A stretch of 56,918 bases of DNA from a virus. Its lineage: Duplodnaviria; Caudoviricetes. The stretch covers positions 1 through 56,918 of IMG/VR virus record IMGVR_UViG_3300043410_002441; one strand, given 5' to 3'. Positions within the stretch are counted from its first letter, which is position 1, and each line of letters starts with the position of its first letter. Below are positions 1 through 56,918 of this stretch, in pieces. Below the pieces are notes generated by a model, which was not told where the DNA came from, did not search any database, and saw only the letters and a list, made by a program, of their open reading frames with translations. A program made the position numbers and the translations under genes.

Positions 1-267
1 ACCTAAATTTAAACTTTCCCAAAACATTTTAACCTCGTGTTTAGGATAATAACTTGTTATATAATCAACCGAATTTGGGTCGAAATTAAACTTATCAATT
101 GCATCTCTCATTGAGAGGTGTGGGAATCTAAAATAATCACCATAAAAGTCTTTATATACTTTTACCCTGGTGTGTCTCTCTTCTTCTAAAGAGAATATAA
201 TTTTACCGTTTTCTATTAAACTAATACCACAAGAATGTGATCCAGCTGAAAGTCCTAATATTCTCAT
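1..267 (-). CDS. Carbamoyltransferase (NodU/CmcH family), N-terminal part; runs off window edge
   Basis: Not in the ORF track. Manual translation MRILGLSAGSHSCGISLIENGKIIFSLEEERHTRVK matches the ILG...H...DGKI...EEER.xR.K N-terminal motif. Its ATG overlaps the previous stop (ATGA). Confidence 0.8.
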   Translation of the reverse strand, partial: MRILGLSAGSHSCGISLIENGKIIFSLEEERHTRVKVYKDFYGDYFRFPHLSMRDAIDKFNFDPNSVDYITSYYPKHEVKMFWESLNLG

Positions 268-1214
268 TGTTGTGCGTATTTTTGATAAACTTCTACTAAT
301 TCTTTTGATCTGTTATACCAAGATAAAGATTCAGCTGTTTGTAAAGCGTTATTTCTAAACGCGTCATATTCGTTCATAATAACATCTAAACCACGAACTA
401 AATCATTTACATTTCTTGGTGCTCTCCACATACCGTGAAAATCAGTTTCCATTTCAATCCATCCGTTAATTGGTAGACCACAAGCAGCGGCTTCTAATAT
501 TGTTAAATTAGGGTGCCCAGCCTCTAACTCCGATGGGTGCATGAAAATTGTGTGTCTATGATATAGATTAACTAATTCATCTTGAGTTGGTTCCCATTCA
601 ATTGATAATTTCGGGTAACCAAAAACCCAAGGGTTTTCATTAAAGAAGTTCTCATTATTTCTAGGACCAGCAATTGTAATTGGTAAATTTCTAGCCATAG
701 CAGCTTTAATAGCAAAACCAAAACCCTTTCTATCATACCCATTCATACCAGCTAAACCATTGTTAGCTAAACATAATAATTTATGTTCTTTCGGCCTAAC
801 ATCAGACGGATGATAAAAGTCGGTGTTGACACCATGCGAGAAATAGATGGCCTTTTCCGTATCAAAATATGGTACCAAGAATTTACCTGGCATTAAAGAA
901 ACTTGTGATTCTAAAATAGCTCTATTATTTTGGTTAAACACATATGAATCTTTACCATAATAGTAAGCGTGATGATCATGTAATTGATAAATGTAGGGAA
1001 TACCTCTTTCATTTAAAAAATGACACAAATTAGCCATGTGTACATGTACCACATCATATTCACCTGGTTGAATCTCATTGGCATATTTAATGTCAACTTC
1101 ATGACCTAATAATCTTAAATTTTGGGTGAATTCCCAAACTATTTTTTCTACAGCACCCCAATTAGGTGGTGGTACAGGAATTCCGCATCCTGGGTGCACT
1201 TGACAGATTTTCAT
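264..1214 (-). CDS. Glycosyltransferase family 4 (GT-B)
   Basis: PVPPPNWGAVEKIV N-terminal motif; RKG; PSELEAGHPNLTILEAAACGLP (E-x7-E-like) motif. Confidence 0.88.
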   Translation of the reverse strand: MKICQVHPGCGIPVPPPNWGAVEKIVWEFTQNLRLLGHEVDIKYANEIQPGEYDVVHVHMANLCHFLNERGIPYIYQLHDHHAYYYGKDSYVFNQNNRAILESQVSLMPGKFLVPYFDTEKAIYFSHGVNTDFYHPSDVRPKEHKLLCLANNGLAGMNGYDRKGFGFAIKAAMARNLPITIAGPRNNENFFNENPWVFGYPKLSIEWEPTQDELVNLYHRHTIFMHPSELEAGHPNLTILEAAACGLPINGWIEMETDFHGMWRAPRNVNDLVRGLDVIMNEYDAFRNNALQTAESLSWYNRSKELVEVYQKYAQQ

Positions 1215-1217
1215 ATA

Positions 1218-3965
1218 TTAATTTGTAAAAATTGCTGCGTAATCGTTATCTTTATTTTTTTCTTTTCTATCTACAATAGAATAACCTGGTAAATGTTTTG
1301 TATAAATCTTATCGGCCATAGCACCGTGTAATCCAGCAACTTTAGTCATCCAAAGATCAAATGCGTCCCATTTACAAGTGTTAAATTTCTCTACAAAAGT
1401 AGGTAATTTTTCTCGATTAATCAAGTATGATTGTGCTGGTGCAAAAATGCTTAAATTAAGCATTAAATCCTCACGTCTACCCTCAAATCTTTCGGCACAA
1501 TAATTACCAAAACCAAGCATATCAACATTTTCTTCTTTCGCCAATTGTGACCATCTGATTAAATTATCGTACAACTCTTGATAAGGCGCGTCAATAATTA
1601 CATCACCCTCAAATACTAAGATGAAATCATATTTATCATTATCTGGTAATGTAATACCATTCTTATGGGCTAAGAAACAACCATAATGCCCTGGCGATAG
1701 TTTGAAATAACCTGGTTCAGCGGCAACATCATGTGGTCTATTACATGTTTCAGTAGGTGGTAAATCTCTATAAATTTCATTAATTTTTTGATAATATTCT
1801 ATGTTATCAAAATTATTAGCAAAATCTTTTAAAGAATGTGCTGATCTTAATTCTTTTGGATTTGTTGTTGGTTCGGTTACTAAATGAACAATTCTAATTT
1901 TTGGTTTACCATTAGTTTTATCAATCAAACTAACATTATTCATATCACCTTTATAATCAAACATACCATTATTTGGTAATGTATTAATGATATAATTATT
2001 ATCAATTTTTATTGATTTATTTTCAATAAATTGTTGCGTGTCTTTATCAAACGCTTGATAATCAATTACGTACTCAGCATTCTCACTTAAATCATAATTA
2101 ATTATACTATACCAAGAACCTCTTCCAGTTACGGTAACTTGTTCTTCTTTTAATAAAGAACCATTTTTATTAATCGTGATATTAACAATTCTACTATCGA
2201 TTGAATTGGATACCTGGAAATAAACCACAAATGAGTTAGGTACATTTGATGGTAGAACAGTGAAGTATTCTACTCTGGAGTAATCTCTGTGATAAAAATT
2301 GGTTTCAACTTCAGTTTTAAATTGTTCTTCACCGATTAATTGAATTTCATTCATTTTATCTTTAAAAGCAAAATACATTAAATTTTCGTAACCATTACTA
2401 AATGAACCCCATTTAGTTCTTAAATTTTCATAATCTTGCGCGGAAAATACTGGTGTAACGGTATTTAAATAAAAATCTGGTCTTATACCCATAAAAAATG
2501 TTGTAACTGAGTGACCTTCGGCATTATTAGGCATATCACCAAAATAAGCGGATTTTGTGTTTAATACAGCAGATACATTATCTAAATAAGCATCGTTTTT
2601 AAGTACATAATCATAATTAAGAAAATAAACTTTTTCAATACCTAATTTACTAGCTAACGCAGCACCATTATAATAATTTGTATAACATGTTGGTCCGTGA
2701 TATACATCATTACCCTCACCTCTTAAATTAACAAACGCAAAAAAATCAGCTTCACTATATCTACTTTGTGAATAAAATGTATGTTTTGTTAAAATATTGT
2801 TTTTATCATACACGCAATAATCAACCAGGTTCTGTAAATCGGATGAAATTGGTAGGTGTGATGTTAAAATAACTTTTCTACCCGTCTTTTTTGCCGCTAA
2901 AATACATTCAACTGTTGTATCAAAAGCGCTTTTTGTTGTTGGGTACGTTGAAATAATAACCGCTTCATTAGATCTGTTAATATCCAACACCATATTTGTT
3001 TGGTGTTCCGTTTCCAACATTTCTTTAATTATAGAACAGTTTTTGTTAAAATCGGTGAAATCTAAATACTTAATATTTTCAAATTTATCAAAGTAATTTA
3101 AATAAACACCAAGATTATAAATTAAGATAGGTAAATTCCATGAAATTGCTTCGCGAATAACCAATGGCATTGTTTCTTTATCATTATCTGTACCTCTGGA
3201 TGTAAATAAGAACAAATCCATGGCCTGATAAAATCTATCAACATCTTTTCTCTCACCATGCCAAACAATATTATCTGGTTTATCGGCCATTAAAGGTTCC
3301 CAATAATGAGCAAAATTTCCAGCTTGATTACCAACTGAATGAAAAACATATTCTGGTAATGCTCTAGCGTAATCAAAAAATTCTTTTTGATTTTTTCTTG
3401 GTGTGAATAAACCAACATGTAATACGTGTTTTTTATTAGGGTCTAAACCAAGATCTCTTAGAGCATCTTCTCTATTTGGCCTTTGTTTATATTCAATAGG
3501 GTATTCAACAAGAACTTTTGGTATATCAATTGAGCTAAATAGTTTTATTTGCCAATCTGATACAAACATAAATTTATCTGGGAAAAATTTCTTTTGAGTT
3601 GCATCATATGATGAATCATGCGATGTTTCAACAATAATATAGTTACGATCTTTTTTGTAAATTTCTTTTGCAACCTCAAAATCCATGAAATATTCAGGAA
3701 TTTCTTCTAAATGCACAATATCTGGAGAAATTCTATTGATAATGTCAATTAATTCCATTTTATTTTCTTCCAGAGTAAAGAATTTATCTGGTGGAACCAT
3801 TGATGTGATTTTATCTCTTTGTACAACTAATACACCACCAGTGTGGTTGGACCACTCAATGACATAAATGTCAAATGTGTCTCTAAGTAATTCAATTTTT
3901 TTTGTTAAATATTGCGGTAACCCACCTGTTGATAAATGTGGTGCAATGTATAATAATTTCTTCAT
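1218..3965 (-). CDS. Multidomain glycosyltransferase (N-terminal GT4, central and C-terminal GT-A-like domains)
   Basis: STGGLPQY, VGLFTPRKNQ and ETMPLVIREA GT4 motifs. The C-terminal GCFLAH...ILVFEGD resembles GT25. Start revised to ATG 3965 because the ORF-track extension overlaps the terminator/promoter. Confidence 0.8.
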   Translation of the reverse strand: MKKLLYIAPHLSTGGLPQYLTKKIELLRDTFDIYVIEWSNHTGGVLVVQRDKITSMVPPDKFFTLEENKMELIDIINRISPDIVHLEEIPEYFMDFEVAKEIYKKDRNYIIVETSHDSSYDATQKKFFPDKFMFVSDWQIKLFSSIDIPKVLVEYPIEYKQRPNREDALRDLGLDPNKKHVLHVGLFTPRKNQKEFFDYARALPEYVFHSVGNQAGNFAHYWEPLMADKPDNIVWHGERKDVDRFYQAMDLFLFTSRGTDNDKETMPLVIREAISWNLPILIYNLGVYLNYFDKFENIKYLDFTDFNKNCSIIKEMLETEHQTNMVLDINRSNEAVIISTYPTTKSAFDTTVECILAAKKTGRKVILTSHLPISSDLQNLVDYCVYDKNNILTKHTFYSQSRYSEADFFAFVNLRGEGNDVYHGPTCYTNYYNGAALASKLGIEKVYFLNYDYVLKNDAYLDNVSAVLNTKSAYFGDMPNNAEGHSVTTFFMGIRPDFYLNTVTPVFSAQDYENLRTKWGSFSNGYENLMYFAFKDKMNEIQLIGEEQFKTEVETNFYHRDYSRVEYFTVLPSNVPNSFVVYFQVSNSIDSRIVNITINKNGSLLKEEQVTVTGRGSWYSIINYDLSENAEYVIDYQAFDKDTQQFIENKSIKIDNNYIINTLPNNGMFDYKGDMNNVSLIDKTNGKPKIRIVHLVTEPTTNPKELRSAHSLKDFANNFDNIEYYQKINEIYRDLPPTETCNRPHDVAAEPGYFKLSPGHYGCFLAHKNGITLPDNDKYDFILVFEGDVIIDAPYQELYDNLIRWSQLAKEENVDMLGFGNYCAERFEGRREDLMLNLSIFAPAQSYLINREKLPTFVEKFNTCKWDAFDLWMTKVAGLHGAMADKIYTKHLPGYSIVDRKEKNKDNDYAAIFTN

Positions 3966-4015
3966 ATTTGTTTTAATTAACGATACAAATATAGTAAATT
4001 TTGAAACAAATATAA

Positions 4016-4050
4016 ATAAAAAAGGGTGGAAAAAATCCACCCTTTTATTT
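4016..4050 (-). terminator. Intrinsic terminator after major capsid gene
   Basis: AAAAGGGTGGA/TCCACCCTTTT stem flanked by T tracts on both strands. Confidence 0.85.
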
Positions 4051-4071
4051 TTTTAATGTAACCCTTTAAGA

Positions 4072-5655
4072 TTATCTTAAACCTGTGATACCGAAGCTAA
4101 CGATATTTTTACACTTGATTACACCATAGAAACGGTTGTTAACCATTTTCTTAGCGTAACGAGTCATAATACCTTTAACTGGTGCAAAGGTGAATGGGTT
4201 GTACATTGTTGGAGTTAATTGCATTGGCACGTATGGTGCGTAAATGTAACCAGTATCCAATAATGATGTACCTTTGTGACCCATCAAGATTGTATCAGCT
4301 GGGAAGTAAGGATCACGGTAAACTTGGTATCTTCCACCCAATGAACCGATTCTTTCAATACCCATGTTATATTTGTCTTGCTCTGGAGCAGCGTTAGATA
4401 CGTGGAAGTATTCTAAGTCGTCCAAGATAGCTGAAACCTCAGCAGAAACTACGATCCAGTTAGCACCACCTCTTAAAGTAGCTTTGTGGATTTGAGCAGA
4501 AACTTGGTTGATCGCAGTGATCAAAGTTTGGTTCCAATCTTTTTGAGTATAGAAACCGTTTGTTGCAGATAAACCTAGGCCATTAGCTCTTGAACCAGAG
4601 TAATCCCAAGTCATTCTCCATGCAGCACCTCTACGTAAGTCACGTAAAATTTCACGGTCAATCTCAGCAGCAACTTGCTCAGACAATAAAGCTGTTAATT
4701 CAGCTTCAGCGTCAATGTTATGGAATGCACTAACGTCTTGAGCTAATTCTGGAGACCATTGAGCTCTTAATTTTCTTTCGATAACAGAAACTGTTACAGA
4801 TTGAAGTTCAAAGCTTACTTCACCCATTGTGTCAGCATACTCTAAAGTATCGTATTCTTTAGCAGTTACAGTTAAACCAGTTAATGGTAATACAACTGTT
4901 GAGCTATTGTTAACAACAGCAACATAAATAGCACCATTAGAATCCATGATTGATTTACCATATTTTTGAGCTGGTAAATAGAAATCAAAGTCAGCGCTAG
5001 CTGTTGCACTTGTGATGTTTAATGTAGAAAGAACTTCTTCAGCATCATCCCATGTTGAACTAGTTGGTCCAAAATCAACTTTAATGATAGATGTAGCACC
5101 TGTAGGAACTGAAGTACCAGCTAAAGTAGCATAACCACTTGTAGAGCTTGAATCAAATTGATACAAGTTAGCTGTAGTTACAGTACCAGTTAAAGTACTA
5201 GCTGCACCTTTAGAGTTGTCATAAAGACCGTTCTCACCGTAGAATGCATCATACAAGTTAGGGCTTATTGTGCTGTTTGGTGTTGGGTCGATACCCGCAA
5301 CGCTTGAGTTGAATGATGAATTTTCCAACTTCGGAATGAAGTAGAATAATTTACCAATCGGTAAGTTTAAAGCTTGAACCGAAACGATTTCGTTAGCTAA
5401 TAATTTTGAGAATACTCTTCTCACGATAGGGAATACTACAGTTTCGAAAGAACCTTCGTTACCTAAAGCAACTGATTCATTAAGCATGTAAGATGCTTGG
5501 TTTTCGAATAATTGTGCAATATTCTCTTTTCTGTGACCAGCAAGACCTTCTAAAAGACCTAAACCGTCCCATCTGTTAATTACGTCAGTACGTACAGCTT
5601 TTAAGTGATTTAAGCTCACGTTACCAACTTTTCCTGATTCTAATAATGCTCCCAT
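4072..5655 (-). CDS. gp23: Major capsid protein, T4 gp23-like
   Basis: PIVRRVF, RKLRAQWSPELAQD...HNIDAEAEL..LLSEQVAAEIDREI, YAPYVP and GIMTRY motifs. Confidence 0.96.
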   Translation of the reverse strand: MGALLESGKVGNVSLNHLKAVRTDVINRWDGLGLLEGLAGHRKENIAQLFENQASYMLNESVALGNEGSFETVVFPIVRRVFSKLLANEIVSVQALNLPIGKLFYFIPKLENSSFNSSVAGIDPTPNSTISPNLYDAFYGENGLYDNSKGAASTLTGTVTTANLYQFDSSSTSGYATLAGTSVPTGATSIIKVDFGPTSSTWDDAEEVLSTLNITSATASADFDFYLPAQKYGKSIMDSNGAIYVAVVNNSSTVVLPLTGLTVTAKEYDTLEYADTMGEVSFELQSVTVSVIERKLRAQWSPELAQDVSAFHNIDAEAELTALLSEQVAAEIDREILRDLRRGAAWRMTWDYSGSRANGLGLSATNGFYTQKDWNQTLITAINQVSAQIHKATLRGGANWIVVSAEVSAILDDLEYFHVSNAAPEQDKYNMGIERIGSLGGRYQVYRDPYFPADTILMGHKGTSLLDTGYIYAPYVPMQLTPTMYNPFTFAPVKGIMTRYAKKMVNNRFYGVIKCKNIVSFGITGLR

Positions 5656-5688
5656 TTTAGTATTTGTTTTAAGTTTTATTTAATTTTA

Positions 5689-7035
5689 TTATTTGATTTT
5701 TCCAATGATATCCAACATTCTTGATAATTGTGGATTTTGATAAGCAGTTGATTCATTTAATTTTGAAGAACCACTAGCTTTCGGACTTTCCATAATTTTG
5801 TCTTCAATCACTTGTTTTGTTGCTGTTTTACCAGAAGATAACTGATCTTGCAAACTATTGAAGATTTCTCTTGACTCATTTAAGTTTTGAGCTGAATCAA
5901 ATCTCTTAAGGATATTTAATTTTTCATCCTTAGTAGTAGAATTTTCAGTAATCAATTTGATTGCATAAGTTAGATTTGATGAGAACAAAGCAACTTCTTG
6001 TAATTGCGACTTAAGATTTTTGATAGCTGTCCTATATTCAGTCTCAGAACCTTTAAATTCTTCAGCTAAATTTTTGAAGCTTTCTAACTCTTCAGCCTTT
6101 TTATTATTTTCAGCCACTGCTTCTTGGTATTTTTTTCTCATTACCACCAAGCTTTCATGTAACTCTTTTTCTTTGGTTTTGTTTTCAGCCTTGTTTTGTG
6201 CATTTTCATGGATGTCTTTAGTAGCTGCATTTTTGATCACACCATTTTCTTTAGCTGGTTCCTCAAGTTTTTTCTCACCTGTAGGCATTGATCCACCTTT
6301 AGTAGACATGTGTTTAGTAGCCGCATTTTTGATCACACCATTTTCTTTAGCTGGTTCCTCAAGTGAGGATACACCATCTGGTGTTGAACCACCTTTAGTT
6401 GTGATGTGAGCTGTAGCTTCTTTAGCAACTTCGTTTAGATCCTCTTCTGAGATTTCAACCTCATACACTGGCTCTTCTTCTAAATCAATCGTTTCGTCCA
6501 TTGATTCACCAAATTGTTTTTTGACAGCAGCACTAGTTGGAATTTCGTGCTCGTCACCGTACTCATCAACATTACCAACTTCTTGAAGTTCCTCTGGAGT
6601 TTCCTCTGGAGTCTCAGCTGGAGTTTCTTCCCCACCTTTTTCTTCATCTTTGGCTGGTTGGATGTTAATTTGTACACCACCTTCTGGTGTTTGGACAATT
6701 TCGATCTCGTCAGCTGGTTCCATAAGGTTGAAATGATTAATAACTTCCTCATCTGATTTGTCGGTTAGATCAATAACTTCTTCACCATCTTCTGGTGCGT
6801 CCATGTTATCGCCCATACCGTCAGCATCATTAGCTGCTTGATCACCTGGTAGATTGTCACCAGGCATGTCATCTGTTAACTCTTCGTCTTCAACTTCCTC
6901 TAGGTTGTTTTTGACAATTTCTTCTAATTCTTCCTTAAGAGTGCTTTTTAAAGCGTGATTAGCGTTTTTAGAAACCGCTTCTCTTAATTCTTGAATTTCA
7001 GCAAGAGTTTCTGCTAAAATATTTGTTTTGCTCAT
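5689..7035 (-). CDS. Prohead core/scaffolding protein
   Basis: Acidic, coiled-coil protein directly upstream of the MCP, with many [ILV]xE protease-type sites. Confidence 0.75.
   Translation of the reverse strand: MSKTNILAETLAEIQELREAVSKNANHALKSTLKEELEEIVKNNLEEVEDEELTDDMPGDNLPGDQAANDADGMGDNMDAPEDGEEVIDLTDKSDEEVINHFNLMEPADEIEIVQTPEGGVQINIQPAKDEEKGGEETPAETPEETPEELQEVGNVDEYGDEHEIPTSAAVKKQFGESMDETIDLEEEPVYEVEISEEDLNEVAKEATAHITTKGGSTPDGVSSLEEPAKENGVIKNAATKHMSTKGGSMPTGEKKLEEPAKENGVIKNAATKDIHENAQNKAENKTKEKELHESLVVMRKKYQEAVAENNKKAEELESFKNLAEEFKGSETEYRTAIKNLKSQLQEVALFSSNLTYAIKLITENSTTKDEKLNILKRFDSAQNLNESREIFNSLQDQLSSGKTATKQVIEDKIMESPKASGSSKLNESTAYQNPQLSRMLDIIGKIK
6227..6364. repeat. 42-bp exact direct repeat (6227-6268, 6323-6364), 96-bp period, in scaffold gene
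   Basis: GCATTTTTGATCACACCATTTTCTTTAGCTGGTTCCTCAAGT occurs twice; the protein has LEEPAKENGVIKNAATK twice. Confidence 0.9.
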
Positions 7036-7159
7036 GTTTTAATTTATTAAAAAATTATTATGATATATTATCTTAGTAATAAATACTACAAAAAATAGGA
7101 AAGATCAAAAAAATTTAAAAAAATATTCTTATTATCCTGTATTGAGCAAGGATTGAGCA

Positions 7160-7189
7160 AAAAAAAACCACCCGATTTTGGGTGGTTTT
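7160..7189 (-). terminator. Intrinsic terminator
   Basis: AAAACCACCC/GGGTGGTTTT stem followed by a T tract on the minus strand. Confidence 0.8.
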
Positions 7190-7210
7190 AGTAGTTTTTA
7201 AGGTTGTAAC

Positions 7211-7450
7211 TTATTCAGCATTGATATCAACACCTTCTGGAATTAGCACTCTAACAATTTTAGATTCAGCACAATTTAAAATCCTGTAATCTCCCATGTA
7301 TCCATCCAAATCCTTGATAACATTAGCTTCTGCATCTGTTATAGAAATTGCTTTGGTCATGTAATTCTCTTTAATTTTTTTAATTTTACCAGTTTGTTCG
7401 TCCTCAATCACGAATTGAATAGTTACTGTGTACCAATAGTATGTTTTCAT
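7211..7450 (-). CDS. DUF4494-like protein
   Basis: GKIKKIKENY..KAISITDAEA...ESKI pattern of this Bacteroidota-associated family. Confidence 0.65.
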   Translation of the reverse strand: MKTYYWYTVTIQFVIEDEQTGKIKKIKENYMTKAISITDAEANVIKDLDGYMGDYRILNCAESKIVRVLIPEGVDINAE

Positions 7451-7503
7451 AAAAAATATTTTTTAACTATTATAATAGTAGTAATTTTTTTTAAAAAAAC
7501 AAC

Positions 7504-8253
7504 CTAAAATTTCAAAAACTTATTCAACCTAGCCATTAAATCTTCTTTGGAGTCATTACTTTCAGGTCCTTTACCAGTTGCATGATTAATACCTTTAGTC
7601 TCTTCAATATCTTTTGGTTCATTTAAAACCTCATCATATTTCTTAAAATCTTGAGCGTCTTTATAAAGGTATGAACCTGGTGTTGATGGTGATGATACAA
7701 TATCCCAGCAAATTAATTCAAAATCATCTTGCACAACGTTTTTACCGTTAATCTTTTTAAGGCTACCAACACCTCTAGACGATATACCTAAAGTCATACC
7801 ATAACCAAGGTAATGAGCGACTAAATCACCGTTACATGATATAATACCACTTCTTCTAAAACCTTCAGATACTAATATCTCTAATTTACCAATAAGAACA
7901 TTATCCTTCCAGAACATATCAACTATTCTATGTGGTGAACCACCTTTAAGTGATATAACTGATTCTTGTGGGTGATCTAATTCGTGAAAACTAGAATTGC
8001 GAGCGATAACCTCTCTATATCTTTCAACTTCTCTTTTTAGAATATCTTCTGGATAAACCCTACCGTTTCTATTCTCAACACCATATTTTTGTAATGTTGC
8101 ATAGTAATAAATAGGACCAGACAAATCAATAGGACCTTTTTGGATTTCCTCATTTATAATTTGGCCCTGTAATACTTCAGATACTGAACCAGCATCACCT
8201 TCAATTAAGATTCCAAACCCTTCTTCGTTTTCTTTTAATATTTTTATACCCAT
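7504..8253 (-). CDS. gp21: Prohead protease, T4 gp21-like
   Basis: NRNGRVYP, ELDHP, GISSRGVGS and DIVSSPSTPGS motifs. Confidence 0.94.
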   Translation of the reverse strand: MGIKILKENEEGFGILIEGDAGSVSEVLQGQIINEEIQKGPIDLSGPIYYYATLQKYGVENRNGRVYPEDILKREVERYREVIARNSSFHELDHPQESVISLKGGSPHRIVDMFWKDNVLIGKLEILVSEGFRRSGIISCNGDLVAHYLGYGMTLGISSRGVGSLKKINGKNVVQDDFELICWDIVSSPSTPGSYLYKDAQDFKKYDEVLNEPKDIEETKGINHATGKGPESNDSKEDLMARLNKFLKF

Positions 8254-8304
8254 TTTGATAGATTATATCATATAAATATAACGAAAACCAGTTAAATGTC
8301 TTAT

Positions 8305-9225
8305 TTAATCATCAGAAATATTAAAACCCATTTTTTCATCAGCAATTTTCTTATTTTTTAATCGCTTGATTGTTTCATCATAAGGGTTTTTAAGAATGTA
8401 TAATGATATAAAAGTTTCTTTAAGATGAGCCATTGTATATCCATTGGTGTCTTTTACCAATTTTTCGATATCATATAACTTTTGATCTTCCTCATCTAAA
8501 ATATTTTTAAAATAAGCACCTCTATCCTCTGCGGTTGGTTTTTCAATCTTATATTTCTTATCAAATCTAGATGGTCTATCTTTAATCCTAGCTGGTATTT
8601 GTTCTAAGTTGTTTGTTGTTGCAACATATACAACATTTTCAATTGAGTTTAAACCATCTAAAAAATTTAAAAATACTTCTTCACCAAATTTTTGTATAAC
8701 CAAATCAATATCTTCAATAATGCAAAGTATCGGCCTTGTCTTTTCAACCTTTCTAACCAATTTAGCCAACTCAACCCAGTTATAGGGGTTATCAAAATAT
8801 ATTGATAGTCCGTTATATTCCTTTAACTTATCAATAAGTAGATAAATTAAAGATGTTTTACCACATCCAGGGTCACCGTATAAAATAATACCTCTTTTTG
8901 GTGTTAAGTTGTATTTTTTAAATCGATCAATGTTATCCCAAAAATTAACCAGATCAGATATAATCTCGTTATGTGGAGATGATGGTAAATGAAAAAACTC
9001 GTCACTTTTATATTCTAGCTTTGAAATACCAAAGCCATTAGCATCATTATATATCATGCTATATAAACCAGATTCAACGGTTGTAACTGGTTTAAAATTA
9101 AAAAAGAAATCGGTGTTGTTTATTGTGTACCATGATTCTATTGATGGTAATAGTCTTTGAACATGATCTGTTAGACTAACCTCTAACGGCACAGTTTCAT
9201 CATATAAGTCGTCTTGTTCTAGCAT
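8305..9225 (-). CDS. AAA+ ATPase
   Basis: Walker A GDPGCGKT, Walker B IIEDID, TTN sensor, RPSRFD arginine finger. Confidence 0.92.
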   Translation of the reverse strand: MLEQDDLYDETVPLEVSLTDHVQRLLPSIESWYTINNTDFFFNFKPVTTVESGLYSMIYNDANGFGISKLEYKSDEFFHLPSSPHNEIISDLVNFWDNIDRFKKYNLTPKRGIILYGDPGCGKTSLIYLLIDKLKEYNGLSIYFDNPYNWVELAKLVRKVEKTRPILCIIEDIDLVIQKFGEEVFLNFLDGLNSIENVVYVATTNNLEQIPARIKDRPSRFDKKYKIEKPTAEDRGAYFKNILDEEDQKLYDIEKLVKDTNGYTMAHLKETFISLYILKNPYDETIKRLKNKKIADEKMGFNISDD

Positions 9226-9649
9226 TAGATTTTTTTGAGAAATAATTTAATTTATTTTTTTCTAGTGATTCTATAACAAGATTAGATAATTCTTGCATCT
9301 TTTTAAACATTAAATTTGAATTAAATTTAATTTTATCTTTAGGGTAAACTGTCAATTCGATAAACATAAAACTTTTTTTATCTAATGACATTCCAGATGC
9401 TCTTAAATCTAAATCAACGATAAAGTTTTCGTTAAATGTTGTAGTGTCAATATTATCTTTTATTCTAACGATAATCTCTCTACGCATGATTCTTATGTAA
9501 GAATCAAAATTTTCAATTTCTTTGGGTTGCACCCAGGATTCTATATTTAGGTATATAGCGTTTAATTTTACAGCGTCAATTGTACCGTATTTAACTCGAA
9601 ATTTCTCGTCTGTGAAGAGTTTCTTTTCTTTTCCAAATTTGCATTGCAT
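9200..9649 (-). CDS. Hypothetical phage protein
   Basis: 149-aa ORF overlapping the AAA gene start in the same operon. Confidence 0.7.
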   Translation of the reverse strand: MQCKFGKEKKLFTDEKFRVKYGTIDAVKLNAIYLNIESWVQPKEIENFDSYIRIMRREIIVRIKDNIDTTTFNENFIVDLDLRASGMSLDKKSFMFIELTVYPKDKIKFNSNLMFKKMQELSNLVIESLEKNKLNYFSKKSNARTRRLI

Positions 9650-9754
9650 TTTTTTTCATCATATTTTAGCGTATTTTATTTTTTATTATTATAATAATAA
9701 TAAAAAAAGTTCACTAAAGCAAATTTCAGATATTTATAATTAAACAAATTAATT

Positions 9755-10057
9755 ATGAACGTAGGAAACATCAAAAAATGGTCTTTCGGTGAGATGACAT
9801 CGAATCCAGACGGAAAAACATCAGTAACATCAACATCAGGCTTCATTATTGTAATGGTTGGCTGTCTTTCATTCCTATTAGGGGTGATTGATAAAATGTT
9901 CATTGACAAAAGCATGGACGTTATTAACCAAGCTGTTATGTTTACAACAATTGGGGCTGCATTAATCGGTTATAAAAACTACACTGGTCATAAGGTGTCA
10001 ATAGCGAAGTCAAAAACCGAAACAACTACTGAGGAAACCCCAGAAGAAGTTAAATAA
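9755..10057 (+). CDS. Small two-TM membrane protein, holin-like
   Basis: Two hydrophobic segments and a charged C-terminal tail; has its own TATTTATA motif at 9731. Confidence 0.55.
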   Translation: MNVGNIKKWSFGEMTSNPDGKTSVTSTSGFIIVMVGCLSFLLGVIDKMFIDKSMDVINQAVMFTTIGAALIGYKNYTGHKVSIAKSKTETTTEETPEEVK

Positions 10058-10060
10058 GAT

Positions 10061-10145
10061 ATTCCGCTATAAGCGGTGTTTTAGGACCGTTCCAGTTATG
10101 GGACAAAAAAAAGCCAGGATTCGCTACCCTGGCTTTACTTTTTTA
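10061..10145 (+). ncRNA. Candidate structured RNA/3'-UTR with bipartite complementarity to 23S rRNA H69-H70
   Basis: Three hairpins. TTAGGACCGTTccAGTTAtGG (10081-10101) and TTCGCTACC (10120-10128) are the reverse complement of 23S CCGTAACTATAACGGTCCTAA and GGTAGCGAA. Confidence 0.5.
10105..10144. terminator. Bidirectional intrinsic terminator between convergent genes
   Basis: AAAGCCAGG/CCTGGCTTT stem with A8 before and a T-rich tract after. Confidence 0.85.
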
Positions 10146-10160
10146 TGGTAAATTTAAAAA

Positions 10161-10874
10161 TTATTCGAAACTTTTCTTTAAATCAATTACATCATCAATA
10201 ATTTCTAATGAAGGTTTTTGATTTTTCATCTCATTTAGTTTGGATCTAACTTCCAATAATTTCTTAACGACAATTATATCATCAGACTCATTAATTGTTT
10301 TTTCAACCATATTTTGAGCACTTTCAATTAAATTTGAATAATATGTGTTAATCGCAGATTCATCATTTTCAGCAAATAAGTTTAAAACTTTTACTTGCTC
10401 TTCATTCAATTTTGATATCTTATCGGTTAAGCTTTCGTTGATCTTATCAATTGATTCCTTTAGGTTAGCTTCACTGTTTAAATCTCTCGTTAAATATTTA
10501 ACTAAATTTGTTTTATGCTTAACTTTTTCAATCAAAGACAATTTTTTATTAAAAACAAGAGCGTCAATACTTTCATTAATAGTATTATCAATTGCTATAA
10601 TATTTTCAGTTAGATTTCTTAAAGGTTCAATTTTTGTTAAATCAAAAGATTTTAAGTGGGTGATTGATTCTTCAACAAATTCTTTTGCTATATCTTCATT
10701 TTCAAATCGCATTGTATTTAACAAATTATAAACCTCGTTAAATTCTCTTAATACATTATTTTCTTTTAAAACTTTCACGTATTTAGCGAAAGATTTTTTA
10801 AAATCTTTTTCACCTTTTTCTTGGTAGGTTTTTTCTAGATCCGAAAGGATGCTTTCTTTTAATTGTCCAAACAT
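10161..10874 (-). CDS. Hypothetical head-assembly/core protein
   Basis: Helical, with many [ILV]xE sites; downstream of portal and preceded by the late motif. Confidence 0.6.
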   Translation of the reverse strand: MFGQLKESILSDLEKTYQEKGEKDFKKSFAKYVKVLKENNVLREFNEVYNLLNTMRFENEDIAKEFVEESITHLKSFDLTKIEPLRNLTENIIAIDNTINESIDALVFNKKLSLIEKVKHKTNLVKYLTRDLNSEANLKESIDKINESLTDKISKLNEEQVKVLNLFAENDESAINTYYSNLIESAQNMVEKTINESDDIIVVKKLLEVRSKLNEMKNQKPSLEIIDDVIDLKKSFE

Positions 10875-10913
10875 TTGTCTATTATTTTAATATAAATATC
10901 ATTTATTTTTTTA

Positions 10914-12767
10914 TTATACTAATAAATCGTCAATTTCGTCAATAGTTTTTTTAAGAGCTTCGTTGATTAATTTATTTTTAGCCTCTAATTTTCTTTTAGT
11001 GATTTCAGCTAAAGGTTCTTCAGCACCAGGTAATTCGGTACCACCAGCTTCTGGTGCTGGTGCTCCAGCCTCTGCCCCTGGAACTTCAAGAGGTGTTGTA
11101 AAATCTGTTCCACCAGCCAATTCTTCACCACCAGCTTCTGGTGCTGGTGCTTCAGCACCGCCACCACCGCCAACAGAACCACCAAACCCACTAGGGGTTT
11201 CTGTTCCACCAGCAGCTCCACCAAGTGTCATATTATTTGGGTCAATCTTATAGATTTTATAGATGTCTCTGAATATACCAGTTTGTTTAATAGTTTCACC
11301 AAGGGCTTTAATTTCTTCACCGCCAGCTTTTTCAACAGCTTGTCTTTGAATATCAAGTTTGATTTCGTCATCACTCATATTCAAGATTTCTTTTTTAGCA
11401 TATGTCATAGACATTGCACCAAATCCGTTACCAGCGTCAGAAACCGCATCACGATATAACGTAACTTTTTCCTTCCAGTTTTGGATTTTAAGCATTTCAG
11501 CTTGAGTTGATGGGCTTGTTAGTGTTAATGTAAAGTTTTCTAGATCATCTGTAAACCCTTTAGTGTATAAATGGATAATAGCCATTTTATTTAACTCCTG
11601 TATAAGAGCTTTTTGTACTCTATGTACAGCTCTAGCAAAACGAACATCAAGTATTGCTAAATTTTTACCATCACCAGTTGTTTCTTCAAAACCAATAAAA
11701 GCTTTTGGCACTCTAAGTGCCGCTAGCATTTTCTTTTGGATGTATTCAATGTCGGCAATCTCCGATAGATTTTGAGCCCCAGGAAGCGTTTCAATTGGCA
11801 TTGCAAGGCTTGGGTCTCTAACTGGGATAAAATAGTCCTGATCGACAGCTAATGCGTTATAGCGGGTATCTTGTTGACCGTTGTTTTTATCAACCATGTT
11901 AACTCTTTTAAAGTTATTGGCGATTTTATCAACATAAGCATCAACATCCTTATCATCCATGTTACCAACAAAAATTTTATATACACGTCTTTCTGGTGCT
12001 CTGGTTGTACGATAAACCAACATCGCGTCTTCAGATAATAAAAGTTGTTTCCAGATTCTTCTTACTTTTTCCAACATAGATGTGCCATAAGGTAATCTTC
12101 TATCATCACCAAGTAATCTAAAGTGAGAAACTTCAAATGAATTAAATTCAACGTTTTTATCTTTCCAGAAGAATTTAATATTTTTTTCTTTTTGTTGATC
12201 GTCTAAACTAGTCACTTTTGAAAAGCCTGGTTCAGATCTAGTCATTTCAATGTTAGGTAACTGGGTTACACCAACAATACCTTGATTAGGTACGATCTTA
12301 TTGTAAACAAAATTATCACCGTATTTACAAACGTTTCTAGCCCAAGAAGTTAAATTGGCGTTTATATCTAAAATATTTTCAAATAAATCGGTTAATTCAT
12401 TTTTAATTCTAGAACTATCAGAATAAATTGTTAAAACTTTACCGTTTTCATTTGCCGTTGTCGCTTCTTCAGCAAAAATATCCAGTGCAACAGAAATTTC
12501 TGGTGTATATTCCATAGCTTCATAATCATAATATGAAGCAATCCTTGTTGGTTCGTAATAAACAGCTTTTTGATAAAGTTCATTATCAATTTTTTTCCAC
12601 TGGTTTTGTAAATAAAGCGTTTGTTGCGCCTCTAATTTTTTTTGTTCCAAATCATCACCACTTAATCCGTTAAATGAATTAGGATCGATGACATATTTAG
12701 GTCCATCGACTTCATTGCCGAGAACTTTATTTAATCTTTGGAATATTGTTAATCCATTATTTGCCAT
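10914..12767 (-). CDS. gp20: Portal protein, T4 gp20-like
   Basis: EDAMLVYRTTRAPERRVYKIFVGNM, DYFIPVR, IETLPGAQNL, ALRVPK. Confidence 0.95.
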   Translation of the reverse strand: MANNGLTIFQRLNKVLGNEVDGPKYVIDPNSFNGLSGDDLEQKKLEAQQTLYLQNQWKKIDNELYQKAVYYEPTRIASYYDYEAMEYTPEISVALDIFAEEATTANENGKVLTIYSDSSRIKNELTDLFENILDINANLTSWARNVCKYGDNFVYNKIVPNQGIVGVTQLPNIEMTRSEPGFSKVTSLDDQQKEKNIKFFWKDKNVEFNSFEVSHFRLLGDDRRLPYGTSMLEKVRRIWKQLLLSEDAMLVYRTTRAPERRVYKIFVGNMDDKDVDAYVDKIANNFKRVNMVDKNNGQQDTRYNALAVDQDYFIPVRDPSLAMPIETLPGAQNLSEIADIEYIQKKMLAALRVPKAFIGFEETTGDGKNLAILDVRFARAVHRVQKALIQELNKMAIIHLYTKGFTDDLENFTLTLTSPSTQAEMLKIQNWKEKVTLYRDAVSDAGNGFGAMSMTYAKKEILNMSDDEIKLDIQRQAVEKAGGEEIKALGETIKQTGIFRDIYKIYKIDPNNMTLGGAAGGTETPSGFGGSVGGGGGAEAPAPEAGGEELAGGTDFTTPLEVPGAEAGAPAPEAGGTELPGAEEPLAEITKRKLEAKNKLINEALKKTIDEIDDLLV

Positions 12768-12773
12768 ATATTT

Positions 12774-13013
12774 TTAATTTACGTATTCACAATCTACATA
12801 TGGTGGATATTGATAGTTTTCAATAGCCTCAACCCATTCTTTTTTTTGCACATAAGTTGTTGTACCATCAGATTCTGGTGAGCATTTAATTGCATCAACA
12901 TTTCTTTGCAAAGCCCTACCATCTTTTTTATCTAAATTTTTTGGGTCAGCTGTTCTAACTATTGAAACTGAACCTGGTCCTGTAGTTCTACCTTGTTTAA
13001 TTATTGTTGCCAT
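12774..13013 (-). CDS. Hypothetical protein
   Basis: 79-aa ORF fitted tightly between terminase and portal. Confidence 0.65.
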   Translation of the reverse strand: MATIIKQGRTTGPGSVSIVRTADPKNLDKKDGRALQRNVDAIKCSPESDGTTTYVQKKEWVEAIENYQYPPYVDCEYVN

Positions 13014-13040
13014 TTTTTTTTTAATATTTTGTTGTTTTGT

Positions 13041-14834
13041 TTATTTTTTTACATTTGCACCAAATAACCAAGCAAATTCTCTTGTGTTATAAATTGTGTT
13101 ATTTACTATATCTTCATCCTTTTTATAACTTTTATTTGGATCTGGTGAGCTTACTATACTTTCTAATAAATAGTTTGATTCTGTCTTTGTTGTATTATTA
13201 ACAATTTTCCAGCTATCTAACATAGCCTTTGTCATGTTATCAGATTCTTGTAATCTTTTAAAAGACGTATTTGCGACAAATAAACACATACCAAGAGCCA
13301 TGATAAGGTCATCATGTGAACCTTTCATATGATCTGGCTTACCATTTTTATAGACGAATTTTTTTAATTCAGCTGTCAATCTTTCACTACGTATTTTAAA
13401 CCCACCTCTAGATACCGCCTCTTCTAAAGCGGCTACGATTTGACTTCTTCTATTTCTTGATGCAAAATTAATACCAGGTATTGCATTTTCATCTGGCATA
13501 AAATACATGTTATTATTGTCATCATTATCATAATGCAATAATTTTTTGGGGTAATTAAGTTCTTTTAATTTTTGTGTTGATGCAATACCCATACCACCTG
13601 TGATATCAAATGTTGATAGGGCATCATACATTCTACCGTATTGATCTACTATTAAAGCAGCAACATCTGGTGGAACTTTACCATGATATTCTAATACCTG
13701 TTCAAACGTATCATAATCAATAATACACATACCAGTAGCATCTTCGGAGTCACCGCGAGACACATCAAGTGCTAGGATATATCTATGTCCCTTTTGTGGT
13801 AATTGCCATATCCATAGATTGCTATCCCAGGCTTTATCTTTAACTTCTGGGTCCCTAACGTTTTCTTGTTCTTGTTTTCTAATAACCTCACCCTCAATAA
13901 CGTTATCACCCGAACCAATAAACGCACATTCTAACTCCTGGTTGATCATTCGTTTATTAAAGTTCATGTCCCTACACATATTTTCATACCATGTAGAATG
14001 TGGTTTATAACCATCGTTTATAAATTTGGTTATAACATCTGGGTGTAAATCAATAACGGCTTCAATAACTTCTTCATATTTTTCAGTAGCTGGTTTTTGA
14101 ATCCAATCAACAATATCTTTAGTTTTAATTAAACGTAAATCTTTATTAAATCGAGGATCTTGCCACCATTTCAAGTGAGTGACACAGAAACTATTTTCAC
14201 CTTTAATCGCACCTTCATATGAAGCGTAATAAATTGGATCCAAGCCGTTAGGTGTGGAAATTAATACGGCTTTACCACCAGTACCAATTGAAGCCAAACA
14301 CGCTGTCCATAATTCCTGACCACCCTCAACGAAGGCCGCCTCATCAATTAATAATACTGTAGGTGTATAACCACGCAAGGCATCTTGAGACGTTGCAACG
14401 GCTTTAATTTCCGAACCGTTAGATAATCTAACGTGTTTTTGTGATGATTTATCAAATGAAACATTTACCCAATCAGGTAATTGCTTAATAAAATTAATGA
14501 TTTTGTTTTGGAACTCAATTGCCGTCTCCTGTTTGTTAGCTAGAATCAAAACCTTTTCAGGCCTATCAGGGCTAGCAAACGCTGTCAATACAGCTGAATA
14601 AGCTGCTGTTACTGTAGAAATACCAGCCTGACGGTATTTTAGTACTAAATTAAATCTATGTTTTCTATAATTAGAAACAAGTGTTTTTTGCCCATCAAAA
14701 AGCTCAAAAGGGACATAACCCTCTCTAGTTTTATCAAAGGTTTCAAAATAACTTTCTATGACATAACAAGGATCCTGAGAGCATCTTGCGAACTCTAAAA
14801 GTAATTCTTTTTTATCTGTAATTTGTTTTGCCAA
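13041..14834 (-). CDS. gp17: Terminase large subunit, T4 gp17-like
   Basis: KYRQAGIST Walker A, LLIDEAAF Walker B, ISTPNG, QELECAF, DVSRG and HDDLIMA nuclease motifs; TTG start. Confidence 0.95.
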   Translation of the reverse strand: MAKQITDKKELLLEFARCSQDPCYVIESYFETFDKTREGYVPFELFDGQKTLVSNYRKHRFNLVLKYRQAGISTVTAAYSAVLTAFASPDRPEKVLILANKQETAIEFQNKIINFIKQLPDWVNVSFDKSSQKHVRLSNGSEIKAVATSQDALRGYTPTVLLIDEAAFVEGGQELWTACLASIGTGGKAVLISTPNGLDPIYYASYEGAIKGENSFCVTHLKWWQDPRFNKDLRLIKTKDIVDWIQKPATEKYEEVIEAVIDLHPDVITKFINDGYKPHSTWYENMCRDMNFNKRMINQELECAFIGSGDNVIEGEVIRKQEQENVRDPEVKDKAWDSNLWIWQLPQKGHRYILALDVSRGDSEDATGMCIIDYDTFEQVLEYHGKVPPDVAALIVDQYGRMYDALSTFDITGGMGIASTQKLKELNYPKKLLHYDNDDNNNMYFMPDENAIPGINFASRNRRSQIVAALEEAVSRGGFKIRSERLTAELKKFVYKNGKPDHMKGSHDDLIMALGMCLFVANTSFKRLQESDNMTKAMLDSWKIVNNTTKTESNYLLESIVSSPDPNKSYKKDEDIVNNTIYNTREFAWLFGANVKK

Positions 14835-14862
14835 GGCCTATTGTTTCCATATAAATAGTTTA

Positions 14863-15999
14863 TTATAGTCCTAAATCGCTCAAACTAAGATTATCAAGGT
14901 CATCTTTAATGAAATTATATTCCATTATTCTCATTCTTATCTCTTTGATAATATTTTTTATTTCTTTTTCAGCGTAATCAGGTCGATGTTCTAACAATGA
15001 CATAAAATTAATAAATTCTTCAGCATCTTTTTTGAAAAGATCTATAATAATTAATTTTTTAATATCATAATCATCCTCATCAATTAAAGCGTGAAAATTA
15101 GCCCATAAAACAGGGAATAAACGTATATCCCATAATTCAGCAATGATTGTATCGGTATACTCTATTAATTTATCACTATCTTCCTCTGGTAAACCAGGTA
15201 CTGATAATAATGAAATAATACCTTTTATCATTTCATGGATTAATATCGGCAAATTAATCGCTTTTGCTATAATTTTAGGTGTTTCTCCGCTAAAGTCAAG
15301 CTTAACCCACCCAGCATTATTTGAATCATCAGATTCAATTTGCTGTTGGAACATTTCATCACTAATCAAATAATAAAATAAATCATTTGCTATTAAAGCT
15401 TTTTGATAATAACTGGTTACATCTGGTATAATTTCTTCAATCTCAGTACGATATAGGTGAAATAGATAGTGACCTCTTAACGCAGCTCCTTGGGCAAAAG
15501 CGTTAACAGTTCTTCTTTTAACGATTTCATCTTCCATTTCATTCTCCAGCTCTTCCTTTTCCTCTTCATTTAAAGGTGTTTGCATATTAGTTTCAGGCGG
15601 TAGTGAAATTGTACCTGGTTCTAATATTTCTAAATCAAAAATAACTTCATCTTTATTAAGATACCATTCCTCTCTAATAATTTTTTCGGCTAAAACACAA
15701 AGTTCTTTTCTTTTACCCGATTCTTTTTGGACAGCAATAAAATTAGCTGAACCAGCGCACATCATAACTTCCATTGGATTTAATTGTGATTTATCCAAAC
15801 CAAATGTACCGCAATATGAATCAACCAATTCTTTATAGCGTTCAGATGCTATATGTTCTTCACGCCAGGTTTCTGGGTGTGTTGATTGGTCGTAGTATGG
15901 CATTTTAGCCAATGGGTGTGATCTTTCTGATAGTTTTTTAACTATAGAGTTAGCGATGAAGTTTGGGTAATCACCCAATTGTAATCCAGATTTTCTCAT
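14863..15999 (-). CDS. Hypothetical phage protein
   Basis: 378-aa ORF with an LIHEMIKG segment, preceded by a host-type promoter. Confidence 0.75.
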   Translation of the reverse strand: MRKSGLQLGDYPNFIANSIVKKLSERSHPLAKMPYYDQSTHPETWREEHIASERYKELVDSYCGTFGLDKSQLNPMEVMMCAGSANFIAVQKESGKRKELCVLAEKIIREEWYLNKDEVIFDLEILEPGTISLPPETNMQTPLNEEEKEELENEMEDEIVKRRTVNAFAQGAALRGHYLFHLYRTEIEEIIPDVTSYYQKALIANDLFYYLISDEMFQQQIESDDSNNAGWVKLDFSGETPKIIAKAINLPILIHEMIKGIISLLSVPGLPEEDSDKLIEYTDTIIAELWDIRLFPVLWANFHALIDEDDYDIKKLIIIDLFKKDAEEFINFMSLLEHRPDYAEKEIKNIIKEIRMRIMEYNFIKDDLDNLSLSDLGL

Positions 16000-16030
16000 A
16001 AAAAAAATGCCTTGTTTATTATTAACAAGG

Positions 16031-16062
16031 CAAATGTAAGTAAAATTTTTTAAATAACCAAA
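16031..16062 (-). promoter_or_regulatory. Bacteroidota-type primary sigma promoter
   Basis: TTTG-N20-TACATTTG on the minus strand. Confidence 0.65.
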
Positions 16063-16065
16063 TTT

Positions 16066-16197
16066 TTAAGCCTTTGGTTTAGGATTTGTTTTTGGTTTAG
16101 GGATATCAATCTTTGATGGATCCTTAACTGGGCTTGGTGTTTTAACGGGTGTTTCAACAGGTGTTTCTGTTGGTGACGACCATTGATTGTTTCTCAT
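16066..16197 (-). CDS. 43-aa Pro/Thr/Lys-rich peptide
   Basis: Below the ORF-track cutoff: MRNNQWSSPTETPVETPVKTPSPVKDPSKIDIPKPKTNPKPKA; starts 1 nt after the upstream stop. Confidence 0.6.
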   Translation of the reverse strand: MRNNQWSSPTETPVETPVKTPSPVKDPSKIDIPKPKTNPKPKA

Positions 16198-16198
16198 A

Positions 16199-17014
16199 TT
16201 ATTTTATATTTTTGCGTTGTTTAACAAATTCCAAAATGTCCAATTTTGTCAATTTTGGCTTTTCTGATTCTGCAATAATACTAAATGTTTTTGAATTAAC
16301 CAAATTTTCGTTTAAAGAATCCAATAAACTTCTTAAAATACTGTAAGCCTCTTTCTCTTTATTAGCTTTTAATAAGTCAACAACTTTTTGAATATTGTTA
16401 CGAACAAAAGCATTTCTAATCTGACCTAAAAATTCTTGGTACTCGGCATCATTCATTCTACTAACAACAGTATTTCTTTTTTCCTCGGGTTCTTTTTTCT
16501 CCGCTGGGAATAAACTCATTTGTTTTGTGTCAGCAACATTAACAATCTTGAAATGACCTTCATTTTCCAAAGCATTTTTAGCGTCCTCAAAAGTTTTAAT
16601 CTCTTCAGTATCATTATCAGCCATGTCATAATGAAAAACGGTGTTTGCATAATCAATTACATCACTTTCGGACGCATTTGCTTTAACTGTATCACCAGAT
16701 TCATCATTAATGTTATATCTATCAGATTTAATCTGTGGTCTATTTCTTTCATTCCACGGTAAATCATAGTAAGTGTAGCCAATAACTTTATAAAATAATT
16801 CATCAATGGTATCTTTCATAGTCCATTCATTTGCTGATTCAGTTTGAACATTTTGTTGATTACCAGCTATGTCGTTAACTTCTTTTGTTTTATTAACAAG
16901 TTGTTGTAACGTGTTTTTAGCGTTATCTAAAGTTTGCATCATTTTAGGGCCAGCTTCTGGGTTAGTTATTAACTCAGCAGCCATTTGATCATTGTTTGTT
17001 TCCGTATTTTCCAT
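16199..17014 (-). CDS. Hypothetical (probable virion) protein
   Basis: 271-aa ORF coupled to the upstream gene; LNE/IAE sites near the C-terminus. Confidence 0.7.
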   Translation of the reverse strand: MENTETNNDQMAAELITNPEAGPKMMQTLDNAKNTLQQLVNKTKEVNDIAGNQQNVQTESANEWTMKDTIDELFYKVIGYTYYDLPWNERNRPQIKSDRYNINDESGDTVKANASESDVIDYANTVFHYDMADNDTEEIKTFEDAKNALENEGHFKIVNVADTKQMSLFPAEKKEPEEKRNTVVSRMNDAEYQEFLGQIRNAFVRNNIQKVVDLLKANKEKEAYSILRSLLDSLNENLVNSKTFSIIAESEKPKLTKLDILEFVKQRKNIK

Positions 17015-17418
17015 TAGAATTTTTCTATTTCTTCTTTATTTATTATTGTTAATAGTTTATCGCGACTATAAATTTTTTCTTTAACCGAATCAATTGGTTC
17101 GCCATACCTAAACACAAGTCTATCCTCAATTTCTGGTGATTCGGATTCCCAACCAAGAGCTATAATACCCTCAACACAATCATACATTGAAAATGTATCT
17201 GAATCCATAACCAAAGTTAATTCAATATCATCAGATTTCAATATACCAATTGATTCAATTTGACGAACACTTGGTGGTGTTGGTGATCCGCTAGATGCTG
17301 GTTGAACATCCCAGTCATCACCATATTCAATATTATCTAAACGTTTTGCAAAGATAAATTCGTAGGTGTATTGACCTTTAAAATTTTTATTAAGTGGGTT
17401 TATATAAATTAAATACAT
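17014..17418 (-). CDS. Hypothetical phage protein
   Basis: 134-aa ORF in the late operon. Confidence 0.7.
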   Translation of the reverse strand: MYLIYINPLNKNFKGQYTYEFIFAKRLDNIEYGDDWDVQPASSGSPTPPSVRQIESIGILKSDDIELTLVMDSDTFSMYDCVEGIIALGWESESPEIEDRLVFRYGEPIDSVKEKIYSRDKLLTIINKEEIEKF

Positions 17419-17420
17419 AA

Positions 17421-18794
17421 TTAAGCTTTATTTACAACGTCAAAATGTAACTCATCACTGTGTAATGTTACTTCACCGTTAGTTTCTATTTTAATATCAA
17501 CATAATATCTTTGTGGGACCATCCAAGTTGTATCGATTGTAAAATAGTTATTATTTAACGCTTTGTTTACTGGTTGCCAGTCAAAAATATCAATAACCGC
17601 TGGTCCTTGTTTAACGTATAATTTATAATAAACACTATTGCTTACGTAATATTCTGAAACGGTGTATGGTTTTCTTAATAAAACATTCACCCTTCTTTGT
17701 TCACCTTGTTGTAAACCTTCACCAACTTTAATACCGCTTAAAGATAAACCATATCTGGTATCATCCATTGCATCAATATTAAAATTATAATACTTATCCG
17801 CGTCAATAGGTACAAATCTTAATTTAACATCTGGTCTAGGATTACCACCATAATATATATCACCCCATATATCGTTATATTCGGTGTAACTAGTAAACAC
17901 AGATTCATCACCATCAACCTCAACGTAATAAACACCCTTTGTTTTTTGATAAACCGTGTAATTTACGTTATTAATGGTACATGTTGGTAATGTGTCAAGA
18001 TTCTCCAGTTTACCGTTTATAACAGAATAAAAGAATAATTTATTTTGTTTACCTAAATAGAATGTAACCCTTTCATCATCAATATGATCATCATAAACCG
18101 TCTCAATAAACGGTTCAAAAAATGTTTGTGTGTGTCTTGTAAATAAACCAAGTGCAAAAAGCCTATTATCTGGAAAAGTTAAACCTTCAATTGCTGGCGT
18201 ATATTTTAAACAAAACCCTTCATATGAACCATTATTTGGTGATGCTAGTATTAAATTAACAAAACCCGTAATATCCATTTCAATATCCTCATTACCCCAT
18301 GAAAGGTGTTGAGTTGCTATTGGGGTAGCCCCATTTGATACAACCCCAGACGTATTAAAATTTGTCACATTTGTTGACTGGAACCAATTTGATGGGCCAG
18401 CAACATAATCAATGTTTTGTGGAAAAGTTTTAATTCCAGTAACAAAATCATAACCATTACCCTCATCCCATAATTCATTAACAGGGTGTAATTCAAGGTC
18501 AATTGATGTTGGTCTATAACTATCACCAAACATTAAATTATTATTTACACTTAAAACATCTTTAATATCAAAACTATTTGTGTTTTTGATTTTTAATATG
18601 TGTCTTACGTTACCATTTAAATTTATTACACCAGAATTAACAAGATCTCTAATTTCATCAAATGAACAATAAAACAGAAACCTGCTTGTTTTTTTACCAA
18701 AATACATTTCAGATACCTGGTTTCTACCCGTATTAACATAGTCACCATTGACTATAGTATTATTTTTATCAAAATATGTTCTGTATATGCCCAT
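17421..18794 (-). CDS. Putative virion structural protein (beta-rich)
   Basis: 457 aa, aromatic/beta-rich, WDEGNGYD motif, late motif immediately upstream. Confidence 0.6.
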   Translation of the reverse strand: MGIYRTYFDKNNTIVNGDYVNTGRNQVSEMYFGKKTSRFLFYCSFDEIRDLVNSGVINLNGNVRHILKIKNTNSFDIKDVLSVNNNLMFGDSYRPTSIDLELHPVNELWDEGNGYDFVTGIKTFPQNIDYVAGPSNWFQSTNVTNFNTSGVVSNGATPIATQHLSWGNEDIEMDITGFVNLILASPNNGSYEGFCLKYTPAIEGLTFPDNRLFALGLFTRHTQTFFEPFIETVYDDHIDDERVTFYLGKQNKLFFYSVINGKLENLDTLPTCTINNVNYTVYQKTKGVYYVEVDGDESVFTSYTEYNDIWGDIYYGGNPRPDVKLRFVPIDADKYYNFNIDAMDDTRYGLSLSGIKVGEGLQQGEQRRVNVLLRKPYTVSEYYVSNSVYYKLYVKQGPAVIDIFDWQPVNKALNNNYFTIDTTWMVPQRYYVDIKIETNGEVTLHSDELHFDVVNKA

Positions 18795-18807
18795 AGTAAT
18801 AAATATT

Positions 18808-20481
18808 TTAATTAAGACGTAAGTTATGATTAATTATCTTTGTTGTGGAATTTGTTGTATTTCCGTTTATCTCTTGTGCGATTTGGCCCCTTAAATTTTT
18901 AACCAATTCAACAGCATTTTTACTTAAAGAACCTTCTGACTGACCAATTGAATGTCCGTGTGACAAGAACACGCTTAATATTTGATCCAATAACTCAAGT
19001 ATTTTTTCACCTCTAATAAAACCATAAGTTTCGTAACTTCTACCCGTATCGTCTAAAGATAAATTAGATAAAAATTTTGAAATTGTTTCTTTACTCATAC
19101 CATCTCTTGAATTATCAAGATAATCCCTAGAGTTTAAACTACTTAAAAATAAAAATTTATCGGCATAGTTAACATTAACAGTAACGTCATTGTCATTTAC
19201 AGTTGATTCTGTTCTTTTAGTTGTTGTTGTAATTGGTGTTTGCAACTCTTGATCACCCAAAAATCTTTCATTGTTATATTTTTTTATTTTAGATATGAAA
19301 GTGTTAAATTCTTTGAATCTAATATAATTTAAAGATGTGGTGTCAGCTGGTTGAGTTGCTGGTATACCTAATTGTTCTTGTAATTGAACACTTGGTGTTG
19401 TATATAAATCTCTATTAACTGGGTTTATTCTGACAACAAAATTTTTTAAATCAGCAACTTCATCAGTTGTATCATAATTAGCCCCAGCGTTATTAGATTT
19501 AAAAGGTATCCTATTTGTTAATGTTATTAAACCGTTATTAGTATCAATTTTTTGGGTACCAATTAATTGTGGGTTATAATATTTAATTTTTTTAGTTTTA
19601 TATGAAGCTATAATGTCTTCAATAGCTTTGTCCATTGAATCCACGTCACCGAATTCAAGTGTATGGTTTACAGTATATTGATTATTGTTAACGCCACTGG
19701 TATAATCATTAAACCTATTATAATCATTTTTCATTAACCCTTTAAATACTTTTGATGTATTGCTTTGTTTTGTTGTTATAACCTCGAGTGTATTATAAAG
19801 ATTTACGCTACAGATAATATTTTTACTATTAATATCATCTTTTTTTGTGTAATCAAACGTTATTTCAAGTATATAATCTAAGAAAACATCTGGTTTAACG
19901 GTTTCAGTGACATCTTTAAGGGTGTAATTTATTGTTTTTGTGAATTTTGATATTTGAAAAATTGGATATGTTGTTTTTCTAGCACCATTGGTTATGTGGT
20001 CTAATCTAACCAATACTCTATCATTACCTAATGAAACCTGTTCATTATTATAACCCGAAAAAACAGCGTCATCAACATTATTTGATATATCATCCGATAC
20101 GTCAAATTTATTTTTAATGTTTTCTTCAAAATATGTTGTATTTAGTTTTAAAGGGTTTTGTGTTACTGGACCTATATAATTAACAGTCCCATCGTCAAAT
20201 TTAATTAATCTAACTATTTGACCTGGTTTGGGTGTTACGGATATTTGGTTTGGTAAGAAAGGTGAGGCAACATAAGGATCTCTTATTTTTTCACCCAAAC
20301 CACCTTTTTCAGACCAATTATCATAAACAATTGATCCAGCGCTTAATAGATTAATCGCATTTTCAATGGATGAATAAGAAACATGGTTTTTGTATTGCTC
20401 ATAAGGGGCAACACGAATTCTACCATAATTTAATGGGTCGTTGTTATTAAAACATATACCTAAACTAAATTCACCGTTCAT
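18808..20481 (-). CDS. Baseplate central spike/hub protein (gp5/gpV-like)
   Basis: N-terminal DPLNYGRIRV...PFLP...PKPGQIV OB-fold signature; C-terminal HGH motif typical of spike tips. Confidence 0.6.
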   Translation of the reverse strand: MNGEFSLGICFNNNDPLNYGRIRVAPYEQYKNHVSYSSIENAINLLSAGSIVYDNWSEKGGLGEKIRDPYVASPFLPNQISVTPKPGQIVRLIKFDDGTVNYIGPVTQNPLKLNTTYFEENIKNKFDVSDDISNNVDDAVFSGYNNEQVSLGNDRVLVRLDHITNGARKTTYPIFQISKFTKTINYTLKDVTETVKPDVFLDYILEITFDYTKKDDINSKNIICSVNLYNTLEVITTKQSNTSKVFKGLMKNDYNRFNDYTSGVNNNQYTVNHTLEFGDVDSMDKAIEDIIASYKTKKIKYYNPQLIGTQKIDTNNGLITLTNRIPFKSNNAGANYDTTDEVADLKNFVVRINPVNRDLYTTPSVQLQEQLGIPATQPADTTSLNYIRFKEFNTFISKIKKYNNERFLGDQELQTPITTTTKRTESTVNDNDVTVNVNYADKFLFLSSLNSRDYLDNSRDGMSKETISKFLSNLSLDDTGRSYETYGFIRGEKILELLDQILSVFLSHGHSIGQSEGSLSKNAVELVKNLRGQIAQEINGNTTNSTTKIINHNLRLN

Positions 20482-20750
20482 TCTTTATCCTCAAATTTTA
20501 ATCTGTTTTTTAGTTCATTATAAACTTTATCATAAGTTATTTCAACTTCTTCAAGCGTTGCCGTTAATCGCAAAACAGTTTCTTTAACATCCTCAAAATC
20601 ATTCTTTAATGCAATGATTAACCTAGCCAACTCTTTGTTAGATTTTTTATCAACGTTTTCAACTATTTCTTTTAGTTTTGGGTTATTCATAATTTTACTG
20701 TATTTGTCCAAATCCTGTTGTAAAACCAGCTCCTGTGGTTGTAACTTCAA
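20478..20750 (-). CDS. Small coiled-coil hypothetical protein
   Basis: Heptad-rich ORF; the true start is probably the ATG near 20690. Confidence 0.6.
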   Translation of the reverse strand: MKLQPQELVLQQDLDKYSKIMNNPKLKEIVENVDKKSNKELARLIIALKNDFEDVKETVLRLTATLEEVEITYDKVYNELKNRLKFEDKE

Positions 20751-22599
20751 TTTTTGCGTTTGTTTTTATATGGCCAACCATCACTTTCATACTTTCTTCT
20801 AAAGCTATCATAAGATGATTAGGTGTCCCGTCTGGGAATGTTGCGGCTGTTTCAATACCTTTTTCACTTAAATTAGATTTAAGATCATTAATCATAGCGA
20901 TATGATTTAAACCTGGTTTTAATGCACCACCTAATAAGACGAGTGGTGGTGGCATTGGTGGCATTGGTGCCACATTTAATAATTTTAATAAACGTAATAT
21001 TTGTTCAATTATTGATTGACAACCGCTAACCTTTAAACCTTTTAAAGCTTTTAATAAAGATAATAAACTTTTTAAAGATGATATATAATCAAGCCCTCTT
21101 TGTTTTAAAAAGTCAGCACTAATTTTTTTAGCCAAACCTATTAAATCTTTTTTTATTAGGTTGAATATGTTTTTTACTAATAAATCGGTAATATAATTAC
21201 CAATTTTTTTAATCAATGGTTTCATAAAAGAAACCATGTCTTCTGAAGATTTTTTTGTGTTATCACCCTTTAAAACTAAAAATAATTTAGGTACAACCAA
21301 CAATTTTGGTGTTATAATCATCTGCATTAATGCATATGGTATAGCTTTTAAAATATTTAATTGTATTTCAGCATTTATGTTAGGTAAATTAAGAGTTACA
21401 CCTATTTCACCTGAATTAACAACATCATTAATCCCGTTTTTTAGTGCTTTGTCTAAAACATCAGACGCTTGGTCAAGGCTAGGTATTTTTTTAGAGTTAT
21501 CTATCGGGCCATTATTTTCTTCAGGTACAACACTTTGCGGGTTTTCACCAGGAAAAATTAATTTATTACCCTCACTATTTTTAAATAGTTCCTCTAATGA
21601 AGATATTATATCATCTGGGTTTATAGCGATATCTAAATTACCGCAAGATGAGAATCTTAAAAACCCGTTAGCTCTAAGATTACCAATTGTTTCTATATCG
21701 TCAAGTTCTTTTTTATTAAAATTAAAAACGTTATCAAAATCAGCGTCACTATTTAAAACACCACCATCTTCACCATTTTTTTGTGCATCAGCTGGATTAA
21801 ACTCTTTAGCTAAAAATGATTTATTTGAAGAATCTGGTTTTTCGTCATCATTTTCATTACAAAAACCAAACATCTTTTTTAAACCCTTAATTAAACCACT
21901 TTGTTTAACCATGATTTTTTTATTTAATTTAGCCTTAACCGATAATGAACCAGTTAATATGTCCATTAATATGGCCATAAAATTAGGGAAATTAAATATT
22001 GGTGTTGCTACACTTAGGTAATCTTTTAAAAAGTCACCAAATAATTTTTTAGAATAAAATTCACCGAATTTAAAAACAAAGGTTGATGAATCTTTTGCGT
22101 GTAATGTGAATAAAACGCGATTACCTTTTTTAAATTCCAAAGGTGCGTCACTTGTAGCGTTTTGTGATTTGTTAAAGAAGTAATTAGCGTGTTTGGTAAT
22201 GTCATTACCTTCGTACATTAATTTACCTGTTCTACTATCTGGATCAACATTTAATAAACCAAAAGAATCGATCTCTTGTTTACTTATTTCAATACCACCA
22301 ACAGCTAAAGTTGTGTATTTTTCAGGTATAACTAGATTAGTATCGCAACCAAATAAAGCAATAAAGTTATCAACGATAACCTTATTAATCTCATCAAATT
22401 TTTTTAATTGTGATAAACTACCTTTTAATATAAGATTTTTAAATTCTTTTTGACCCCTGGTTGATTTAACCAATTCGATCAAAAAATCAACAAACTCTAA
22501 TTTATCTAATTTTTTTTGCGCATCAGTAGCATATGGTTTCTGATTATTAGAAACCACCAGTGATCTATACCTTGAGAATATTTCGCTTTGTGAACTCAT
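20695..22599 (-). CDS. Hypothetical (probable baseplate/virion) protein
   Basis: 634-aa ORF in the late operon upstream of the spike gene. Confidence 0.65.
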   Translation of the reverse strand: MSSQSEIFSRYRSLVVSNNQKPYATDAQKKLDKLEFVDFLIELVKSTRGQKEFKNLILKGSLSQLKKFDEINKVIVDNFIALFGCDTNLVIPEKYTTLAVGGIEISKQEIDSFGLLNVDPDSRTGKLMYEGNDITKHANYFFNKSQNATSDAPLEFKKGNRVLFTLHAKDSSTFVFKFGEFYSKKLFGDFLKDYLSVATPIFNFPNFMAILMDILTGSLSVKAKLNKKIMVKQSGLIKGLKKMFGFCNENDDEKPDSSNKSFLAKEFNPADAQKNGEDGGVLNSDADFDNVFNFNKKELDDIETIGNLRANGFLRFSSCGNLDIAINPDDIISSLEELFKNSEGNKLIFPGENPQSVVPEENNGPIDNSKKIPSLDQASDVLDKALKNGINDVVNSGEIGVTLNLPNINAEIQLNILKAIPYALMQMIITPKLLVVPKLFLVLKGDNTKKSSEDMVSFMKPLIKKIGNYITDLLVKNIFNLIKKDLIGLAKKISADFLKQRGLDYISSLKSLLSLLKALKGLKVSGCQSIIEQILRLLKLLNVAPMPPMPPPLVLLGGALKPGLNHIAMINDLKSNLSEKGIETAATFPDGTPNHLMIALEESMKVMVGHIKTNAKIEVTTTGAGFTTGFGQIQ

Positions 22600-22601
22600 T
22601 A

Positions 22602-22988
22602 TTATTCATACTCTTTTTCATTCGTATCTGATTCACTTGTTGTAGCTTGTTTTTTGATAAAATCTTCAGCCCATTTTCTATCTTCATCAGTAATTGTCAT
22701 ACCACCAATACCAGCAGCATCGGATGGTTTACCTGATTTATAAAGGATGTCACCTTGAATTTTTATTAACCTTAATTTCTTTTCAATAGATGAATCAATT
22801 ATTTTTAATAAATCGTTTGTAATCTTACCAACTAAAGCGATATCAGAATTTTCGTTAATATCCTTTGTAAATTTTTTGTAGGCGGTTAAAGCCCTATTTC
22901 TTTCGTCAACTATTTCATTATAAGTTTCTTGCATGAGTTCTTTCATACTATCCTCTGAAACATCGACTTTTTTCTTTTTTGGTACCAT
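22602..22988 (-). CDS. Hypothetical helical protein (possible terminase small subunit)
   Basis: 128 aa, helical, first gene behind a late motif; the TerS assignment is only a guess from size and helix pattern. Confidence 0.45.
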   Translation of the reverse strand: MVPKKKKVDVSEDSMKELMQETYNEIVDERNRALTAYKKFTKDINENSDIALVGKITNDLLKIIDSSIEKKLRLIKIQGDILYKSGKPSDAAGIGGMTITDEDRKWAEDFIKKQATTSESDTNEKEYE

Positions 22989-23012
22989 AGTAACTATTAT
23001 TTCATATAAATA

Positions 23013-23726
23013 TCAACCATCTAGATAATTATCTTTAAAAATACGATATAAAACCTTAAATCTTTTCATACTGTTCCTAATTTCCTTTGTGTTTAGGCCA
23101 GTCATATTACGAATATATAGTAATATTAAGTTTTTATTGAATTTTGGTGAGTTTTTACCATCATTTACCTGCGAAAAAAGTTCACGCCATTCCTCAAGTA
23201 TTTTTACTAAGGAATGACCAACTTTAAACTCATTTTCGGTTAAATCATTTGACTTTAGTTCATCTTTTATGTTTGATGCTAAAGTTTCAATAAAAATTGT
23301 TAAATCAAGATCTTCATTATCAATACGATATAATAATTCATCTCTTTTTAAAACATCACCCTCTGATTGATCTATATCAACAATAGATGTATTTTTTTTA
23401 TATTCTTTGACCATTTCACCAAAAAGGTAATTTTTACATATCGTACCAAAGTACGAAAATGATCTTTTACCCTTTTCAGGTTTAAATTTGTCAAATTTTG
23501 TCATCAAGAATGACAGTGTGTCTGCATGTAAATCGTGGAATTCGTATGATTGTCTATATAATTTATAAGTTCGGATAATACTCTCTATCATCGTATTGAT
23601 AGGTTCTTGTAAATACTCTCTATAAATTTTTTCTCTCTCACCAACCGTTTTGGCTTCCAGAAACATGATCACCGCTTTTTCTTGGTCTATCCCATAATAG
23701 TTGCGATCTTTTTTCTGTCTTGCCAT
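23013..23726 (-). CDS. Phage sigma factor, T4 gp55-like (late transcription)
   Basis: KFDKFKPEKGKRSFSYFGTICKNYL matches sigma region 2.3-2.4 of the gp55 family. Confidence 0.75.
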   Translation of the reverse strand: MARQKKDRNYYGIDQEKAVIMFLEAKTVGEREKIYREYLQEPINTMIESIIRTYKLYRQSYEFHDLHADTLSFLMTKFDKFKPEKGKRSFSYFGTICKNYLFGEMVKEYKKNTSIVDIDQSEGDVLKRDELLYRIDNEDLDLTIFIETLASNIKDELKSNDLTENEFKVGHSLVKILEEWRELFSQVNDGKNSPKFNKNLILLYIRNMTGLNTKEIRNSMKRFKVLYRIFKDNYLDG

Positions 23727-24556
23727 TACTCACTAACTTCATTTTCCTCATATATTATATGCCTATCATCGTTAAACAAATATTCTTTTTTAGCTGTTTC
23801 CATCCAAAATAAAGCTTCTCTTGGCTCCATCTTATATTCAAGAGCTTCGCTATTTTTGTACATCCAAAATAATGAACCCTCTCTCATGTTTACATGTTTG
23901 TAACCGATCTTTGGAATTACCATTGATTTGTAACCATTTTTATGGAAACGTAATAAAAATTCATAATTAAATGTTAATTTGATTTGTTTAAGCCCTTTGA
24001 TTTCATTAAAAACTGATGTTTTAATTACCATCCCACAAGGGTTGATATTTGGGTACTCTAACAAACACTCTAAATCAACATTACCAAGTGAATCACTAAA
24101 ATTATAAGCCCAAATAGCTTCATTCGATAAACCTATAAAGTTATTATCCTCAGATATATCATTAATAATAGGGAGAAACATATCAACATCTGGGTATGCG
24201 TTAATATGATCAGCCACATTTTTGTACCATGTTTTTGATACCTCATCATCAAACTCAAGAATTGACATATATTCAGTATCAACGTTTTGTGCCGCAAAAT
24301 TTATTTGATTTTGATAATCACTATCACCGTCATTTGCGATAATTTCAATATTTAAGTTATATTTTGATAAATCCATTGATGATAATTTAGCGTCAACATC
24401 AATACAATTACATCTAACGATTAAAACTTTTTCTGGTTTAACATCATTCCTGCTAATTGATGAGAGTGCGATATCAAAAAGGTCATCAAATTTTTGTTTA
24501 CCAATATCACTAACGGAGTGCACTGGGATTATAACGGTTAAATTACTTTTGTTCAT
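23726..24556 (-). CDS. Glycosyltransferase family 2-like
   Basis: LTVIIPVH start and ILEFDD (DxD-like) motif. Confidence 0.75.
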   Translation of the reverse strand: MNKSNLTVIIPVHSVSDIGKQKFDDLFDIALSSISRNDVKPEKVLIVRCNCIDVDAKLSSMDLSKYNLNIEIIANDGDSDYQNQINFAAQNVDTEYMSILEFDDEVSKTWYKNVADHINAYPDVDMFLPIINDISEDNNFIGLSNEAIWAYNFSDSLGNVDLECLLEYPNINPCGMVIKTSVFNEIKGLKQIKLTFNYEFLLRFHKNGYKSMVIPKIGYKHVNMREGSLFWMYKNSEALEYKMEPREALFWMETAKKEYLFNDDRHIIYEENEVSE

Positions 24557-25625
24557 TTTGTTCTACTTCTTTTTTAAAATTTTCTTTTATTGTTTCTAGT
24601 TTTGAAAGTTTTTTATTAAAAAGGTATTCGTAAACCTCTTTTGTGTTTTTTTCAAAATTTTCTTCTGTGTATTTACCTTCTAATGTTTTAGAAACATTTA
24701 ATAAATTATCTGGTAATGTATCTTCTAACCAGTTTTTAATAAAGCTAGATAAAATCTCAGGGATTTGATTTTCATCATAAACCCAAATACCATTCTCATC
24801 CGTCATCCAATCTGGGATAATATTAGGTACTTTACCAATAACTGGTACGTTAGATTTAATTGATTCAACTGGATATCTACCGAATGATGAATCATCATCA
24901 ATCCAGATCGAAACACAACATTCTTTTAAGTTTTTAGCAAATGTATCCTGAGGCATTGTGTGCATATCCTTAAACGATACAAATCTGTAGATTGGGTATT
25001 TCAAATAAAAAGATTTAATCATTTTAGCGGCTTTTCTAGCTTCACGGCAGTAAATCGCAATGATAGGTTTTTGTGGTTTGTCGTTTAAACAAAATAAATC
25101 ATCTGAGATAACTGGTTCGATAAACTGAACATCCTCAACAGGAACCGTATCTTCAATCATACCCTTCAAAACGTTTGATGTTGTTATACATTCTTCAGCC
25201 CCTAAATCAAGCCAAGATTTACCTGGAGCAAACGCCTCAAGCATGTAATCAAACGATTGTACATAGATCACCTTTTCTAATGGCATTTTATTGATTTGTT
25301 CAAATACGCTACCATACACTTCAGGTACAATAATAAAATCAGATGCACCAACAACTAAATTATTATCTTCAATTGATAAATGTTCTAGTTCATCGCACTC
25401 TGGTGTTAACCATGACCCAACTTTAATGTAATCATTCTTTTCGTGTAACATGCTAACGTTATAACCCAATTTTTTAAGTGTTAACGCCTGTTTATATAGA
25501 TGAATAACGCTAGATTTAGCATTACCCTTGGTATCTGGTACCAAAAAAACAATCTTTTGTTCTTTGTTTTGAATCTTGCTTATAGCGGATTCAATGTTTT
25601 TAACTATTTCATTAGTTTTTTCCAT
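24543..25625 (-). CDS. GT-B fold glycosyltransferase-like protein
   Basis: DFIIVPE and SSFGRYPVESIKSNVPVIG (degenerate GT4 motif). Confidence 0.65.
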   Translation of the reverse strand: MEKTNEIVKNIESAISKIQNKEQKIVFLVPDTKGNAKSSVIHLYKQALTLKKLGYNVSMLHEKNDYIKVGSWLTPECDELEHLSIEDNNLVVGASDFIIVPEVYGSVFEQINKMPLEKVIYVQSFDYMLEAFAPGKSWLDLGAEECITTSNVLKGMIEDTVPVEDVQFIEPVISDDLFCLNDKPQKPIIAIYCREARKAAKMIKSFYLKYPIYRFVSFKDMHTMPQDTFAKNLKECCVSIWIDDDSSFGRYPVESIKSNVPVIGKVPNIIPDWMTDENGIWVYDENQIPEILSSFIKNWLEDTLPDNLLNVSKTLEGKYTEENFEKNTKEVYEYLFNKKLSKLETIKENFKKEVEQNEQK

Positions 25626-26247
25626 TTTCTTCTTTCTTTAGTTTTTTTAGGAGTTTAAATAATTCTTTAATGTTAATTATAGTATAATCTGATTTAATGT
25701 CAACATTAAAATCATTTTTGTATTTTATCGATATTTTACCCTTTGGTTTGGTTTTTAATAATTTAGGGTTATCCGTAACCAAAATATCACAGTAGGACCA
25801 GAAATCCTTCCATTTACTAGGGAAAACAATTTGTTCTAAATTATAGTAATTTTTACTTAGGAAAAACAATGTAGCAGATTTCGAACGCTGACTTTCATTG
25901 TTTAATAAAACAATTTTAATTTTGTTTTTATTTGAGAAGTCGGAGATTTGTTTGATTGTACCTGGTTCAGTTTCATCAACCCGACCAAATACCTCAAAAC
26001 ATGCATCTTCATACATGAATTTTTCAAGATTAAAAGACGTATCTTTTACGTTTTCAGTTAACTCTAATTCTTTATCGACTTCAAAATTTGTGTCTAATGT
26101 TTCACCTTCAATATCAGGGAATGATTTAGATAAGTCAAAAGGATTTATAGGTAAAATGGCTTCTTTTTCGAACTCAAATTCGTATAAATCCTTTAACTTA
26201 CTAATATGTTCTCGTAAAATGTTATTTATTGTAATACCTATTACCAT
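25612..26247 (-). CDS. HAD-fold 5'(3')-nucleotidase-like protein, degenerate active site
   Basis: IGITINNILR corresponds to the IxIDxDGVLR motif I; DILVTDNP is motif IV. Confidence 0.5.
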   Translation of the reverse strand: MVIGITINNILREHISKLKDLYEFEFEKEAILPINPFDLSKSFPDIEGETLDTNFEVDKELELTENVKDTSFNLEKFMYEDACFEVFGRVDETEPGTIKQISDFSNKNKIKIVLLNNESQRSKSATLFFLSKNYYNLEQIVFPSKWKDFWSYCDILVTDNPKLLKTKPKGKISIKYKNDFNVDIKSDYTIINIKELFKLLKKLKKEENGKN

Positions 26248-26296
26248 ATTAATTATTTTTGTATAAAAATAATATGGTTTTAACCTAAAATAAAGA

Positions 26297-27055
26297 TTAC
26301 ATTTTACTTTCGTTGAATATTTTTTCGATTTTTTTGATTAGTGGATTTCTAACAACATCGTCTTCACCTAAAACAACTGTACCAACTTCATCAAAATCAC
26401 TGAATTTTTGGATAATAAAATTAAGGGAACTTTCACCTTTCTTTTTCATATCAATTTGATTTTCATCACCCAAAAATATCATTTTTGAATTTTCACCCAA
26501 TCTGGTCATAATTGTTCTAATATTATCAATCGAAATGTTTTGAGCTTCATCGATAATAGTGATTGAGTTGTCAATGTTAATACCCCTCATATAAGCGATC
26601 GGCATTTCTTCAATCATATTATTAGCCCTCAATAATTCAACGTTGTGTCTACCAATAACTTTTTCAAAATTATGCATAAATGAATACATGAAAGGTTCCA
26701 TTTTTTCTTTCATAGTACCCTTCAAGAAACCAATTTCCTCATCTTTTAATGTTGTCACTGATTTAACGATAACAATCTTTCTGTATCTGGGATCGTTTTT
26801 AAGTAAATCCAAGGCCATAGCACATGATAAAAACGTTTTACCAGTACCAGGTAAACCAGAGCATATTACAATCTCCTTATCCTTTATTTCATTAATCAGT
26901 TTTTTCTGATTTGCGGTTTTACATTTAATATCCACTTTCATTTTATCCAGGACATTACCACTATGAGCACGATTCAATTCTTCAAGTGCTTCATATTCTT
27001 CTTCTGGTGTTAATCTTTTTCTTGTTTTTCTTGATGTTTGTTTTGTGTTACTCAT
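26297..27055 (-). CDS. phoH: PhoH-family ATPase
   Basis: GLPGTGKT, IGFLKG, YMRG, IIDEAQN, TRLGE, GD..QID, VVRNPL. Confidence 0.95.
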   Translation of the reverse strand: MSNTKQTSRKTRKRLTPEEEYEALEELNRAHSGNVLDKMKVDIKCKTANQKKLINEIKDKEIVICSGLPGTGKTFLSCAMALDLLKNDPRYRKIVIVKSVTTLKDEEIGFLKGTMKEKMEPFMYSFMHNFEKVIGRHNVELLRANNMIEEMPIAYMRGINIDNSITIIDEAQNISIDNIRTIMTRLGENSKMIFLGDENQIDMKKKGESSLNFIIQKFSDFDEVGTVVLGEDDVVRNPLIKKIEKIFNESKM

Positions 27056-27066
27056 ATATTTGTTTT

Positions 27067-27507
27067 TTATTTACATAATAACCATACTAGTTCAGCGATA
27101 ACGCCTTCACCACCATTACAGTCAATTATTTCCACTTTATTATTTAATTTTAATGATTTGTCGCAATCTTTTGGTGCAAAAAACCTTTCTGATTTTTCAA
27201 TCAGGTTGAGGTCCCATACATCATCACCAATAGCTATAAACGTTTCGTTTAAGTTATCAGCAAAAAGTTTTTTATCTTTGGATACAACAACTTCTGATCC
27301 AGTTTTTTTAGCAAATTCATGTGAACCTGGCCAATTACTAGCTGTTAGTATAATAACATCATACCCGTGTGATATTAGCTCTCTTATGGCCCTAACATCG
27401 CGTGTGTGGGTACCTTTAAATTGTTTACCTTCATGCGTATAATAAATTTTACCATCGGTTAAAACACCATCAAAATCTATTAATATTTTAGTTACTTCTT
27501 TTTGCAT
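27067..27507 (-). CDS. KdsC-like HAD phosphatase (KDO8P/KDN9P phosphatase family)
   Basis: DFDGVLTDG, IGDDVWDL, GGEGVIAE. Confidence 0.85.
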   Translation of the reverse strand: MQKEVTKILIDFDGVLTDGKIYYTHEGKQFKGTHTRDVRAIRELISHGYDVIILTASNWPGSHEFAKKTGSEVVVSKDKKLFADNLNETFIAIGDDVWDLNLIEKSERFFAPKDCDKSLKLNNKVEIIDCNGGEGVIAELVWLLCK

Positions 27508-27513
27508 AAATTA

Positions 27514-28155
27514 TTACATAAGAATTGATTGCCAGTTATTACCATATTCATTATACAAAAAACCACACTCTATTCGGTTTCTGGCGTCTCTCAATTCTTT
27601 TCTTTTTTTGGATATTGGACTTGATAAATCTTTTACAAGATACCTGTGATCAACAAAAGCACCATGATCGACACCAATTTTATAACCAAGCTTTTTGATT
27701 TCAAAACTCCAAACCAAATCAAAAAACCAATAATGATAATTTTCATTTAAAGGGTATTTTAAGAATACATCGGTTCTTACCATGGGCGATGTCCACTCAA
27801 TGTATTTTGTTTCAAGAACCTCATTAGTTTTATTATTTCTATGTGATGGGTGATCACTATTATGTGAAGGGTGTATGGCGGCAAACCCTGTTTTATCCAT
27901 AGATGCGACAAGTCTATTGATTGTTGCTGTATCAAAATTATTATTTGTTACAAAAAATAGATATTCTGGTAATTCATCTGGAAACATTTCGGTTAGTTTC
28001 TCTATACAGGAATTAAAAGCTTTTGTCATAGATCCAATGCCACCTCTATCAACATAGATTACAGGTAGGTTAGTGTCAATTATATTTTTTTGTGTTGACT
28101 CCCAATAAGGTTCTAAATAGATTAAAGAAATTATACAAACTTTATTACTCATCAT
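27514..28155 (-). CDS. GT-A-like glycosyltransferase-related protein
   Basis: Lies in the GT cluster; KAFN, IEWTSPM and DLVWS features of GT2-like proteins. Confidence 0.5.
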   Translation of the reverse strand: MMSNKVCIISLIYLEPYWESTQKNIIDTNLPVIYVDRGGIGSMTKAFNSCIEKLTEMFPDELPEYLFFVTNNNFDTATINRLVASMDKTGFAAIHPSHNSDHPSHRNNKTNEVLETKYIEWTSPMVRTDVFLKYPLNENYHYWFFDLVWSFEIKKLGYKIGVDHGAFVDHRYLVKDLSSPISKKRKELRDARNRIECGFLYNEYGNNWQSILM

Positions 28156-29149
28156 TAACTACATATCCAAGGCTATAACATAATGTACCAAAAATTCTTT
28201 CCATAGCATGATGCCAGTCACCGTCAAGTAAACCCGTTTCATCAAATTTATCTGATATTATTTTTAAATTATCATTATCTTTAAAATAATGATCTATTAT
28301 TTCAGATCTCACCCAAAAAAACGTACCACCAATAAAATATGATTCCGTATTTTTATCAATATTTAAAATTTCACATATTTCATTATATTTAGATCTGTTT
28401 CCACTAAACATAACCTCTAAAGTTTTATGTTTATGTGTTTTAGAGCCAACAACACCCAATTTTGGTTTATCATTAAAATCATCTAATATTTGATTGATTT
28501 TATTGTAATCACCAACAGTACTTAATAATAAATCATCAACCCAATTTTTAGCCGCTGATTTAATTAAATGTTTTGATTTTTTTGTATGAACTAAAAGATA
28601 AAAATCGTAAGATTTATTATTTTTATATATTGAGTTTAAGTTATTAAATTGACCGTTAATATCCCTACCAATATTTTTATCCGTATAGTTGATGGTATAA
28701 TTATCAAAATTTCTTTTAATAACTTCTATAGCCATAGCTTGATTAACAGTATCATCGTTTTTAATGAAATTAAAATAAAAATCAGCGTATTTTGATAAAG
28801 GTAATAATTTTGGTAATACTGTATGTATTAAAACGTCAATGAAATAACAATGAACTAAAACAGCTATTTTTTCGGTTCTTTCATTTTGAACACCTATAAA
28901 TCTATTGTCAAATATATCTTCATTAGCACTTAAATTATTTGGTTTAAAATATTTTAAATGATCATTTAAAACAACAGAACCTTTTTTTATTTTAACATTT
29001 TTTGGTAAATCAATGCTAATATCTTTTTTTTCTGGTTCTTTAATAACTTCAGTTTGTCGATTAGCAATTTCATATTCATTAATATCTGAATATGTTGGTT
29101 CGTAATTTTTACTAATGTCAGTTCTTTTTTTTATTTTAAAATAACCCAT
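28145..29149 (-). CDS. Rhamnan synthesis F (RgpF)-like protein
   Basis: AVLVHCYF, NIGRDI, HTKKS, GGTFFWVR and HAMERIFG motifs. Confidence 0.85.
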   Translation of the reverse strand: MGYFKIKKRTDISKNYEPTYSDINEYEIANRQTEVIKEPEKKDISIDLPKNVKIKKGSVVLNDHLKYFKPNNLSANEDIFDNRFIGVQNERTEKIAVLVHCYFIDVLIHTVLPKLLPLSKYADFYFNFIKNDDTVNQAMAIEVIKRNFDNYTINYTDKNIGRDINGQFNNLNSIYKNNKSYDFYLLVHTKKSKHLIKSAAKNWVDDLLLSTVGDYNKINQILDDFNDKPKLGVVGSKTHKHKTLEVMFSGNRSKYNEICEILNIDKNTESYFIGGTFFWVRSEIIDHYFKDNDNLKIISDKFDETGLLDGDWHHAMERIFGTLCYSLGYVVNDE

Positions 29150-29180
29150 GAATTCTTTTAAGTTAAATAGCTTATTATTA

Positions 29181-30629
29181 TTAAATAATCTTATTTTTTT
29201 TAACTAAATTATCATTAAAATCATTAATGTGTTTAACTTCTTCAAAATCATATTCATAGCCAAGTTTATGTGTTCTATTAAAATCACTTAATCGTTTTTT
29301 ATAGGATCTCATTTTGTTTAAATGATACTTTAACCCAAGTCTTTTGTAATGTAATAACATCAATTTATTTTCAAATAACTTCACATTACCCGATGGTACC
29401 GCGAAATGACAACCACCCCTATAATTTATTTCATTAATTTCATTAGGCTTAAACATTACAAACTTATCGAAAAGATCGTTTCTATACCCAGTTTTAACCA
29501 AATTGGTTAATTTATCGGTATAATCAAATGAAAAGTCACTCGTAATCATATCATACCCAGTTGGTTTAACCACAGTATAATCACTGTTATGGAATTCTAG
29601 TATAGTTGATCTTAAATCATCCGCGTATAAAAACTCATCCATATCACAAACAATAACAATATCAGCGTTATTTTTAGAATTTTTCCAACCAGTGTTTTTT
29701 ATCTGTAAATAAGCATCATCCCTTATTTCACCATTAGTGTCATAAGATATTATAGTAACCTTAGGGTGTTTTTTTAATAATTTAGTGCTGTCATCATTTG
29801 ATTTATTATCGTAGACAAATATTCTAGAAACCAAATTTTCATAATGATTTAGGAAATAAGGTATCATTTTTTCTTCATTCCAACAAAGAACATGCATGTC
29901 TATTTTGGGTAAATCTTTATCAAAGATAACATGTTTAGTTTCTTCATTTAAACAAATTGGTAAATTTTTGGAGTACTTTGATTCAAATTTATTCTTATTG
30001 TCATTCCATTTTTGATTAACCATACCAACTGATTTGTGTAGAATCAAAATATTAGATATAAGGCCAACTTTAACCCCAGATAAAAAATTTTCAAAACAAA
30101 AACTTATATCATAAAAATGAAAACCATCAAAATCTTCATCAAAAACACATTTGATATTATTCTTATTAACAGCAAAAAATAAACCGTCAACAACAATCAT
30201 ATCTTTTATTTCATTCCCATAGTTTTGGGAATACTTGTTAGCCCATGTTTTTACACCATCGGTATGTTTAACAGTACCATGCATGGCGTTTCTTATCTCC
30301 CACCACATACCACTAATCATGTGGTTTGTACCAGCAACACCCAAAATACCATATTCTGGGTTTTTATTAAAGGCCTTTAATATTTTTTCACCCCAATTTT
30401 TTGTTTCAAATAAAATGTCATCATGACAAAAAACAACAATATCACTAGATGATTCAGCTAAACCTTTATTGTATATTTGGGTTAATGAATATTCACCGTT
30501 ATTTTCATACGGTAAAATTTCAACACCTTTATGAATACAGGTTTTCCTAAGGTGCTCAATAAAACTTTCATCTATTTTTCTTGTTGAAAAAACAACACTT
30601 ATTTTATAATCCATTATCCTCTTCTTCAA
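29181..30629 (-). CDS. Bi-domain GT2-like glycosyltransferase
   Basis: First domain YNKG...FCHDD...GFHFYD; second domain NEEKMIPYFLNHY...DNKSND...DMDEF. Confidence 0.85.
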   Translation of the reverse strand: MKKRIMDYKISVVFSTRKIDESFIEHLRKTCIHKGVEILPYENNGEYSLTQIYNKGLAESSSDIVVFCHDDILFETKNWGEKILKAFNKNPEYGILGVAGTNHMISGMWWEIRNAMHGTVKHTDGVKTWANKYSQNYGNEIKDMIVVDGLFFAVNKNNIKCVFDEDFDGFHFYDISFCFENFLSGVKVGLISNILILHKSVGMVNQKWNDNKNKFESKYSKNLPICLNEETKHVIFDKDLPKIDMHVLCWNEEKMIPYFLNHYENLVSRIFVYDNKSNDDSTKLLKKHPKVTIISYDTNGEIRDDAYLQIKNTGWKNSKNNADIVIVCDMDEFLYADDLRSTILEFHNSDYTVVKPTGYDMITSDFSFDYTDKLTNLVKTGYRNDLFDKFVMFKPNEINEINYRGGCHFAVPSGNVKLFENKLMLLHYKRLGLKYHLNKMRSYKKRLSDFNRTHKLGYEYDFEEVKHINDFNDNLVKKNKII

Positions 30630-30912
30630 TGATTAAACTTCTTTCCAGAATGTCATTTTTATATTTTAAAACAGGTATAATATGGTTTATTGTTTGGATG
30701 TAAATAAATTTTTGTTCAATTTCATCCAATTCGCGCTCAAGAAATGTCGCTAATTTATAATCCTCTGAATTTAATGGGTAAACAAATGCATATAAAACTT
30801 TATCACCAACCTGTATCCTTTTACCAGACCAAACAGTTTTATAGTCTATCTGGTTTAATATATCAGGGGTGATTGCTTTATACGCTTTTATTTGATCTTT
30901 AAATACTACCAT
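30604..30912 (-). CDS. Hypothetical protein
   Basis: 102-aa ORF coupled to the dUTPase stop. Confidence 0.6.
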   Translation of the reverse strand: MVVFKDQIKAYKAITPDILNQIDYKTVWSGKRIQVGDKVLYAFVYPLNSEDYKLATFLERELDEIEQKFIYIQTINHIIPVLKYKNDILERSLIIEEEDNGL

Positions 30913-31496
30913 TAATTGATACCTGTTGAACCAAAACCACCAGTACCTCTGTCGCTACTTGATAGTTGATCTGTTTTTATGAATTTAGTTTTACCCATTG
31001 TTTGTACAGCAGCGATAACACCTTGAGCAATTCTATCACCATTGTGTACGTAAAATGGGTTTGATGTGTCTGTATTGTATAAAATAACACCAATCTCACC
31101 TCTATAACCAGAATCAACAGTACCTGGACTATTTAAAACCATAATACCGTTTTTTAATGCCAAACCACTTCTTGATCTAACTTGTAATTCATACCCTAAA
31201 GGTATTTCAAAATACAAACCAGTTGGTATTAACATTCTTTGCCCTGGCTCTATTTCAATAGGCTTGTTAACAAAAGCTCTAATATCAAAACCACTATCAC
31301 CTTCTTTTTCATACGTAGGGTCTGGGTTATTTGATTTATTAATAAAAGAAATTTTTAATTTAACTGACATTGTTTCCGCGTCATAATCCCAATCACCCAT
31401 CATGTGTTTAGTTTGATTTAGAATTTCATCCAATTCATTTTTTGTTTCATCATCAAAAAATTCACCCATGTCTAAATTTTCCAAGTTGTTATTCAT
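30912..31496 (-). CDS. dut: Trimeric dUTPase
   Basis: SGFDI, RSRSGLA, GTVDSGYRGE, GDRIAQ, RGTGGFGSTG. Confidence 0.96.
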   Translation of the reverse strand: MNNNLENLDMGEFFDDETKNELDEILNQTKHMMGDWDYDAETMSVKLKISFINKSNNPDPTYEKEGDSGFDIRAFVNKPIEIEPGQRMLIPTGLYFEIPLGYELQVRSRSGLALKNGIMVLNSPGTVDSGYRGEIGVILYNTDTSNPFYVHNGDRIAQGVIAAVQTMGKTKFIKTDQLSSSDRGTGGFGSTGIN

Positions 31497-31498
31497 AG

Positions 31499-32719
31499 TT
31501 ATATTAATGTTTTATAAATTTGTGCTCTTAATTTTGTTACGTAATTTATATCATACTTATCTTTAACAGTTTCGTATAATTTTTCACCCAAATCTTTAGC
31601 TAAGTTAGGGTTATCGATTAATCTTTTAACGTGTTGACTCCATTGTTTATGGTTTTTACTTGGCTCAACTAATAAAGAATTACCTTTATCGTTAAAACCA
31701 CCACCTTTTTCAATAGCCGAAACAAGGTCAATTGTATACGGACCATAGTTTTGTGCGATTATAGCTTTTTTATGAAAACCAGCTTCAATAACTTTTAATT
31801 GAGATTTATATTTGTTAAACGCACTATCATTTAATGGAGCTAAAGCCACATCAAATTCATTATAACCTTTTGCGTAGGTTTCAATAGGTTTTGTCCAAAT
31901 TCTTCTATACGGCATATTTTTATCATCATAGAATAAACCTTGATCAAATTTCAATAAATGTTTTACATACTCTTGGTCTTTGATGGTTTTAAAATGATCG
32001 GTTAAGAATATTTCATACATGAACCAGGTTGTTTCAACTGGTTGCATATCTCTTTCCATAACTTGGCCAGTTTCTGGGTGTATTGCTTTAACTTTACCTC
32101 TTGTATCATAACCACACAACACAATCTGCATTTTATCCTCATACTCTTTAGATCTTTGTGTAACACCCCTTAAAAGCTCAATGTCTTTTATATGCGATGA
32201 ACCACCAAGCCATCCAAATCTCAATCTATCTGATTCACTTAATTGTGGTTTAAACTGAGGTTCATTAGGGTTAACGGCATTAGCCAATACAACACAATTC
32301 TTATTATATTTAAGAACCTCTTTTTGTAGTAAGTGTGTTGATACAGTGACTAAGTCAGCTTCTTTAATAATGCTAACAGTGTGATAAGGTATATCATTCT
32401 TTTTTGATGTTTGGTATAAACCATGTGATGGGTCTAAATTCCAGTGGTCATCGTAATCAACAATAACTTTACCACCAAAAGATTTGATTTTTTTAATAAT
32501 ATCAACACCCTGTAGATAATTACCACCTGGAGCTCTATGAAAAAAGAATAATTGGAATTTTTTTAAATAATTATCATTATTAAAATCAACATTTTCATTA
32601 ATTTCAACAAAAAACTCATCCGAATTATTATTTTGTAAAGTTACATGCGGGTCAACGCATCTAAATTTACCAGATCCAGCTCTATCGTTTGGCTGTACTA
32701 ATATATTAATCTTACTCAT
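31499..32719 (-). CDS. GT-B glycosyltransferase
   Basis: DYDDHW, GWLGGSSH..D, DVALAPL...FNKYKSQLKVIEAG. Confidence 0.85.
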   Translation of the reverse strand: MSKINILVQPNDRAGSGKFRCVDPHVTLQNNNSDEFFVEINENVDFNNDNYLKKFQLFFFHRAPGGNYLQGVDIIKKIKSFGGKVIVDYDDHWNLDPSHGLYQTSKKNDIPYHTVSIIKEADLVTVSTHLLQKEVLKYNKNCVVLANAVNPNEPQFKPQLSESDRLRFGWLGGSSHIKDIELLRGVTQRSKEYEDKMQIVLCGYDTRGKVKAIHPETGQVMERDMQPVETTWFMYEIFLTDHFKTIKDQEYVKHLLKFDQGLFYDDKNMPYRRIWTKPIETYAKGYNEFDVALAPLNDSAFNKYKSQLKVIEAGFHKKAIIAQNYGPYTIDLVSAIEKGGGFNDKGNSLLVEPSKNHKQWSQHVKRLIDNPNLAKDLGEKLYETVKDKYDINYVTKLRAQIYKTLI

Positions 32720-32779
32720 TTTATTATGTTTACATAATAATAGTAAAAATCAGGGAAAAATCAAAATATAATGCTAAAT

Positions 32780-33529
32780 TTATTTTGGTACAACCACACC
32801 TCTCCTGCTCACAACATCAGAAGCTTTAGTGTTTGCAAAATATATTGACATCTTAATGTCGTTAGTTTCGTAGTATTTTATTATAAATGATGCGGTAAAA
32901 GTGTCACCAGCACCACTTACATCTATTGTATCTCTGGGTACTGGAGATGGATAAACATCACCCTTATATTCAGCACCTTTTTTACCAAGGGTTGTTATTA
33001 TGTTTAAATCCGTGATAAAACTATCTTTTTGTTGTGATCTTTCTTGTTTGTTTAATTTAATAAAGGTAAAATCTTTAAATATCGGTAACATAAGTCTTTT
33101 ACTATCAAGTATTGAGCATTTTGAGTGGTGTGCTATCATACTGAGAGTTTCATTTGTTAAAAACCCTTTATTATAATCACTAACAATAACAATATCTGAT
33201 GACGAAATTTGTTCTATTAAATCTTCATTTAAAATTAAAGGTTTAATATCTTTTTCACCCTCATCAACTCGAATAATCATTTGATTACTTTGCTCATCAA
33301 CAAATCTTGTTTTAATTATTTTAGATTCTTGATGGATGGAACTTATTTCACAATCTGGTTTTATTGCTCTTATGTTTTCAACAACATTACCAGCCATACC
33401 AGGATTTTTTGTTGTTTTATATGGGTTTAATATTGGTACTGGTGCTTCTGGACAAAGCCTAGTTACGTTACCATATATAAACTTATCAACGCAAGTTTCA
33501 CCTATAACAAGTATTTTTATCTTATTCAT
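32780..33529 (-). CDS. RfaE/HldE-like heptose-phosphate kinase (PfkB family)
   Basis: RLCPEAPVP, GMAGNV, SDYNKG, DVSGAGDTF. Confidence 0.9.
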   Translation of the reverse strand: MNKIKILVIGETCVDKFIYGNVTRLCPEAPVPILNPYKTTKNPGMAGNVVENIRAIKPDCEISSIHQESKIIKTRFVDEQSNQMIIRVDEGEKDIKPLILNEDLIEQISSSDIVIVSDYNKGFLTNETLSMIAHHSKCSILDSKRLMLPIFKDFTFIKLNKQERSQQKDSFITDLNIITTLGKKGAEYKGDVYPSPVPRDTIDVSGAGDTFTASFIIKYYETNDIKMSIYFANTKASDVVSRRGVVVPK

Positions 33530-33533
33530 TTAA

Positions 33534-33565
33534 CAAAAATATAAAAAAAAATGGGGAATATCAAA
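33534..33565 (-). promoter_or_regulatory. Bacteroidota-type promoter
   Basis: TTTG-N20-TATTTTTG; overlaps the terminator. Confidence 0.5.
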
Positions 33566-33573
33566 TTCCCCAT
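33543..33573 (-). terminator. Intrinsic terminator
   Basis: ATGGGGAAT/ATTCCCCAT stem with a T tract on the minus strand. Confidence 0.8.
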
Positions 33574-33602
33574 CATTAATTATTGTTAATTTTTTTAACA
33601 AA

Positions 33603-33791
33603 TTATTGTTTTTCTTCGTTAATAATCTGATCAAATTTACCCTCTTTAGCGGCCTCAACAAAATCAGCGAATTGGTTTTTGGTCCAAGTTGTTATACCTT
33701 CTGGACCCTCTTTATCACCCAATACAATTGCATTTTCTTGTACCTCAATAACTGGACAACATTTGTTTTTACAAAATTTAATTACGTGCAT
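33603..33791 (-). CDS. DUF397-like small protein
   Basis: CPVIEV...LGD...GP...WT..QFADFVEAAKEGKF resembles DUF397 CVEV..RDS.GP.L.F...W.AF..G.K.GEF. Confidence 0.5.
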   Translation of the reverse strand: MHVIKFCKNKCCPVIEVQENAIVLGDKEGPEGITTWTKNQFADFVEAAKEGKFDQIINEEKQ

Positions 33792-33795
33792 TTCT

Positions 33796-34410
33796 TTACT
33801 TTTTAGTGGTTTTATTATTATTTTCTTTCAATACATTTAGTTTACCGCCAAAAACTTTATCACCAATTTTAATTTGGAAATTTTCATCGATGCTAGTTTT
33901 TTTAGCTTGTTCTTCAAGAACAGTTTCAACCGTTTTTTTAATTATAAACTCAATTAAGTCTCTGTCCATTGTTAAACCAGTTGATTGTTGTGTTTGAACA
34001 GCTGGTTTTGATTGTGGTCTAGCCATCTCTTCAATTTGTTTCATTTTAGGTTGTGTTTTTGCAACCTGTTCCATAACGCTATCTAAACCAACGGGTACCG
34101 TTGGATCAACAATTGGGTTATCAATAAATGATTGTAATATTTCTTTTGGCATTTTTGATGACGAAATATTTTTCATATTGTTTTTAGGAACACCACCACC
34201 AACGCTTCTTGTTCTAGCAGCAACTTGTTCCTCAGTTAAATATTCTGGTTCACGTTCTTGGTATTCATCTGAATACATTTCTCTGTTAATACCGCTGATA
34301 CCTCTGTCTTGCATCATTTTACCACCAGTATTTGCTTCAACTTTTTCCATTACAGCTCTTGCTTTTAATATACCTTGAGCTAATAACGTTTCTTTATCTT
34401 TATTATCCAT
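33796..34410 (-). CDS. Hypothetical protein
   Basis: 204-aa ORF in the late operon. Confidence 0.7.
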   Translation of the reverse strand: MDNKDKETLLAQGILKARAVMEKVEANTGGKMMQDRGISGINREMYSDEYQEREPEYLTEEQVAARTRSVGGGVPKNNMKNISSSKMPKEILQSFIDNPIVDPTVPVGLDSVMEQVAKTQPKMKQIEEMARPQSKPAVQTQQSTGLTMDRDLIEFIIKKTVETVLEEQAKKTSIDENFQIKIGDKVFGGKLNVLKENNNKTTKK

Positions 34411-34984
34411 ATATGTTATATATCCAATTTAAAAATCCAGAGCTATGTTCAGTTAATTTTTCCTCTGGTTCATTATCAGGGACATTTTGTCCTTGAGATT
34501 GTCCTTGAGGATTAACTGGTTTCTCTTCTGGTTTATTTTCAGGTTTATTTTCTGGCCTTTTTTTATTTATATCAATTTTAATTTCTGGTTTATCGTTTAA
34601 CATTTTTTTATCACCACTTAGATTGAAACCAGGCCCATCTGGTTTATCGAAATAACCATATTTTTGTAAAATATATGGTTTATCATCACCACCTAAGAGT
34701 GTAATATTATTCATTTCATCAACCAAAAACGTTTTCCAAGCTCTATTATTAGTGTTGCTAGTACCACTTTTTTGATACGCTCTTAACATCCATCTGTTTC
34801 CCTCACCCTTACTTTTACCTAAATCGGTTGGTTGAGCAAATCTCCAGTTTTGTTTAGTGTATTTTTTATTTTTAGGATCGCTAACTTTGACACCTCTATA
34901 CCAAAACGAAATCTCCACCTTATTTTCAATTGCTTGACGTAATAAGGATAATTTTTCGTTCTCGTTTTGTTCAATAATAAGCAT
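34403..34984 (-). CDS. Stand-alone WYL-domain protein
   Basis: LRQAIENKVEISFWY...R...P..LG...WMLRAY...WKTFLVDEM WYL pattern; no HTH. Confidence 0.7.
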   Translation of the reverse strand: MLIIEQNENEKLSLLRQAIENKVEISFWYRGVKVSDPKNKKYTKQNWRFAQPTDLGKSKGEGNRWMLRAYQKSGTSNTNNRAWKTFLVDEMNNITLLGGDDKPYILQKYGYFDKPDGPGFNLSGDKKMLNDKPEIKIDINKKRPENKPENKPEEKPVNPQGQSQGQNVPDNEPEEKLTEHSSGFLNWIYNIYG

Positions 34985-35001
34985 AATCTAAAAAAAATAA
35001 A

Positions 35002-35268
35002 TTAAATAACAGAAGAATCTGGGTAAGTGTTAGTGTCTTTGTAATCGTTAATTGCAACTAATTTAGATCTTTCAGCGACATCAGTAGCATTACCGATATC
35101 ACCTTTACCTTTTTCGTCACCATCACTAATAGCGTTTTTATTTGTAGCGCTATATTCAAATGAATTTGGTTTATATTCATTAACAGGAATTAACTTACCG
35201 TATAATTCTTGGGTTGCAACATCTCTTAATTGTGTTGACGCTGGTACTTTTAAAATATTGTCAGCCAT
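35002..35268 (-). CDS. Hypothetical protein
   Basis: 88-aa ORF with a SDGDEKGKG segment. Confidence 0.7.
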   Translation of the reverse strand: MADNILKVPASTQLRDVATQELYGKLIPVNEYKPNSFEYSATNKNAISDGDEKGKGDIGNATDVAERSKLVAINDYKDTNTYPDSSVI

Positions 35269-35270
35269 GA

Positions 35271-35765
35271 TTAAATTTTATTTATTAGTTTTTTTATTCT
35301 ATTAAGATCTTCAAGTAAAGCGCTATTGAACATTATGTCTGGTGTATCCATAATCCTATCATCTAAACTAGTGTCAAAATCATCACCATCAGAATCTTTT
35401 CTAAATTGATTATCCATACCAGCGTTTGTTCTGGCAACTTTATTACCTTCAACTCTTTCTCTCTCCCTTTTTATCAAATCTTGTACCCAGTTGTTCATTG
35501 CTTTACCACCATTTAGGTCGTATTCAACTCTATCTACATTATTTGGGTCCAAATTATCAAAATACCTTTTGATGTTAACTAAATTAACAAAGGGTTGGTT
35601 TGGGTTATTAACCAAATGATTAGCTCTTTTATAACCTTTTGAGGTTTTATGCTCATCATGTTTATTTATAGCATGCTGTACATAAATTAAAACTTCCTTT
35701 GGTATCTCATAAAAGTTACCAACTAATTTAGAGTTTTCTTCATTTATGTTTGGGTTATTGCTCAT
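35271..35765 (-). CDS. Hypothetical protein
   Basis: 164-aa ORF with INE/LLE sites at its ends. Confidence 0.7.
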   Translation of the reverse strand: MSNNPNINEENSKLVGNFYEIPKEVLIYVQHAINKHDEHKTSKGYKRANHLVNNPNQPFVNLVNIKRYFDNLDPNNVDRVEYDLNGGKAMNNWVQDLIKRERERVEGNKVARTNAGMDNQFRKDSDGDDFDTSLDDRIMDTPDIMFNSALLEDLNRIKKLINKI

Positions 35766-36327
35766 TTTTTAAACCATTTTCAAAATAAGATAGTAATAAT
35801 TTTTTTTCACCATCATTTAAATTTTCTTTGAAGAATTCTAAAATTTTGTCAAATTTATCAAAAAGTAATTTTTCTTTATCTTTTATTTCTTCAATAGTTG
35901 TGGGCATTTCTCTAGAGATAAGATAATCGTTATCTTTTCTTTTAGAGAGTAGGTCCTCGAGCATTTTAAACGCTTTTTCTTTGGCTATTTCTTTTAACTT
36001 ATCCTTTGGATCAGCGGGTTTTACATCTTTTCTGGGTTTTACTTCAGTAAAATAATCCTCAAAAGTATGGTCCATACCCTTTTTTTCTAAAAATTCATAA
36101 AACTTTTTAGGGTCATCTTTACATAGATCAGCCTCATTGTTAAAAGGCAATACAGACTCACCATAATATCTTCTATAGTTTTGGAAGACAAATGGTTGTC
36201 TAGTCATTAAGATAGTGGCATCAGTTGTTTTATTAGTTGTGTTGTTATAATCAATATGATTTCTATCACCACTAATTATATCCCCATCCTGATCAATAAA
36301 TTCATTTATGTCTTTATTAGTTTTCAT
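35755..36327 (-). CDS. Hypothetical protein
   Basis: 190-aa ORF, first gene after the late motif at 36341. Confidence 0.7.
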   Translation of the reverse strand: MKTNKDINEFIDQDGDIISGDRNHIDYNNTTNKTTDATILMTRQPFVFQNYRRYYGESVLPFNNEADLCKDDPKKFYEFLEKKGMDHTFEDYFTEVKPRKDVKPADPKDKLKEIAKEKAFKMLEDLLSKRKDNDYLISREMPTTIEEIKDKEKLLFDKFDKILEFFKENLNDGEKKLLLSYFENGLKNEQ

Positions 36328-36372
36328 CCAATATTTTATCTATAAATATCGGTGATTTGGGTAATATTTCAA

Positions 36373-39300
36373 CTAAACCGTAAATTCTTCGTCTAAACCA
36401 GGTATTTTGAGGGTTACGGTTTCAGAAAACCAATAATCTGGTTCATAATCCATCTTTTTCCAGAATTCTTTTTCCATCTGAGATGGTGTGAAAAACTCAT
36501 GTAGGGTATCTTGATCCTCAATATCAGTAGGTTGGTCATTAACCAATTCTAGTTCAGATTTTAAGAACATTTGTTTATCTTCTGGTTTCCTTATTAAGAT
36601 TTTATCCCTAACATCAAGTGAAAAAGCGACTAAAAGTGGTTGAACTTTATTATTTAAAGCTTCTAAATATTTTGGTACATTATATTCACCAATATAGTTA
36701 GGTTGATTTTCTATAATATCGTTTGGTACCAAAGTAGCATACATATTACCATGCTTATCTTCTTGGGCATCACCATGTGATTTTGTTTTACCATTATTCA
36801 CATAATAAATTACATCACCAAGATTCACATCTAAATTATGCTTAATAGCTAATTCCATATGGGCTTGCTTAGCTAATTGTTTACCATTTTTATCGGTACC
36901 ACGATTAACATAACCATTTATAGATTTTTTAACTTTAGCTTTTGTCGCTATTTTAGCCAAAGGTATTTCTTTATTATAAACTTTTTCAGCGTATTGATAG
37001 TAATACTGAACAAAACCATACCCATCACCATTTAACAACATTTTCATAGCAACAGCTAAAAATTCTTCAATATAAACTGGCATGGCTTTAGATTTAATAC
37101 TATTACCAGTTAAACTAATTGATCCGTCATCTTCCAATAAAGCGTAGTTCTTTCTTGATAAATTGATTGTTGCTGGCCAAATACCATCTAAACCAAGACC
37201 CATTTCACCACGCATGTACGTATCATTAAACTCCGCAACAACAGCTTTAACACCAGTATATTCCTTACCAGCTTCCACTTCATCGTTTAACCCTTTACCA
37301 ACATACGTATATGGTTCACCAGTTTTTGGTGCCATAAAGTTAACACCGTCCGTATCAAGTACCAAAGGTGTATAACCTCTTTTCATAAAGAATTTAACCA
37401 TTAATCTCAAATACTGTCTAGCTGTACATGTAATTCGTTCACTGACATCTATCTCAGCCCATTGAAACGCCATTGGTGCGCCCAAGGCACCGAACATCGA
37501 GTTAATGAAGATTTTAAGTGGTAATTGTTTGCGTTTATATTTGTCTGCTAATTGGTGGTTACCTTCTTTTTTGTATTTACTAGCTAAGTTTTTAGCTTTA
37601 AAACGTTCTGTGTGGAAATACTTTAACATGGCTTTCATCGCCCCATTAACATCCACACTAGGGAACACATCGTGGGCCAACTGTATCGCTGGATAAAGTG
37701 AGTTGTAGTCCATCTTTCTAAGGGTGGTTGAGTAACCAACTTTAAATAATCTTGATAAACCACCTGTATAATCTCTTTTTACATCAGATACTGGAATAGC
37801 TAAATCATTCTCAAATGAATATGTCATCATTAACAATTTCCATAAACCAGCTGTACCCATTGTTGAAACTCTTTGGTATGTGGTTGGTATCAATTTAGCC
37901 AACATAAATGACGTTTGGTTATAAACAGCATCAACTTCCATTGTTTCCCACAAGTCATCAATAAGATAACGCTCAACAATGTATTTACCATCAACTTCTT
38001 GAAACGTATCAATATAGCTACGTAAAGCACTTAACAAACCCTTAAGATATTTAAAAGTTTTTGGTGCTCTCATGTCTAATTGAGCTAAACCAGTACCGAT
38101 ACCCATTTTTGGGAATACGATTGTTTTACCTAATTTGATTTGCTCTATAATTTTGTTTATGTCAGAATCAATGTGTTTTTTAATATTATCAAAATCTTTA
38201 TCATTAAAATAAGATTCTGGGTTTGAATCTGGTGAATGTTTAGTTACAATCCCAATAACGTTTGGTTCACCACGCATTTCTTTTGCTTGACCACCAAGAC
38301 CTTCTCGCATCATATTATCCCCAAATACAAATATTTTATTTGGGTTGGCTTGAATATCCTCTCTACGGATATAATCCATAAACTCCAGAGCGGGTTTTGT
38401 TTTAGCGTATGAACCTGTTCTATCGTCAAAATAAAATTTATCCTTTGAATACCATGTATTACCAATCCTATCACCAACAATATAAACACGGTTCTTTTTG
38501 GCGATTTTGTTGTATTTACACACATACTTTAAACTAGTTGATTTCATACTAGAATCAATCGCTTGGGCACGTCTAGCTGAGTGTATGATGTCAATTATGC
38601 TATAACCAAACATATTTGTTTGAGTGTAGTTTTCAACTTCATTACCCAATTTTAACATACCATCTTTGTTGTTGATTAATTCACCAACTTTAAGGGTTAT
38701 TGCAATTTGTGTAATATCTAAACCAAGAACCTCACATCTTTTAAAGAAAAACGGCCAGTCAAAGTTTGCGCTGTTATAACCCGCAATAATTGTTGGTTTT
38801 ATTTCATTAATTCTTTCAAAAAACTTTATAATTGCTTGTCTTTCAGATTCATCATCATCTTCAACAGGTATAATTTCCTGAAAACCTTTATTTGTGTAAA
38901 TACCAATTAAGAAAATACGATTAATTGCTGGATCCAAGCCTGTTGTCTCTAAGTCAAATATGTATTTATGGATTTCATCGTATTCTTCAAAACCCTTAAA
39001 TAATCGTTTACCTGTATGGATGAAATATTGCTCAACTGGCGAAAGCATCAAAAAATGCGATCTAATGTCATGTCTTGTATCATAAACATAAATCCCACCT
39101 TCCCTAAAAAAATCTAACATTCTTTTGTGGCCCTGAGTACAAGTTACTAAATAACGGTAACCCTCATGTAATTTTGGGTGATCGCCACCTAAAGCTTTTA
39201 TCTCAATCCCAAATCTTTGTCTAGCGGCTTTAATTTTAGAATCGCTATTACCGTAAAAATTAACGAGTTCCTTAATTTTATTAAGGTTTTTAATCCACAT

Positions 39301-39471
39301 GAACGCTAACAATGGTTCAGTCTCAACATAACTACCCCTTTCAGGATCCTGTTTAATCTTATGGATTAGATTTGTTTCAGCATCATACTCGACATTGACG
39401 ATGTATTTTTCATCATCATGACCATTTAAAAACTTTTCTATTTCTTCAGGGGAAATCTTGTATTCAGCCAT
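36373..39471 (-). CDS. polB: Family B DNA polymerase with Macro-like insertion in the exonuclease domain
   Basis: ExoI FDLETTG, ExoII GYNSANFD, ExoIII YLIDD; Pol motifs DYNSLYP, KIFINSMFG, DTDG. Confidence 0.95.
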   Translation of the reverse strand: MAEYKISPEEIEKFLNGHDDEKYIVNVEYDAETNLIHKIKQDPERGSYVETEPLLAFMWIKNLNKIKELVNFYGNSDSKIKAARQRFGIEIKALGGDHPKLHEGYRYLVTCTQGHKRMLDFFREGGIYVYDTRHDIRSHFLMLSPVEQYFIHTGKRLFKGFEEYDEIHKYIFDLETTGLDPAINRIFLIGIYTNKGFQEIIPVEDDDESERQAIIKFFERINEIKPTIIAGYNSANFDWPFFFKRCEVLGLDITQIAITLKVGELINNKDGMLKLGNEVENYTQTNMFGYSIIDIIHSARRAQAIDSSMKSTSLKYVCKYNKIAKKNRVYIVGDRIGNTWYSKDKFYFDDRTGSYAKTKPALEFMDYIRREDIQANPNKIFVFGDNMMREGLGGQAKEMRGEPNVIGIVTKHSPDSNPESYFNDKDFDNIKKHIDSDINKIIEQIKLGKTIVFPKMGIGTGLAQLDMRAPKTFKYLKGLLSALRSYIDTFQEVDGKYIVERYLIDDLWETMEVDAVYNQTSFMLAKLIPTTYQRVSTMGTAGLWKLLMMTYSFENDLAIPVSDVKRDYTGGLSRLFKVGYSTTLRKMDYNSLYPAIQLAHDVFPSVDVNGAMKAMLKYFHTERFKAKNLASKYKKEGNHQLADKYKRKQLPLKIFINSMFGALGAPMAFQWAEIDVSERITCTARQYLRLMVKFFMKRGYTPLVLDTDGVNFMAPKTGEPYTYVGKGLNDEVEAGKEYTGVKAVVAEFNDTYMRGEMGLGLDGIWPATINLSRKNYALLEDDGSISLTGNSIKSKAMPVYIEEFLAVAMKMLLNGDGYGFVQYYYQYAEKVYNKEIPLAKIATKAKVKKSINGYVNRGTDKNGKQLAKQAHMELAIKHNLDVNLGDVIYYVNNGKTKSHGDAQEDKHGNMYATLVPNDIIENQPNYIGEYNVPKYLEALNNKVQPLLVAFSLDVRDKILIRKPEDKQMFLKSELELVNDQPTDIEDQDTLHEFFTPSQMEKEFWKKMDYEPDYWFSETVTLKIPGLDEEFTV

Positions 39472-39488
39472 AAAATTTTATTTTGGCA

Positions 39489-39521
39489 CAAATATAAGAA
39501 AAAAATTATCGAAAAACCAAA
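39489..39521 (-). promoter_or_regulatory. Bacteroidota-type promoter for DNA polymerase
   Basis: TTTG-N21-TATATTTG. Confidence 0.7.
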
Positions 39522-39527
39522 AAAATA

Positions 39528-39929
39528 TTAAACAATGTCGGTTTTTACAAATGAATCAAGGATGTGGATGTATAATTCTTCCTGGATCGGTGCAATTAAT
39601 TCACCATAAACTTGGGTTGGGTTTGCTAAATCAAATAAAGTTAGTTTGAACTCACCAAGAAAAATACCTGGTTTATCGGTATCATCTTTAGTAAATTGAT
39701 AAGTAATTATGTAATGTTTATAACCATTTTCATCACAAGGGTTTTCAAGAGCAATATTTGCGGCTTTATTTGCAACTTTATATATACCAGTTTTTTCATC
39801 TTTCATGGCAAATGTAGCCACACAATTTTCGATCAACTCTTCAAAACGTCTAAAATCGTTACGTCCGTCTCTGAAAACTTTCATTTTCAAAATTGGTAAT
39901 GTTGCATTTTGTCTTATACTGAATATCAT
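39528..39929 (-). CDS. BppU-N-like Ig-fold virion protein
   Basis: FSIRQNATLP...YQF...DT...G.F.GEF pattern. Confidence 0.5.
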   Translation of the reverse strand: MIFSIRQNATLPILKMKVFRDGRNDFRRFEELIENCVATFAMKDEKTGIYKVANKAANIALENPCDENGYKHYIITYQFTKDDTDKPGIFLGEFKLTLFDLANPTQVYGELIAPIQEELYIHILDSFVKTDIV

Positions 39930-41680
39930 TAGAATAGGTTTTTTATAAATATTTGTCTACCACCATTTATTATAGGTAAATTGTATATACCAGCAATATT
40001 TCTAGTTTCTTTTTTAACTTCAACAGTATACAAAGGTAAGCAATACATCTTAAAAGATTTAACACCACCCAAAAATGTTCCAGCAAAGAATTTTTCAAGA
40101 ACCGTATTAATATGTTTGGTATTATCTAGTAAAACAGCGTTCATTAAATTTTGGGTACCACCACCAAATGAAATATTAAATGGTACACCTTCTTGGTATT
40201 TTGCGTCAGTATCCAATTCATGCGGGGTGACCTCAACAAAATTATTATTCCTAAAAACTAAGAATCCGTTTAAATATATTGAGAACGTACCTTTTTTATA
40301 GTCACCGTATTTTAACTGACAATTATTACCATAAGCAAAATCTCTCTCAAACACACCAGTTACATTTAAAAATTTTTTCTCACTAACATTTATAACTGGT
40401 ACTTTTGTATAACACTCTTCAATAGTAAAATATTTTGTAACAATTAAAGCCCTTGTGTAGTTAACACAAGGATCGTCTGGTTCCATTATAAAAGAATTAT
40501 TTGTTATACCACTAACTTCTTGAGTAGCCCCAGTATAACAAATATCAGTTGGGTATATTGTTCTGTAGCCAATTCTACCGTCATTTGTAACCCTAATACC
40601 AAAAGCGTTATAAGTTAAATCACTATATTTTTGGTGATATTGTAATGGTTGTGAATCAACTGTATAATTTCTACCCGTATACATCAAACCATTGTAGTAG
40701 TTGAAGTATCCGATGTAATTTGTTAAACCATCCAATGTTATTGCACTATTGTAAGTGTATAAATTATTTGTATCTAAAGGTATTACATTATATTCGTTTT
40801 GTAATTTTTGAACCTCAACAGTTGTTTGATCAGCAAATTTATTTTCAGCTCTTGTTCCCATGTAAAAAATGAAACCACTATTATTTGGATAAACTTCATT
40901 TAATGTTAAACAACTTCCAGATGAACCAGAGCTGCCAGATGAACCAGACGAGCCAGAGCTACCTGAGCTACCAGAACTTCCAGATGAACCAGAGCTACCT
41001 GAGCTACCAGAACTTCCAGATGAACCAGAGCTACCTGAGCTACCAGAACTTCCAGATGAACCAGAGCTACCAGATGAACCAGGTAAATCCATTGGGAAAT
41101 GAATGATCATGTCAACGGTCCAACCTCTTTTAGCTCGAGCAGGAAACCATTCAACATTCTCACCAAATATTTTATAAAAACCCTGATAAAAGCCACCGTT
41201 TAGTTTATTGTAATAAACACCATTGTCTAAATTCATGTGATCAATTTCATAACAATAGTTACCACTATAACCTGAAATTTCATGAAAACAGAAAGTGTCA
41301 CCACTTTCAACAATGTATGTTAAATTACTATCAACGTCAAGAATTATATTACTATTTGCTGTGTAACCAGTGGCACCATTACCAATATTACCCAACCAAC
41401 TAAAATTAGTGTTTAACCATACAGGTGCCGAATTATTCCAAACAAAATTATTAACATTAAATGTTGTGCCATTATGTATGAAATAATTGTCATAACCAGT
41501 TAAAGTTATATTTTTAAGTTCCACATTTTCTGTTTGTACAGCACCTGGTATAGAACATAGATCTTCCGTTAAATTTACGTTAATTAAATTACATTCGTTA
41601 TAATCACGATAAAAATCACGACAATCTTTTGTTACGATTAAATCAAAATAATCGCTATTATCTAGGGCTGTATAAAACAT
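39929..41680 (-). CDS. Putative virion (fibre/decoration) protein with LamG-like region and GSS repeat
   Basis: Beta-rich; SIYLNG...F.G.VKSFKMY LamG-like C-terminus; internal (GSS)18. Confidence 0.55.
   Translation of the reverse strand: MFYTALDNSDYFDLIVTKDCRDFYRDYNECNLINVNLTEDLCSIPGAVQTENVELKNITLTGYDNYFIHNGTTFNVNNFVWNNSAPVWLNTNFSWLGNIGNGATGYTANSNIILDVDSNLTYIVESGDTFCFHEISGYSGNYCYEIDHMNLDNGVYYNKLNGGFYQGFYKIFGENVEWFPARAKRGWTVDMIIHFPMDLPGSSGSSGSSGSSGSSGSSGSSGSSGSSGSSGSSGSSGSSGSSGSSGSSGSSGSSGSCLTLNEVYPNNSGFIFYMGTRAENKFADQTTVEVQKLQNEYNVIPLDTNNLYTYNSAITLDGLTNYIGYFNYYNGLMYTGRNYTVDSQPLQYHQKYSDLTYNAFGIRVTNDGRIGYRTIYPTDICYTGATQEVSGITNNSFIMEPDDPCVNYTRALIVTKYFTIEECYTKVPVINVSEKKFLNVTGVFERDFAYGNNCQLKYGDYKKGTFSIYLNGFLVFRNNNFVEVTPHELDTDAKYQEGVPFNISFGGGTQNLMNAVLLDNTKHINTVLEKFFAGTFLGGVKSFKMYCLPLYTVEVKKETRNIAGIYNLPIINGGRQIFIKNLF
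40913..41080 (-). repeat. (Gly-Ser-Ser)18 coding repeat with three exact 36-bp units
   Basis: CCAGAGCTACCTGAGCTACCAGAACTTCCAGATGAA x3 at 40953-41060. Confidence 0.95.
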
Positions 41681-42771
41681 TATATTACTTTAATTGGTTT
41701 TTGGAACGCTCTATATTTAAGAGCTTTGTTAATTTCTTCAGCTTCAGATGACATTCTTTTAAGAATTTCCAAAGGATTTAATTTAAACATTCTGTCTTCT
41801 AATTCTTTTTTAAGTGTAACCATTTCATCTTTACCTTCGGATAAAAGTGATTGATATTCAATCTCCATGTTAGCATCAGGTACAGGTATTTTACCGCCAA
41901 AGGTACCCCTAACTCTACCCAAAGTTTCTTTACATAAAGCGATAAAATATCGTCTAATCCAAACTTTAGCTGGGTCGTTTAAATCATCAAATGATATATC
42001 ATCCAATGGAACATCAGCTGGTGATTTAATAATATCTTTGTTTTTAGCTAAACAATCATCTTTTATTAAAGGGTTTATATCATAATACCAATACCAAACT
42101 TTACCTTGATCAGCCAATGAACCTCTAAAATCAAACTTACTACCTGGAGTATTCATTAAATGAAGATATTTTTTACCTTCAGGTGCGTTTGTAATTTTAT
42201 AAATGAGTTCAGAACGGATTATTCTATTTTTAAGGTTTCTATCCGTTGTTCTCATTAAAATATCAAAAGCTGGTAAGATATAGTAACTACCAAGACCCAT
42301 ATATTCAGCACCAAATTGATTATTCCAAACACCTAAAAATGGGTCAATAACCGATTGATCCAAAGTTGCTGGGGTAAACCATAAAACCTCATTAATCTCT
42401 CTGTTAGCTGGTATTTCATAAATTTGTTGTCCTTTAACCAACTCAACGTAATCTTTTTTAAGAACATAACCACCTTCACCAGCACCAAGACCAACAATTT
42501 TTGAATAAGAATAAGTGTATTGTGTAACCAAATCAAAAGTTCTATAAATAAAAGCTCTTGTTAAATCAGCTTCACTAATACTTAAACCAATTAAACTAGG
42601 CCATTGATGTTCAATTAACCAGTTATTGATAAACTCAACATAGTCTTCAGTTGCAATTTCAAGAAGTGAGTCCATTTGCTCATCTTCCAATTGAATTTTT
42701 CTAATTGGGGCACCAAGCCTGTGTTTAGCCTGTTTGTATATTTTTTGTTTTTCAGCTGGATTTATTCTCAT
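41680..42771 (-). CDS. Neck/head-completion protein (gp13-like)
   Basis: RLGAPIRKIQLEDEQ, WIRRYFIALCKETLGRVRG. Confidence 0.75.
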   Translation of the reverse strand: MRINPAEKQKIYKQAKHRLGAPIRKIQLEDEQMDSLLEIATEDYVEFINNWLIEHQWPSLIGLSISEADLTRAFIYRTFDLVTQYTYSYSKIVGLGAGEGGYVLKKDYVELVKGQQIYEIPANREINEVLWFTPATLDQSVIDPFLGVWNNQFGAEYMGLGSYYILPAFDILMRTTDRNLKNRIIRSELIYKITNAPEGKKYLHLMNTPGSKFDFRGSLADQGKVWYWYYDINPLIKDDCLAKNKDIIKSPADVPLDDISFDDLNDPAKVWIRRYFIALCKETLGRVRGTFGGKIPVPDANMEIEYQSLLSEGKDEMVTLKKELEDRMFKLNPLEILKRMSSEAEEINKALKYRAFQKPIKVI

Positions 42772-42814
42772 GTTCTTAATATTTATTATAAATAGTTTTA
42801 AATACTGGAATATT

Positions 42815-43684
42815 ATGATAAAAAAATATAAAATTACTGAGTCGCAATTTCATTTATTAGAAAAATACTCAAAATATAAAGGAAATATCTTATTTGAAAG
42901 CGCTGATGATTTTGATCCACTCAGTTACCCAGATGATATAGATACTGGTGATATTAGTAATAGTTGTTTATTATCATTTAGTTCAAGTAACGCTAAAATA
43001 TCACACCCATATTTTTCTTTACCAGCTGGTTATACATGTCCATTCGCTAAATTATGTAAATCAACCGCTGATAGAGAAACTGGTAAAATAAAAGACACAA
43101 AAGATACCGAATTTAGGTGTTATGCCGCTTCACAGGAAGCTATTTATAAAAATACCAGGAACTCCAGATGGAGAAATTTTGATTTACTAAAAGAAGCGAA
43201 GACAAAAGATGGTATGTATAAGTTAATCAAAGATTCGCTTGAGTATAATTTACCAACCGCTAATTTGATTAGAATACACGAATCAGGGGATTTCTTTAAT
43301 CAAGAATATTTTGACGCTTGGTTACAAGTTGCTAAAGAAAAACCATCAACCACTTTTTACGCATACACTAAAGCAATACCATATTGGGTTGCTAGAATAG
43401 GTTCAATACCTAAGAATTTTAAACTAAACGCATCTAAAGGTGGTAGATATGATTCTTTGATCGATAATTATAACTTAAAGTATGCTGAAGTTGTTTTTTC
43501 TGTTGAGGAAGCTAAACAAAAAGGTCTTTATATTGACAAAGATGATAAATTAGCTTGGGCTCAAGATAAACCATTCGCTATTTTATTACATGGAACACAA
43601 CCAGCTGGTAGTGAAGCATCTAAAGCTTTATCCGCGTTAAAAAAACAAGGTTTTACTGGTTATTCTTCTAAAAAGAAACGTTAA
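42815..43684 (+). CDS. Gp88-like (radical-SAM-related) protein with N-terminal leader
   Basis: SLPAGYTCPFAKLC...CYA, RIHESGDF, YAYTK; start revised to ATG 42815. Confidence 0.75.
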   Translation: MIKKYKITESQFHLLEKYSKYKGNILFESADDFDPLSYPDDIDTGDISNSCLLSFSSSNAKISHPYFSLPAGYTCPFAKLCKSTADRETGKIKDTKDTEFRCYAASQEAIYKNTRNSRWRNFDLLKEAKTKDGMYKLIKDSLEYNLPTANLIRIHESGDFFNQEYFDAWLQVAKEKPSTTFYAYTKAIPYWVARIGSIPKNFKLNASKGGRYDSLIDNYNLKYAEVVFSVEEAKQKGLYIDKDDKLAWAQDKPFAILLHGTQPAGSEASKALSALKKQGFTGYSSKKKR

Positions 43685-45465
43685 GTTCTTAAACTTCCGA
43701 TAACTTCTTTACCAACAGATATTTCTTCTTCGGAAGGATTATCCCCCATAATTGTACTAATCACTTTCATCTTAGCCTGTAAAGCTTTATACATGATCAT
43801 ATCCAAAGTATCCGCAAATAAAGGATAAATAACGTGCACTTGATTCTGTTGACCGATTCTATGTGCTCTATCTTCAGCTTGCATGTGATTAGCTGGTGTC
43901 CAGTCCAAATCATTGAATATTACCACACTACTTTCAGTTAACGTTAGACCAACCCCAGCTGCTACAATATTACCAATAAAGACTTTAATCTTTTCATCAT
44001 TTTGGAATGAATCAACAGCCTGTTGTCTTTTTTCTTTTGAGGTGGATCCGTCAATTGTTACAGCTTTTTTACCAAAATGTGCTTGTAATTCTTTGATTGT
44101 GTTTGTAAAACAACTAAAAATGATGACTTTTTGGTCATTTTCAAGCATTTCTTCAGCCATTTCAATAGTATGTGCTATTTTATCATATGATAAAAGTTGT
44201 CTAACTTTAATAAGTTTTGTTAAGTGATCGGTAATTGTTGGTTTTTCACCAGCAGCTTCCATCTCTTCAATCCAAGCCTCATATTCAGCAATATAAGCAT
44301 TGTAACTTGTTGAGAATTCAAGTGGTAAATAAACTGGTTTAATAGTTTTTTGAGGTAAATCGATAGAATCATTCTTGGTTCTTCTTAGAATAACATCAGA
44401 TGAAAAATCTTTTAATTCTTCTAAATTAGAGGATCCAGAACAAACCCAATATTTTTGTTTGGTACCTTTACGGTTGAATTGTCTACCAGCACAATATCTT
44501 TTAACATAACCAACCCAATTAGCGGCTACTGGTGAGTCACACAAATACAAAAGATTATAGAAATCAATTGGTTTATTTGTGATCGGTGTACCAGTCAATA
44601 ACCATCTAACAGGTATTTTCATAGCAAAATCATTGAATATCTTGGTTCTATTTGATGTCGCGTTTTTGAGGTAGTGAGCCTCGTCAGCAATAACTAAATC
44701 GAATTTATGATAATCAATAGGTGATGTTGGTAAATCAGCAACTTTAACACCACGTCTTGGTAAATGGTGGAAATTTTTAAGAATATCATAGTTAACAATA
44801 GTCCATTTTTTAACCGTTAAATTACTACCATCCACAACACTGATGTTATCTGGTGAATCATAATTTGATATTTCTATTTTCCAATTTAGTTTAAGCGAGG
44901 CTGGACAAACAACCAATATCTTTTTAAATTGTCCTTCCATGGCCGCAATAATAGCGGATGTGGTTTTACCAAGACCCATTTCATCAGCCAGGATGAATTT
45001 ATCATTGGTTAATAATTTTTTAATAGCCGTGATTTGATGTGGTTTTGGATCTCTTTCATATTTTGTTGGATCAATCTCTGGTTCTGGTCTACTAACTTTA
45101 ACACATTCCTTTGAGATATAAAATGTGTAATATTTATCACAACCCTCTTCAAAACAACCAAATACATGTAAAAAATTATCTTTACGGCTAAGTAATTTAT
45201 TGATAAAAATTTTGTCTGGAATAAAATCCAATTTTAATTGTTCAGCAATAAAAGGTCTACATGATTTGCTTATATTAAACAATTTATTTACAACAACGGG
45301 CTCAACGTTACCATTTCTTACAACGTAATCGCTTTGGTTTTTTGTGGGTATAAAACTTTTACTAGTAAAGTATGTTTTTTGAATACTTAAGATGTAATCG
45401 TTTGTTCCCTTATAAACTTTTAATATATCTAGTGCCCTCTTTTCTATCGGTAACTGCATTTCCAT
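43681..45465 (-). CDS. SNF2-family helicase (SMARCAL1/HARP-like)
   Basis: LADEMGLGKT, DEAH, LTGTP, GVGLTL, QAEDRAHRIGQ. Confidence 0.93.
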   Translation of the reverse strand: MEMQLPIEKRALDILKVYKGTNDYILSIQKTYFTSKSFIPTKNQSDYVVRNGNVEPVVVNKLFNISKSCRPFIAEQLKLDFIPDKIFINKLLSRKDNFLHVFGCFEEGCDKYYTFYISKECVKVSRPEPEIDPTKYERDPKPHQITAIKKLLTNDKFILADEMGLGKTTSAIIAAMEGQFKKILVVCPASLKLNWKIEISNYDSPDNISVVDGSNLTVKKWTIVNYDILKNFHHLPRRGVKVADLPTSPIDYHKFDLVIADEAHYLKNATSNRTKIFNDFAMKIPVRWLLTGTPITNKPIDFYNLLYLCDSPVAANWVGYVKRYCAGRQFNRKGTKQKYWVCSGSSNLEELKDFSSDVILRRTKNDSIDLPQKTIKPVYLPLEFSTSYNAYIAEYEAWIEEMEAAGEKPTITDHLTKLIKVRQLLSYDKIAHTIEMAEEMLENDQKVIIFSCFTNTIKELQAHFGKKAVTIDGSTSKEKRQQAVDSFQNDEKIKVFIGNIVAAGVGLTLTESSVVIFNDLDWTPANHMQAEDRAHRIGQQNQVHVIYPLFADTLDMIMYKALQAKMKVISTIMGDNPSEEEISVGKEVIGSLRT

Positions 45466-45560
45466 TCATTTTCCCTTTAATTTATTATTATTCAATAATA
45501 ATAAATTTTTATGACAAAGTCAATTCATTAATAAATCAAAGTATTTATATAAAAACGGTA

Positions 45561-46082
45561 ATGGAAAGAAAAACTAGAATACCAAATACTAGGTTGAATA
45601 GATTTTATGACGAGGAAGACTTTCAACTAGAGATTGACATGGCAACAGAGTTAATTGAGGGTGATATGAACTTTACCGTAGTTTTATTTAGAGTTGATAG
45701 AGTTAATACACAAATGGATGATGTTTATGGTGAAAGTAATGTAAACGATATCAGATTTTTAGCTCCAGTAGAATTAAAAGTTATTCTTAACCTAGAAAAC
45801 GGTGAGAATAAATCATATTCACCAAATGGTAATTTAAGGTACCAAGATTACGGAAACCTTGAATTTACGGTTTTACAAAAACAATTAGACGAAAAAAATA
45901 CCGAAATAAGCTATGGTGACATAGTTGGTTATTCTGATAGAGAAAACAATTTTAAGTATTTCACGGTATTTGATGATGATACTATAAACACCGATAATGC
46001 GAGTAGTCATTATGGCTATAGAGGTTATTTTAGAAGAATAAAATGCACAAACGTTGACCCTAACGTATTTAAAGGGGTATAA
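45561..46082 (+). CDS. Neck/head-closure protein (gp14-like)
   Basis: DDVYGE motif; position before the tail genes; start revised to ATG 45561 after the late motif. Confidence 0.55.
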   Translation: MERKTRIPNTRLNRFYDEEDFQLEIDMATELIEGDMNFTVVLFRVDRVNTQMDDVYGESNVNDIRFLAPVELKVILNLENGENKSYSPNGNLRYQDYGNLEFTVLQKQLDEKNTEISYGDIVGYSDRENNFKYFTVFDDDTINTDNASSHYGYRGYFRRIKCTNVDPNVFKGV

Positions 46083-46084
46083 TT

Positions 46085-46852
46085 ATGGCTTTACCAGGTT
46101 CATTTAAAAAGAAAATTAACATCACACAACAACGTGAAAATATTGAGTATCCATACTCAATGCAAAGCGCTGCTGCTGAAAATATGAAAGATATGATAAT
46201 CAATAAAGATACGTATCTTCCTAAAGGTGTTATGCATATTGACTTAGACAGAGGTTTTAAAGAATTTGTTAATAATAATTTAGCCATAAGTATTGACGGT
46301 GAAAAATTACCAGTTTTTATGATGGGTATTCAAAAATGGAACGAGTTTTCACAAACTTGGAAATTTTCAGATGAATATAAAAACTTAAAAATACCTTTTG
46401 TTAACATAGTTAGGAACCCTGATACAAAATATGGTACAAATCCATCTTTAATTTATAATATACCAACTGGTAAGCATTATACATATGCGGAAGTACCAAC
46501 TTGGGATGGAAATAAGATGGGGGTTGATGTTTATCAGATACCGCAACCAATACCAGTTGACATTACTTATGATGTTAGGATATTTGCCTACAGACAACAA
46601 GAACTTAATAAATTTAACGCTGCTGTTTTAAAAAATTTCCAAAGTAGACAAGCCTACACCGTTGTTAATGGACATTATATACCTATTGTATTAGAAGACT
46701 CATCTGATGAAAGTCAGGTAACTGATTTGAACAATAAGAGATTTTACGTTCAGTTGTATAACTTCAATTTACAGGGTTTTATTTCAGATCCCGATGATTT
46801 TATTGTTAAACCAGCAATAAGTAGAACTTTTACAATAACTGAAAATACTTAA
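46085..46852 (+). CDS. Tail completion/terminator protein (gp15-like)
   Basis: PQPIPVDITYDV motif; directly upstream of sheath. Confidence 0.6.
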   Translation: MALPGSFKKKINITQQRENIEYPYSMQSAAAENMKDMIINKDTYLPKGVMHIDLDRGFKEFVNNNLAISIDGEKLPVFMMGIQKWNEFSQTWKFSDEYKNLKIPFVNIVRNPDTKYGTNPSLIYNIPTGKHYTYAEVPTWDGNKMGVDVYQIPQPIPVDITYDVRIFAYRQQELNKFNAAVLKNFQSRQAYTVVNGHYIPIVLEDSSDESQVTDLNNKRFYVQLYNFNLQGFISDPDDFIVKPAISRTFTITENT

Positions 46853-46955
46853 AAATAAAAAAAGAATTTTAAAAATGAAGAAGTAATCTGGTTTTTTGGT
46901 AAAAAATCTGATATTTATGAATAACATAAAATTAAATAAATAAAATTAACTAAAT

Positions 46956-49900
46956 ATGGCAAACAAAGTTTATGCATCTCCAGGTGTCTACACAACCGAA
47001 AAAGATTTAACATTTACAACTGAGACAGTTGGTGTTACAACATTAGGTGTAGTGGGTGAAACCTTAAAGGGTCCAGCGTTCCAACCAATATTCATCAGAA
47101 ATTTTGATGAATTTAAGACTACTTTTGGTGGTACTAATCCAGAAAAATTTAAAAATACTCAAATTGTTAAGTACGAATTACCGTACATCGCAAAACAGTA
47201 TTTAACACAATCAAATCAATTGTACGTTACAAGACTTTTAGGTTTATCTGGTTATGATGCTGGTATGGCTTGGGTTATTAAAACATTAGGTGCTATTGAT
47301 GAATCAACTTTATCACACACTGGTGTTACACAAACAACAATTAATTTTAAAGTTGACACAAATAATAACTCGTTTTATGTAACTGGTGTTAGTGGTAATA
47401 CAGATTTAATTGATTACTTAGCTAACGTAACAGGCGTTGCTACAACTGAATTTGATACAGTATTTAATCAATTCTTTACAACTATTGGCGGGTACATTAA
47501 TGCTGATTTTTATCTTGGTAACGCTATGTATTGGGGTCTTTTAACCAATGATATGGATAGTCAATTAACACTTGACGCTTCAAATTATAGTATTACACCA
47601 ACATACATTGACGCATACGAATTACCATTTACAATCCCAACTTCTGATAGAGATATCTACGTGTTAAACAATGAATTAACATATGATACAAATACTGAAA
47701 CATATAGTGGACCATCATTTGCTTTATATTGCCATACATTTACGCCTGCTGGTTCTCACGTACTTAACGGCCAATTAGAATTGTTCACTGTTACTTTAAC
47801 AGCTGATCCATTCATGGAAGGTCATAATAAGAATGTTGCTACTGTAAGAAGTAGAGGTAATTACACATCAGATGTGTTAGGTTATAAAGTTAATACTTTG
47901 GACATGGTTGCATCTTCAGGTGTTGTTAGTGATCCGTACTTAGCTTTTGATTTAACTGGTACAACAGCTAACCCTACTGGTGGTACTTTCTCATACACAG
48001 TTTCATTAGATTCTACAAAATCTAACTACATTAAAAAAGTTATTGGTACTACACCAACAGATAAAGATTCTCAAATTTATGTTGAGGAAGTTTATGACGC
48101 TTCTTTAAAATTTGGTTGGTTAAGTGGTAAAATTAAAGGTTTATACACTGAATTAACATCAGTTAACCATTGGGATCACTATAGATTCCAATATCAATCA
48201 CCAGTAACACCTTTCTTCGTTTCTGAATTAAGAGGTGGTTTACCACAAAGATTGTTCAGATTAATTTCTATCTCTGATGGTACAAGCGCTAATACAGAAA
48301 TCAAAACGTCAATTGCTAACGTTGATTTAGCTAAGAAAACATTTGATATCTATGTAAGAGCGTTCCGTGATACCGATGCAAATCCAGTTATTTTGGAAAA
48401 ATTTGTTGACTGTACAATGGATGAATCATTAGATAACTTTGTTGGTAGAAAAGTTGGTACAATTGATAACAAATACCCACTTAAGAGTTCTTATGTTGTT
48501 CTTGAGTTGGCTGTAAACGCACCAACAGATGGTGTTCCAGCTGGTTTTGAAGGTTATGAATTTAGAACAAATGGTTTAAGTGGTTATACTGCTACTGCTG
48601 TTCCTGAAATGCCTTATAAATTAAAGTATTACGCACCTGGTGACACAATTTATAACCCACCATTTGCTAACGCAACAGTTTCTAGTGGTGATAGAGTACC
48701 TAAACATTATTTAGGTTTTTCAAGTCAATTTGGTTATGACAAAGACTTATTATTGTTCAAAGGTAAAATAAGCACATTAGGTGACAACGCTTACAACACT
48801 GGTGATGATTACGCTACCAAAACAAAAGGTTTCCACATGGATATCAACGCTGGAAGTATTATTGATTCTGTAACTGGTGAGGAAGTATTCTCTGTAGGTG
48901 TTGGTACATTTGTTGATCCGATCGTTGTTGACGGTACAGCAACTCACCCATACAATAGCATGAGAACAAGAAAATTCACAGCTTTATTTGCTGGTGGTTT
49001 TGACGGTTGGGATGCTTACAGAATTAACAGAACAAACACAGACGAATATAAAATCGGTAGAACTGGTTTCGTAGCTGGACAATTTGATACATTCACAAAT
49101 GTTGAATATGCTGAATTATTTGGTACTTCTGACTACTACGCTACAATGTATGGTATCAGAACATTCCAAAACCCTGAAGAAACCGCTATCAATATCTTAG
49201 CAACTCCTGGTATTGACGTTTTAAACAACACAGACTTGGTTAGAGACGCAATTGAAGTTGTTGAAGAGAAAAGATTAGATGCAATTTATTTACCTACATT
49301 ACCTGATATCAAGTTGTTAAACAATAACAACCCTTCAGATACTGAAAGCTGGTACTTTGCTCAAGATATCGTTGACGAATTAGAAAACACTGATATCGAC
49401 TCTAACTACACTGCGGTTTACTATCCATGGATTCAAATCACAGATACTGATAATAACGCTAACTTGTATATCCCACCTACTGCTGAAGTAGTAAGAAACA
49501 TGGCTTATACTGATAACGTAGCGTTCCCTTGGTTTGCAACCGCTGGTTACAATAGAGGTTTGGTTAAATGTAATAGAGCTCGTATCGTTCTTGATCAAGA
49601 AGCGAGAGACGTGTTATATCCAGGTAGAATTAACCCATTAGCGACTTATTCAGACGTTGGGGTTGTAATCTGGGGTAACAGAAACTTACAAATCAAATCA
49701 AGCGCTCTTGACAGACTTAACATCAGAAGATTGTTATTACAAGCAAGAAGATTGATCATGAGTGTATCTAAGAGATTGTTATTTGATCCAAACGATACAA
49801 CAGTTAGAAATCAATTCTTATCGTTGGTTAACCCAATCTTGGATAATATTAGAAAAGAAAGAGGTTTAACAGACTTTAGAGTTAGCGTTGCAATGGACGT

Positions 49901-50021
49901 TGAAGATAATGATAGAAATACTTTAAAAGGTAAAATCTTTATCAAACCAACACCTACTTTAGAATTCATTGAACTTGAATTTACAGTAACTCCACAAAAC
50001 GTATCATTCGATAACATATAA
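46956..50021 (+). CDS. gp18: Tail sheath protein
   Basis: SPGVYTTEKD, YYPW, PWFATAGYNRG, INPL, WGNRNL, RLNIRRL, LEFI. Confidence 0.95.
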   Translation: MANKVYASPGVYTTEKDLTFTTETVGVTTLGVVGETLKGPAFQPIFIRNFDEFKTTFGGTNPEKFKNTQIVKYELPYIAKQYLTQSNQLYVTRLLGLSGYDAGMAWVIKTLGAIDESTLSHTGVTQTTINFKVDTNNNSFYVTGVSGNTDLIDYLANVTGVATTEFDTVFNQFFTTIGGYINADFYLGNAMYWGLLTNDMDSQLTLDASNYSITPTYIDAYELPFTIPTSDRDIYVLNNELTYDTNTETYSGPSFALYCHTFTPAGSHVLNGQLELFTVTLTADPFMEGHNKNVATVRSRGNYTSDVLGYKVNTLDMVASSGVVSDPYLAFDLTGTTANPTGGTFSYTVSLDSTKSNYIKKVIGTTPTDKDSQIYVEEVYDASLKFGWLSGKIKGLYTELTSVNHWDHYRFQYQSPVTPFFVSELRGGLPQRLFRLISISDGTSANTEIKTSIANVDLAKKTFDIYVRAFRDTDANPVILEKFVDCTMDESLDNFVGRKVGTIDNKYPLKSSYVVLELAVNAPTDGVPAGFEGYEFRTNGLSGYTATAVPEMPYKLKYYAPGDTIYNPPFANATVSSGDRVPKHYLGFSSQFGYDKDLLLFKGKISTLGDNAYNTGDDYATKTKGFHMDINAGSIIDSVTGEEVFSVGVGTFVDPIVVDGTATHPYNSMRTRKFTALFAGGFDGWDAYRINRTNTDEYKIGRTGFVAGQFDTFTNVEYAELFGTSDYYATMYGIRTFQNPEETAINILATPGIDVLNNTDLVRDAIEVVEEKRLDAIYLPTLPDIKLLNNNNPSDTESWYFAQDIVDELENTDIDSNYTAVYYPWIQITDTDNNANLYIPPTAEVVRNMAYTDNVAFPWFATAGYNRGLVKCNRARIVLDQEARDVLYPGRINPLATYSDVGVVIWGNRNLQIKSSALDRLNIRRLLLQARRLIMSVSKRLLFDPNDTTVRNQFLSLVNPILDNIRKERGLTDFRVSVAMDVEDNDRNTLKGKIFIKPTPTLEFIELEFTVTPQNVSFDNI

Positions 50022-50026
50022 TAAAA

Positions 50027-50057
50027 TTGGGGGTACCAAAAGTGCCCCCTTATTTTT
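50027..50057 (+). terminator. Intrinsic terminator after sheath
   Basis: GGGGTAC/GTGCCCC stem plus T-rich tail. Confidence 0.7.
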
Positions 50058-50348
50058 AGTCTCTTATTTACCATAGCTTATTTTCCGCTTACGGTAAAAT
50101 GGGAACTAATTAATAAAAAGAAAGTAACAAAGAAAAAATAATATATAGTACATATATATAATAGAATATAATAAATAATATATTATAGTACTATATTAAT
50201 AGAGTACCTTGGTTAAGACCCTTAACAAAAATAAGCCAAAAGAACTAAAAAGTCAAGTATTTTGAAATATTTTTTTAAAAAGGTGTACAAAAGCAAAAAC
50301 AAAGATATTTATTAATAAACAATAAAACAAAACTAAATAAAGAAAAAT

Positions 50349-50837
50349 ATGGCTAACTTATTAATGAAAATGCCTGTTCCTTACGAACCTAAAAGAAAGA
50401 ACAGGTTTATTTTAAGATTCCCAAGCTCACTTGGTATTAACGAGTGGTTTGTAATCTCTACGTCAAGACCAAAAATAGCAATAAACGAAGTTGAGATTCC
50501 ATTCTTAAATACTTCTACTTGGGTAGCTGGTAGATTTACATGGGATGCTATTGATGTTACGTTTAAAGATCCTATTGGTCCTTCAGCTGCACAAGCATTA
50601 ATGGAATGGGTTCGTCTACATGCTGAGTCTGTTACAGGTAGAATGGGTTATGCTGCTGGTTACAAAAAAGATATTGAATTAGAAATGCTTGATCCAACAG
50701 GTGTTGTTGTGGAAAAATGGATTCTTCAAGGTACATTTATGACCAACGTTGACTTTGGATCGTTAGAATACAGCGATGACGAAATCGCAGATATCACCGC
50801 AACATTAAGAATGGACCGTTGTATATTGGTTTACTAA
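50349..50837 (+). CDS. gp19: Tail tube protein (T4 gp19-like)
   Basis: EPKRKNRF, AGRFTW, YKKDI, W.LQG.F; follows sheath. Confidence 0.9.
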   Translation: MANLLMKMPVPYEPKRKNRFILRFPSSLGINEWFVISTSRPKIAINEVEIPFLNTSTWVAGRFTWDAIDVTFKDPIGPSAAQALMEWVRLHAESVTGRMGYAAGYKKDIELEMLDPTGVVVEKWILQGTFMTNVDFGSLEYSDDEIADITATLRMDRCILVY

Positions 50838-50859
50838 GATTTGCAATTACTATTTACAA

Positions 50860-50890
50860 GAAGGGGACGCTATGCGACCCCTTTTTTTTT
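50860..50890. terminator. Terminator between tube gene and convergent nuclease
   Basis: AAGGGGaCGC/GCGaCCCCTT stem plus T9. Confidence 0.8.
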
Positions 50891-51290
50891 ATCCATTAAG
50901 TAATTTACTATGTTTGGTGATAAAATTGTTTATTTTTTCAGTTAACAAAGTCTGTTTATCCATTTCATGCTCCCAAATGACCATTAAGGTGTATGAGAGG
51001 TCAAATTTTACGATTTTAACCTTGTATTGATCATTCTTTAGGTTTGCTCTTTGAAAGGCGTATTTTGGCTCTGGATTGTGTTTTTTGCAACAATGGAAAA
51101 AACAACCGTGAGTTTCAACTAAAATGTTATGATCTGTTAACAAAAAATCAAATTCCCTACCCTTGAACATAAAATGTTGTTCAAATTTAATATCTAGTTT
51201 GGTAAGTATTTCAGCAAAAGATACTTCTAAATTTGAAGTGCCGTTCATTTTTTTAAATAATTTACCAATTTTTCTTTTCTTTTTGGTCAT
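50889..51290 (-). CDS. Vsr/DUF559-like PD-(D/E)xK endonuclease
   Basis: SNLE...FDF...VETHGCFFH...D..K...VIWEHE. Confidence 0.75.
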   Translation of the reverse strand: MTKKKRKIGKLFKKMNGTSNLEVSFAEILTKLDIKFEQHFMFKGREFDFLLTDHNILVETHGCFFHCCKKHNPEPKYAFQRANLKNDQYKVKIVKFDLSYTLMVIWEHEMDKQTLLTEKINNFITKHSKLLNG

Positions 51291-51406
51291 ATGTGCGTAT
51301 TATTATAATAAGTACCGTCAAAATCACAGTAAACGGTAAAAAAAACAAAAAATATTGTTTACAGTATTTAATAATATACTATAATTAGATTAAATTTAAA
51401 GAAAAT

Positions 51407-52165
51407 ATGGATAACGGACAACAAGTTTACTTTGAGCCAGCGCATGACGTAATTAGCTTACCTTCTGGTGGTAAATTTTACAAAAATAAAAAGAGCACTA
51501 TTAAGGTGGCATATATGACTGCCGCTGATGAAAACATTTTAACTTCACCAAACTTATTACAAAGTGGTAAAGTTCTTGATGTTTTATTGGAAAAAAAGAT
51601 TTTAGATAAAGATATTAAAGCTGGTCAATTATTACCAGGTGATAGAAACGCTATTATCTTCTTTTTAAGAGCAACTGGTTATGGTGAGATCTACCCAGTT
51701 GAATTAACTGACCCTAAAACAGGTGAAAAATTTGTTGAGGAAATTGATATTAGTCAATTACCAACAAAAGAAAATCATTTACAACCAGACGAAAATGGTG
51801 AATGTTCATTTTTATTACCAAAATCTAAAAAAACGGTTAAATTTAGATATTTGACTTCAGAGGAAGATGAGAAAATAGTTAAAGAAGACCAAGCCAGAAC
51901 TAAAAAAATGGGGTCTAACGCTATTAGTCAATTAATGACTCTTAGATTGCAAAGTCAAATAACTGAAGTTGATGGTATTAGGGATAGATCAGCTATTTCT
52001 CAATTTATCGATAGCATGTCACCAATGGACTCTGCTGAGTTTAGAAAGCATTTAATGGACAACGAACCAGGTTTAGATTTGAACATTAATATACAAGCTC
52101 CAAGTGGAGAGTTTTTTTTTGGTGAACTTCCGATTACAGCCAAATTTCTTTGGCCTTACGTATGA
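51407..52165 (+). CDS. Baseplate hub/tail assembly chaperone (T4 gp26-like)
   Basis: LPSGG, MTAADENIL, GDRNAI..LR..GYG, FLWP C-terminus. Confidence 0.75.
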   Translation: MDNGQQVYFEPAHDVISLPSGGKFYKNKKSTIKVAYMTAADENILTSPNLLQSGKVLDVLLEKKILDKDIKAGQLLPGDRNAIIFFLRATGYGEIYPVELTDPKTGEKFVEEIDISQLPTKENHLQPDENGECSFLLPKSKKTVKFRYLTSEEDEKIVKEDQARTKKMGSNAISQLMTLRLQSQITEVDGIRDRSAISQFIDSMSPMDSAEFRKHLMDNEPGLDLNINIQAPSGEFFFGELPITAKFLWPYV

Positions 52166-52349
52166 GTATAGGAACCAAATGATGTATGAATCATACATTT
52201 TGGTTAAACACGCAAACTTTACCTATACTGACGTAATGATGATGCCAGTCTTTGAGAGAAGGAAATTTATTGACATTTTGATGGAAGAAAATGAAAAGAT
52301 AAAAGAGGCACGAGAACGAGAGATGAATAAAGCTAAAGCAAGACGATAA
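52143..52349 (+). CDS. Tail assembly chaperone second ORF (gp51-like), possibly frameshift-fused
   Basis: Y.LVKHANFTYTDVMMMPVFERRKFI pattern; overlaps the upstream gene in the +1 frame; start uncertain. Confidence 0.65.
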   Translation, partial: NFFGLTYEYRNQMMYESYILVKHANFTYTDVMMMPVFERRKFIDILMEENEKIKEAREREMNKAKARR

Positions 52350-52378
52350 AAGAAACCCACTAATAAGGTGGGTTTTTT
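52348..52378 (+). terminator. Intrinsic terminator
   Basis: AAACCCAC/GTGGGTTT stem plus T tract. Confidence 0.8.
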
Positions 52379-52410
52379 GTTTTAAAGGATATTTATATTA
52401 AACAATAGCG

Positions 52411-53154
52411 ATGAAAAAATATATTATAACAGAAGGTCAATTAGAAAAACTTGTCAATTCAATTGATGAGAGGGATGTTAAATTCTCTGAATTACCAAAA
52501 GCTTCTGGTAAAGATTTGGGTGGCCAGAAAGAATTAACCTTTCAAGAATTTATAACCCAATCAGAAAAAGATCAACAAAATGACCCAAATGCTGGTGCAC
52601 CTGATACTAAATTAAATGTACAAGCACAAGTAAGTGCGAATAGAGCTGGTTTTAATATTAATAAAACGGATCAAGCTCTTAAAAACATTGCTGGTAAGTT
52701 TTATAAACAAATGTATTCACTTGCGTATGATCCAGATTTAATGTCAATACCAGAGGGTTTAGCCGCTATTGTATTGACATTAGCTTATTCATTTGATGGA
52801 AAAGCGTACCCAGATTTTAAAATAAATTATTTAAAGAACGTTAATTATTTACAAAATAATTTAAGAAAAATTACAACGGACGGTTCATTAAAAACAATAC
52901 CAACTGGGATATATAGAAATCCAACTGATCCAGAAGATATTTTAATTTACACTTTAAATAATACTGTTGTAATACATGTTAATTCGCAAAAACTTACAAA
53001 AAAAGTTGAGTTTGGTAATATAGATCCGCAAACAATATCTAAAATTGAAAATTTTTTTAAAGACATAAATAACATTGATATTGTTAATAAAGCTATTGGT
53101 AGAAAAATAGTTAGTGTTAAAAGTACTGGTAATAATCTAGTTGTTAAATTTTAA
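52411..53154 (+). CDS. Hypothetical protein with MKKYIITEGQL leader (possible internal head protein)
   Basis: 247-aa ORF behind a late motif. Confidence 0.65.
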   Translation: MKKYIITEGQLEKLVNSIDERDVKFSELPKASGKDLGGQKELTFQEFITQSEKDQQNDPNAGAPDTKLNVQAQVSANRAGFNINKTDQALKNIAGKFYKQMYSLAYDPDLMSIPEGLAAIVLTLAYSFDGKAYPDFKINYLKNVNYLQNNLRKITTDGSLKTIPTGIYRNPTDPEDILIYTLNNTVVIHVNSQKLTKKVEFGNIDPQTISKIENFFKDINNIDIVNKAIGRKIVSVKSTGNNLVVKF

Positions 53155-53156
53155 TA

Positions 53157-55712
53157 ATGCAAGGTGACGTAGCTTCAATAATAGAGGAATTGGTTAAAAA
53201 ACTGCAAATTAATACGGCAGCAGCAACTAATTCACAACAAATGATCGAATCATATATCGAAGATGTAATTGATTCGTATAACAAAGCTATTGAACAAAAA
53301 AATGACATGTATAGATGGAACGCCAAGACAGAAAGTTTATGGGGTTATTTTAAAAGAGTACAAGAACAAAAACACAAAATTTATAAAGAAAGACAAAAAA
53401 GAAAAGAAAATATAGCGTTTCTTGAGGATCAGATTAATCTTTATAAAGAAAAAGAAAATGACGCAATAAATTCACATAAAAAGGAATTAGGTAACGAAAT
53501 TTTTAAAAGAAGGGTTCAATTAGAAATTGAAAAAGATATTAAAGAAGCTATGGATGATGTTGCCGATACAGTTGAAACTGGGGCAAAATCAAGAAACCCT
53601 TATTTAGCCGCAATATTGATTGGTGTGGGTCTTGTTATTGATGCTGCTAAAATGCTATTTAGAATAGCAAAGAGCATAATAACAATAGGGTTTTCATTAC
53701 TAACAGACGCACTTGGTGCTGATATGGGTATTGGTGCTGTTTTCAGAAAATTTCTTGAAATGCAAAAACTTGTTGGTAAAGTTTCTGCTGATTCTGGTTT
53801 AATAGCATCAGAAGCAAGAAAGTTTTTAGAGGATATGCCAACAATAATGAATGAAGTATTAGATGTTGGCGGTAGTATTGAACAAATTGGTGAGGCTTAT
53901 GAAGCATATAATAGATTAACAAATAGAAACAGGGTTTTCACTGGTGGTGAGTTTAAATCAATTATAGAACTTGGTTTAGGTACTGGTCTTGGTGTTGACG
54001 CTGCTGGTGAACTTATCGGTAATTTTGAAAATTTAGGTCTTTCGCTTGATAAAACATTAAAATTTACAGATTTTGTTAGAGGAAAAGCAATGGCTGTTTC
54101 GCAAAACCAAACTAAAGTACTTAAAAAAGTAAGTGAAACAATAATCGAATTAACTGGTTTTGGTATTGAAAAAGGTTTAGAGGGTATGACCAAATTGGTT
54201 ATAAAAACAGAAAAATTAAGAATTGACGCTAAAAAAAGTGTTTCAGCTTTTAAAGATGTTTTTACTGACCCAGAAAAAGCTGTTGAGACTGCTGGTACCG
54301 CTAGATTACTTGGTGGTAAATTTGCTTTGTTTTTTTCAAACCCATTTAATTTAATGGGTGAAAGTATGGATGATCCAGCTGCGTTAGTAGAAAAACTAAT
54401 AGAAAGTATTAAAGGTAAAGCATATAAAACAAAAAATGGATTTCAAATAGATGCCGCTGATCGTGAATTAATAAGACAATTTGCAAAAACATTTGATCAA
54501 GACGCTGATCAATTATTTAACGCTGCTATTGAAGATGCTAAATATTCAGATAAAATTGAAGCTTTAACAAAACGTGGTATAATTGGTTTAAGTGACGAAC
54601 AAAAAGATTTGGTAACGAATTTAATGACAATGAATGAAGATGGTTCTTACAGCATAAGATTGTCAAACGGTGTTGTGCAAAGATTATCAGAAACTCCAAG
54701 TAATACGGAAATATTTAAAACAATACAACAAGAAAGAAAAAACGAAGAATCGGCATTACTTAGAAAAACATTACAAGAAAGATTATTAATAGTACTTGAT
54801 AGATTTAATATTGGGTTTTCACAGTTTTTTGTTGAGTTGGATAAAGTTTTTAATAACCATAATACAATTAATGATCTTGATAGTTTAGCAAAAGATGTCT
54901 CGACTGGTACCATGGAGTTCATTAGAGAAAGTTTTAACGGCCCTTTTGGTAAAATGGTTAAAGATGGTTTTATTGCAATTAAAGATATTTTTCAAAAAAC
55001 ATTTTCAATATTTACTGATCCGAATAAAGAATTGGGTCAAAAAATATTAGAATTTGGTAAATATATGGTTGATCTTTTTGATATAAACATTTGGCCATGG
55101 CTTAGATATTTTAATGGTGCTTTAATTAAAGAATTAGGTAAGAAATTCTTATCTGAATCAATGGAAGGTTATGGTCTTAAAATGCAAAATAAAGCTGTTT
55201 TATCAGCTGGTGAAAATAGTATGTTAGCAAATAATTTATCTGAATTAATTAAAGAAACTAAAGATTATAATTCTTCATATGGTGCTAATATTGATGTTAG
55301 TAAATTGTATGATTTACAGAAAAAAATTGATGAGTCAAATAAAAAACTTGATAAAAATAAAAATCAATTAAATGGTTTAACAATACAACCATCTTTTATG
55401 AATTATGGTGCAAAAATGTCTAATACTACCGTACCGTATAGAAATGATGTTAATTTATCTCCATTACCAGATATACCAAGACCAACTATTTTTGCCAACG
55501 AGCAGATAATACAAGGTAGAAAAGATGACGCTCTTTTATTTTTTGATGAAAAAGCGACACAAATGGCTGTTGTAAAAAAACCAGTTGTTAATATAAATTT
55601 AGTTGGATCTATTGATTTAACAAAACATAATTTAGATAATGATGGTATTAATAACGCAAAAATTTTAACATCAAAACAAATAATAGGGCAATTAGCTAAT
55701 AATACTGTATAA
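53157..55712 (+). CDS. Tape-measure-like protein 1
   Basis: Long helical protein with a hydrophobic segment, downstream of the tail chaperones. Confidence 0.65.
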   Translation: MQGDVASIIEELVKKLQINTAAATNSQQMIESYIEDVIDSYNKAIEQKNDMYRWNAKTESLWGYFKRVQEQKHKIYKERQKRKENIAFLEDQINLYKEKENDAINSHKKELGNEIFKRRVQLEIEKDIKEAMDDVADTVETGAKSRNPYLAAILIGVGLVIDAAKMLFRIAKSIITIGFSLLTDALGADMGIGAVFRKFLEMQKLVGKVSADSGLIASEARKFLEDMPTIMNEVLDVGGSIEQIGEAYEAYNRLTNRNRVFTGGEFKSIIELGLGTGLGVDAAGELIGNFENLGLSLDKTLKFTDFVRGKAMAVSQNQTKVLKKVSETIIELTGFGIEKGLEGMTKLVIKTEKLRIDAKKSVSAFKDVFTDPEKAVETAGTARLLGGKFALFFSNPFNLMGESMDDPAALVEKLIESIKGKAYKTKNGFQIDAADRELIRQFAKTFDQDADQLFNAAIEDAKYSDKIEALTKRGIIGLSDEQKDLVTNLMTMNEDGSYSIRLSNGVVQRLSETPSNTEIFKTIQQERKNEESALLRKTLQERLLIVLDRFNIGFSQFFVELDKVFNNHNTINDLDSLAKDVSTGTMEFIRESFNGPFGKMVKDGFIAIKDIFQKTFSIFTDPNKELGQKILEFGKYMVDLFDINIWPWLRYFNGALIKELGKKFLSESMEGYGLKMQNKAVLSAGENSMLANNLSELIKETKDYNSSYGANIDVSKLYDLQKKIDESNKKLDKNKNQLNGLTIQPSFMNYGAKMSNTTVPYRNDVNLSPLPDIPRPTIFANEQIIQGRKDDALLFFDEKATQMAVVKKPVVNINLVGSIDLTKHNLDNDGINNAKILTSKQIIGQLANNTV

Positions 55713-55762
55713 AATAGATTATTTGATATTTATAGTTAAGCAATAATCATTAAATTTAATAT

Positions 55763-56918
55763 ATGGCACAAGCGGATTTTTTTGGTAATTTAGATGGGGC
55801 TTTAAATAAACTTGATGCAGCTAAAAAAGCTGGCATCATATCAGCCGAACAAGAGAAAGAGCATATCAATGATATGTTATCAATGTATGATGCTATTAAC
55901 GCTAAAAAAGCGGCTGGTATACAATGGGATCTAAAAACGCAATCTATCTGGGGAAACCTTAAAAGATATGGTAAAGAGATGGCAGAGGATGCTGAAAATC
56001 TAAGAAAAGCTAAAAAAGGCCTTAAGAAAACAGAAGATGAAATTGTCAACATGGGCAAAGTTGCCAATGAATTAGAAAAAAGGGGTAATAAAGAAGCTGC
56101 TGACCTTGTTAAAAAGAAAAAAGCACAACTTGAGATTGAAAAAGAAATACAAGAAGTTAATTACGAAACAGCTAAAGGATCTGTAAGTAAATTAGGTCAG
56201 GCTTTAAATATGTTTGGTAAAGTTGGTGGGTTTTTATCTATGAATTTTGGTGGTTTATTTGACATATTTACAAGTATTTTAGGTGCAGCGTTTAAAATAG
56301 CTAAAGCTATTTTTGATATTATTTTCCCTATAGAAAAGGCTTGGAAATTATTCCTTGAAATGCAAAAAGTTGTTGGTGCCTTGTCTGCCGATATTGGTAT
56401 GACAAATAAAGAGTACTGGCAATTATTAGACGCCATGCCAACAATATACAATGAAATACTTGAATATGGTGGTAAAATTGAAGATGTTGGTAAAATCATA
56501 AAAGGTTTTAGTGAAGAAACAGGTAAAAACAGGATTTTTAGTACCGAAGAAATTAAAGATATTGTTAATTTAGGTAATAGTACAGCGTTAGGTGTTGAAG
56601 GTGCAACTAAAATGGTTGCTGAATTTGATAAATTAGGTTTATCGTTAACAACAACACTTAAAGTCGCACAAAAAGGTAGAAATGAAGCGGCAAGGTTTAA
56701 TATTAATCAAACTAAATTATTACAAACAACAACAGAAGTAATTAAAAATTTAACTGGTTCTGGTTTTGGTAGAAGTGTTGAAGGTTTAACAAAATTAGCA
56801 GCTAGAGCCGAATCCTTAAGATTTAATTTAGCTGAATCAGTAAAATCTTTTAAAGATGCCTTTTTTAACCCAGAAGATGCGGTTGAAGCGGCAGCTAAAA
56901 TACAAGTTCTTGGCGGTG
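55763..56918 (+). CDS. Tape-measure-like protein 2 (partial; paralog of previous gene)
   Basis: Not in the ORF track (no stop in window). MAQADFFGNLDG...FLEMQKVVGALSADIG...GLTKL...FKDAFFNPEDAVEAA aligns by eye with protein 1. Confidence 0.75.
   Translation, partial: MAQADFFGNLDGALNKLDAAKKAGIISAEQEKEHINDMLSMYDAINAKKAAGIQWDLKTQSIWGNLKRYGKEMAEDAENLRKAKKGLKKTEDEIVNMGKVANELEKRGNKEAADLVKKKKAQLEIEKEIQEVNYETAKGSVSKLGQALNMFGKVGGFLSMNFGGLFDIFTSILGAAFKIAKAIFDIIFPIEKAWKLFLEMQKVVGALSADIGMTNKEYWQLLDAMPTIYNEILEYGGKIEDVGKIIKGFSEETGKNRIFSTEEIKDIVNLGNSTALGVEGATKMVAEFDKLGLSLTTTLKVAQKGRNEAARFNINQTKLLQTTTEVIKNLTGSGFGRSVEGLTKLAARAESLRFNLAESVKSFKDAFFNPEDAVEAAAKIQVLGG

Follow-up and report, generated by a model that had tools for sequence, protein, structure and literature searches.

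A conserved phage RNA motif with split complementarity to the helix 69–helix 70 region of bacterial 23S rRNA

Why does the gap between two convergent phage genes hold two short stretches antisense to abutting bases of bacterial 23S rRNA, and what kind of element carries them? The window (the whole stretch of viral DNA analysed here, 56,918 nucleotides) encodes a plus-strand ORF of 100 amino acids with two hydrophobic stretches (9755–10057, stop codon TAA at 10055–10057) and, facing it on the minus strand, a 237-amino-acid ORF of unknown function (10161–10874) that shares its terminator. Beyond this, the ORF list and a family search place a T4 gp20-like portal gene (10914–12767, minus strand). 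The initial annotation had called the upstream gene holin-like and had put the element in its 3' part. The 100-residue product has no PHROGs or Pfam match, so the holin label is unverified and unsupported, and the element lies past the stop codon, in the 3' untranslated gap, where the motif starts 6 nt and its first antisense stretch 23 nt beyond the stop. The element is a copy of a structured motif that is conserved among phages and complementary to 23S rRNA.

On the plus strand, the sequence and its minimum-free-energy fold give hairpin 1 (CCGC(T)-ATA-(A)GCGG, 10064–10076), the first antisense stretch, segment 1 (UUAGGACCG, 10081–10089), single-stranded between hairpins 1 and 2 with a mean unpaired probability of 0.78 in the window fold, and hairpin 2 (GUUCCA-GUUA-UGGGAC with one U.G pair, 10089–10104). 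An A8 linker (10105–10112) leads to hairpin 3 (10113–10133), an intrinsic-terminator stem, GCCAGG/CCUGGC, closed by the 9-nt loop AUUCGCUAC, whose unpaired probability is 0.97 and nearly all of which is taken up by segment 2 (UUCGCUACC, 10120–10128). The U-rich tail UUUACUUUUUUA (10134–10145) is, from the sequence and terminator prediction, the likely 3' end of the RNA. The strings TTAGGACCGTTCCAGTTATGG (10081–10101) and TTCGCTACC (10120–10128) and the hairpins CCGC-TATAA-GCGG (10064–10076) and GTTCCA-GTTA-TGGGAC (10089–10104) had been read from the sequence in the initial annotation and are present there; the terminator hairpin it mentioned is GCCAGG-ATTCGCTAC-CCTGGC (10113–10133), followed by a T-rich tail. 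Loop 2, the loop of hairpin 3, is by eye unlike the T-loop pattern (9 nt against 7 nt), on which ground a T-loop identity was dropped; ARAGORN finds no tRNA or tmRNA gene in the window. The A8 linker is also the U-run of hairpin 3 read as a minus-strand terminator: terminator prediction lists a hairpin at 10110–10136 on the minus strand with a T-run, and on the plus strand, where the tail is TTTACTTTTTT, the 9-nt loop exceeds the loop limit of the tool. Hairpin 3 alone has the G+C-rich stem and following U-run of an intrinsic terminator, a definition that does not cover the conserved loops. The site, an mRNA 3' end with a terminator and U-tail, is also that of 3'-UTR-derived, Hfq-type small RNAs.

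Compared with E. coli K-12 rrlH, retrieved by accession, TTAGGACCG (10081–10089) is exactly antisense to 23S positions 1920–1928, which comprise the 3' strand of helix 69 (H69) and the CUAA junction, and TTCGCTACC (10120–10128) is a perfect 9-mer antisense to 1929–1937. As had been proposed, the two segments adjoin on the rRNA at 1928/1929 and occur in swapped order in the phage; the 21-mer starting with segment 1 agrees with the antisense of 23S 1908–1928 at 18 of 21 positions, with mismatches facing A1916 and U1917 and one U.G pair opposite G1910. Bases 10094–10101 of hairpin 2 (AGUUAUGG) could alternatively pair with 23S 1908–1915. In the Rfam bacterial LSU consensus the target stretch is written in upper case, the mark of high conservation, and the consensus structure leaves 1925–1934 and 1963–1971 as unpaired junction strands except for a lone C1925:G1929 pair, and an oligonucleotide quoted in PMC3241648 indicates that B. 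subtilis 23S carries the same stretch.

Within the window alone, such matches are near chance. Antisense 9-mers to 23S number 659 against ~626 expected and 11-mers 57 against ~78, and by our arithmetic ~0.3–0.6 abutting 9+9 pairs at most 60 nt apart are expected per window. The duplex energy of the whole RNA against 23S is uninformative (105/200 shuffles equally good). The expected 23S site is the best one for a 26-mer piece (1907, −29.6 kcal/mol; 3/300 shuffles equally good), for segment 1 alone (7/300) and for loop 2 alone (100/300). Among the 93 motif cores of at least 52 nt, the region equivalent to hairpin 2 holds a Watson-Crick run of at least 5 nt to 23S 1904–1919 in 84, versus 16/93 when shuffled. 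The complementarity exceeds chance only because it is conserved in other phages.

The pattern TTAGGACCG-N15-45-TTCGCTACC has at least 120 matches in IMG/VR, with segment spacings that cluster at 47/48 and 60–63 nt among the matches listed. Three scans of IMG/VR viral contigs yield at least 162 distinct motif cores with both stretches in the same swapped order, copies that are related by descent, so that these counts are not numbers of independent events. The initial annotation had proposed this search and had held that stems kept without the segments would speak against its reading; the opposite is seen, the segments being kept while the stems change. Both segments are exact in 24/24 syntenic relatives with downstream DNA while all three stems differ: hairpin 1 in relatives is CCGTC/GACGG, CCCC/GGGG, GTGGTC/GACCAC or CCAC/GTGG, and hairpin 2 is GTTACCG/CGGTAAC. 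With segment 1 left free in the query, TTAGGACC is exact in 99 of 111 copies and the 12 others have one change each (CTAGGACC in 6, TTAGGGCC in 5, TTGGGACC in 1). With loop 2 left free, ATTCGCTAC is exact in 103 of 134, and 17 further cases keep CGCUA and differ only in the first three loop bases or the last C. Most segment variants are wobble-compatible or lie at helix ends; in TTAGGGCC, TTGGGACC and TTAGGATCG, the last from relative G003, a G.U pair with 23S takes the place of a Watson-Crick pair. An alternative loop, UUAACGCCAUU(C/A), occurs in five sequences whose stems covary and is antisense over 9 nt to 23S 1968–1976, 31 nt beyond the first target, where it ends in CAUUC (4/5) and over 8 nt (1969–1976) where it ends in CAUUA (1/5); 15 of 300 random 12-mers have a 9-nt run anywhere in 23S. 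For the loop GGAGUCGUGCCC, found in 9 of 134 anchored copies, complementarity to E. coli 23S, 16S or 5S reaches 6–7 nt at most and does not exceed that of random sequences, and a second copy in genome G001 has, in place of loop 1, a sequence with no complementarity of note; pairing at two sites is therefore not universal. The carrier phages have very divergent portals (32% identity), and the contexts of the motif are likewise divergent.

These data bear directly on another explanation, an ordinary bidirectional terminator with a chance likeness to rRNA. It would account for the chance-level k-mer matches in the window and for a whole-RNA duplex energy no better than that of shuffles (105/200), and it is contradicted by a loop and upstream stretch that stay invariant, with changing stems around them, in at least 162 distinct cores, since terminator loops are not normally conserved. 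We consider it extremely improbable.

The stems of the motif covary and a pseudoknot is present, giving a scaffold of three helices plus pseudoknot. Hairpin 3 has compensatory changes at 7/7 stem pairs (19 sequences), and in 66 sequences of the large class of copies 97.4% of cells are paired, versus 80.6% when shuffled and 28–45% when slid, with a conserved G.U pair in 63/66. The same loop recurs in large-class members, whose hairpin has no T-run behind it, and in one subclass part of segment 1 is paired with a downstream CCUAAGG within the RNA.

Fold energy in the window (z of −3.2 on the minus and −3.0 on the plus strand) does not tell the strands apart. The rRNA-sense strings stand on the minus strand, which folds as well as the plus strand around a bidirectional terminator, and the contiguous string is that of the I-CeuI site; 1928/1929 is presumably the top-strand cut position of I-CeuI, and the contiguous antisense string is present within an I-CeuI cassette. 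A minus-strand or DNA feature would fit these points, whether a relic of rDNA recombination, a homing-endonuclease site that has degenerated, or an rRNA mimic or decoy for a 23S-binding protein or ribotoxin. We judge such a feature very improbable. Flanking genes share the strand of the motif, and the G.U pairs conserved on the plus strand would be A.C mismatches on the other, which disfavours the mimic or decoy that the initial annotation had listed as an alternative; its other alternative, the recombination relic, is disfavoured by the retention of the motif, with covarying stems, in phages with 32% portal identity. The halves are swapped and 30–50 nt apart, so there is no contiguous endonuclease site and a homing-endonuclease site was rejected. 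In addition, a minus-strand transcript in the window should end at ~10105, short of the complement of segment 1. In a group I intron the internal guide has the P10 strand directly before the P1 strand, inside a core of 200+ nt that interrupts a gene; the motif has the opposite order (P1-like then P10-like, 30–50 nt apart), and a group I intron is also contradicted by the size of the element (~85–110 nt), its intergenic site and the lack of an Rfam intron match. A ribosomal-protein leader acting as an rRNA mimic was likewise set aside, the strand shared with the flanking genes being the rRNA-antisense one; no ribosomal protein occurs among the motif neighbours tested.

A same-strand ORF ends at most 40 nt upstream in 81 of 104 copies, and in 15 copies the stop is a TAG that belongs to segment 1. 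Downstream, 73/104 have the start of an ORF on the strand of the motif no more than 150 nt away, and 1/104 lies inside a long ORF. Placement 0–40 nt past a stop codon, with a further ORF close by, is what a cis-acting ribosome tether might require, one that holds released 50S or 70S particles near the mRNA for re-initiation or 3'-end protection, by analogy with calicivirus TURBS. Against such a tether, which we regard as quite unlikely, the window copy has a terminator at its end and a convergent gene opposite, which leaves no next cistron on which to re-initiate, many large-class copies are followed by a promoter of their own, the frame relation of the motif to the stop codon is not fixed, and on the ribosome the mRNA path runs far from the H69–H70 target.

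Downstream of large-class copies there is commonly a gene for ~86 amino acids and then one for ~355–390; radical-SAM and SPASM domains are present in one of the longer products. Because the two antisense stretches meet exactly at one phosphodiester bond, 1928/1929, an enzyme might be positioned there: the RNA could be a snoRNA-like guide that places a nuclease, a modification enzyme or a helicase at this point, a role that we regard as quite unlikely. The downstream genes do not form a single family (phrog_25854, radical SAM or no match) and are absent beside the copy in the window, and no C/D or H/ACA-like boxes are seen by eye. The 86–88-residue product has only sub-threshold Pfam matches to T4 DsbA at the two loci tested, and other neighbours include a ribonucleotide reductase, a terminase, a methyltransferase and a GNAT gene, with no protein gene constantly linked. 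A sigma-70-like promoter separates many large-class copies from the downstream genes, so the motif probably does not form a unit with these genes; on the same ground, a riboswitch acting on them was rejected. Guide RNAs of the box type are defined by their boxes (ACA/H or C/D) and by guide halves colinear with the target; in the motif the halves are swapped and no such boxes stand among the invariant columns of alignments A1–A3. A repeated regulatory site (phage promoter, processing site or MITE) does not fit the single exact copy per genome tested.

Exact copies occur once each in the complete 352-kb genome G001 and in G004 and G005, with none for a reversed control pattern; a covariance model adds one diverged paralogue in G001 and finds one copy in the window. 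Model R2, whose training set includes the window copy, scores that copy at 74.4 bits; the large-class model R1, from whose training set it is absent, gives it 13.8 bits (E 0.17). The complete relative G002 has no recognisable copy, its best match being a generic terminator, so the RNA is dispensable. Among cultured and other relatives picked by portal (~40% identity), models R1 and R2 find no convincing copy in Microcystis phage Mel-JY01 or Flavobacterium phage immuto_3-5A, and R1 finds none in an uncultured 484-kb phage. Contigs of 'Marine virus AG-345-D19' have no match to R1. A blastn comparison of the window region and of a large-class copy with 50,697 GenBank phage records gives no match, and in a 596-Gb set of prokaryote genomes the 20-base form occurs at only 2 places, both without stems and chance-like, one of them inside a 606-amino-acid ORF on the opposite strand. 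All 13 sequencing runs listed with the sequence are DNA from freshwater or aquatic metagenomes. The comparison with Rfam that the initial annotation had called for returns no family: with Rfam 15, none reaches the gathering score in the window, where raising the limit to E 10 adds only sub-threshold matches of the region, aligned to the terminator, and none matches at the motif in 14 further loci that carry it. Its statement that no phage RNA of this arrangement has been described also agrees with our search, which found no matching Rfam family or paper. In the passages of PMC10690425 that were searched, none of the 8,495 unnamed candidate IMG/VR RNAs is linked to rRNA complementarity, and the motif may be among them. 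The window copy belongs to the family proposed here, 'phage 23S-antisense RNA', which lies past a stop codon on the coding strand and is defined by a UUAGGACC-like stretch, 15–45 nt of helices and a hairpin with an (A)UUCGCUAC loop, in this order.

The elaborate scaffold of three helices and a pseudoknot is like those of protein- or ligand-binding RNAs, and the motif has a fixed place directly after stop codons. RNAalifold indicates that UCGCU of loop 2 could pair with AGUGA of the 3' tail, and 9 of 134 copies have a loop lacking an rRNA match. A conserved structured 3'-UTR or terminator RNA whose loops bind a protein or ligand or make tertiary contacts, the 23S match being coincidence or a trace of origin, is in our judgement unlikely; examples of what it would call for are RNA polymerase, an RNA-binding protein of the phage or its host, or a site of processing by a nuclease. 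It leaves unexplained two invariant stretches of 8–11 nt antisense to abutting rRNA bases, for which the chance is ~1e-6 for two given 9-mers by our arithmetic, as well as the alternative loop antisense to 23S 1968–1976 and the mostly G.U-compatible variants of segment 1, and no protein gene is constantly linked to the motif.

A plus-strand RNA antisense to H69/H70, as first put forward in the initial annotation, is partly supported, by the invariant segments, the covarying stems and the alternative loop, and is the only reading found that explains the conservation pattern; its accompanying proposals, late expression and an effect on ribosomes, are conjectural. We assign a probability of roughly 0.5 to a new phage non-coding RNA that base-pairs with 23S rRNA at the H69–H70 junction, immature or inactive 50S particles being its probable partners. 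What the sequences show is the motif with its structure, conservation and complementarity; we infer transcription, processing, rRNA binding and a ribosome effect. The region would be the 3'-terminal ~85 nt of a plus-strand transcript and a compact member of an undescribed family of structured phage RNAs, in which variable, covarying helices would display (CC)UUAGGACC(G) and AUUCGCUAC(C), single-stranded stretches that are both invariant. The two would act by Watson-Crick pairing with the universally conserved 23S 1920–1937, that is, the 3' strand of H69 and the unpaired junction leading to H70/H71, and an extra hairpin in many members may add contacts to the 5' strand and loop of H69. The swapped order implies that the RNA would wrap its target like a padlock, the intervening helices spanning two short duplexes. 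A 9-nt hairpin loop can probably form ~6–7 pairs at most, and the swapped order adds strain.

In the mature 50S, 1920–1924 are paired in H69 and the junction is packed, so the RNA would need an unfolded target, and because the target is buried in the mature 70S, pairing would most likely involve nascent, immature or inactive particles. The partner is most likely nascent 23S, a late pre-50S or a free, inactive 50S with disordered H68–H71. PMC3737534 describes H67–H71 as 'highly unstable' in 45S precursors, and PMC11831132 describes the H67–H71 region as disordered in free 50S after HflX action. Since ribosomes are very abundant, the RNA would need high expression or a sub-population as its target. 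A likely consequence is that the bound large subunit could not form bridges B2a and B3, or would be held by the RNA. That large T4-like aquatic phages encode an RNA that pairs with the H69–H70 junction and so controls the number of host large subunits able to join translation is a tentative proposal, to which we give a little under even odds.

The helix 69 region forms the central inter-subunit bridge, and release and recycling factors make use of it. Provided that the pairing is real, the motif would rank as the first natural antisense RNA against rRNA in the bacterial world and as an RNA-only means for phages to address the most conserved part of the large subunit. It would add a new class to the tools of phage takeover, which to our knowledge have so far been mainly proteins, and would be a natural starting point for inhibitors that block ribosome assembly by antisense pairing. 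With a universal target the motif may work across hosts, which would explain its spread among phages that share only about one third of portal residues.

Several known systems resemble the motif in part. Intrinsic bidirectional terminators match the pattern of hairpin 3 with its T-run and upstream A-run; the motif differs from a plain terminator in its invariant 9-nt loop and in the large-class hairpin that has no T-run. Among loop-displayed antisense RNAs, CopA/CopT, RNA I/RNA II and the two-loop OxyS–fhlA pair likewise present seeds in loops or linkers and use two contact sites, and the compact phage form, with its terminator hairpin, U-tail and A-rich linker, is like 3'-UTR small RNAs, which have an intrinsic terminator. 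The phage motif differs from these in that its target would be rRNA rather than mRNA and one seed is the terminator loop; on the antisense reading, its conservation across very divergent phages would follow from the universality of the target. Viral UTR elements that contact ribosomes include calicivirus TURBS (18S rRNA), plant-virus 3' translation enhancers and the tRNA-shaped structure of TCV (60S). They share with the phage motif a UTR site by stop codons and complementarity or affinity to rRNA, yet they are eukaryotic, affect translation in cis and mostly engage the P site or the rRNA of the small subunit, whereas the phage motif would target 23S domain IV and its window copy ends a transcript without a downstream cistron. 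Box C/D and H/ACA guides and U3-type chaperones are alike in using short antisense stretches, set in a structured scaffold, on an unfolded rRNA target, and the phage motif, if the pairing is real, would be the bacterial counterpart of such eukaryotic rRNA-pairing small RNAs. It departs from the eukaryotic and archaeal guides in being a bacterial phage RNA without C/D or H/ACA boxes seen or a known partner enzyme, and in its padlock order: the H/ACA pocket is colinear with its target, unlike the swapped halves of the phage RNA.

The element at 10061-10145 sits in the gap between two convergent ORFs, a 100-aa ORF on the plus strand directly upstream (9755-10057, stop codon 10055-10057) and a 237-aa ORF on the minus strand (10161-10874), beyond which lies a T4 gp20-like portal gene (10914-12767, minus strand). 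The initial annotation had placed it in the 3' part of a holin-like gene. Its position after one ORF and before the other identifies it as a 3' untranslated region, not a gene end, and the holin-like label is unsupported, as the 100-aa ORF has no PHROGs or Pfam match. The predicted plus-strand fold has three hairpins (MFE -27.2 kcal/mol, z -3.0) at 10064-10076, 10089-10104 and 10113-10133, the last being a terminator hairpin followed by a U-rich tail. Segment 1, UUAGGACCG (10081-10089), is single-stranded between hairpins 1 and 2 (mean unpaired probability 0.78), and the 9-nt loop of hairpin 3 (loop 2) is AUUCGCUAC, with an unpaired probability of 0.97. The phage is a distant T4-like phage; its record is 19% complete by CheckV and complete relatives are ~300 kb. 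The best cultured relatives of its portal, which ends in a low-complexity tail rich in Gly/Ala/Pro/Glu, are those of Microcystis phage Mel-JY01 and Flavobacterium phage immuto (~40% identity). The window also carries an AAA-type ATPase-like ORF with several PHROGs (8305-9225, minus strand).

With the 23S rRNA of the E. coli K-12 rrnH operon, retrieved by accession, as reference, TTAGGACCG is the exact antisense of positions 1920-1928 and TTCGCTACC (segment 2, 10120-10128) that of 1929-1937, and the 21-mer at 10081-10101 agrees with the antisense of 1908-1928 at 18/21 positions, which bears out the complementarity first reported for this site (18/21 for segment 1, a perfect 9-mer for segment 2). 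Hairpin 2 of the window can pair with 1908-1915. The junction of the two rRNA halves is presumably the exact I-CeuI cut position. In excerpts of two papers, the identical rRNA stretch recurs in a probe for B. subtilis 23S (PMC3241648) and contained in an I-CeuI cassette (PMC8551244). In the window alone, the complementarity is not above chance: 9-mers antisense to 23S number 659 versus ~626 expected, 11-mers matching in either sense number 57 versus ~78 expected, and by our own arithmetic ~0.3-0.6 abutting 9+9 pairs no more than 60 nt apart are expected per window of this size. Whole-RNA duplex energy against 23S was no better than for shuffles. Taken by itself, the window would offer no more than a terminator with a coincidental match.

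Conservation was followed in 80 loci picked by portal similarity, in 46 of which the 237-aa protein has a homologue. All 24 loci with at least 59% identity and downstream DNA keep both segments letter for letter. Hairpin 1 shifts in this set from CCGC/GCGG to CCGTC/GACGG and hairpin 2 from GTTCCA/TGGGAC to GTTACCG/CGGTAAC, and the terminator stem and upstream gene also vary; segments that vary on constant stems had been named as the adverse outcome, and the opposite is seen. The 18 more distant of the 46 loci have a different gene order and no motif at the syntenic place, and the other four lack downstream DNA. Across IMG/VR, the pattern TTAGGACCG-N15-45-TTCGCTACC gave at least 120 matches; those listed are spread over many unrelated-looking contigs of 4-353 kb, and their spacings are not flat but concentrated at 47/48 and 60-63 nt. 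Carriers have a T4-type portal, with identity down to 32%. In prokaryote genomes totalling 596 Gb, a 20-base form of the motif occurs only twice, both times without stems and once inside an ORF on the opposite strand; judged by these sequence matches, the motif appears to be a feature of viral contigs, and chance matches to it are rare. Chance as the source of the motif is exceedingly improbable.

The motif occurs in two architectures. The compact form, to which the window copy belongs, consists 5' to 3' of hairpin 1, UUAGGACC, hairpin 2, a linker and a terminator hairpin with loop AUUCGCUAC; its terminator stem has compensatory changes at 7/7 pairs in 19 sequences. The large form holds (CC)UUAGGACC within the loop of its first helix, in some copies with an inserted hairpin. 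The loop GGCUGCU of its second hairpin pairs with the 3' tail AGUGAGC to form a pseudoknot, and a third hairpin with loop AUUCGCUAC is placed between the two. In 66 large-form sequences, paired cells make up 97.4%, versus 80.6% in shuffles (0/500 shuffles reach the observed value) and 28-45% with slid partners, and 121 changes are double-sided. A covariance model of the large form, trained with all compact sequences left out, has the window copy as its only match in the window (13.8 bits, E 0.17). Two points we regard as established: the motif represents a genuine and widespread family of structured phage RNAs, and the invariant stretches that these RNAs leave single-stranded are antisense to 23S 1920-1937. 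The pseudoknot blocks (columns 56-62 and 106-112 of the large-form alignment, A2; for example L250:11681-11777, minus strand) are each a 7-nt antisense to the GTPase-associated centre of 23S, at 1070-1076 and 1099-1105. The blocks covary (GGGUGCU with AGUGACC, GGCCACU with AGUGUGGC), so pairing within the RNA seems to be what is selected, and the double match to one rRNA domain may be a chance coincidence. In a subclass (L229, L237, L271, L289 and L320), a downstream rRNA-sense CCUAAGG can pair intramolecularly with the CCUUAGG of segment 1, and could be a built-in seed mask.

Each stretch was also recovered by scans anchored on other parts of the motif. Anchoring on the hairpin-2 loop and loop 2 gave 111 distinct sequences, with segment 1 being TTAGGACC in 99 and differing by one change in 12 (CTAGGACC in six, TTAGGGCC in five, TTGGGACC in one). 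The A-to-G changes in TTAGGGCC and TTGGGACC lie opposite U1923 and U1926, and a compact copy elsewhere in the complete 299-kb relative G003 has TTAGGATCG, a C-to-U opposite G1922. Three of the four variant types thus turn a Watson-Crick pair with 23S into G.U, as only 4/24 possible single changes would (estimated p ~0.02), a wobble pattern that fits pairing to a fixed partner. With segment 1 and the hairpin-2 loop as anchors, 134 distinct sequences were recovered. Of these, 103 have ATTCGCTAC as loop 2; 17 retain CGCTA, with changes confined to the first three loop bases or the final C; nine have GGAGTCGTGCCC and five TTAACGCCATT(C/A) instead. The stems of these last five covary. Four of their loops, ending CATTC, are 9-nt antisense to 23S 1968-1976, 31 nt past the first target, and the fifth, ending CATTA, matches 8 nt (1969-1976). 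Since 15/300 random 12-mers have a 9-nt run anywhere in 23S, an alternative loop so close to the first target is a ~1-in-500 event. Among 93 cores of at least 52 nt, which have room for the hairpin inserted downstream of segment 1, 84 offer at least 5 nt of uninterrupted Watson-Crick complementarity to 23S 1904-1919 (H69 5' strand and loop), versus 16/93 shuffled and 21/93 with the target reversed. Where GGAGUCGUGCCC takes the place of AUUCGCUAC, complementarity to E. coli 23S, 16S and 5S is not above random; this third-hairpin subfamily comprises L273, L278, L282, L297, L298, L304, L305, L307 and L311. A site for a protein or ligand, its 23S match coincidental, is an unlikely account of the family.

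Genomic context was surveyed for 104 distinct copies flanked on both sides by at least 400 nt. A same-strand ORF ends within 40 nt upstream in 81 and another lies within 150 nt downstream in 73; only one copy falls within a long ORF. In 15 copies (for example L083, L085, L104 and L117) the upstream ORF ends at the TAG within UUAGGACC, which would place a terminating ribosome on segment 1. A cis tether favouring re-initiation is nonetheless improbable. Many large-form copies are followed, often ~15-40 nt downstream, by a sigma-70-like promoter (TTGACA-17-TATACT) accompanied by the TTTTAGGAG ribosome-binding site of the next gene (L094:2574-2707, L223, L309), so the predicted RNA would end a transcript rather than lead one. 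One pseudoknot pair is G.U in 63/66 sequences, which on the opposite strand would become a mismatch; a feature of the minus strand or of DNA is very improbable. The motif is single-copy, with one exact copy in G001, a complete 352-kb genome with terminal repeats, and one each in G004 and G005; another complete relative, G002, has no recognisable copy. G001 also has a diverged paralogue (L325, C1:76939-77016, plus strand; 38 bits with the large-form model) that keeps the pseudoknot and a UCGCUACCU loop, 9-nt antisense to 23S 1928-1936, and has loop 1 replaced by CCUUAAACUAC..., without notable rRNA match. Neighbours vary widely, including ribonucleotide reductase, terminase, methyltransferase, GNAT and radical-SAM genes and a small gene weakly T4 DsbA-like (sub-threshold); a guide RNA for an enzyme is an improbable reading of the motif. 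A permuted tmRNA gene (RF04321, 95.6 bits; L199:2899-3122, plus strand) lies ~1.3 kb downstream of the motif at L199:1515-1561, and a ten-tRNA cluster (L111:3692-6453, plus strand) adjoins, convergently, the compact motif at L111:6490-6539 (minus strand).

In the Rfam bacterial LSU consensus structure, H69 pairs 1906-1911 with 1919-1924, a UAA triloop is closed by C1925:G1929, the junction strands 1930-1934 and 1963-1971 are unpaired, G1935:C1962 leads into H71, and 1972-1975 forms the 3' strand of H67. The targets of the phage stretches are therefore the H69 3' strand and the two strands of the junction around H69-H71. In the mature subunit they are packed. Passages of two papers describe helices 67-71 as 'highly unstable' in 45S precursors (PMC3737534) and H68-H71 as losing their order in free 50S once HflX has acted, which leaves an inactive pool (PMC11831132); such particles could be where the antisense RNA binds. 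The most economical explanation, at a probability of about 0.5, is that the predicted RNA binds 23S 1920-1937, most likely in nascent, immature or inactive large subunits, which would be blocked or held; the figure is kept there partly because one of the two complementarities is missing from some members. The swapped segment order would wrap the target in the style of a padlock probe.

The comparison with Rfam proposed in the initial annotation returned no matching family in Rfam 15, and the literature searched held no description of a phage RNA pairing with 23S. Papers containing both strings, as judged mostly by title, employ them as probes for 23S or as I-CeuI sites. The motif may be among the 8,495 unnamed candidate RNAs catalogued from IMG/VR in PMC10690425, passages of which make no mention of rRNA complementarity.
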